From contig NC_007681.1 of assembly GCF_000012545.1 (NCBI RefSeq), forward strand, positions 990,001 through 1,022,000: a stretch of 32,000 bases of DNA. Reading direction: 5' to 3'. The stretch comes from Methanosphaera stadtmanae DSM 3091 (lineage in GTDB: Archaea > Methanobacteriota > Methanobacteria > Methanobacteriales > Methanobacteriaceae). Under the pieces are notes generated by a model. It worked only from the letters and a program-made list of their open reading frames with translations, had not been told where the DNA came from and ran no database searches. Below, piece after piece: positions 1-32,000 of this stretch. The translations under genes and the position numbers were made by a program. The stretch's first letter is position 1; every line of letters begins with the position of its first letter.

Positions 1-497
1 TTTGTTACATTAAATGTGTCTTCAAATGCCATATCTAGTGCTTGTCCTTCACAAATATTTATACATGAATTTGTAAGTACTTGTAGTGCATCAACTACTC
101 TTTCATATGCAATATTATCTTCTGCTGATTGTGAGAGTAATTCAAATGATTTTGCAAATAATGAATCTCCTGCAAGTATTGCTAATGGTTCACCCCATAC
201 TTTATGTACTGCTGGTTTTCCCCTTCTAGTATCATCATTATCCATGATATCATCATGTATAAGACTAAATGTATGTGTTAATTCTATGGCTGCTGCTGCT
301 TTTAGAGCTTTTTCTGGTTTTCCACCTACAGCTTGACAACTGAGGAGTGTTAGTGCTGGTCTGAATTTTTTTCCTCCAGCTTTAATTAAATATTCAGAAG
401 ATTCATATAAGCTTTCAGGTTCTAATTTACTTAATGAATCATCAATTACTACATCTATTTCTTCTGCATATGCTTTTAATATTTCCATTACATCCAT
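1..497 (-). CDS. idsA: Polyprenyl (geranylgeranyl-type) diphosphate synthase, N-terminal part; CDS runs off the left window edge
   Basis: Absent from the ORF track because no stop lies inside the window. My reverse-complement translation from ATG at 497-495 reads MDVMEILKAYAEEIDVVIDDSLSKLEPESLYESSEYLIKAGGKKFRPALTLLSCQAVGGKPEKALKAAAAIELTHTFSLIHDDIMDNDDTRRGKPAVHKVWGEPLA... It carries the first aspartate-rich motif DDxxDxxDxRRG of trans-prenyltransferases. The + strand ORF 16-336 is its antisense shadow. Confidence 0.85.
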   Translation of the reverse strand, partial: MDVMEILKAYAEEIDVVIDDSLSKLEPESLYESSEYLIKAGGKKFRPALTLLSCQAVGGKPEKALKAAAAIELTHTFSLIHDDIMDNDDTRRGKPAVHKVWGEPLAILAGDSLFAKSFELLSQSAEDNIAYERVVDALQVLTNSCINICEGQALDMAFEDTFNVT

Positions 498-502
498 TAT
501 AA

Positions 503-1864
503 TCACCTATTAAATACTTGTGCTTGTCCATTTCTTAGTATATGAACATCGTTTCCTAATTTATATCCTTCTTCTTCTGCTAATTCTACAAATGCTGCAA
601 GGTGACTTAAATCACCGTGTGCAGGTATTAAATGTTGTGGTTGTAGCATTCTTATAAATTCTCTCATATCTTCAGGTCCTGCATGTCCTGATACATGTAC
701 ATTATTATATATTCTTGCTCCTCTTTCTTTAAGTCTTCTGTCAAGTAAATCCCTATTTGCAAGATTTATTGGATTTGGTATTGTTGAAGCTGAAAATACT
801 ACGTTATCTCCAGGTTTAATTTCAAAGTTTGTTTTGTTATTTGCTATTCTTGGTAACAATGCATCAGGTTCTCCTTGATGTCCTGTTACAAGTAACATAT
901 ACTTTGATCTGTGATCATTTGCTCTTGCTAATGCTTTATTTATGGATTTTGAATTTCCATATACACTTACATTACGTGGTAAGTTTAATATTCCCATTGA
1001 TTCTGCAAGGGAACAGTATCTTTCCATTGAACGACCTAGAATCATGATTTTTCTTCTACTTCTTTCTGCTATTTTTGTAATAGCTTGTATTCTTTCAATA
1101 TGACTTGAGAATGTTGTTACTATAAGACCTTTTCTCTCTTCAAGTGGACCTTTTAGTACATCTTTTAGAAGATCTCTTGTTATTTTTTCTGAGTGTGTTT
1201 TACTTTGTTGTTTTTCTTTAATATTTGTTGTATCCATTATTGCAACTTTCACACCTTTCTTACCTAATTCCCTGAATCTTCTATAATCTGGTGGTGGTGA
1301 TACCATCTGATGATTATCAAATTTAAAGTCGTTTGCATAGATTATTGCACCTTCTGGTGTGTGTAATGCTGCAGTTATTGTTTGAGGTATACTATGGGTT
1401 GTTCTTACAAATTCTAGTGTTAAATTTGGTGAAATTTGTATTTTTTCTCCAGGATTAACTGATTTTAAAGGATTATTTACCTTAAATTTACGTTCTCCTT
1501 TGATTGTTTTTTCAATTAATGCTAGTGTATATGGTGTTGCAATAATTGGTGCTTCATATCTATGTGCTAGTTTTGCTATTGCACCAATATGATCAAGGTG
1601 TCCATGAGTACATACTATTGCTCTTACCTTTCCATCTACTTCCCTCATTAATGTATCATCAGGAATTACTCCCCTTTCTATTAAATCCAAGCTGTGCATT
1701 CTTGATATGTCTGTATCTTCATGAATATGTAACCTATCTAAGTGTATACCCATATCAAATATTACTACATCATCATTAACTTTTATTGCTGTCATGTTTT
1801 TTCCAATTTCTTCGTATCCACCTACAGCGATAACTTCTATTGTCAAATTATATCCTCCTAGCAT
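503..1864 (-). CDS. rnj: Archaeal RNase J (beta-CASP metallo-beta-lactamase ribonuclease)
   Basis: 453-aa ORF with the MBL motif THGHLDHIG and beta-CASP-type C-terminal motifs ([16 protein letters not shown]). The true start is probably in-frame TTG at 1846, giving [16 protein letters not shown] lies 6 nt upstream of that TTG, and the TTG sits 1 nt after the fni stop. Confidence 0.85.
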
Positions 1865-2900
1865 ATTTTTTTGTGTCTATATCTAATTCATTTAATATTT
1901 CTCTTGTTTTTCCAGTTATTATAAGCCTTTTTTGTTTTAATTCTTCAATATTTGAAGCACCTACAAGAAACATAGCTGTTTTTAGTTCATGTGTAAATTG
2001 ATTTATTTTTTCTTCAACATAGTTATGTCCAAGATAGGCATGTTTTAGAAATGGTAATGCCATACCTACACATTCACTTCCAAGTGCTATTGCTTTTGCT
2101 GCTTCTAGTCCATTACGAATTCCACCTGAAGAAATTACTGGTATTTTTGTTGATTCCAATACTTCCACTGTACTTACTGCTGTAGTTATTCCCCAGTCCC
2201 AGAATAGATTTCCTAAATCTGGATTTTCTGCCCTGTATGTTTCTACTGCAGCCCAGCTTGTACCACCAACACCTTGAATATCTATTGCATCAACTCCTAT
2301 TTTTTCAAGGATCTTTGCATCTTCCATTCCTATTCCTGCACCAGTTTCTTTTGCTATTATTGGAATGTTTGTATTTGAGCATATGGCTTTTATATCTTCA
2401 ACATATCCTTTTGCATCAACATCCCCTTCTGGTTGTATAATTTCCTGTAATGGATTTAGATGTATTGCTAAAGCATCAGTATTTAGCATTTCTATAGCTT
2501 TTGGAGCATATTCTACTTGTGGAGCTCCAATATTTCCAATAATTAAAGCATGAGGTGCATTATCACGAACTACTGTGAATGTATCAGTTAATTCTGGATT
2601 TGTTATTCCAGCTCTTTGACTTCCAACACCCATCCCTATATTGGTATTTTCTGTTGCTATTGCTAATTTTTCATTTATTTTTTTACTTGATGGATGTCCA
2701 CCAGTTATTGCAGAAATTATTAGTGGTGAAGATAATTTTTTACCAAAAAGTTCTATTGAAGTGTCAATTTCTTCATAATTTACCTCTGGTAGAGATGTAT
2801 GAACTAGTTGTATATCTTCAAAACCTGTTGTAATATGATGTTCAATGTCTTTGTTTTTACATATTTCAAGATGTTCTAATTTTCTATCAGATATCATCAT
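1848..2900 (-). CDS. fni: Type 2 isopentenyl-diphosphate delta-isomerase (FMN-dependent)
   Basis: 350-aa ORF. The N-terminus RKLEHLEIC and the TIM-barrel FMN-type glycine-rich stretches ([16 protein letters not shown]) are typical of IDI-2. Confidence 0.9.
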
Positions 2901-2930
2901 ATTAACCTCCCTTAAATCAAGTTAATGATT

Positions 2931-3719
2931 TTATTTTATAATTGTACCTTTAACTTTTTGTCCTGATACTGCAAGTTTTATATTTCCAGGAGTTTCAGCA
3001 TTTATTATATGAGATTCTATACCATCCTCTGCTAAGTCTAGTAATTCTCGTATTTTACCTGCCATTCCCCCAGTTACATCGGCTTGATTTTCATTTTCTG
3101 TTAAAAGTAAATCTGTATCTTTTGTAACTATATCTATTAACTTTGCATCTGGATTTGTCTTTGGATTATCTGTATATATTCCATCCACATCTGATGATAG
3201 TATTACACGATTAGCTTTTAATTTCTTAGCTAGATATGTAATTATCTGATCTCCAGATAATATAGCGTATTTAAAATATTCATTTTGATCTAGTACTGCA
3301 TCACCATATAGTACTGGTACAAATCCATTGTCAATATATTTTTGAATGAGTTTTGTATCACATACACAGATTCGTTTTTGGTTTGTTTCTATAAATGATG
3401 AAGGTTTTATTCCTATTGCTGGAACTCCTTTTTCATGTAGTTTTTCACAAATTATGTAGTTTAATAGTTGTACTGATGCTTGTGTTCTACATACTCCTTC
3501 TAATTTATAGAGGTGATCGTTTACATTAGATATTACATCACCTATTCCAAATTTCTTTGCATATATATGTCCATATGATCCTGCTCCATGTACTATTACC
3601 ATGTCATCATTATATGCAGATACTTCTTGTGCTATACGATCTAAGTTAACTTCATCTATAGTAGGTTCTTGTGCATCTTTTTTTGTTATTGCACTTCCAC
3701 CTATTTTTAGTATTATCAT
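2931..3719 (-). CDS. ipk: Isopentenyl phosphate kinase (amino-acid-kinase fold)
   Basis: 262-aa ORF with IILKIGGSAITKK and VHGAGSYGH motifs of the AAK/IPK family. It sits between mvk and fni, as in the archaeal alternative mevalonate pathway. Confidence 0.85.
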   Translation of the reverse strand: MIILKIGGSAITKKDAQEPTIDEVNLDRIAQEVSAYNDDMVIVHGAGSYGHIYAKKFGIGDVISNVNDHLYKLEGVCRTQASVQLLNYIICEKLHEKGVPAIGIKPSSFIETNQKRICVCDTKLIQKYIDNGFVPVLYGDAVLDQNEYFKYAILSGDQIITYLAKKLKANRVILSSDVDGIYTDNPKTNPDAKLIDIVTKDTDLLLTENENQADVTGGMAGKIRELLDLAEDGIESHIINAETPGNIKLAVSGQKVKGTIIK

Positions 3720-3743
3720 ATAAATACCCTTTCTTTTTTTGTT

Positions 3744-4712
3744 TTAATTAATAATTTCAGCACTAACTCCAGTATCAGATTGTACACATTTAAATGTAGC
3801 ATAATCCTTACGTAATTGTTTATATATTTCATCGGAATTTTCTGGAGTGTATGCAATAATACATCCACCACCACCACTTCCTGTTAATTTAGAACCTTTT
3901 GCTCCATATTCACGTGCTTTATATACCATGTCTGATAATTCAGTAGTGTTAACACCAATAGCATCAAGTAATCCTTGATTAATATTCATTAAGTCTCCTA
4001 TTAATTCAGAATTACCTTTTTCAAGTGCTACTTTTGCATCAATTGCTATTTGTTCCATTGCTTTAAAAATATTTCCTACAATTGTTGGATATTTCTCATA
4101 TTTTAATCGTACTGATTCAACTAATTTTCCAGTATTACCACTGATTTCACAGTTAGAAACTATTAATGGTAGTTTCATATTAAAATCAATTCTATTTAAT
4201 TTAGAGTTTTCATCAATAAATATTATTCCACCATATGTACTCATAGATGTGTCAATTGGACTTGCAGCTCCCTGAATTTTAATTTCTATTTCACGAGCTG
4301 TTTGTGCTATTGTTTTTTTATCTATTTGTTTATTTACATATAAAGAAACTGCCTTTAATGTTGATACTGTTACTGCTGCTGATGATCCAAGTCCTGCTCC
4401 TAAATACATTTTAATATCTACTGTTAAGTCAAATCCTTTTTCAAATTCAAATAAGTTAATAACTTCATATATATAATCAGTAATCATCTTCTTTTGACTG
4501 TCTATTTTATAGTTAAGTTTTTTATTAACAAGTTGTGATTTTTTATAATAATCAATTAAGTCAAGTTTTACTGTTATGTTATCATCATTACGTGGAATTA
4601 ACTCTACATTAACTCCCCTATCTATTGCAACAGCTATTGCAGGCTTTTTATATACAACAGTATGTTCACCAAATAATATTATTTTTCCTGGTGCAAATGC
4701 CTTAATTTTCAT
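3744..4712 (-). CDS. mvk: Mevalonate kinase (GHMP kinase)
   Basis: 322-aa ORF with KIILFGEHTVVY and the GHMP motif GAGLGSSAA. GGAGG Shine-Dalgarno lies 8 nt upstream of the ATG. Confidence 0.9.
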   Translation of the reverse strand: MKIKAFAPGKIILFGEHTVVYKKPAIAVAIDRGVNVELIPRNDDNITVKLDLIDYYKKSQLVNKKLNYKIDSQKKMITDYIYEVINLFEFEKGFDLTVDIKMYLGAGLGSSAAVTVSTLKAVSLYVNKQIDKKTIAQTAREIEIKIQGAASPIDTSMSTYGGIIFIDENSKLNRIDFNMKLPLIVSNCEISGNTGKLVESVRLKYEKYPTIVGNIFKAMEQIAIDAKVALEKGNSELIGDLMNINQGLLDAIGVNTTELSDMVYKAREYGAKGSKLTGSGGGGCIIAYTPENSDEIYKQLRKDYATFKCVQSDTGVSAEIIN

Positions 4713-5173
4713 TATTATTCCTCCACAATATTAGTAGGTTTGTATAATTAGAATTTAGGTAGAAAATTATGAAAATAAATATTTAAATAATATTTTTTCA
4801 TTATAAATAGAAAAATAGTTGTGAATATAAACTATTAGAATTAGAATTTTCTATTATAAAAAAATTTTCATACACCATTTAAATTAAGTTCTAAATTAAT
4901 TAGAGCATTCCATATAATACTCTAAAATAAATCTAGAATTATTTAATCTAATTATAATTATTTATCAATTAAAAAAATAAAAGATAAATACCCCTTTTGA
5001 TTCTCAAGTATAAAAAACCATTTATACATATAACACTTTATTTAAATTTTAAAAAAGTTATGCTATTTCTTTAGCTTATGAGAATTTGTCATTTAATATA
5101 TATCTAAAAACTATATAATAAAGCTTACCATAATTTTATTAAAAAAAAAGTAATAACATTAAATAAGAAAAAA

Positions 5174-6043
5174 ATGGAAGTGAAAAATATTATGATAAGA
5201 AAACCTTCTGTAGCAGGATTATTTTATGAGTCAAACAAGTCTCTTCTTGAAGAAAATATTAAAAATATATTCAATAAAACAGGACAAAACATACCCACTA
5301 CACCTTCTAATACATATAAAACAAAAGCTGCCATAGTACCTCATGCTGGATATATCTATTCTGGTAAAACTGCCAGTTATGCATATGGTGATATTGCAAG
5401 AAGTGGTATTTGTGATACTGTTGTTATTATTGGACCAAATCATACAGGTTATGGTGATGATATATCACTTACAACAAGTAACACTTGGCAAACACCCATA
5501 GGGGATGTTTGTGTTGATAGTGAATTTAATAATGAATTAGAAAAAATAAATTCAAACATCACATTTAGTCCTGAAGCACATATAAAAGAACATTCCATTG
5601 AAGTTGAATTACCATTTCTACAGTACATCTCAAATATTCAAAAGAAGTCATTTAAAATAGTTCCAATTGTAATTACAAGACAACAAAAGAATTTCTGTGT
5701 AGAATTAGCACATAGTATTTATGATGTTTCAAAGAAATTAAATCGTAATATCATGGTTGTTGCAAGTACTGATTTGACTCATTATGAAAATGCTACTAGT
5801 GCTAAGAATAAGGATGAAAAAATATTAAAATCAATTGAAAATATGGATATTGATTCATTATTAAATAACATAAATAAATACAACATTACAATGTGTGGAT
5901 ATGGGCCAACAATAACTGCCATTATCTATTCAAAACTAGTAAATGCTAATAGGTCAATTATATTAAATTATAGTAATAGTGGTGAGGTTTATAATGATTA
6001 TGAATCTGTAGTAGGATATGCCTCAGCAGTAATAAAAAAATAG
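5174..6043 (+). CDS. MEMO1-family protein (AmmeMemoRadiSam system protein B-like)
   Basis: 289-aa ORF with AAIVPHAGYIYSG and other conserved His/Asp positions typical of the Memo/UPF0103 family. The likelier start is ATG 5192 (MIRKPSVAGLFY), which is preceded by GGAAGTGA. Confidence 0.8.
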   Translation: MEVKNIMIRKPSVAGLFYESNKSLLEENIKNIFNKTGQNIPTTPSNTYKTKAAIVPHAGYIYSGKTASYAYGDIARSGICDTVVIIGPNHTGYGDDISLTTSNTWQTPIGDVCVDSEFNNELEKINSNITFSPEAHIKEHSIEVELPFLQYISNIQKKSFKIVPIVITRQQKNFCVELAHSIYDVSKKLNRNIMVVASTDLTHYENATSAKNKDEKILKSIENMDIDSLLNNINKYNITMCGYGPTITAIIYSKLVNANRSIILNYSNSGEVYNDYESVVGYASAVIKK

Positions 6044-6084
6044 TTTCTAAAATATGTCTTTTGATAGTAAAAAAAAGAGTCTCT

Positions 6085-6115
6085 AAAAAAATAATAGAAG
6101 ATATGATTCTTCTAT
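6085..6115 (-). terminator. Hairpin plus oligo-T terminator downstream of rps2, between convergent genes
   Basis: Perfect 8-bp stem ATAGAAGA/TCTTCTAT (6094-6101 and 6108-6115) with a 6-nt loop. On the minus strand it is followed by T7 (A-run 6085-6091), with a further T8 at 6069-6076. Confidence 0.5.
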
Positions 6116-6127
6116 TACCCAACAAAT

Positions 6128-6724
6128 TTATATTTTTAATTCAAAGTCTGTTGGTTCTAAATCAAATTCTTCATCAGAAGATAATATTCCTCTTTCTCTT
6201 AATATTTGTCTAGCAAGTAACCAATATACAAGAGCAATAGCTTTTCTTCCTTTGTTATTTACTGGAATAACAACATCAACATTACATAATAAGTTTTCTG
6301 TATCACATAATGCAACTACAGGAATACCATTTTGTTTTGCTTCAATTACAGCTTGAGAATCTGATCTTGGGTCTGTTACAACTAATATTTTTGGTTCAAT
6401 AAATTTAGCATATTGTGGATTTGTTAAGGTACCTGGTATGAATCTACCTGGTATTGTTTTTGTACCTGTAACTTCACCAAATTTTTTAACAGGTGATTGA
6501 CCATATTGTCTTGTAGATACTACAAGAATATCATCAGGTTCATATTTAGATAATAATTTAGCAGCTACAATTATTTTATCATTACTACTTTTTACATCTA
6601 AAACATGAAGACCATCTGCTCTTACTCTGTAAATATATTTTTCCATATCTTTAGTTTTTTGTTGAGTACCTATATGTAAACCTGCTGCAAGGTACTTATC
6701 TAATGGTATTAATAATTCTGACAT
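6128..6724 (-). CDS. rps2: 30S ribosomal protein S2 (uS2)
   Basis: 198-aa ORF whose sequence ([11 protein letters not shown]...) is typical of archaeal uS2. Confidence 0.95.
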
Positions 6725-6784
6725 TTTATTTTCCTCATTTTATTATTATATTAATTTAAAATTTTCTTTCAAGTCTTATGATAA

Positions 6785-6970
6785 TTAATATTCAATACTT
6801 ATAGCATTATTTGGACATACATCAACACATACTTGACATCCACAACAATTGTCTAATTTTTTAATAATTAATACATCATCCACAGTGTCAAATACATTCA
6901 TGGGACATATATCTAAACAATCTAAACAATCAATTCCCCTACAATCTTCGTAGTTAATATTAATAATCAT
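6785..6970 (-). CDS. Small 2x[4Fe-4S]-type ferredoxin-domain protein
   Basis: 61-aa ORF with two Cys clusters: CRGIDCLDCLDICP (Cx4Cx2Cx3CP, slightly atypical) and CGCQVCVDVCP (canonical CxxCxxCxxxCP counted from the preceding Cys). Confidence 0.75.
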   Translation of the reverse strand: MIININYEDCRGIDCLDCLDICPMNVFDTVDDVLIIKKLDNCCGCQVCVDVCPNNAISIEY

Positions 6971-6982
6971 AGATAACTCCGA

Positions 6983-8227
6983 TTATAAATCAGCCATTGA
7001 AGGATTTAATAATTCTTCTTCAATTCTAACTAATTCATTAAGTTTAGCAATTCTTTCTCCACCAGCTGCTCCTGTTTTTATAATAGGTGCATTGAATGCT
7101 ACAGCTAAGTGTGCAATTGTTTCATCGGTTGTTTCTCCAGATCTATGTGATACAACTGGTACATATTTATTAGCTTTTGCTAATTTTATAGTATTATATG
7201 TATCTGTTAAAGTACCTATTTGATTTGGTTTTATAATTAAGGAATTACCTGCATGAGCTTCAATACCTTTAGCTAATATTTCAGCATTAGTTACAAATAG
7301 GTCATCTCCACAAATTAAACAATCTTTTCCAGATTTGCTAGTTAATTCAGCAAATGCTTCAAAATCATTTTCTTGAATTGGATCTTCTACATAGAAGAAT
7401 TTATATGTATCAATTAAGTCTGCGATGTAATCAATTTGTTCTTCAACAGTTCTTGAAGTACCTTCACGTTCATATACATATTTTTGTTCTTTTTCATTCC
7501 AGAATTCACTAGAAGCAACATCTAATCCAGGTTTTACAAGTACGCCTGTTTCATCACTAACTTCTTCACAGGAAGTAAATTGAATTTCAAGAGCTTCTTC
7601 ATTTGTAAGGTTAGGTGCCCATCCACCTTCATCTCCCTTACCACCAGTAAAGGTTTTATCTTTTTCCTGAATTTTAGCTTTGATTCTTCTGTGAACATTA
7701 ATATTTGTTGTTATTGCTTCTGTTATATTTGATGCACCAACAGGAATTACAAGGAATTCTTGAATATCTGGTGCATTAGTTCCTGCATGAGCTCCACCAT
7801 TAATCATGTTTCCAAGAGGGAATGGTATTTGTGTAGGCATTATTCCTCCTAAAAACTTGTATAAAGGAAGATTATAACTTGATGCTGCTGCTTTTGCAGT
7901 TGCCATAGATACTGCTACTGCTGTATTTCCACCAATTGTTGAGAAATTATCAGTTCCATCAATTTCTTTTAATACATTATCAATTTCCCTAATATCTTCT
8001 GCTTCCATTCCAATGATTTCAGATGAAATTAAATCTTCAACATCAGTTATTACTTGGTCTACTCCACCATCAGGAAATGATGTTACTTCGTTGATTCCTG
8101 TACTAGCTCCACTAGGTGCTGCTGCTCTTCCGAATCCATTCCATGTTAAAACATCTGCTTCAACAGTTGGATTTCCTCTACTATCTATAATTTTTCTTAA
8201 ACGTACGTCTTCGATTACACTATCCAT
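6983..8227 (-). CDS. eno: Enolase (phosphopyruvate hydratase)
   Basis: 414-aa ORF with [16 protein letters not shown] and SHRSGETTD motifs. GAGGTG Shine-Dalgarno lies 7 nt upstream. Confidence 0.95.
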
Positions 8228-8353
8228 AAAAAAACACCTCTTTTTTAAATGTAGAAATAGTTGCTTGATTAAAGGGCTATGTTTTTATTTCTTATAAGTG
8301 TATAAATAAGAAAGTTTTCTATTACTTAGAGATTAAAAATAAATAAGAGAAAT

Positions 8354-8545
8354 TTAATCTACATATTCATCTTTAACTACTGCATCTAATGGAATTACAC
8401 CTTCTTCATATTCCTTTATAGCTATTTTAATTGGATCTTGGTCTGGTGTAAATTCTACCAAAGGATTTGCACCCATTGAAATTTGTAAAGCTCTTGAACC
8501 AATTAATCTAGCTCTTTCAAATCGTGTATTATTTCTAGATTGCAT
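8354..8545 (-). CDS. rpoK: DNA-directed RNA polymerase subunit K (Rpo6)
   Basis: 63-aa ORF with [19 protein letters not shown], characteristic of Rpo6/RpoK. Confidence 0.9.
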
Positions 8546-8701
8546 ATAATTAAATGCTCCTTTTATAGTATATTATTTTTATCCTATTCAACAACTTAAC
8601 TAAAAGTATCCTCACTACCCAAAGGTAAAAAGGAGAGGAGTCCCTATCTAATGGAGTTTAATACTCTATATTAGCTCCTTATTTAGTTTAATAAATATTC
8701 A

Positions 8702-8869
8702 TTACCATACATCAACGTGTGATATGAACATTCTTCTACAACAATATTTTGTAATTCCTAAATCATCAAGAACATCATTTGGATTTTCTCCAGCCTTAGT
8801 TCTTTTTTCGAATTCATCAAAACTTGCTGAAATAACTTTTCCACACGTAAAACATCTTACGAGTAACAT
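8702..8869 (-). CDS. rpoN: DNA-directed RNA polymerase subunit N (Rpo10)
   Basis: Below the ORF-track cutoff. My translation gives [55 protein letters not shown] (55 aa). It has the zinc-binding CxxC...CC pattern and the canonical position between rps9 and rpoK. Confidence 0.9.
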
Positions 8870-8875
8870 AAAAAT

Positions 8876-9277
8876 TTACCTGTAACTTTTTTGTTTTCTT
8901 GCTCTTGCACCTGGTCCACCGAATTTTTTAGATTCTGAACGACGTGGATCTCCTACTAACATTGTTCTGTCGTATTGTACATATCTATCTTTAAGATTCA
9001 TATCACCAGTGTATTCTACTAAACCTTTAGCAATAACCATACGTGCTGCTTCAGCTTGACCCATAATTCCTCCACCAACAACTCTTACATTGATATCTAC
9101 AGAATTTACTATATCTCCTGCTAATTCTAATGGTTCAAATATTTTTAATCTTGCTAATTCAGGTTCGTATAATTCAACTGGTTTACGATTTACTTTAACT
9201 CTTCCAGTACCTTCTTTAACTGTACCTCTAGCAATTGCAGTTTTTCTTTTCCCACTAGTGTGTACTACTTTACTCAT
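8876..9277 (-). CDS. rps9: 30S ribosomal protein S9 (uS9)
   Basis: 133-aa ORF with a GGGxxGQAEA motif and a C-terminal ...KKSYR. Confidence 0.95.
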
Positions 9278-9300
9278 ATTTTACACTACCTTGAATTTAT

Positions 9301-9738
9301 TTAAAATTTAGCACCTAATAATTTTGATACTGTACCTAATTCCATACTTTTTGTTATGTTTTTAGGTTGTGCTTGTTCTACTTCAACTACTTCTTGTCCT
9401 TCTAATTCTTTAGGAATACCTACATTAACTTTTAAGTTTTTGTAAGCAGCTCTTCCATGAGCTTTTCTGTATGGAATCATTCCTCTTACTGTTCTTCTGA
9501 ATATATCATCTGGTCTACGTGGATATTTTGGACCTAAATCTCTTGGGTTTGAGATACTTGCCCTATCTACTCGTTGTTTGTACTTTGCATAGATAAAGTC
9601 TTTATTACCAGATATAATAATTTTTTCAGCGTTAATGATAGTAATTTCTTCTCCATCTAAGAGTCTTTTACTAACTGTACTTGCAAGTCTTCCTAGTACA
9701 AGTCCTTCTCCATCGATAATTGTTACCATTCTATTCAC
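9301..9738 (-). CDS. rpl13: 50S ribosomal protein L13 (uL13)
   Basis: 145-aa ORF with [14 protein letters not shown]. The start may be the M at codon 4. Confidence 0.95.
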
Positions 9739-10098
9739 CTACTTTATTATTTTAACATTGGATCCTTTTGGATTTTCAGCCATTAGATCTTTGATTGTTA
9801 GGCATTTTCCACCTGCAGCTTCTATTTTATTTTCTGCTTCTTTTGAAAATTTAAATGCAGCTACAGTTACGTTATGTGTTATGTTTCCTTCACCTAAAAC
9901 TTTTCCAGGTACAAGTATAGTTTCATCATCAGCAGTACATTCATCTATATGGTAAACATTTACTTCTTTGTTTTTTCTATTAGCTCTTTTAAGATCGTTA
10001 GCAACAGCTTTCCATATAGGAGCATTTTCTGCAGATGCTTGTTTAGTGAGGGATTTTATTAAGTTTATTGTGTTTGGGTTAGTTTTTGATAATTTCAT
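9739..10098 (-). CDS. rpl18e: 50S ribosomal protein L18e (eL18)
   Basis: 119-aa ORF that abuts rpl13 and matches the archaeal L18e sequence pattern and position. Confidence 0.9.
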   Translation of the reverse strand: MKLSKTNPNTINLIKSLTKQASAENAPIWKAVANDLKRANRKNKEVNVYHIDECTADDETILVPGKVLGEGNITHNVTVAAFKFSKEAENKIEAAGGKCLTIKDLMAENPKGSNVKIIK

Positions 10099-10103
10099 TT
10101 TTC

Positions 10104-10916
10104 CTATTCCTCCTCATTCACAAAATTTATGATATTATCTGCTTTTTCTGATAGTATATCACAAGCTATTGTTAGAACATCAAATGGTTTTAGTGATCCA
10201 TCTGTTTCAATTTTAAAGATGTATTTTGATTCTTCAAAATCTACTACTATTGCATTATCATCCTTTTCTGATAATCTTTGACAGGTTCTACATGTAGAAC
10301 AATTTTCAATATTCCCTACTACTAATGTATCATCTTCTATTTGTAATACATTTCTTGGACATTCTTCAACATATTCTTCTAAGTCATTGACTTTTTCAGT
10401 GTCAATTTCTATTTTTGGATAGTATTTATATCCACATGTTGTTGTTGCCTGCCATTTTGCATGCTCAGATCCTAATCCAAGTTCTGCTATAGCTTCTAAT
10501 TCTACTTCTTCGCCTTCACGAAGTCTTACTATTGGTATTGTATCATAAACTGGTTTTACAGCTGGGTCGTCTGATTTAAGATCTTTTGAATATACTATTT
10601 TAGAATCATTACCTTCTTCACATTTTTCTTTTAAAAGAAATGAAACTCTACAATGTTGACAACCAGACTCACAATCACATTCTGATGGCATTACATATGA
10701 ATCCAAATCAGTTACTATTGGAATTAATCCTAATCTATGAGCTAACACTTCATCAAACATTTTTGCATCGTTTTTATAAATGTTTACATCTTCAATTGCC
10801 AATGTAGGAATTTCTACAAGACATATTCGTCTAATTGTGTTTATGAATGTATCATCTACACCTTCAACTACGAATACAGCTCTTTCATCATCCTTTTCTC
10901 TAATTTCTATATTCAT
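10104..10916 (-). CDS. rpoD: DNA-directed RNA polymerase subunit D (Rpo3)
   Basis: 270-aa ORF with FINTIRRICLVEIPTLAI and LAHRLGLIP motifs. It also has Cys-rich insertions of the archaeal subunit-D Fe-S domain. Confidence 0.9.
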   Translation of the reverse strand: MNIEIREKDDERAVFVVEGVDDTFINTIRRICLVEIPTLAIEDVNIYKNDAKMFDEVLAHRLGLIPIVTDLDSYVMPSECDCESGCQHCRVSFLLKEKCEEGNDSKIVYSKDLKSDDPAVKPVYDTIPIVRLREGEEVELEAIAELGLGSEHAKWQATTTCGYKYYPKIEIDTEKVNDLEEYVEECPRNVLQIEDDTLVVGNIENCSTCRTCQRLSEKDDNAIVVDFEESKYIFKIETDGSLKPFDVLTIACDILSEKADNIINFVNEEE

Positions 10917-10937
10917 ATTATGACCCTTTTAAAATAC

Positions 10938-11330
10938 TTATACTCTTCTACCTCTTTTACCACCAGGTCTACCAGTACCATCATGAGGTATAGGAGTTAC
11001 ATCTTCAATTTTACCAATTTTTATACCAGCTCTTGCTAATGCTCTTATTGTTGCTTGAGCACCAGGTCCTGGTGTTCTTGGACCATTTCCACCAGAAGCT
11101 CGTACTTTAATATGGAGTCCAGCGATTCCTTTTTCTTTTATATCATCAGCTACTCTGTTAGCTGCTTCCATTGCTGCAAATGGTGATGATTCTTGTCTGT
11201 CAGATCTTACTACTTTACCACCAGACCATTGTGTTATAGTTTCAGCACCAGTTATATCAGTAACAGTTATAATAGTGTTGTTAAAAGATGAGTAAACGTG
11301 AGCTACACCCCATTTATCTTTTTCTGCCAT
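10938..11330 (-). CDS. rps11: 30S ribosomal protein S11 (uS11)
   Basis: 130-aa ORF with [18 protein letters not shown]-like N-terminus and [11 protein letters not shown]. Confidence 0.95.
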
Positions 11331-11371
11331 TATATCACCTTTAATTAATTATTGTTATTATTTTATTAGAT

Positions 11372-11926
11372 TTATTCTTCATCTTTAGGTTCTTCTTCTG
11401 CTGCTACTTCTTCAGTTTCTTGTGTTTCAAATTGTTTTGCAACTGATGAACCTGGATAGAAATCAATATTTTCTTCATCTGCTTTTTCTACTAAGTGTCC
11501 TGGTGCATTAATTTTTTTACCATTTAAGGTAATGTGACCATGTACAACAAAGAGTCTTGCTTCTTTAGCAGTGTGACTTAAACCTCTTTTAAATACTAAA
11601 CTTTGTAATCTTCTTCTTAATATGTCTTCTACATTAAGATCTAATACTTCTTCAAGTTTAGCATTAGGTGATATGAAACCTGCTCTTACGAGATGATCTA
11701 ATAATTCTTTTTCTTTATCTGCTCTTTCATCTATATCCATACCTAATATAATACGAGCATCTCTTCGGTATCTTTTTACTCTAGATTCAGCTTTCCAAAT
11801 TTCTTTTTTGTTTTTTAATCCATATTTGTTAGCTAATCTGTTTTCTTCTTTGATACGATCTGCATTCCAAGGGTGGGATGGTGTATCATATTGTTTTCGT
11901 GGTTTTTTTGGATGTCCCATAATCAA
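11372..11926 (-). CDS. rps4: 30S ribosomal protein S4 (uS4)
   Basis: 184-aa ORF with an S4 RNA-binding domain ([27 protein letters not shown]) and an acidic C-terminal tail. Confidence 0.95.
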
Positions 11927-11991
11927 ATCTCCTTCATATTTTTATATTAAAAAAAAATGTTTTCTATTTCTTGATTAACTTAGTAATTTAC

Positions 11992-12453
11992 TTAATTACC
12001 AGTAGGTCTTGTTCTACTTACACCAACAGAAGATCCATGTCTAAATGTTGATTTAGTTCTTTGACCACGTACAGGAAGACCAACTTCGTGTCTTTTACCT
12101 TTGTAACTTCTAATCATTTTCATTCTGTTTAAATCATCACGTAATGTCATGTTTAAGTCAGATTCTATTAAATGTTTAGTTTCACCTGTTTCATAATCGT
12201 TTCTTCTGTTTAAGAACCATTCAGGGATTCCAAATTCTTGAGGATTTTCAAGAACAGCTTCTATTTGTTTTACAGACTCATCATCAATGTAACCTATTTG
12301 AGCATCTTGATCTAAGTCTAATACTTTACATATAGCTATAGCAAAAGCTTTACCTATTCCTCTAATTTCAGTTAAAGCTGTAGCTATGGTACTATTTCCG
12401 TCAACGTCTTTACGAGTTATACGAACCATATGTCTAAATTCTTGTTCAGCCAT
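11992..12453 (-). CDS. rps13: 30S ribosomal protein S13 (uS13)
   Basis: 153-aa ORF with [12 protein letters not shown] and RGQRTKS motifs. It is the first gene of the rps13-rps4-rps11-rpoD operon. Confidence 0.95.
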
Positions 12454-12752
12454 GCTAATTCTCCGTTTTAATTAAATTATATTTAAAAAAAATATCTAGA
12501 TTATTCTAATGTGTGTTGAAGTAATTTTTTTTATAAGAAAAAAATAAGCTTTGAATTTTATAATTAAATTAAAGATGAAATAATCTGAAAGTTTATTTAT
12601 TATATGTGTTAATCATATTCAGAAATAATCTAGTTAAAACAGTACTCTGTTTTATTTTTTGATTAAAATAATAAATAATATTGAATAAAAAAAAGTGATT
12701 TTTTTAATGAAATTTCAGATTATCAATTTTTGTTCTATAAAATAATTATAAG

Positions 12753-12836
<84 letters not shown>

Positions 12837-13213
12837 ATTTGTTCTTATTATTATTTTATTAAAACAAATGTTTTTTTATATAATCATATTTTGTTATTCT
12901 CAATACATACTCTCCAAATAGACAACACTTTTTTATTACCTATAGAGAGATACATTATATTATTTCTAGAGAATTTTTTTTAGAGAGAACATTCTCTATA
13001 TAATTTCATTAATTTATTTTACATAGCCAAAGCTAATCTATGTAAACTACATGACAATTATTATTTTTTTTATTAAATAATAATTTTAAATATTGACCTC
13101 GCCCCTAATCTCTAAATTAAAGGTTCTACAGTTAATAAAAAAATTTTAAATTTTTCTAATTGAAGAATAATCATATTAAAAATAATATTTATTATTATTT
13201 TTCACCTATGTTA

Positions 13214-14203
13214 TTACTTCCACATCTTAGGATATGTGTTTGGTAGTATAAATACTTTTTGGATATCCACTATAATTTTAGTATCAGAATTTATAATATC
13301 ATTTGTAGAATACATACAAGTACCAATAGCAAGTAACTCTTCTTTAAGTGTCATTACTGCTACTGTATTGTTTTCATGAATTTGATTATCAAGTTTTACA
13401 ACACCACTACTTGCAAGATTTGCACCATGACATATAGAATCTACTGCTGTATCTTTAACATATATCTTTTTAACATACTTTGTTGTATGTTCCATTGGCT
13501 GAATTAACTTTCGAAGAAGTGTTTCATCACCATCTTCCTTATAGAAATAGTATGCATCTGTAACATCTTGTAATGTTGTTAGAGTATCATCTTCTAGAAA
13601 ACTTCCAGCCATAGTTCTTCTTAATTCTGCCATGTGTGCTCCACAACCTAGTGCTTCTCCAATATCATGACAGTACTTACGAATATATGTACCAGACTGA
13701 CATGTTATTCTAAATAGTACATCTTGATTATCCCTAATTTCTAAAAGTTTTACTTCATAAATTGTACGTACACGTAACTCTCTTTTCACTGCTGATTTAA
13801 CTGGAGGTATTTGATATATCTTACCAGTAAATTCATCAAGAATAGATATAATATCCTCTTCATCCACAGGTTTATGTAATCTCATAAGACATACATATTC
13901 CTTTGGTGATAATAATAGAAGTGATAATGATTTAGTTGCAGTATTTAATGCTACAGGTAAAACACCTGTTACCTTAGGATCGAGTGTCCCACCATGACCA
14001 GTTTTATCAACATGCATAATATCTTTTAACCATACATCAACCTCATGTGAGGTAGGACCTGAAGGTTTATCAATGTTAATAATTCCCTTATTAATATGTT
14101 CCTCTATTGTTCTATTTCTTGGATGACATCCATAATCATAGTTAACTTCCACATCACATTTATATTCATATTCAGTCATGATAATCAAAATCCCATTATA
14201 CAA
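13214..14203 (-). CDS. cbf5: tRNA/rRNA pseudouridine synthase Cbf5 (TruB family, H/ACA RNP catalytic subunit, PUA domain)
   Basis: 329-aa ORF with GIINIDKPSGPTSHEV and GHGGTLDPKVTG (catalytic Asp) motifs and a C-terminal PUA-like region. The start may be ATG 14179 (MTEYEYK). Confidence 0.9.
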   Translation of the reverse strand: MYNGILIIMTEYEYKCDVEVNYDYGCHPRNRTIEEHINKGIINIDKPSGPTSHEVDVWLKDIMHVDKTGHGGTLDPKVTGVLPVALNTATKSLSLLLLSPKEYVCLMRLHKPVDEEDIISILDEFTGKIYQIPPVKSAVKRELRVRTIYEVKLLEIRDNQDVLFRITCQSGTYIRKYCHDIGEALGCGAHMAELRRTMAGSFLEDDTLTTLQDVTDAYYFYKEDGDETLLRKLIQPMEHTTKYVKKIYVKDTAVDSICHGANLASSGVVKLDNQIHENNTVAVMTLKEELLAIGTCMYSTNDIINSDTKIIVDIQKVFILPNTYPKMWK

Positions 14204-14365
14204 AAAAATATAATTCTATATTATATATTAGTATAGTAATATCTTATAATTCTTTATAATATAAAAATAAGTCTACATTATTATAATTAGTAATATTTTT
14301 CTATAAAAAAGATATAATATATAATAAATAAAAAAAATATACTAAGAAAAAAATCGTGATTTATT

Positions 14366-15577
14366 ATGCTAAAAACAGATGTAGTAGTTATTGGAGCAGG
14401 TCCTGCAGGATCTATGGCAGCAAAACATGCAGCACTAGGAGGGGCAAATGTAGTTTTAATAGACAAGAAATCAGAAATTGGAACTCCAAAAAGATGTGCA
14501 GAAGGTGTGTATGATGAAGGATTTAAATGGCTAAATATAGAACCTGATGAAAGATGGATAGCACAGCGTATATATGGTGCAACACTACACTCACCAGATG
14601 GAAATAGTTTTACAGTAACATCAGAAGATGTACCAGTACAAGGATTTATACTAGAGAGAAAAGTATTTGATAAACACATGGCAATGGATGCAGCACGTGC
14701 TGGTGCAAAGATAATGATAAAAACATTAGTAACTGATATTAAAAGAAATGAAAATGGATTCATACTATCATGTGATTCAATTGAAGGCACAATTGAAGTA
14801 GAAGCAAAAATAGCAATCTGTGCAGATGGACCAGAATCAATAATGGCAAAAAAATTAGGAATTAATTCAACAACACCACAAAACATGATGTCCTGTGCAC
14901 AATTTGAAATGTGTAATGTAGATTATAATGATGATGAAAAAATAGAATTCTACCTAGGACAAGATGTTGCTCTTAAAGGATATGCATGGATATTTCCAAA
15001 GGGAAATGGTGTTGCAAATGTAGGTCTTGGAGTTACAGGCAATACTGATAAAACAGCATATGAATATATAATGGATTTTATAGAAAAATGTCCTGCCACA
15101 AAGAATGCTCAACCAATAGAAATGAATATAGGTGGAGATCCTATAAATGGACTTATTGAAAAAATATACGATGATAATCTATTAATATGTGGAGATGCTG
15201 CAGGTCAAGTAAATCCAATAGAAGGAGGAGGAATTATTGAAGGAATGCTTGGTGGTATGGCTGCTGGAGATGTGGCAGCAAAGGCTATTAAAGAAGAAAA
15301 TTATTCAAAAGAAAGACTTCATGAATACTATGAAAAATACAGTGAACTTTCATTTAATTTAATAGAAACACTACCTGCTGCAAGAGATATTGTTTATTCA
15401 TTTACTGATGATGAATATAATAAAATAATAAGTGTAGCAAATACTATAGATTTAAAAAATATATCAAAACGTGATGTATTAAAAGTAGTATTTAAACTTC
15501 CACCAACACTAACAACAAAATTAATTAAATTACTTAAAATTGTATTTCCAAAACAAATGAAAAGTATATTGTTTTAG
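14366..15577 (+). CDS. Geranylgeranyl reductase family FAD-dependent oxidoreductase (digeranylgeranylglycerophospholipid reductase-like)
   Basis: 403-aa ORF with the dinucleotide-binding motif DVVVIGAGPAGS. LICGDAAGQVNPIEGGGI matches the GGR family signature region. Confidence 0.85.
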   Translation: MLKTDVVVIGAGPAGSMAAKHAALGGANVVLIDKKSEIGTPKRCAEGVYDEGFKWLNIEPDERWIAQRIYGATLHSPDGNSFTVTSEDVPVQGFILERKVFDKHMAMDAARAGAKIMIKTLVTDIKRNENGFILSCDSIEGTIEVEAKIAICADGPESIMAKKLGINSTTPQNMMSCAQFEMCNVDYNDDEKIEFYLGQDVALKGYAWIFPKGNGVANVGLGVTGNTDKTAYEYIMDFIEKCPATKNAQPIEMNIGGDPINGLIEKIYDDNLLICGDAAGQVNPIEGGGIIEGMLGGMAAGDVAAKAIKEENYSKERLHEYYEKYSELSFNLIETLPAARDIVYSFTDDEYNKIISVANTIDLKNISKRDVLKVVFKLPPTLTTKLIKLLKIVFPKQMKSILF

Positions 15578-15755
15578 GTTATGTTTTTAATAAACATCAC
15601 CTATAATCTTATCTTTAAGTTAATAGGAAGTATGAGTTTTACATATTATTTTATAAATATGTTGTTTTAATAAAATTCTTAAATAATAAAATACACAATG
15701 TATCTAATATTAGTGATATTTTAATAAAAAAAAGTAGTTTAAAAAATAGTAGTTA

Positions 15756-16544
15756 CTATTTCTCACCATTATATGGATTTAATTCTCGTACCTCTTTAGG
15801 ATATTTTTTCAGCATACGATCCATTAGAGACATACTCTGTATTTGACCTACAAGAAACATGAACTTATTTTTCTCATCATGAAGTCCATTTAAGTCCCTT
15901 TGAAGTTTGTTACTTACTTCAACTGAATGTTTATAATCATTACGACTTGTGGTAATTTCCTTTTTCTGTCTTGTATTTTCACTTTCTAATCTATCTATAG
16001 ATGTGTTAAGATTATCTATTTGTTGTTGTAATTGTTTTATGGTTTTTTCATAATTAGCATTACCAGTATCAAGAATTTTATTTTCCTTTTCTAGGTTACT
16101 TATCTGTTTTTTAAGGTTAGTTATTTCATTATTATAATCCTTGTTTTCATGGGATGTTTTCTCATATCTTGCTTCCATATCTTCATGATTTGTTTGGATA
16201 CTTATGAGTTTTTCAGATAAGATTTTATTTTCATGTTCTAGTTGTTGTAATTGTTCCTTTGATTTGTTATCATTGTCTTGAATTGAATTTTTATAGTCAT
16301 TTAATTCTTGTTGAATATTTTTATTATCTTCAATTAATGACTTATTTTCCATAAGTAGTCTGTTATATTCCTTTGGATTTATATCTGATATATTATCGTT
16401 AGTATAATCTTTAGCAAATTGTTCAATAGTTGGACCTATATGTCCCTTGGATGTTCCATGTTCTGATTCTAATTTTTGAAGAAATGCACTCCAACCTTCT
16501 TCATCTTTAACTCTTATTGTAACAGTTTTTGCCATTTTTATCAA
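15756..16544 (-). CDS. Hypothetical protein: RHH-like N-terminal domain plus ~190-aa heptad-rich coiled coil
   Basis: 262-aa ORF. The track start at 16544 is TTG; ATG at 16535 (MAKTVTIRVKDEE...) is likelier. A TATA-like ATATTTATAG (rc of 16571-16580) lies about 35 nt upstream of that ATG. The N-terminus KTVTIRV / EEGWSAFLQKLESEH / GTS / IGPTIEQFAKDY fits a strand-helix-GxS/T-helix ribbon-helix-helix pattern. The rest is E/K/N/Q-rich coiled coil. I recognise no family. Confidence 0.7.
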   Translation of the reverse strand: MIKMAKTVTIRVKDEEGWSAFLQKLESEHGTSKGHIGPTIEQFAKDYTNDNISDINPKEYNRLLMENKSLIEDNKNIQQELNDYKNSIQDNDNKSKEQLQQLEHENKILSEKLISIQTNHEDMEARYEKTSHENKDYNNEITNLKKQISNLEKENKILDTGNANYEKTIKQLQQQIDNLNTSIDRLESENTRQKKEITTSRNDYKHSVEVSNKLQRDLNGLHDEKNKFMFLVGQIQSMSLMDRMLKKYPKEVRELNPYNGEK

Positions 16545-16695
16545 CTAAAAAAAAAACATTTTTTTTTATTCTATAAATATCCAATATGATCCATTAAATA
16601 AAATAGTATGTTCATATAATCATCTATTATTTTTATAATTGGTCATGTTATGGATTTCTTACTAAAATATTATATATCTTAATTTATTTAAAGAT

Positions 16696-17135
16696 TGTGT
16701 TACATTGTTTTATATGTTTTACGTGTTAAAATAGTCTATAATAGCTTATTAGATGTTTTTGGTATTTTCATGTTTTACATTGTTTTACATGTAAATCATA
16801 TGTTTTATATAATAATTAATCTGAAACTAATAATTACTCTAAAAATGAATTTATTGTTTTATATTGTTTTACATTAATTTTCTTTATTTTATGCATATAA
16901 ATGATTTTAAAGGATATTTCATTTACAGTATAAAACAATTGTTTTACATTGTTTTACATATAAATCATTGATAAAACATGATAATTATTGTTTTGTAAAT
17001 AATCACTAGAAAACACATACCTATGTTTTATATTGTTTTACATTAAAATAGCTTTATTTATGTATATACTCATAGATAAAGCTGTTTAAAAATATAGTAT
17101 AAAACAATTGTTTTACATGTTTTATATATAAAACA
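16696..17135 (+). repeat. Array of ~16 plus-oriented and 4 inverted copies of the 9-10 bp motif TGTTTTAYA(T), arranged in three tandem ~160-170 bp modules
   Basis: Exact TGTTTTACA/TGTTTTATA starts at 16706, 16771, 16781, 16801, 16855, 16865, 16940, 16950, 17024, 17034, 17109 and 17118. Variants start at 16696, 16715 and 16989. Inverted TATAAAACA starts at 16929, 17098 and 17127, with GATAAAACA at 16970. Many copies are head-to-tail doublets with exactly 10-bp spacing. Confidence 0.9.
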
Positions 17136-17168
17136 TTGAAAAAAACAATAAAAAAAATAAGAAGTTAA

Positions 17169-17360
17169 TTATATATACATACTACCTAATCCTAGCATAC
17201 CAGGAAAACCCATACCGCCACTTAAACTACTTCCAAGAATTATATAGCATATGATATGTAACACACCTATACTATATAACCAGAGTAGTATTATTATTTC
17301 AAGTATAATAAATAGTATAATGGATATTAATGAAGTAAGTAATATTTGTTTTATTGACAT
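17169..17360 (-). CDS. Small hydrophobic protein (two predicted TM helices, Gly/Met-rich C-terminus)
   Basis: 63-aa ORF. AGGAG Shine-Dalgarno lies 7 nt upstream of the ATG and 14 nt after the upstream ORF stop, suggesting translational coupling. The sequence MSIKQILLTSLISIILFIILEIIILLWLYSIGVLHIICYIILGSSLSGGMGFPGMLGLGSMYI is strongly hydrophobic. Confidence 0.55.
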   Translation of the reverse strand: MSIKQILLTSLISIILFIILEIIILLWLYSIGVLHIICYIILGSSLSGGMGFPGMLGLGSMYI

Positions 17361-17374
17361 AGATACTCCTAAAG

Positions 17375-17722
17375 TTATTTATATTCTATGATATGTGAAA
17401 GACATTTATATTCTCTTTTATGAAAATCAGTGAAATCATCACCTTTATATAGATTAAAGTACTTTTTTGTTGTGTCTGATATATACTTTCGTGACTCAAA
17501 TATAACTAGTTTTCCTAAACAATAGTTTTCAATTACAATATCATAACAATCTAGTTTTGGAACATAACATAGACTATAAATTAAATAATCAGATTTTAGT
17601 ATTGTTTGTTCAAATAAAACATCTTCAGTTTCATATAGTGTTTTAATATCATCTCTACCTACTTCTTGTTTATGCAAAAAAAATACACTCCTCAAAAAAT
17701 AATCATTATAAAGAAAATTCAT
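17375..17722 (-). CDS. Hypothetical protein, 115 aa, no recognisable family
   Basis: Uninterrupted ORF with a balanced, non-low-complexity composition (D/E/K/C/Y-rich). It is followed by the SD-coupled small ORF. No obvious SD of its own, so it may be leaderless or have a short leader. Confidence 0.5.
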   Translation of the reverse strand: MNFLYNDYFLRSVFFLHKQEVGRDDIKTLYETEDVLFEQTILKSDYLIYSLCYVPKLDCYDIVIENYCLGKLVIFESRKYISDTTKKYFNLYKGDDFTDFHKREYKCLSHIIEYK

Positions 17723-17753
17723 TCTTTAAAAAAAATGTTTCTACCTAATTTAT

Positions 17754-17860
17754 TGTTTTATTTATTATAATATTAAAAGATAATAACTATTTATAGAAAA
17801 AATATGTCCATAAAACACATATAAAACATTAAAAAACAAGTATAAAACAATATAAAACAT
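17754..17860 (-). repeat. Inverted-orientation module of the TGTTTTAYA motif array
   Basis: TATAAAACA on the + strand at 17820, 17841 and 17851; CATAAAACA at 17809. These form two doublets with 10-bp spacing. One plus-oriented partial copy TGTTTTAT lies at 17754. The reverse complement of 17843-17859 (TGTTTTATATTGTTTTA) is identical to 16855-16871 and 17024-17040. Confidence 0.85.
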
Positions 17861-17964
17861 TAGCAAAAATCTATAAAATATCAACTATTTTTATAAATAT
17901 ATTCAAAAGAAGAAAAGTTATTTTTTCATGTCGTTATCACTTGAGACATACTGATTTTTTTTAT

Positions 17965-18228
17965 TCAGGAGGAATATCCAGTTAAAGTAGTTATAGAATA
18001 TAAACAACACACACAAAAAAACATTATGACAATCACATCCATATTCATAAAGTTAGTTTTAGTATTTAAGTAATCTAGTATCATAAAATATATTTCTATT
18101 AATTTTTTAAATTCTCTATCAGTTAAAACAGATAATAATTTAATATTTTGATTAAATATATAAAATAAAGATAAGTAGTATTTTTCATATTCTGTAGAAT
18201 ATATGGATGTATAAACTAATATTTTCAC
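17965..18228 (-). CDS. Doubtful hypothetical ORF (87 aa)
   Basis: GTG start placed immediately after the T8/T9 terminator tracts of nudC, with no SD or promoter room. The composition is Y/I/L/F/N/K-rich, as expected for a random AT-rich ORF. Listed only because it is open. Confidence 0.2.
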   Translation of the reverse strand: MKILVYTSIYSTEYEKYYLSLFYIFNQNIKLLSVLTDREFKKLIEIYFMILDYLNTKTNFMNMDVIVIMFFCVCCLYSITTLTGYSS

Positions 18229-18233
18229 TGTTT

Positions 18234-18254
18234 AAAAAAAAAGGATAAAAAAAA
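18234..18254 (-). terminator. Oligo-T terminator downstream of nudC
   Basis: On the minus strand the stop is followed by C-T8-ATCC-T9 (forward A-runs 18247-18254 and 18234-18242). Archaeal transcription terminates at oligo-T tracts. Confidence 0.55.
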
Positions 18255-18255
18255 G

Positions 18256-19056
18256 TTAATGTTTTTTTAGAAAGTCATTTATTAACCAGGATGCTATACT
18301 AATATTTGATTCTGGAACATCAATATCCTCTTTATTAAACCATTTAGCCTCTAATATTTCATCACCATCAACCTTTATTTCTCCACCATCATAATCAGCA
18401 CAAAAACCTAGCATAAGTGAATTAGGAAATGGCCATGATTGACTTTTTTGGTATTGTATATTCTTAATATCTATTCCAACTTCCTCTTTTACTTCCCTTC
18501 TAACTGCATCTTCTATTGATTCACCAGCCTCTACAAATCCTGCAATTAATGCATATCTTATCTTTGTATAGTAACTGTGTCGTGCCATTAATAGTTTTCC
18601 ATTCTTATTTATAGCCACAATAATTGCTGGTGCTATACGTGTATAATGCATCTGTCCACATTTAGGACATAGAAGCATCATATCTTTTTTATCAAGTACT
18701 GTTTTTGTTCCACATCTTCCACAGTACTGATATGAACTATACCAATCATTTACTAAAACAGCACGTGTTGCTATTTGATATAATAATGGATCTATATTAT
18801 AAATCTCAATTAAGGGTATAAACTCTATATCATCACTTGTACTAACTACAAATGCATCCTTGTTTTTATATGTACCAATATATAGTACATAGTTTATATT
18901 AAAATCTATTTTATTTAATGTTGTTAAAAAAAGATGATTATCATCTAAATATACTTCTCTTTTAGAATTAATTATAAAGTAATATGCTTTATCATCAGTT
19001 CTATAATCTTGACTAAAATCTATTTTATAATCATTATACATTGAACTTTCTATCAT
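18256..19056 (-). CDS. nudC: NAD(H) diphosphatase, NudC-type Nudix hydrolase (potential NAD-RNA decapping enzyme)
   Basis: 266-aa ORF with a zinc ribbon (CGRCG...CPKCG) and Nudix box GFVEAGESIEDAVRREVKEEVGI, which fits Gx5Ex7REUxEExGU. The downstream SQSWPFPNS matches the NADH pyrophosphatase signature SQPWPFPxS. Confidence 0.85.
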   Translation of the reverse strand: MIESSMYNDYKIDFSQDYRTDDKAYYFIINSKREVYLDDNHLFLTTLNKIDFNINYVLYIGTYKNKDAFVVSTSDDIEFIPLIEIYNIDPLLYQIATRAVLVNDWYSSYQYCGRCGTKTVLDKKDMMLLCPKCGQMHYTRIAPAIIVAINKNGKLLMARHSYYTKIRYALIAGFVEAGESIEDAVRREVKEEVGIDIKNIQYQKSQSWPFPNSLMLGFCADYDGGEIKVDGDEILEAKWFNKEDIDVPESNISIASWLINDFLKKH

Positions 19057-19226
19057 GTTAATAATATTTATTTTTCATAGTTATTTATAATTAAATAGTT
19101 TTTTTATGAATAAAAATAGTAACTTAAGTTAAAAATTCATATAAATAGTATAGGAACGTATATATAAAAAAATAAATAAATTAGTATATAATTTTTAAAA
19201 ATTATATTATATGGGAGGAAAAAAAA

Positions 19227-20027
19227 ATGGATGTGTTAGATTTAATTAAGGAAGCATTTTATTATCCAATAAATGATTATAAAAATTGGCTTATAATTGC
19301 AATATTATTCTTATTAAATACAGTACTTTCATCTTATGTAATTAGTGAAGGTGGTGCTGTAGGTATTATTGGTTCAATAATATCTTTATTAATAACCATA
19401 ATTATTGCAGGAGTAACTGTAGCTGTAATGAGAAATACATTTAACAATTCAAATAATGTTCCAATGATAGATTTACAAATCAACTTCGTTGATGGTATTA
19501 AGTATTCTATTATATCAATAGTATATTCAGTAATACCTGTAATTATTGCTTTAATAATGGGAATATTCACTGGTATTTATTCTACTATTGATAAAATCCT
19601 AACAACAGTGGTTCAATCATCTGTAGCTACTAATGCTACACCTGATGTAATAATTCAAGCAATTCCACAAGATTTATTAGTATCTTTTGGTATGAATATA
19701 TTGATTATAATGTTTGTATTTATTATATTGTCTATAATTGCTGCAATACTATTTGCAATTGCAGAAGCACGTTTTGCAGAAACTGGAAGTATTCTTAGTG
19801 CATTTGATTTAAAAGCTATATTTGATAAAATTAGTAGTATTGGATGGGGAAACTACATAGTATTCTTAATTTCATTAGCCATAGTACTTATTGTACTTGG
19901 AATAGTATCTGGAATTATTGCATATATTCCATATATAGGGGCACTTATTTCTGGATTTGTAATTGATTCATTCTTAGTTTTATTTATAGCCAGAGCAATT
20001 GCATTAATATATCAACAGGGATATTAA
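19227..20027 (+). CDS. Polytopic integral membrane protein (possibly DUF4013-like)
   Basis: 266-aa ORF with GGGAGG Shine-Dalgarno 9 nt upstream. It has at least 5-6 long hydrophobic segments. The N-terminus (LIKEAFYYPINDYKNWLII) resembles archaeal DUF4013 proteins from memory only. Confidence 0.75.
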   Translation: MDVLDLIKEAFYYPINDYKNWLIIAILFLLNTVLSSYVISEGGAVGIIGSIISLLITIIIAGVTVAVMRNTFNNSNNVPMIDLQINFVDGIKYSIISIVYSVIPVIIALIMGIFTGIYSTIDKILTTVVQSSVATNATPDVIIQAIPQDLLVSFGMNILIIMFVFIILSIIAAILFAIAEARFAETGSILSAFDLKAIFDKISSIGWGNYIVFLISLAIVLIVLGIVSGIIAYIPYIGALISGFVIDSFLVLFIARAIALIYQQGY

Positions 20028-20047
20028 ATTACTAGAAAAAAATATAC

Positions 20048-20086
20048 TTTTTTTCTTTTTCACTTTTTTTTTAAAACTGCTTTTTT
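20048..20086 (+). terminator. Cluster of oligo-T tracts downstream of the membrane-protein gene
   Basis: T7 (20048-20054), T5 (20056-20060), T9 (20064-20072) and T6 (20081-20086) lie within 60 nt after the stop. Confidence 0.5.
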
Positions 20087-20549
20087 GTATTTAATTGAAT
20101 ATGATTTTTATTAGGTTATTTTTATTAGAATTAGAAATGTATTATACTTTTGTCATGAAATTCATTAATAGAGAAATTAAATAATTTTAAAATTATCATT
20201 CCCATTATATTAAAACAGTATATGTTAATTTATTACAATTCTATAAGGTGTATATTTAGAATTATAAATAATTCACTATACTCATACAATACTAATTTAC
20301 TCCACACATTAACCTATATTCCAATATTCTTATTTAAAAAAAAATATTAATTTTATAAAAATAATGGTAATACATGTATATCTATAAGTACATATTTCAA
20401 ATTAAAAATATAAGTATTATTTATATTCAAGAATCATTTAAGAATCATATAATATATGATATTTCATTGAAAATAACCTTAGTTAGTTTTAATTTAAACT
20501 AGGAAAAATAATATAGATAATATAGATTTAATTTTATAAAATAATTTTT

Positions 20550-20598
20550 AAAAAAAATAAAAGTTGGAGGTTAAAAAATAAGTAAGTGATAAAAAAAA
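20550..20598 (-). terminator. Oligo-T tracts terminating the ribosomal superoperon after rpl14e
   Basis: On the minus strand, T8 (forward A-run 20591-20598) begins 8 nt after the rpl14e stop. It is followed by T6 (20573-20578) and T8 (20550-20557). Confidence 0.5.
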
Positions 20599-20605
20599 CT
20601 TCAAC

Positions 20606-20827
20606 TTATAAATTTGCTAAAGCTTCTTTAACTGCTTCAATATCATCAGATACTTCAACAGTTTTATCCACTGGTTCTAAGTGTTTGATGTTACATCTTT
20701 TGTTTTTAACTTCGTTTCCTACAATTTCTACAAAGTTTTCATCGATAACATCTACAATAACACATTTTTTCCCAGTTTCTCTTCCTGCGATTTTAACACA
20801 TACTCTTCCTTTTTCTATTGCTGGCAT
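20606..20827 (-). CDS. rpl14e: 50S ribosomal protein L14e (eL14)
   Basis: 73-aa ORF with a KOW-like N-terminus: MPAIEKGRVCVKIAGRETGKKCVIVDVID. Confidence 0.9.
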   Translation of the reverse strand: MPAIEKGRVCVKIAGRETGKKCVIVDVIDENFVEIVGNEVKNKRCNIKHLEPVDKTVEVSDDIEAVKEALANL

Positions 20828-20841
20828 AATTATTCACCTAT

Positions 20842-21363
20842 TTATTTTTTATTTTCAATACATTTCTTTATAATGTTAACTGTTGATTCAATATTAAAGG
20901 TATCAGTATTGATAATTAGATCATAAATATCTAAGTTATCAATATCAATATCATGAATTTCCATATATCTTTTACGTTCACTAGCTGTACGTTCAGCTAT
21001 TTCCTGTTTTACTGTATCAAGGCTTTTGTCTTCTCTGTAACTTATGCGTTCTGCTCTAACATTATCTGGAGCCTTAAGCCATATACGATAATCAGCATTA
21101 ACAAAGAATGCAGAAATTCTTCCTTCAACTATTAAATTTTCAGAATTGTTAGCTATTTCAGCTTGTCTTTTATCTAAAGCTTTATCAATATTATCATTAC
21201 CTTCAGCAAACTCACTAAATTCTAGTAAAGTCATGTTATTTTCAACAGCCATCTGTCTAAAAACATCTCCTGCAGATATAAATGGAATATTTATCTCCTG
21301 AGATAATGTTTTAGCAGTAGTTGAAGTACCAGTACCTGCAAGTCCACCTATAGTAATAATCAT
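20842..21363 (-). CDS. cmk: Cytidylate kinase, archaeal type
   Basis: 173-aa ORF with P-loop [11 protein letters not shown]. It has a 4-nt ATGA overlap with rpl34e and the canonical position between rpl34e and rpl14e. Confidence 0.9.
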
Positions 21364-21629
21364 AATGATCTAGCCTCTTTTTTAATAATTTCTTTAGTAC
21401 AGTTTGTACAATACATTCCACCATAAGGTCTGTTTGGTCTTCTTTGATTTTTAGATAATTTTCTAATTTCGTATGGTCTTCCTCTTGGAACTGCATCTAA
21501 TACTTTTCCACATTTAGCACATACATGTTTAGAAGGTTTTTTCTTCTTATAGTGTTCTACTTTTCTTCCACCAGGAACTCTTTTCAAAGTTCTTTTGAAT
21601 GTTCCATTTCTAAATCTTGGTGCAGACAT
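21360..21629 (-). CDS. rpl34e: 50S ribosomal protein L34e (eL34)
   Basis: 89-aa basic ORF with a CxxC...CxxC zinc ribbon (CAKCG...CTNC). Confidence 0.9.
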
Positions 21630-21709
21630 TGATTTTATCCTCCTTTCTATTATATTTAATTTCTTTCTTTTATTATTTAGTTAATTGATAATAATACATT
21701 ATTATACAA

Positions 21710-22246
21710 TTACATTGTATTTAATCCAAATATTCTTCTGAAGATGAAGCTCATTGTAAATGAAGCTAAAATATACCATCCAAAGAAGTTTATTGTTAAT
21801 GGATTTGCTTGAGTCCAAATTATATTCCATACAGGAATTAATAACAAGTAATATTGTACTGATGCAATATTAATTACCACATGACTTATTGCATAATTAC
21901 CTATCATACCATAATAAATTATTAATATAGGAATTGTTGTAATAATTGTAGGTTTAAGTTGCATAGTCATTAATTCCTTATTTTTAGGTAAAAGTTCTGC
22001 TTGTTTTTTCTGAACCTTTGCCAAAGCCTTTGGATCTCCTGACTTTTGTGCTGCTTGAAATTCCTTCTGTAATGCTTTCATTTCAGCTTGAAGTTCATGC
22101 ATCTTATCAAAGTCTATTAAGAGCTTTTGCAATACTACAATAATAAATGCAATTATAGTTGCAATTATGAATATTGTTAGTATTGGATTTGATGGCGTAG
22201 GATCAAGACTTAATAATGGATTTAGGAGAAAGTCTAAATAACTCAT
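21710..22246 (-). CDS. DUF106/EMC3-TMCO1-like membrane protein (archaeal YidC/Oxa1-like insertase homologue)
   Basis: 178-aa ORF with three hydrophobic segments and a basic coiled loop (MHELQAEMKALQKEFQAAQKSGDPKALAKVQKKQAEL). It holds the conserved position between adk and rpl34e. Confidence 0.75.
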   Translation of the reverse strand: MSYLDFLLNPLLSLDPTPSNPILTIFIIATIIAFIIVVLQKLLIDFDKMHELQAEMKALQKEFQAAQKSGDPKALAKVQKKQAELLPKNKELMTMQLKPTIITTIPILIIYYGMIGNYAISHVVINIASVQYYLLLIPVWNIIWTQANPLTINFFGWYILASFTMSFIFRRIFGLNTM

Positions 22247-22269
22247 CTTTTATCCTCATATTAAAATAT

Positions 22270-22842
22270 TTATGATAAAATTTCAACAATTTCAGCTACT
22301 GCCTTGTCTAATCCATCATCATTGTTTTGAACCATTGCAACAGTACATCCTGTTAGTACTGCATAACTCATAGCTGTTGCTCTGGACATAGCTTGATGTA
22401 AATCTATTTCATCAGCATATTCCATGTCACGTTTACGAGTATCATCTGTCATTCTTCTGTACATGATTTCACTAGGTTCAGCTTCGATTAAAATAAACTG
22501 TGTTGGTTGTAATTCTTCTAAAACCCATTTAGGTAATCCTGGAAGGAAACCTTTTGGTGTTTTAATAGTACAGTGTGTATCAATAATAACATTATCATTC
22601 TGAGCCATGTCATGTATACGTTCTGCTGCTTGTTTTTGAACTTCTTTTTGAATTTCAGGATCAAGTTTACGCATATCATCACGTGATTCAACTAATCCTT
22701 TTTCACTTGCAATATCAAACATTACATTTCCATAGTTAATATTTACATAATCAACTTCTTCTAATACTTTGTTTAATACTGTTGTACTACCAGTACCAGG
22801 AATTCCTGCAAGTACTACTATGTTCATTATTAATCCCTTCAA
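22270..22842 (-). CDS. adkA: Adenylate kinase, archaeal type
   Basis: 190-aa ORF with P-loop GIPGTGSTT. The track start at 22842 is TTG; ATG 22827 (MNIVVLAG) is likelier. Confidence 0.9.
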   Translation of the reverse strand: MKGLIMNIVVLAGIPGTGSTTVLNKVLEEVDYVNINYGNVMFDIASEKGLVESRDDMRKLDPEIQKEVQKQAAERIHDMAQNDNVIIDTHCTIKTPKGFLPGLPKWVLEELQPTQFILIEAEPSEIMYRRMTDDTRKRDMEYADEIDLHQAMSRATAMSYAVLTGCTVAMVQNNDDGLDKAVAEIVEILS

Positions 22843-22936
22843 TTTTATTTTTATATAAAATATTTTTCTTCTATTAAAAGAAAAATTAAATGTAGTAGAA
22901 TAAAAACTTAAGTTCTTATTCTATTACAATATACTT

Positions 22937-24298
22937 CTAATTTTCACCTAAGAATTTTCTCATCATTGGATGCATATCCATGAGTTGTTCTTTAGCTATT
23001 TCCTCATATAATTTATATACTACACCAACAGTTAAAAGTACACCAGTACCTCCACCAAGAGCACCAGTTAAGTCTGCTACAAACGCAAGTAAACCTACAA
23101 ATGCTCCACCTAAAACTGTGATTGTTGGTATGTATTTATCCATAATTCTTTTGAACTGAACTTTACTACTTCTAAATCCAGGTACCTGAACACCCATATT
23201 AGATAATTGTTTTGAAACTTCTTTAGGACCAATTCCACTAATTTCAACCCATAGTAAAGCAAATACTACAGATAATGCTACAAATACTATTCCATAAATT
23301 ATTACTTTTAATGGATCTGTAAATAACACAGATATACTTGAAGGTGTTGTTAAGTAATAAGCTATACCACTTATTGCTTGACCATTTGAAACCTCACCAA
23401 GTATTGGAAAACCTGCTGATTGGAATATACCTGCAAATAATTGTACATTTAAGAATAATGCACTTACAAGTATAACAGGCATGTTACTAGCATATACAAA
23501 TTTTAAAGGATATTTTGATCTAGCTCCTTTTACTCCACCATATGATAATGGAATTTCAACCCTCATACTTTCAGCATAAACTACAACTAAAAATACTATT
23601 ATAGTTGCTATTACTGGTATTAATAAACCAAAGTTTGGTTGACCTGTAATAAGTGAATATATGAAGTTAGGTATATCACCTGCTGGAGCTGTAGATCCAG
23701 CTGCTGGTAGGAAATTAAATGCTCCTACAAGTATTGTCTGGGATACTCCTGCGGCAATGAATAAACCAATACCACTTCCGAATCCCCATTTACTTACAAC
23801 CTCATCCATGTAGATGATTAATATACCACCAAGAACCATTTGTATTATAAGTACTAAGACATAATCATTACTAATTGGAGGTAAAGAACCTGTTACTACA
23901 AGAACTGCACCTTCAAATAAAGTAAATAATATTGCTAATAGTTTCTGTGTTCCTTGGAATGCTGCTTTATCTTCTTGTTTTGATAAGTCTAAATTAATCA
24001 GTTTTCCCCCAACTAACAATTGCATCACAATTGAAGCAGTTACTATTGGACCTATACCCAAAGTAAGTATTGAACCAAAGCTTCCTGCAAGTACTGATCT
24101 TAATTGTGCGAATTGATCTATAGCTGTTGGACTTAGACCAAATAATGATACTTGTGTTAACACGAAGTATAATATTAATATTATTCCTGTCCATTTAATT
24201 TTCTCTTTAAACCCAAGATGCTTATCAGGATTTGCTACTTGTGGCAAAAGGGAATAAAATGGTTTAATACTATCTAGTGATGACATATTTACTCCCAT
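22937..24298 (-). CDS. secY: Preprotein translocase subunit SecY
   Basis: 453-aa polytopic ORF with SecY sequence character. The likely start is ATG 24286 (MSSLDSIKPF), preceded by GGAG. Confidence 0.95.
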   Translation of the reverse strand: MGVNMSSLDSIKPFYSLLPQVANPDKHLGFKEKIKWTGIILILYFVLTQVSLFGLSPTAIDQFAQLRSVLAGSFGSILTLGIGPIVTASIVMQLLVGGKLINLDLSKQEDKAAFQGTQKLLAILFTLFEGAVLVVTGSLPPISNDYVLVLIIQMVLGGILIIYMDEVVSKWGFGSGIGLFIAAGVSQTILVGAFNFLPAAGSTAPAGDIPNFIYSLITGQPNFGLLIPVIATIIVFLVVVYAESMRVEIPLSYGGVKGARSKYPLKFVYASNMPVILVSALFLNVQLFAGIFQSAGFPILGEVSNGQAISGIAYYLTTPSSISVLFTDPLKVIIYGIVFVALSVVFALLWVEISGIGPKEVSKQLSNMGVQVPGFRSSKVQFKRIMDKYIPTITVLGGAFVGLLAFVADLTGALGGGTGVLLTVGVVYKLYEEIAKEQLMDMHPMMRKFLGEN

Positions 24299-24328
24299 GA
24301 ATAGATATAATTTCTAGTTTACTTAAAA

Positions 24329-24766
24329 TTATATAATTTCAGCTATACCGCCAGCATCTTCTATTTTTGAAATAGCACTTTGTGAGAATTTAGGTGCTTT
24401 TATAGTTATTGCAGTAGATAATGAACCTTTACCTAATACTTTATTGTAACCTAATTGTGTTACATCAAGTACTATTTGTCCATCTTCTTTAACAGCGATT
24501 TCATCAGCTAAAAGTTTTTCAATATTGTTATCAATTACAGAAAGATTGATAGGTTTAAATTGTTGGATTGTTTTTTGTGGACGTTTAAATCCATATTTAC
24601 CGAAGTGTTTAGGATCGTTGATTACCATCCAAGTCCAGTGGTGTTTGTTTCCTCCAGCTTGTCCACGTCCTCCACGGTGACCTGCACCTCTTCGTTTTTT
24701 AGTACAACCTCCACCTACAGATCTTGAACCTCTTTGTTTTCTGATTTTTTTAGTTTTTCTTATCAT
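24329..24766 (-). CDS. rpl15: 50S ribosomal protein L15 (uL15)
   Basis: 145-aa ORF with a Gly/Arg-rich N-terminus: GSRSVGGGCTKKRRGAGHRGGRGQAGG. Confidence 0.95.
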   Translation of the reverse strand: MIRKTKKIRKQRGSRSVGGGCTKKRRGAGHRGGRGQAGGNKHHWTWMVINDPKHFGKYGFKRPQKTIQQFKPINLSVIDNNIEKLLADEIAVKEDGQIVLDVTQLGYNKVLGKGSLSTAITIKAPKFSQSAISKIEDAGGIAEII

Positions 24767-24783
24767 TTATGACACCTACAATA

Positions 24784-25242
24784 TTAAATCATTTTTTCAA
24801 GTAATTCATTAATTTCTTCAGATCTGTAACCAAGGGATCCTCCTTCTACAAAAGTTTTCTTTGTATTTTCATATCCTTTTCTAGGAGGATTTAAACGGAA
24901 TAATGGTTTTAAGCCAGAATCTTTTAGGGTTGTTTCTTCATTATAGATAGCAACTGCTAATGCTTCAACTGAATCATAGTCAGTGTTTTCTTTAACATAT
25001 TCATCAGTAACTCTTTTGTTACCTGGAAGTCTTCCTCTTTCAGATACTAATAATTTGAAAGTGTCTTCTGAAACTTCTCCCCATGTTATGTAATCTTTTG
25101 CTTTTTGTAACATTCCTTTGTAACTTGGTGTTTCTGGAATTACTACTGCATGACTGATTCTTGTAAGATTAAGCATGTCAAGTGTATCTGCAATATTTTT
25201 CTTAATTCCAGTTCTTCCTCGAATTCTTATAATAGCATACAT
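24784..25242 (-). CDS. rpl30: 50S ribosomal protein L30 (uL30)
   Basis: 152-aa ORF with MYAIIRIRGRTGI... and the position between rps5 and rpl15. Confidence 0.95.
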   Translation of the reverse strand: MYAIIRIRGRTGIKKNIADTLDMLNLTRISHAVVIPETPSYKGMLQKAKDYITWGEVSEDTFKLLVSERGRLPGNKRVTDEYVKENTDYDSVEALAVAIYNEETTLKDSGLKPLFRLNPPRKGYENTKKTFVEGGSLGYRSEEINELLEKMI

Positions 25243-25258
25243 AATTACACCTCAATGT

Positions 25259-25942
25259 TTAATCGATTACTCCAAGAGCTTTAAGGTCTTTTTCACTTGA
25301 TTTTACACTTGATAATTGTTTAAGTGCATCGAATACTGCGCCTGCAAAGTTAATTGTAGTTTGTGTTTGTCCACTACACATGGACCATACATCTGCTATA
25401 CCTGCTAATGAAAGAATAGTTTTTCCTACATTACCAATTGCAAGACCTACACCTGCTGGTGCTGGAATTAAAGTTGCACTTACTGAACTCATTTTACCTT
25501 CAATTTTGAAAGGTACTGTGTGTCTTCTTCCACATCCACAACCCCAGTCACCACAACCTCTTCGTACTTTAATAAGGTTGTATTTAGCTGCATCAACAGC
25601 TTTTCTTATTGCAGGACCTACTTCTTGAGATTTACCTTGACCAAGTCCCACATATCCATTTCTGTTTCCAACTGCTACTATTACTCTAAAGTTAACTTTT
25701 CTACCAGATTTGTGCATTCTTTGAACAAGGTTAACATCCATAACTTCTTCTTCAAGATCTGGTAATAGTGCGTCAACAATTTCTAATTCCATAATAGGAA
25801 GGCCTTTATCTAATATTTGATCAATATCAGTTATTTCGCCATCTTTAACTTTACGTCCAAGTTCTGTTTTTGGTTCCCAATTCTCAATATTGAACTTGTT
25901 AGTATTGTTCTTGTTGTTTGATCTATTTGATCTTTTGCTCAT
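25259..25942 (-). CDS. rps5: 30S ribosomal protein S5 (uS5)
   Basis: 227-aa ORF with S5 dsRBD and C-terminal domain motifs ([20 protein letters not shown]). It has a 4-nt overlap with rpl18. Confidence 0.95.
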
Positions 25943-26520
25943 TGTGTTGCCTCATCTATTTTATTTTTAACGCTTTCAAAATGATCTGGTATTTCTTCAG
26001 GAGATAATCCACATCTTATGTAATTAGCGAATTTAGCATTTTTCTCATCATCATCCATACTTTCAGCATATTGTGCTATGTGTTCTCCTCTGATTCTTGA
26101 ATCTTCAGGTAATATGGAATCATTATGTGGTATGTATAAACCAGCATCTAATGCTCCTTTAAGAACTGCATAGATTTTTGTTCCTTTGATGGAAGGTTGA
26201 ACACCTATATCGAGTATAGTTTCATCATATCCTTCATTTAATGCTTTTTTACCAAATAAATAACCGGTAAGATAAGCAGCAGATGTGTTTTTACCATTAC
26301 CTAACCATCCAAACTCTTTTAAGTTTTTGGAAGTAGCAGAAACTAATGTTTCATCACCATTTTCTCCAATTTTAACTAGTTGAGTTATTGTGTGGTTAGA
26401 AGTAATTCTAACAACCATTCTTGTTTTATCAAGATCAACTAATTTATATCTTTTGTTATAATTAGTTTTTCCTTCTCTTCTTCTTTTGAATTGTACTTTA
26501 TATGTTGCTCCTCGTGCCAC
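25939..26520 (-). CDS. rpl18: 50S ribosomal protein L18 (uL18)
   Basis: 193-aa ORF with a GTG start 3 nt after the rpl19e stop and a GGGGGA SD upstream. It has the RRREGKTNY motif. Confidence 0.95.
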
Positions 26521-26523
26521 TTT

Positions 26524-26982
26524 CTATTCCCCCGTTTCTTTAAGCATTCCGTGGTCTTTAGCATAAGTTTTCATATATGATTTACTTCTGAATGATCCAC
26601 CTTTTGCCATATTATATAATTTACGGTATGTAGTTTTATCTATTTCATCGTTAGCACGCATGTCTTTAAGAACAACTCTTAAAGAACGGATTGTACTCAT
26701 CCATGCTTGTTTTTTAGGAGTTCTTGCTTTTTTAGCCCCTTTTCTACTACCATGGCCTTTTCTTCTTCCTTTACTTTTTTGTTCAGCGTTCTTTTTGCTT
26801 CTGTAACTGCTTATTCCGTTAACAGGTTTTGCTTTGATAACACCATCATTAATCAAAGCTCTAATACTGTTTCTTGTAATTGCTCTGGATACTTCTTCCA
26901 TATGTTCTGGATCTATCCATACCCTGTTTACCCCTACTTTTAGGATTTTTGCAGCTAATTTTTTCTGTGTAGTAAGATTCAT
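26524..26982 (-). CDS. rpl19e: 50S ribosomal protein L19e (eL19)
   Basis: 152-aa ORF with LTTQKKLAAKILKVGVNRVWIDP and an AGGAGGA SD. Confidence 0.95.
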   Translation of the reverse strand: MNLTTQKKLAAKILKVGVNRVWIDPEHMEEVSRAITRNSIRALINDGVIKAKPVNGISSYRSKKNAEQKSKGRRKGHGSRKGAKKARTPKKQAWMSTIRSLRVVLKDMRANDEIDKTTYRKLYNMAKGGSFRSKSYMKTYAKDHGMLKETGE

Positions 26983-27062
26983 GAAAATCCTCCTAATATA
27001 AATAAATTGATTAAGATTATTACTATAATGTATTCAAAATTGAACCATTACTCTTTTTAATC

Positions 27063-27392
27063 TTAATTTAATATTTTAACTCCGTATTGTTGAGCTTTTG
27101 CTACAATTAACTGTCTTTTTCTTTTTCCAACTGTTGCACTTATCCTTGCTGCATCAGTTTCTGGATTTAAAGCTTTGATTTCTTCAGCATTTTCGACTAG
27201 TATATCTTTGTAACCTGATGGATGTAATCCTCTTGTTGCTTTTGGACTACCATATCCAACTCTAGCCATTGCAGGTTTTCTTGCTTGGTATCGTCGTCTT
27301 TTACTTAGTTTTCCTCTAGGTCTGCGATAACTATCACCAAGTTTTTTATATCTCCAATGTTCTTGTCTTTTGAAGGTTGGTTTTTTAGTCAT
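27063..27392 (-). CDS. rpl32e: 50S ribosomal protein L32e (eL32)
   Basis: 109-aa basic ORF in the canonical position between rpl6 and rpl19e. Confidence 0.9.
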   Translation of the reverse strand: MTKKPTFKRQEHWRYKKLGDSYRRPRGKLSKRRRYQARKPAMARVGYGSPKATRGLHPSGYKDILVENAEEIKALNPETDAARISATVGKRKRQLIVAKAQQYGVKILN

Positions 27393-27417
27393 AGTAACTT
27401 CCTCTTATTAAATTTTT

Positions 27418-27972
27418 TTATTCTAATTCTTCCTGTCTTTTATCCACTAAGTAAATTCCGTCTTGGAAAATACGAGGGTCGCGACCTTTAATTTTGGTTG
27501 CTTGTTCAATATTTGCCATTGTTTGACCAACGTGTTCCTTGTTAATACCAGTAATTGTTACATCTTCACCTTTTACTGATACTTTCACATCATCACCAAT
27601 GATTTTTGCTTTACGTGGACTTCTTTCTCCAAGGAAGTTGTCAATTGTTACAATTTTACCCTGAACTTTCACAGTCATTGGAAAGTGAGCATAAACAATT
27701 TTCATTTTGTAAGTAAAACCGTGATCTACACCATATATCATGTTTGAAATGTGTGATCTTATAGTTCCAACCATAGCCTTATCTTTTTTATTTGGGAATG
27801 CTACTTTAACTGTAACATTTTCTTCATCATTAGAAATGGTAATTTTATTATGGTTGAAGTTCCTCTTAATTTCTCCACCATTTCCTTTTACTGTTACTTC
27901 ACTTCCATTGATTGTTACAGTAACATCTTCAGGAATAGGGATGATCTCTGTTATATCTGCTAATTTAACCAT
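27418..27972 (-). CDS. rpl6: 50S ribosomal protein L6 (uL6)
   Basis: 184-aa ORF showing the two-repeat L6 fold pattern and correct synteny. Confidence 0.95.
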   Translation of the reverse strand: MVKLADITEIIPIPEDVTVTINGSEVTVKGNGGEIKRNFNHNKITISNDEENVTVKVAFPNKKDKAMVGTIRSHISNMIYGVDHGFTYKMKIVYAHFPMTVKVQGKIVTIDNFLGERSPRKAKIIGDDVKVSVKGEDVTITGINKEHVGQTMANIEQATKIKGRDPRIFQDGIYLVDKRQEELE

Positions 27973-27987
27973 GTTTTCACCTTTAAT

Positions 27988-28380
27988 TTAATAAACATAT
28001 ACTAATAATCTTCCACCAATTCCAGCTTCCTTAGCTTCGTGGTGAGTCATTACCCCTTGAGGTGTTGTTACTATTAATATACCAAAGTTTTTTGCTGGTA
28101 AGTATCTTTTCTCATAATCTTCGAACTCTGTATTTTTTACAGCGTGACGTGGTTTGATAACTCCACATTTGTTTATGTTACCAACTAATTCAACATTGAA
28201 TATACCAGCTTTTCCATCATCAACTAATTCGAAATTACCTATATAATTTTCCTTTTGCATTGTGCTTAATACATGACCAATAAGTTTTGATGCTGGTTTA
28301 ATAACACAACTATCATTACCTTGTAACTCATTGTTTCTAATGTTTGTTAATGCATCTGCAAGAGGATCCATAAGAGACAT
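27988..28380 (-). CDS. rps8: 30S ribosomal protein S8 (uS8)
   Basis: 130-aa ORF with [14 protein letters not shown] at the N-terminus. Confidence 0.95.
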
Positions 28381-28396
28381 TCTATAAACACTCCTT

Positions 28397-28540
28397 TTAA
28401 TTGTATTTTTTAAATCCGATTTTTGGAGCTATTTCTCTAAAGCATTGACGACAAAGATTTAAGCCGTATCTTCTTACAATAGCAGAATGGTCTCCACATC
28501 GACTACATTTTCTTGCTGCTTTCCCGTATTTTCTTGCCAC
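28397..28540 (-). CDS. rps14: 30S ribosomal protein S14 type Z (uS14), zinc-ribbon form
   Basis: Below the ORF-track cutoff. My translation from GTG 28540 (GGTGA SD about 5 nt upstream) gives [47 protein letters not shown] (47 aa). The CxxC...CxxC pattern and the position between rpl5 and rps8 are canonical. Confidence 0.9.
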
Positions 28541-28551
28541 ATAATCACCTT

Positions 28552-29058
28552 CTATTCTATAGTAACATTGAAGTTTTCTTTCATATATTCCATTGATTCT
28601 TCTTTTGTAACTCTTTGTGCTTGTGGTAATTTTTTAGGTCTTAATCTTCTTTCTTTGATTCTGTGACCTGGTTTTTGGAATGTAACAGAAACATCCATAC
28701 CAAATATTCCTATATCTGGGTCATATTTTACACCAGGAATATCAATATGTTCTCTTATACCAAAAGAAACATTACCTTCTTTATCAAATTGAGAAGCTTT
28801 TATCCTATTTTCTAATCCAGAAAGTACCATGGATATGATTTTATCAGCTTTTTCTCCTCTTAAAGTTACTTTACATGCAATAGGCTGTTTTTTTCTAATT
28901 CCAAACTCAGGGTTTGTAACTTTTGAATAGGTTCTTACAGGTTTTTGATCTACAAGAGTTTCAATTAATTTTTCTGCTCTTGTTAATTTTTCTCCACCTT
29001 CACCTACACCAATGTTTATAGTTGCTTTTGCAATGAAAGGTTTTTGCATTACGTTCAT
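28552..29058 (-). CDS. rpl5: 50S ribosomal protein L5 (uL5)
   Basis: 168-aa ORF with uL5 sequence character and correct synteny. Confidence 0.95.
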
Positions 29059-29060
29059 GT

Positions 29061-29786
29061 TTAGTTATCTCCTACTAATGATATAACTGGTTTATCTTGA
29101 CCTACAACAAATACATATCTTGCTAAAGTTAAGAATGAACCTTCTTCTGTTTCCATTAACACAGTATTAGATTTTGAAGATTGGGTAATTTTAATTTCAT
29201 CAATTTTACCAACTTCACTAATGTGTTTACCACCAGTAATTAATCCTAAAGCTCCTTCTTCAAATTTAATTGAGTCAGAAATTTTTTGTTCAGGAATATT
29301 TAATAATAAAACATCACCAGTTTTGTAATCATCATCAGCGATTATGTTTCTTCCACCTTCTAAGTTAAGTTGGGTTTTTCCACCTTTAATTGTGGTTTTA
29401 CCTAAAATTTTAACTAATTTAAAGGTTGAATCTTTTTCTTCAATTTCTTTGAGTACTAATCTTCCTTTGTAATCTTGTAATACTCTGAATGTTTTGTTGA
29501 TTTTTGGTATTGATATAACATCCATGAAACCTACAGGGAATCTGTGGTTTTTTCTTGGTATACCATCAACAAGTACATCACTATTATTTAGAATTATTTT
29601 TGCTTCACGAGAATTAGCTGCTAATCCTAAAATATCTCTTAATACCATTACAAGAGGTATTGATTCTTCTAAAGCATGTGGTCCAGCACTTGTTTTTGTA
29701 GTCCAAACTTCTTCTTTTTTGTGAATAGGCCACATTTTAGGTGCTTTGAACCTTTTTAAGTGTTTTCTTGATCCCATATTTGCCAT
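29061..29786 (-). CDS. rps4e: 30S ribosomal protein S4e (eS4)
   Basis: 241-aa ORF with [17 protein letters not shown] at the N-terminus. Confidence 0.95.
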
Positions 29787-29788
29787 AC

Positions 29789-30151
29789 TTATACCTTCCT
29801 ATTTAATGCTTGGTTTCTTCTTTCATCATCTAAATAAATTTCAGTTAGAACTAAGTTTGATGGGTGAATTGGTTGGTATAATTTAGATCCATCTTGTTTT
29901 TGACTGGATGCTCCATCAACAAGAACACGGTAATTTTTAAGATCTACACCTTCAACTTTTCCTTCAGTTCCTCTAAAGTCACCACGTACTATTTCAACTG
30001 AATCTCCTTTTCTTACAGGGAAGGATCTTCTGTTAAATTCTTCTTTAAGATCATCAGAAAGATGTACACTCATTGAGTTGTGACGTTTATGTAGTGGTGC
30101 TGTATATAAAGCTTTACGTTGTTTTCTTGGTTGTTTTGACATAATATTCAC
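29789..30151 (-). CDS. rpl24: 50S ribosomal protein L24 (uL24)
   Basis: 120-aa ORF with a KOW motif (VRKGDSVEIVRGDFRGTEGKV). The start may be ATG 30142. Confidence 0.95.
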   Translation of the reverse strand: MNIMSKQPRKQRKALYTAPLHKRHNSMSVHLSDDLKEEFNRRSFPVRKGDSVEIVRGDFRGTEGKVEGVDLKNYRVLVDGASSQKQDGSKLYQPIHPSNLVLTEIYLDDERRNQALNRKV

Positions 30152-30550
30152 CTATACTATTATACTTGCAGCACTACCTATTGCTGGCCAAAGATCTGCA
30201 GCTTCTTTTGCTATTGGACCTCTGATTTCTGAACCTTTAAGAACACCATCTTCGGTAATAATTACTGCTGCATTGTCTTCAAATTTAACTCTTAGACCAT
30301 CTGCTCGTCTGTATTCTTTTTTCTGACGAACAACTACTGCTGTTGTAACTTCTCTTCTCATGTCAGCTGTTCCTTTTTTAACAGAAATAACTACCATGTC
30401 ACCTACTCCAGCTGAAGCAAGTCTTCTTCTTACTCCTTTAAATCCTTTTACTGAAATAATTTCTACTTCACGTGCTCCTGTATTGTCTATACATTTAAGT
30501 CTAGCACCGATTGGAAGTGATTTGGAGACGTTGGATGTAATTGCTTTCAT
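30152..30550 (-). CDS. rpl14: 50S ribosomal protein L14 (uL14)
   Basis: 132-aa ORF with [13 protein letters not shown]. Confidence 0.95.
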
Positions 30551-30555
30551 ATTAT

Positions 30556-30876
30556 CTATTCTCCTTCTTTAACTTCTACTAGCACAAAATGTTTAGTTTT
30601 ACTAAGTTGTCTACATTCTGCAATTTTTACAGAATCTCCAACTTTAACATCAAGACAATCTGGTTTATGTGCTTTTATTTTAGAATTTCTTTTTTCGTAT
30701 CTTTCAAATTTGTTTATATACTTATAGAAACTTCTTTCTACAGTAATTGTACGATCTGCCTTATCACTTGTAACTGTTCCTTCTATAACTTGACCTCTTA
30801 CAGAGAGTTCACCGTGAAATGGACAGTTAGGATCATGACATTCTTTTTCTGGTTGCTTAACATTAATGCCTACCAT
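30556..30876 (-). CDS. rps17: 30S ribosomal protein S17 (uS17)
   Basis: 106-aa ORF with CxDxxCPFHG and the OB-fold region [18 protein letters not shown]. Confidence 0.95.
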
Positions 30877-30880
30877 ATTT

Positions 30881-31162
30881 TCACCTAATTTTTGTAAATT
30901 TCTTTTTTATCCGGTCTTCAGGGCGGGCTGTAATAACTTTTCCATCGATAGAAACTTTTTCACCTTGAGGTAGTGTAAATAAAAATACTACATCACTCTT
31001 AGGTATTAGTTTCTCATTTTTACCCGTATCTACTCTGATAGTATTACGCGTTTCATCAATAATTATCCCTTTTATTCCAATGAATTTCTCATGTTTACTG
31101 TTGATAACCTCAACATTTAAACCTATAAATTCATGTCTGAATACATTTTGTGGAGTTATCAT
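30881..31162 (-). CDS. rnp1: Ribonuclease P protein component 1 (Rpp29/Pop4 homologue)
   Basis: 93-aa ORF with [13 protein letters not shown]...[16 protein letters not shown], typical of archaeal Rpp29. It holds the canonical position between sui1/rpl29 and rps17. Confidence 0.85.
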
Positions 31163-31256
31163 ACTAAAACTTCACATTATTGAATATTTCCCTGTTTCAA
31201 TAAACTAAAATGTTATTGAAATATAATTTAAATCTTCTCTTTTAAATAGACTGAAT

Positions 31257-31595
31257 CTATTTTATTTCTATAGTATCTGAGGAAAAACCCATTCCTGCAA
31301 GTACTTCTTTAACTTTTCTTTTATGGTCTCCTTGAAGTTCAATTTGACCTTTTTTGGAAGTACCTCCACAGGCACATTTGGATTTAAGAGTTTTAGTTAA
31401 TTCACGTATATCAATATCATGTTCATCAATTCCTTCAACTATAGTCATAAGTTTTCCAAAACGACGACGTACTGTATATACTTTAACTTTTTGAACTTCA
31501 CGAGCTATCTCTTCACAAACACATAGATCTTTTGGAAGACCGCATATTTCACAGATTTTCATCTCTATTTTATTCTCCCTGCTGTTTGTTTTCAT
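31257..31595 (-). CDS. sui1: Translation initiation factor aSUI1 (eIF1 homologue)
   Basis: SUI1 domain ([20 protein letters not shown]...[15 protein letters not shown]). The likelier start is ATG 31562 ([10 protein letters not shown]), 7 nt after the rpl29 stop. The longer track ORF overlaps rpl29. Confidence 0.9.
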
Positions 31596-31776
31596 TCATT
31601 ATAGTAAGAACACGGGCTATAGTTCTTCTAGTTTCTTTAATTTTACCAGGGTTGTCTACTCCAGCTACAGCACCTTTACTTACTAAAGTATCATATTCAG
31701 CATGAAGTTCAGTAAGTTTTACTTCAAGGTCTGATGGACTTAAATCCCTTAATTCTTTACTTCTTAAAATAACCAT
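31570..31776 (-). CDS. rpl29: 50S ribosomal protein L29 (uL29)
   Basis: 68-aa ORF with [25 protein letters not shown]. Confidence 0.95.
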
Positions 31777-31788
31777 AAGTAATTCCCC

Positions 31789-32000
31789 TTATTCTTCTAA
31801 AGTTTCAACATCTTCTATTTCTTCAGTAATCTCTTCTATTTCAGATTCTTCAGAAAGTTCTTCTAATATATCTTCACCAGTGATTTCTTCAACTATTTCA
31901 GATTCTTGAACTTCAGGAACTTCCTGAGCTACAGGTTCTTCAACATCAACAATTTCAGGTTCACTGATTTCTATATTGTCAGGTAAAGTTACTTCAGGAG
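31789..32000 (-). CDS. rps3: C-terminal part of 30S ribosomal protein S3 (uS3), acidic tail; CDS runs off the right edge
   Basis: The minus-strand frame is open to the window edge and ends ...EEITEEIEDVETLEE-stop (TAA at 31791-31789). Identity is inferred only from the canonical rps3-rpl29 order. The visible part is a low-complexity acidic tail. Confidence 0.6.
   Translation of the reverse strand, partial: PEVTLPDNIEISEPEIVDVEEPVAQEVPEVQESEIVEEITGEDILEELSEESEIEEITEEIEDVETLEE

Follow-up and report, generated by a model that had tools for sequence, protein, structure and literature searches.

What purpose does a dense cluster of short repeats serve in the DNA between two ribosomal-protein blocks on the chromosome of Methanosphaera stadtmanae DSM 3091? 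We counted the 9-mer TGTTTTAYA in a 32-kb stretch of this chromosome (hereafter the window) and found 20 exact copies, 18 of which fall within 1.15 kb (16706-17859), the other two being located at 5315 and 12266. Twelve of the clustered copies are on the plus strand (16706, 16771, 16781, 16801, 16855, 16865, 16940, 16950, 17024, 17034, 17109 and 17118) and six on the minus strand (16929, 17098, 17127, 17820, 17841 and 17851), exactly as counted in a preliminary description of this DNA; its chance estimate of about one such 9-mer per window was too low, dinucleotide-preserving shuffles giving 3.18 +/- 1.78 copies per 32 kb with a maximum of 8. When one mismatch was allowed, 32 matches were found in 16600-17900, against 4.5 +/- 2.1 in shuffles of the same segment, about 10 one-mismatch copies being interspersed among the 18 exact ones; therefore, about 24-28 copies are real, in line with the earlier total of about 24. 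The motif density, compared within the 32 kb and the strain contigs, is 17 per kb in both array kilobases and 0-7 per kb elsewhere in the window. The consensus of the array motif is (A)WTGTTTTAYA(T), and the GC content of the region (17-21%) is below that of its surroundings. The copies form two arrays, located among the following features.

15756-16535, minus strand: gene of a 259-aa protein (ABC57263 / Q2NFZ0), immediately downstream of the main array
16565-16590, minus strand: TATA-like ATTTATAG, read from the sequence as the putative core promoter for the 259-aa gene
16696-17135, no single strand (mostly plus): left (main) array, about 22 copies, 15 exact and about 7 with one mismatch
16771-17151, plus strand: 169-bp higher-order tandem repeat, 2.3 copies at 75% identity, two doublet clusters per unit
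17169-17360, minus strand: orphan hydrophobic 63-aa ORF (ABC57264), annotated in GenBank, between the two arrays
17375-17722, minus strand: orphan ORF, 100 aa in the GenBank annotation (ABC57265), which starts at the ATG at 17677, or 115 aa, between the two arrays
17809-17880, minus strand: right array, 6 copies at 10-11 (and 21) bp, upstream of the 100/115-aa ORF

Both arrays are intergenic, as the earlier account of 1.2 kb of non-coding DNA implied, but the roughly 0.67 kb (670 bp) between them is occupied by the ORFs at 17169-17360 and 17375-17677/17722. The two arrays are inverted relative to each other. The left one consists of six clusters, each a doublet or triplet at 9-11 bp, with about 75-85 bp between clusters, and includes head-to-head pairs (16929/16940 and 17098/17109) and a tail-to-tail pair (17118/17127), while the right one ends 10-20 bp ahead of the TATA-like CTATAAATA of the small-ORF operon (100/115 aa plus 63 aa). 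The 10-bp doublets reported previously at 16771/16781, 16855/16865, 16940/16950, 17024/17034 and 17841/17851 are all present; however, 17809/17820 is not an exact 10-bp doublet, since its spacing is 11 bp and 17809 is a one-mismatch copy. The plus-strand copies give a Rayleigh R of 0.82-0.94 at 10.56 bp because the doublets return at intervals of 84.5 bp (8 x 10.56), in keeping with the suggestion that the T-tracts lie on one helical face. However, a period of 9.38 bp (84.5/9) gives just as high an R, so phasing on one face is consistent with the data rather than uniquely indicated by them.

Of the two small ORFs, the 63-aa one has lost 1 bp in strain contig L003, which disrupts it, and thus may be dispensable, and the 100/115-aa one matched no family. 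We considered the small neighbouring ORFs as parts of a conserved module and rejected them, since they are unconserved between loci. An RNA gene in the array region was likewise rejected, as Rfam and tRNA scans of the window gave no match there and found only a tRNA-Ser at 12752-12836.

Comparison of the two 169-bp units indicates where conservation is concentrated: motif columns are identical at 45 of 45 positions and the other columns at 70 of 124 (Fisher P = 1e-9), the spacers having decayed to 56% identity, and one site is inverted between the units (16801 on the plus strand versus 16970 on the minus strand). Among six strain sequences of the left array, only one of 19 substitutions falls in a motif column (P = 0.011), and this one is a C to T change at the degenerate Y that keeps the consensus. 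The locus is fixed across the strain contigs, all five of which are nearly identical here, with L004 lacking exactly one 10-bp copy (17841-17850) of the right array. The motifs therefore appear to be under selection, and these comparisons together with the enrichment support a real and selected array of the protein-binding type, in line with the protein binding suggested in the preliminary description.

Searches with the array and its neighbour led back mostly to the same locus or to chance matches. Neither blastn of 16560-18255 against phage and plasmid collections nor tblastn of Q2NFZ0 against phages returned a match. A scan of genome contigs with the 19-nt doublet gave, among the matches listed, single chance matches in unrelated bacteria and a sole Methanosphaera match (L065), which lies inside a coding region. 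A scan of viral contigs yielded chance singles and simple 10-bp satellites, and a metagenome scan for a doublet followed by 40-70 nt and a further motif recovered the M. stadtmanae locus again (L188) plus unrelated arrays. A literature search for the motif words returned irrelevant matches only.

A candidate binder named previously is the product of the gene next to the main array, Q2NFZ0, which has 259 aa, or 262 aa if its start is the TTG at 16544. Its TATA-like box lies about 45 nt ahead of the ATG, and the closest array copies are about 110-140 bp further upstream than this putative box, which makes a simple occlusion of this promoter unlikely. In the AlphaFold2 model, residues 1-11 are extended and followed by helices 12-26 and 37-45 with a G-T-S turn between them, and then by one long helix, about 190 residues in length (54-244), a coiled coil with pLDDT above 90; the pLDDT of the N-terminal domain in this monomer model is only 45-72. 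The C-terminus carries the conserved motif RNDYKH...MSL..R.L.KYP.E(I/V)(K/R)EL, and across the family both termini are conserved whereas the length of the coil varies. Pfam, PHROGs, NCBIfam and PADLOC scans of Q2NFZ0 gave coiled-coil matches only, all below the cut-offs (to the arms of SMC, Rad50 and JetC), and we rejected them as compositional. For the N-terminal domain, a Pfam scan found no match, a profile search of the PDB gave E > 0.7, hhalign against CopG/Arc/Mnt/omega a probability of at most 20%, and Foldseek with the low-confidence monomer model E > 8. Nevertheless, the order of secondary structure elements predicted from this low-confidence model fits ribbon-helix-helix proteins, and a beta-alpha-alpha topology has been described for DNA binding (PMC5016525).

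We found distant homologues of Q2NFZ0 at other loci, with N-termini 35-54% identical and a conserved C-terminus, and upstream of their genes lie separate arrays built from other short motifs. In Methanosphaera sp. WGK6 (L195), 11 of 19 GTAYACA copies lie in the 0.45 kb upstream of the gene; on two metagenome contigs, 18 of 18 GTAYACA copies lie within 0.8 kb (L196) and 16 of 21 TRTAATATR copies within 0.76 kb (L197). The 174-kb Methanosphaera plasmid pNP174 also carries a homologue: ATCWTACC occurs 32 times on it against 1.2 expected, and 24 of the plasmid's 26 ATCTTACC copies are in the 0.65 kb upstream of the homologue gene, in 11-bp runs. A second motif of pNP174, TGTGCTACA, is closer to the M. 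stadtmanae motif and clusters around and beyond the gene, so that the putative target of the plasmid protein may be either the ATCWTACC array or the TGTGCTACA clusters. All four of these arrays (WGK6, L196, L197 and pNP174) contain 10-12-bp doublets and form a one-sided block upstream of the gene, the last doublet in WGK6 and L196 being about 25-45 bp ahead of the start codon. WGK6 and L196 share both the N-terminal strand KTATIRFK and the GTAYACA motif, and family members with different N-terminal strands have different motifs, at least four motifs going with four strands. One family member (L199) has no array adjoining its gene. Conversely, four other Methanosphaera/Methanobacteriaceae lineages lack an array in their orthologous NudC neighbourhoods; hence the array seems to track the gene rather than the locus. 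One homologue adjoins a TerS-like gene (phrog_6299, 4e-5) and another a phage-type endonuclease (phrog_4225, 1.8e-89), and no NTPase, Rep or Orc1 gene was found beside the family gene at any locus examined. Three long proteins from the N-terminal search (P0201, P0203 and P0206) were discarded as spurious, being Ig or ankyrin repeat proteins.

As arrays accompany the protein family in five lineages, the earlier suggestion to test the neighbouring protein for binding points in the right direction, and the array is probably the docking site of the 259-aa protein, because upstream arrays recur with its homologues in other lineages. We consider the best explanation, with a probability of roughly 0.55, to be that the array is the cis half and the 259-aa protein the trans half of a tethering or partition-type module, and the gene-plus-array pair may represent an undescribed archaeal system of this kind. 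From these comparisons we infer binding, cooperativity and a tethering or partition role as follows. Dimers of the N-terminal domain would recognise single 9-bp sites, and neighbouring dimers on the 10-11-bp doublets would bind cooperatively on one helix face. The coiled coil and the conserved C-terminus would then bundle the clusters spaced by about 84 bp into one large nucleoprotein complex, which, in the manner of a centromere-like partition complex but with no NTPase of its own, would tether or position the DNA. The same complex would damp transcription of the adjacent genes, probably as self-regulation. The module appears to originate from Methanosphaera mobile elements and to be now fixed in the M. 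stadtmanae chromosome, since one homologue is on pNP174 and others are in virus-like contexts. On the other hand, the array is a single chromosomal site far from any shown origin, which is unusual for a chromosomal centromere and speaks against the module.

Several known systems resemble this arrangement in part. Par of pSK1 (staphylococcal type IV), RacA (with ram in Bacillus subtilis) and RocS (Streptococcus pneumoniae) are encoded by single genes with centromere-like repeats in cis and no dedicated NTPase. In each of these proteins the DNA-binding domain is N-terminal, a coiled coil occupies the centre and the C-terminus forms a distinct module (PMC11500499, PMC5016525). The same domain order is seen in the Methanosphaera family, which likewise has repeats beside the gene and no NTPase neighbour. 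However, Par, RacA and RocS have a MerR-type winged helix-turn-helix domain, and Par and RocS have DUF536 and an amphipathic helix, whereas in the Methanosphaera family Pfam detected neither a MerR-type domain nor DUF536 (PF04394) nor any other match, and the predicted strand-helix-helix topology is not that of a winged helix-turn-helix. The Methanosphaera arrays are also much larger (20-40 sites over 0.45-0.9 kb) than those of the three bacterial systems, and the host is an archaeon. We therefore regard the family as an analogue of these systems and not a member, with no homology implied. The preliminary description had shortlisted parC-type centromeres and plasmid iterons. In parC/ParR (type II) and ParG/omega (type Ib), short repeats of about one helical turn, both direct and inverted, likewise lie upstream of the gene, and these arrays double as autoregulatory operators bound by ribbon-helix-helix proteins. 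Tandem repeats of about 10-11 bp, as in parC, are present here as 10-bp doublets and 9-11-bp triplets, and on pNP174 as 11-bp runs. The shortlist thus pointed in the right direction in that the arrays are linked to a protein family, but membership in ParMRC (type II) fails, as neither in the window nor next to the homologues did we find a ParM or Walker ParA motor gene. In addition, the Methanosphaera protein is 3-5 times longer than proteins of the ParR/ParG/omega type and has a long coiled coil, and the M. stadtmanae clusters are spaced apart rather than forming one contiguous run, contiguous 11-bp runs being confined to pNP174. For an iteron-type plasmid origin, a cognate Rep initiator gene would be expected next to the repeats, but there is no Rep-like gene and the neighbours are the coiled-coil protein and two orphan ORFs. 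In sopC of the F plasmid, to which the ParB-type SopB binds and which acts together with the ATPase SopA (PMC2910045), the sites also form a higher-order tandem repeat with one short site per unit and spacers free to vary; neither a ParB-type protein nor a SopA-type ATPase is encoded at the Methanosphaera locus.

Four other readings have to be weighed against a tethering or partition-type module. A purely transcriptional operator, at which the neighbouring protein or another factor would do no more than regulate the 259-aa gene and the operon of the 100/115-aa and 63-aa ORFs, without positioning DNA, is unlikely, yet it has points in its favour: repressors are common among proteins that bind to short tandem sites, the right array stops just ahead of the TATA-like box of the small-ORF operon, and the last doublets in WGK6 and L196 are similarly close to the start codon. 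However, the number of sites and the length of the arrays far exceed what an operator needs, the main array ends well before the putative promoter of the 259-aa gene is reached, a simple repressor would leave the long coiled coil and conserved C-terminus unexplained, and the homologue with the largest array is borne by the plasmid pNP174. We give still less weight to a replication origin, either a secondary chromosomal one or one brought by a plasmid or virus that has integrated, with the repeats as its iterons, in which opposed initiator-binding repeats would flank an AT-rich unwinding region. Such an origin would agree with the low GC content, the inverted arrays, the presence of 9-mers in both orientations as in DnaA boxes or mini-ORBs, and the position of the pNP174 homologue 10 kb from priS amid dense TGTGCTACA clusters. 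Nevertheless, Pfam scans of the main ORFs found no Orc1/Cdc6, Rep, primase or MCM gene in the 32 kb, in agreement with the earlier observation that no Cdc6/Orc1, Rep or ParA gene is visible in the window, and the 670 bp between the arrays are occupied by ORFs. The pattern TTACANTTGAAA, which we take to be that of the Methanothermobacter mini-ORB, is not enriched, with 4 matches against 3.9 expected and none in the array. Although ORB and mini-ORB elements, too, are short and AT-rich, are repeated several times in either orientation within an AT-rich region and are bound cooperatively by a protein, as proposed for the array, their consensus is different: the array motif lacks the ORB core TTCC...GAA, of which TTCCAGTGGAACT is a Pyrococcus example (PMC1904270). 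Moreover, no orc1/cdc6 gene adjoins the array, which is missing from the orthologous loci of relatives, and oriC of the Methanobacteriales has been placed beside cdc6-1 (PMC2812497). As the ribosomal-protein operons on either side of the array are co-oriented, forks leaving an origin at the array would meet one of them head-on. The likeness to ORB or mini-ORB repeats drawn in the preliminary description is thus not supported.

The remaining two readings are both very improbable. If the array were an end or packaging site of a decayed mobile element that carried the small ORFs (subterminal sites for a recombinase or terminase, pac/cos-like, or transposon ends), the inverted arrays that bracket 0.67 kb of orphan ORFs, the TerS-like gene next to one family member and the GC content lower than that of the surroundings would be explained. 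However, the window contains no gene for a transposase, integrase or terminase, we looked for a target-site duplication and an att-like flanking repeat and found none, the locus is fixed in the strain contigs, and the arrays of WGK6, L196, L197 and pNP174 are one-sided instead of being paired ends. For M. stadtmanae, Cortez et al. have predicted a dif site that has imperfect inverted repeats on its flanks (PMC2958812). A non-functional satellite that expanded within AT-rich intergenic DNA through slippage and unequal crossing-over would fit the 169-bp higher-order tandem structure, the difference of one 10-bp unit in L004 and the unrelated simple 10-bp tandem arrays with the same word elsewhere (L182, L186 and L192). 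This reading is already disfavoured, since the motifs are perfectly kept while the spacers have decayed, substitutions within the species avoid the motifs, a site survives through inversion, and homologous genes in other lineages have analogous arrays of different motifs.

To our knowledge, the segregation of chromosomes and plasmids in methanogens of the Methanobacteriales is largely unexplored, and we know of few genetic tools for M. stadtmanae, an archaeon of the human gut. A broader proposal, which we hold only tentatively and consider rather doubtful, is that one protein and one array make up an undescribed segregation or tethering system common to the chromosomes of Methanosphaera, the megaplasmid pNP174 and virus-like elements. 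Its protein would have a new DNA-binding domain, a long coiled coil and a conserved C-terminal anchor, its array would consist of phased, lineage-specific short sites, and the system would be an archaeal counterpart, of independent origin, of type IV partition and RacA/RocS. Should the module be merely a self-regulating remnant of a mobile element, the finding would be a modest one. A compact pair of gene and array that positions or stabilises DNA with no motor of its own would, by contrast, add a new entry to the short list of archaeal segregation systems and could serve as a practical cassette for stabilising vectors of Methanosphaera and Methanobrevibacter. The protein-motif pairs form a natural series in which the DNA-recognition rules of a new domain would be directly testable.

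We counted 20 copies of TGTTTTAYA in the window, compared with 3.18 ± 1.78 in shuffled sequence, and 18 of them lie at 16706-17859 (12 on the plus and six on the minus strand), which reproduces the tally of exact copies in the preliminary description. When one mismatch was permitted, 32 matches were found in 16600-17900 against 4.5 expected, and extension gave the consensus (A)WTGTTTTAYA(T). Tandem Repeats Finder resolves the left array into 2.3 copies of a 169-bp unit (75% identity), with sites 9-11 bp apart inside clusters and ~75-85 bp from cluster to cluster. For the plus-strand copies R is 0.82-0.94 at a period of 10.56 bp, in agreement with the helical phasing proposed earlier. A second peak, at 9.38 bp, arises from the same geometry, and the data therefore allow helical phasing without proving it. 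The array lies within a variable insert flanked by two conserved, co-oriented archaeal gene blocks, and the GC content is 20-22% over 16-18 kb versus ~30% in the rest of the window. Five proteins from around the array are identical to GenBank ABC57262-ABC57265 and WP_048059734. The features are as follows.

6-12.4 kb, minus strand: block S13-S4-S11-RpoD-L18e-L13-S9, enolase, S2
12752-12836: tRNA-Ser, the sole RNA gene found in the window
14366-15577, plus strand: geranylgeranyl reductase gene
15756-16535, minus strand: gene for the 259-aa coiled-coil protein, between the geranylgeranyl reductase gene and the left array
16696-17135: left (main) array, six clusters, each with two to five sites
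17169-17722, minus strand: 63-aa and 100/115-aa orphan ORFs, between the left and right arrays
17809-17880: right array, six minus-strand sites 10-11 bp apart
18256-19056, minus strand: NudC gene, beyond the right array and followed by a DUF4013 membrane protein gene
20.8-32 kb, minus strand: block SecY-adk-cmk-L14e and the spc ribosomal operon

A low-complexity 199-aa ORF antisense to the geranylgeranyl reductase gene (14287-14886, minus strand) has no family match and is almost certainly not a real gene.

When the two full 169-bp units were aligned, all 45 motif columns were identical, compared with 70 of the 124 other columns (Fisher P = 1e-9). Among six strain-level sequences (the window and M. 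stadtmanae contigs L001-L005), only one of 19 left-array substitutions hits a motif column (P = 0.011), and this is a C-to-T change at the degenerate Y position. Judged from these alignments, the array motifs are under selection, and a reading of the array as neutral satellite DNA is less consistent with the data. At equivalent positions of the two units a site is retained but flipped (16801, plus strand, TGTTTTATA; 16970, minus strand, GATAAAACA); the orientation of a site thus seems not to be critical. The copy number itself drifts: the right array of L004 lacks exactly one 10-bp copy (17841-17850), hence copies are gained or lost by slippage. In L003, a 1-bp deletion at 17260 disrupts the 63-aa ORF, which may be dispensable. 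An A-rich tract directly 3' of the NudC stop codon (18235-18247) carries a strain-variable indel of ~20-30 bp.

The array goes with the gene for the 259-aa protein, not with the chromosomal position. We did not find it around the NudC orthologues of four other Methanosphaera/Methanobacteriaceae lineages (NudC identity 65-76%; one being the complete genome of strain ISO3-F5), where the gene content differs. A word-indexed search with the 259-aa protein gave matches within the species only, and distant relatives were recovered by an exhaustive HMMER search using its first 60 residues as the query. These relatives share the N-terminus T.TIR.KN..W..F...E..GTS.G.IG.T.E and the C-terminus RNDYKH...NKLQ...MSL..R.L.KYP.EIKEL, joined by a coiled coil whose length varies. 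Among the six family members examined, every relative with available upstream DNA has its own array upstream, except L199, where no array adjoins the family gene and a TerS-like gene lies alongside.

Methanosphaera sp. WGK6 (L195): GTAYACA, 11 of 19 copies in the 0.45 kb upstream, 6.3 expected over the 16.8-kb locus
Metagenome contig L196: GTAYACA, 18 of 18 copies in the 0.8 kb upstream
Metagenome contig L197: TRTAATATR, 16 of 21 copies in the 0.76 kb upstream
Plasmid pNP174 of strain ISO3-F5: ATCWTACC, 32 copies versus 1.2 expected

On pNP174, where the homologue has 324 aa (tblastn), 24 of the 26 copies of ATCTTACC lie in the region upstream of the family gene as 11-bp runs. Each of these upstream arrays contains 10-12-bp doublets separated by unconserved spacers of tens of bp. 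WGK6, whose family gene has a different neighbourhood (adjoining an OB-fold gene and a DNA ligase), has the same N-terminal strand (KTATIRFK) and the same motif as L196, and other N-terminal strands go with other motifs. Near two family members (L199 389-1185; L200, the pNP174 region around the family gene, 6963-7109) there are VapB-like genes of 45-48 aa (PF02697, sub-threshold) that encode a TIR(V/I) strand. The one in L199 is followed by the TerS-like gene (phrog_6299), a sign that part of the family resides in viruses or proviruses. As explanations of the array, mobile-element ends or a packaging site are less consistent with the data.

The likeness to ORB/mini-ORB origin repeats raised in the preliminary description is not supported, and the evidence speaks against a replication origin: the ORB core (PMC1904270) is missing from the motif, an initiator gene is absent, relatives lack the array, the ribosomal operons on either side share one direction, and the oriC of Methanobacteriales has been assigned to cdc6-1 (PMC2812497). 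The ribosomal protein S5 gene contains a tandem 12-mer, TTTTACACTTGA (2.1 copies, 25289-25313), similar to the Methanothermobacter mini-ORB, TTACACTTGAAA, most likely by chance, being a single occurrence in coding sequence. The plasmid copy could be an origin; the pNP174 family gene lies 10 kb from priS, and clustered around it is a second motif, TGTGCTACA (TGT-N3-ACA), which differs from the M. stadtmanae motif at two bases. It forms at least eight intergenic clusters on pNP174 (TGTKCYACA totals 77 over the whole plasmid, L201-L204), is densest at 112-121 kb near the family gene, a histone gene and priS, and has 18 copies between convergent genes from 0.3 kb downstream of the family gene (L200 9140-9840, i.e. 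120.1-120.7 kb of pNP174). These clusters could be the plasmid origin or sites for a plasmid-wide regulator. This 174-kb Methanosphaera plasmid encodes MCM, PriS, histone, XerA, a BREX-type defence cluster and group II introns; its annotation contains no Orc1/Cdc6 or ParA, the two 'ATP-binding' candidates being AAA_14/DUF4143 proteins.

Two unrelated metagenome contigs carry comparable repeats. In the plasmid-like L179 (GC 25%), TGTTTTACA doublets including a palindrome (4330-4440) lie ~450 bp upstream of two small genes (2915-3879) with ribbon-helix-helix-like N-termini, probably a convergence on the same site logic. In L181, four tandem 26-bp units ATATAAAACAATATAAAACATTCTTC (1005-1105) directly upstream of an ORF form an iteron-like array made from the same word as the M. 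stadtmanae motif.

The AlphaFold2 model of the 259-aa protein begins with an extended segment (residues 1-11) and two helices (12-26 and 37-45), after which a single helix spans 54-244 with pLDDT above 90. Its predicted N-terminus follows the strand-helix-turn(G-T-S)-helix order of ribbon-helix-helix domains, in which the strand pairs only in the dimer. Pfam, PDB profile search, hhalign (CopG, Arc, Mnt, omega) and Foldseek gave no significant match to this fold, and curated libraries returned only coiled-coil similarity, all sub-threshold. We infer that N-terminal dimers would bind single sites, that adjacent dimers would cooperate over 10-11-bp doublets, and that the coiled coil and C-terminus may collect the ~84-bp-spaced clusters into one large complex, possibly with a role in segregation.

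Self-regulation by such a complex is likely, since the right array adjoins a TATA-like box and the last doublet in WGK6 and L196 stands just before the start codon. In M. stadtmanae, by contrast, ~110-140 bp separate the main array from the putative promoter. A pure operator is less consistent with the data. As noted earlier for the array, no Rep or Orc1 gene accompanies it, and neither these nor an NTPase gene stands beside the family gene at any locus examined; the largest array belongs to the plasmid-borne homologue, and other homologues are in virus-like contexts. By analogy, the closest functional parallels would therefore be the NTPase-less partition or tethering systems pSK1 Par, RacA with its ram sites, and RocS. 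In each of these an N-terminal DNA-binding domain precedes a central coiled coil and a C-terminal anchoring module, with repeats in cis (PMC11500499; on 'type IV' partition, PMC5016525).
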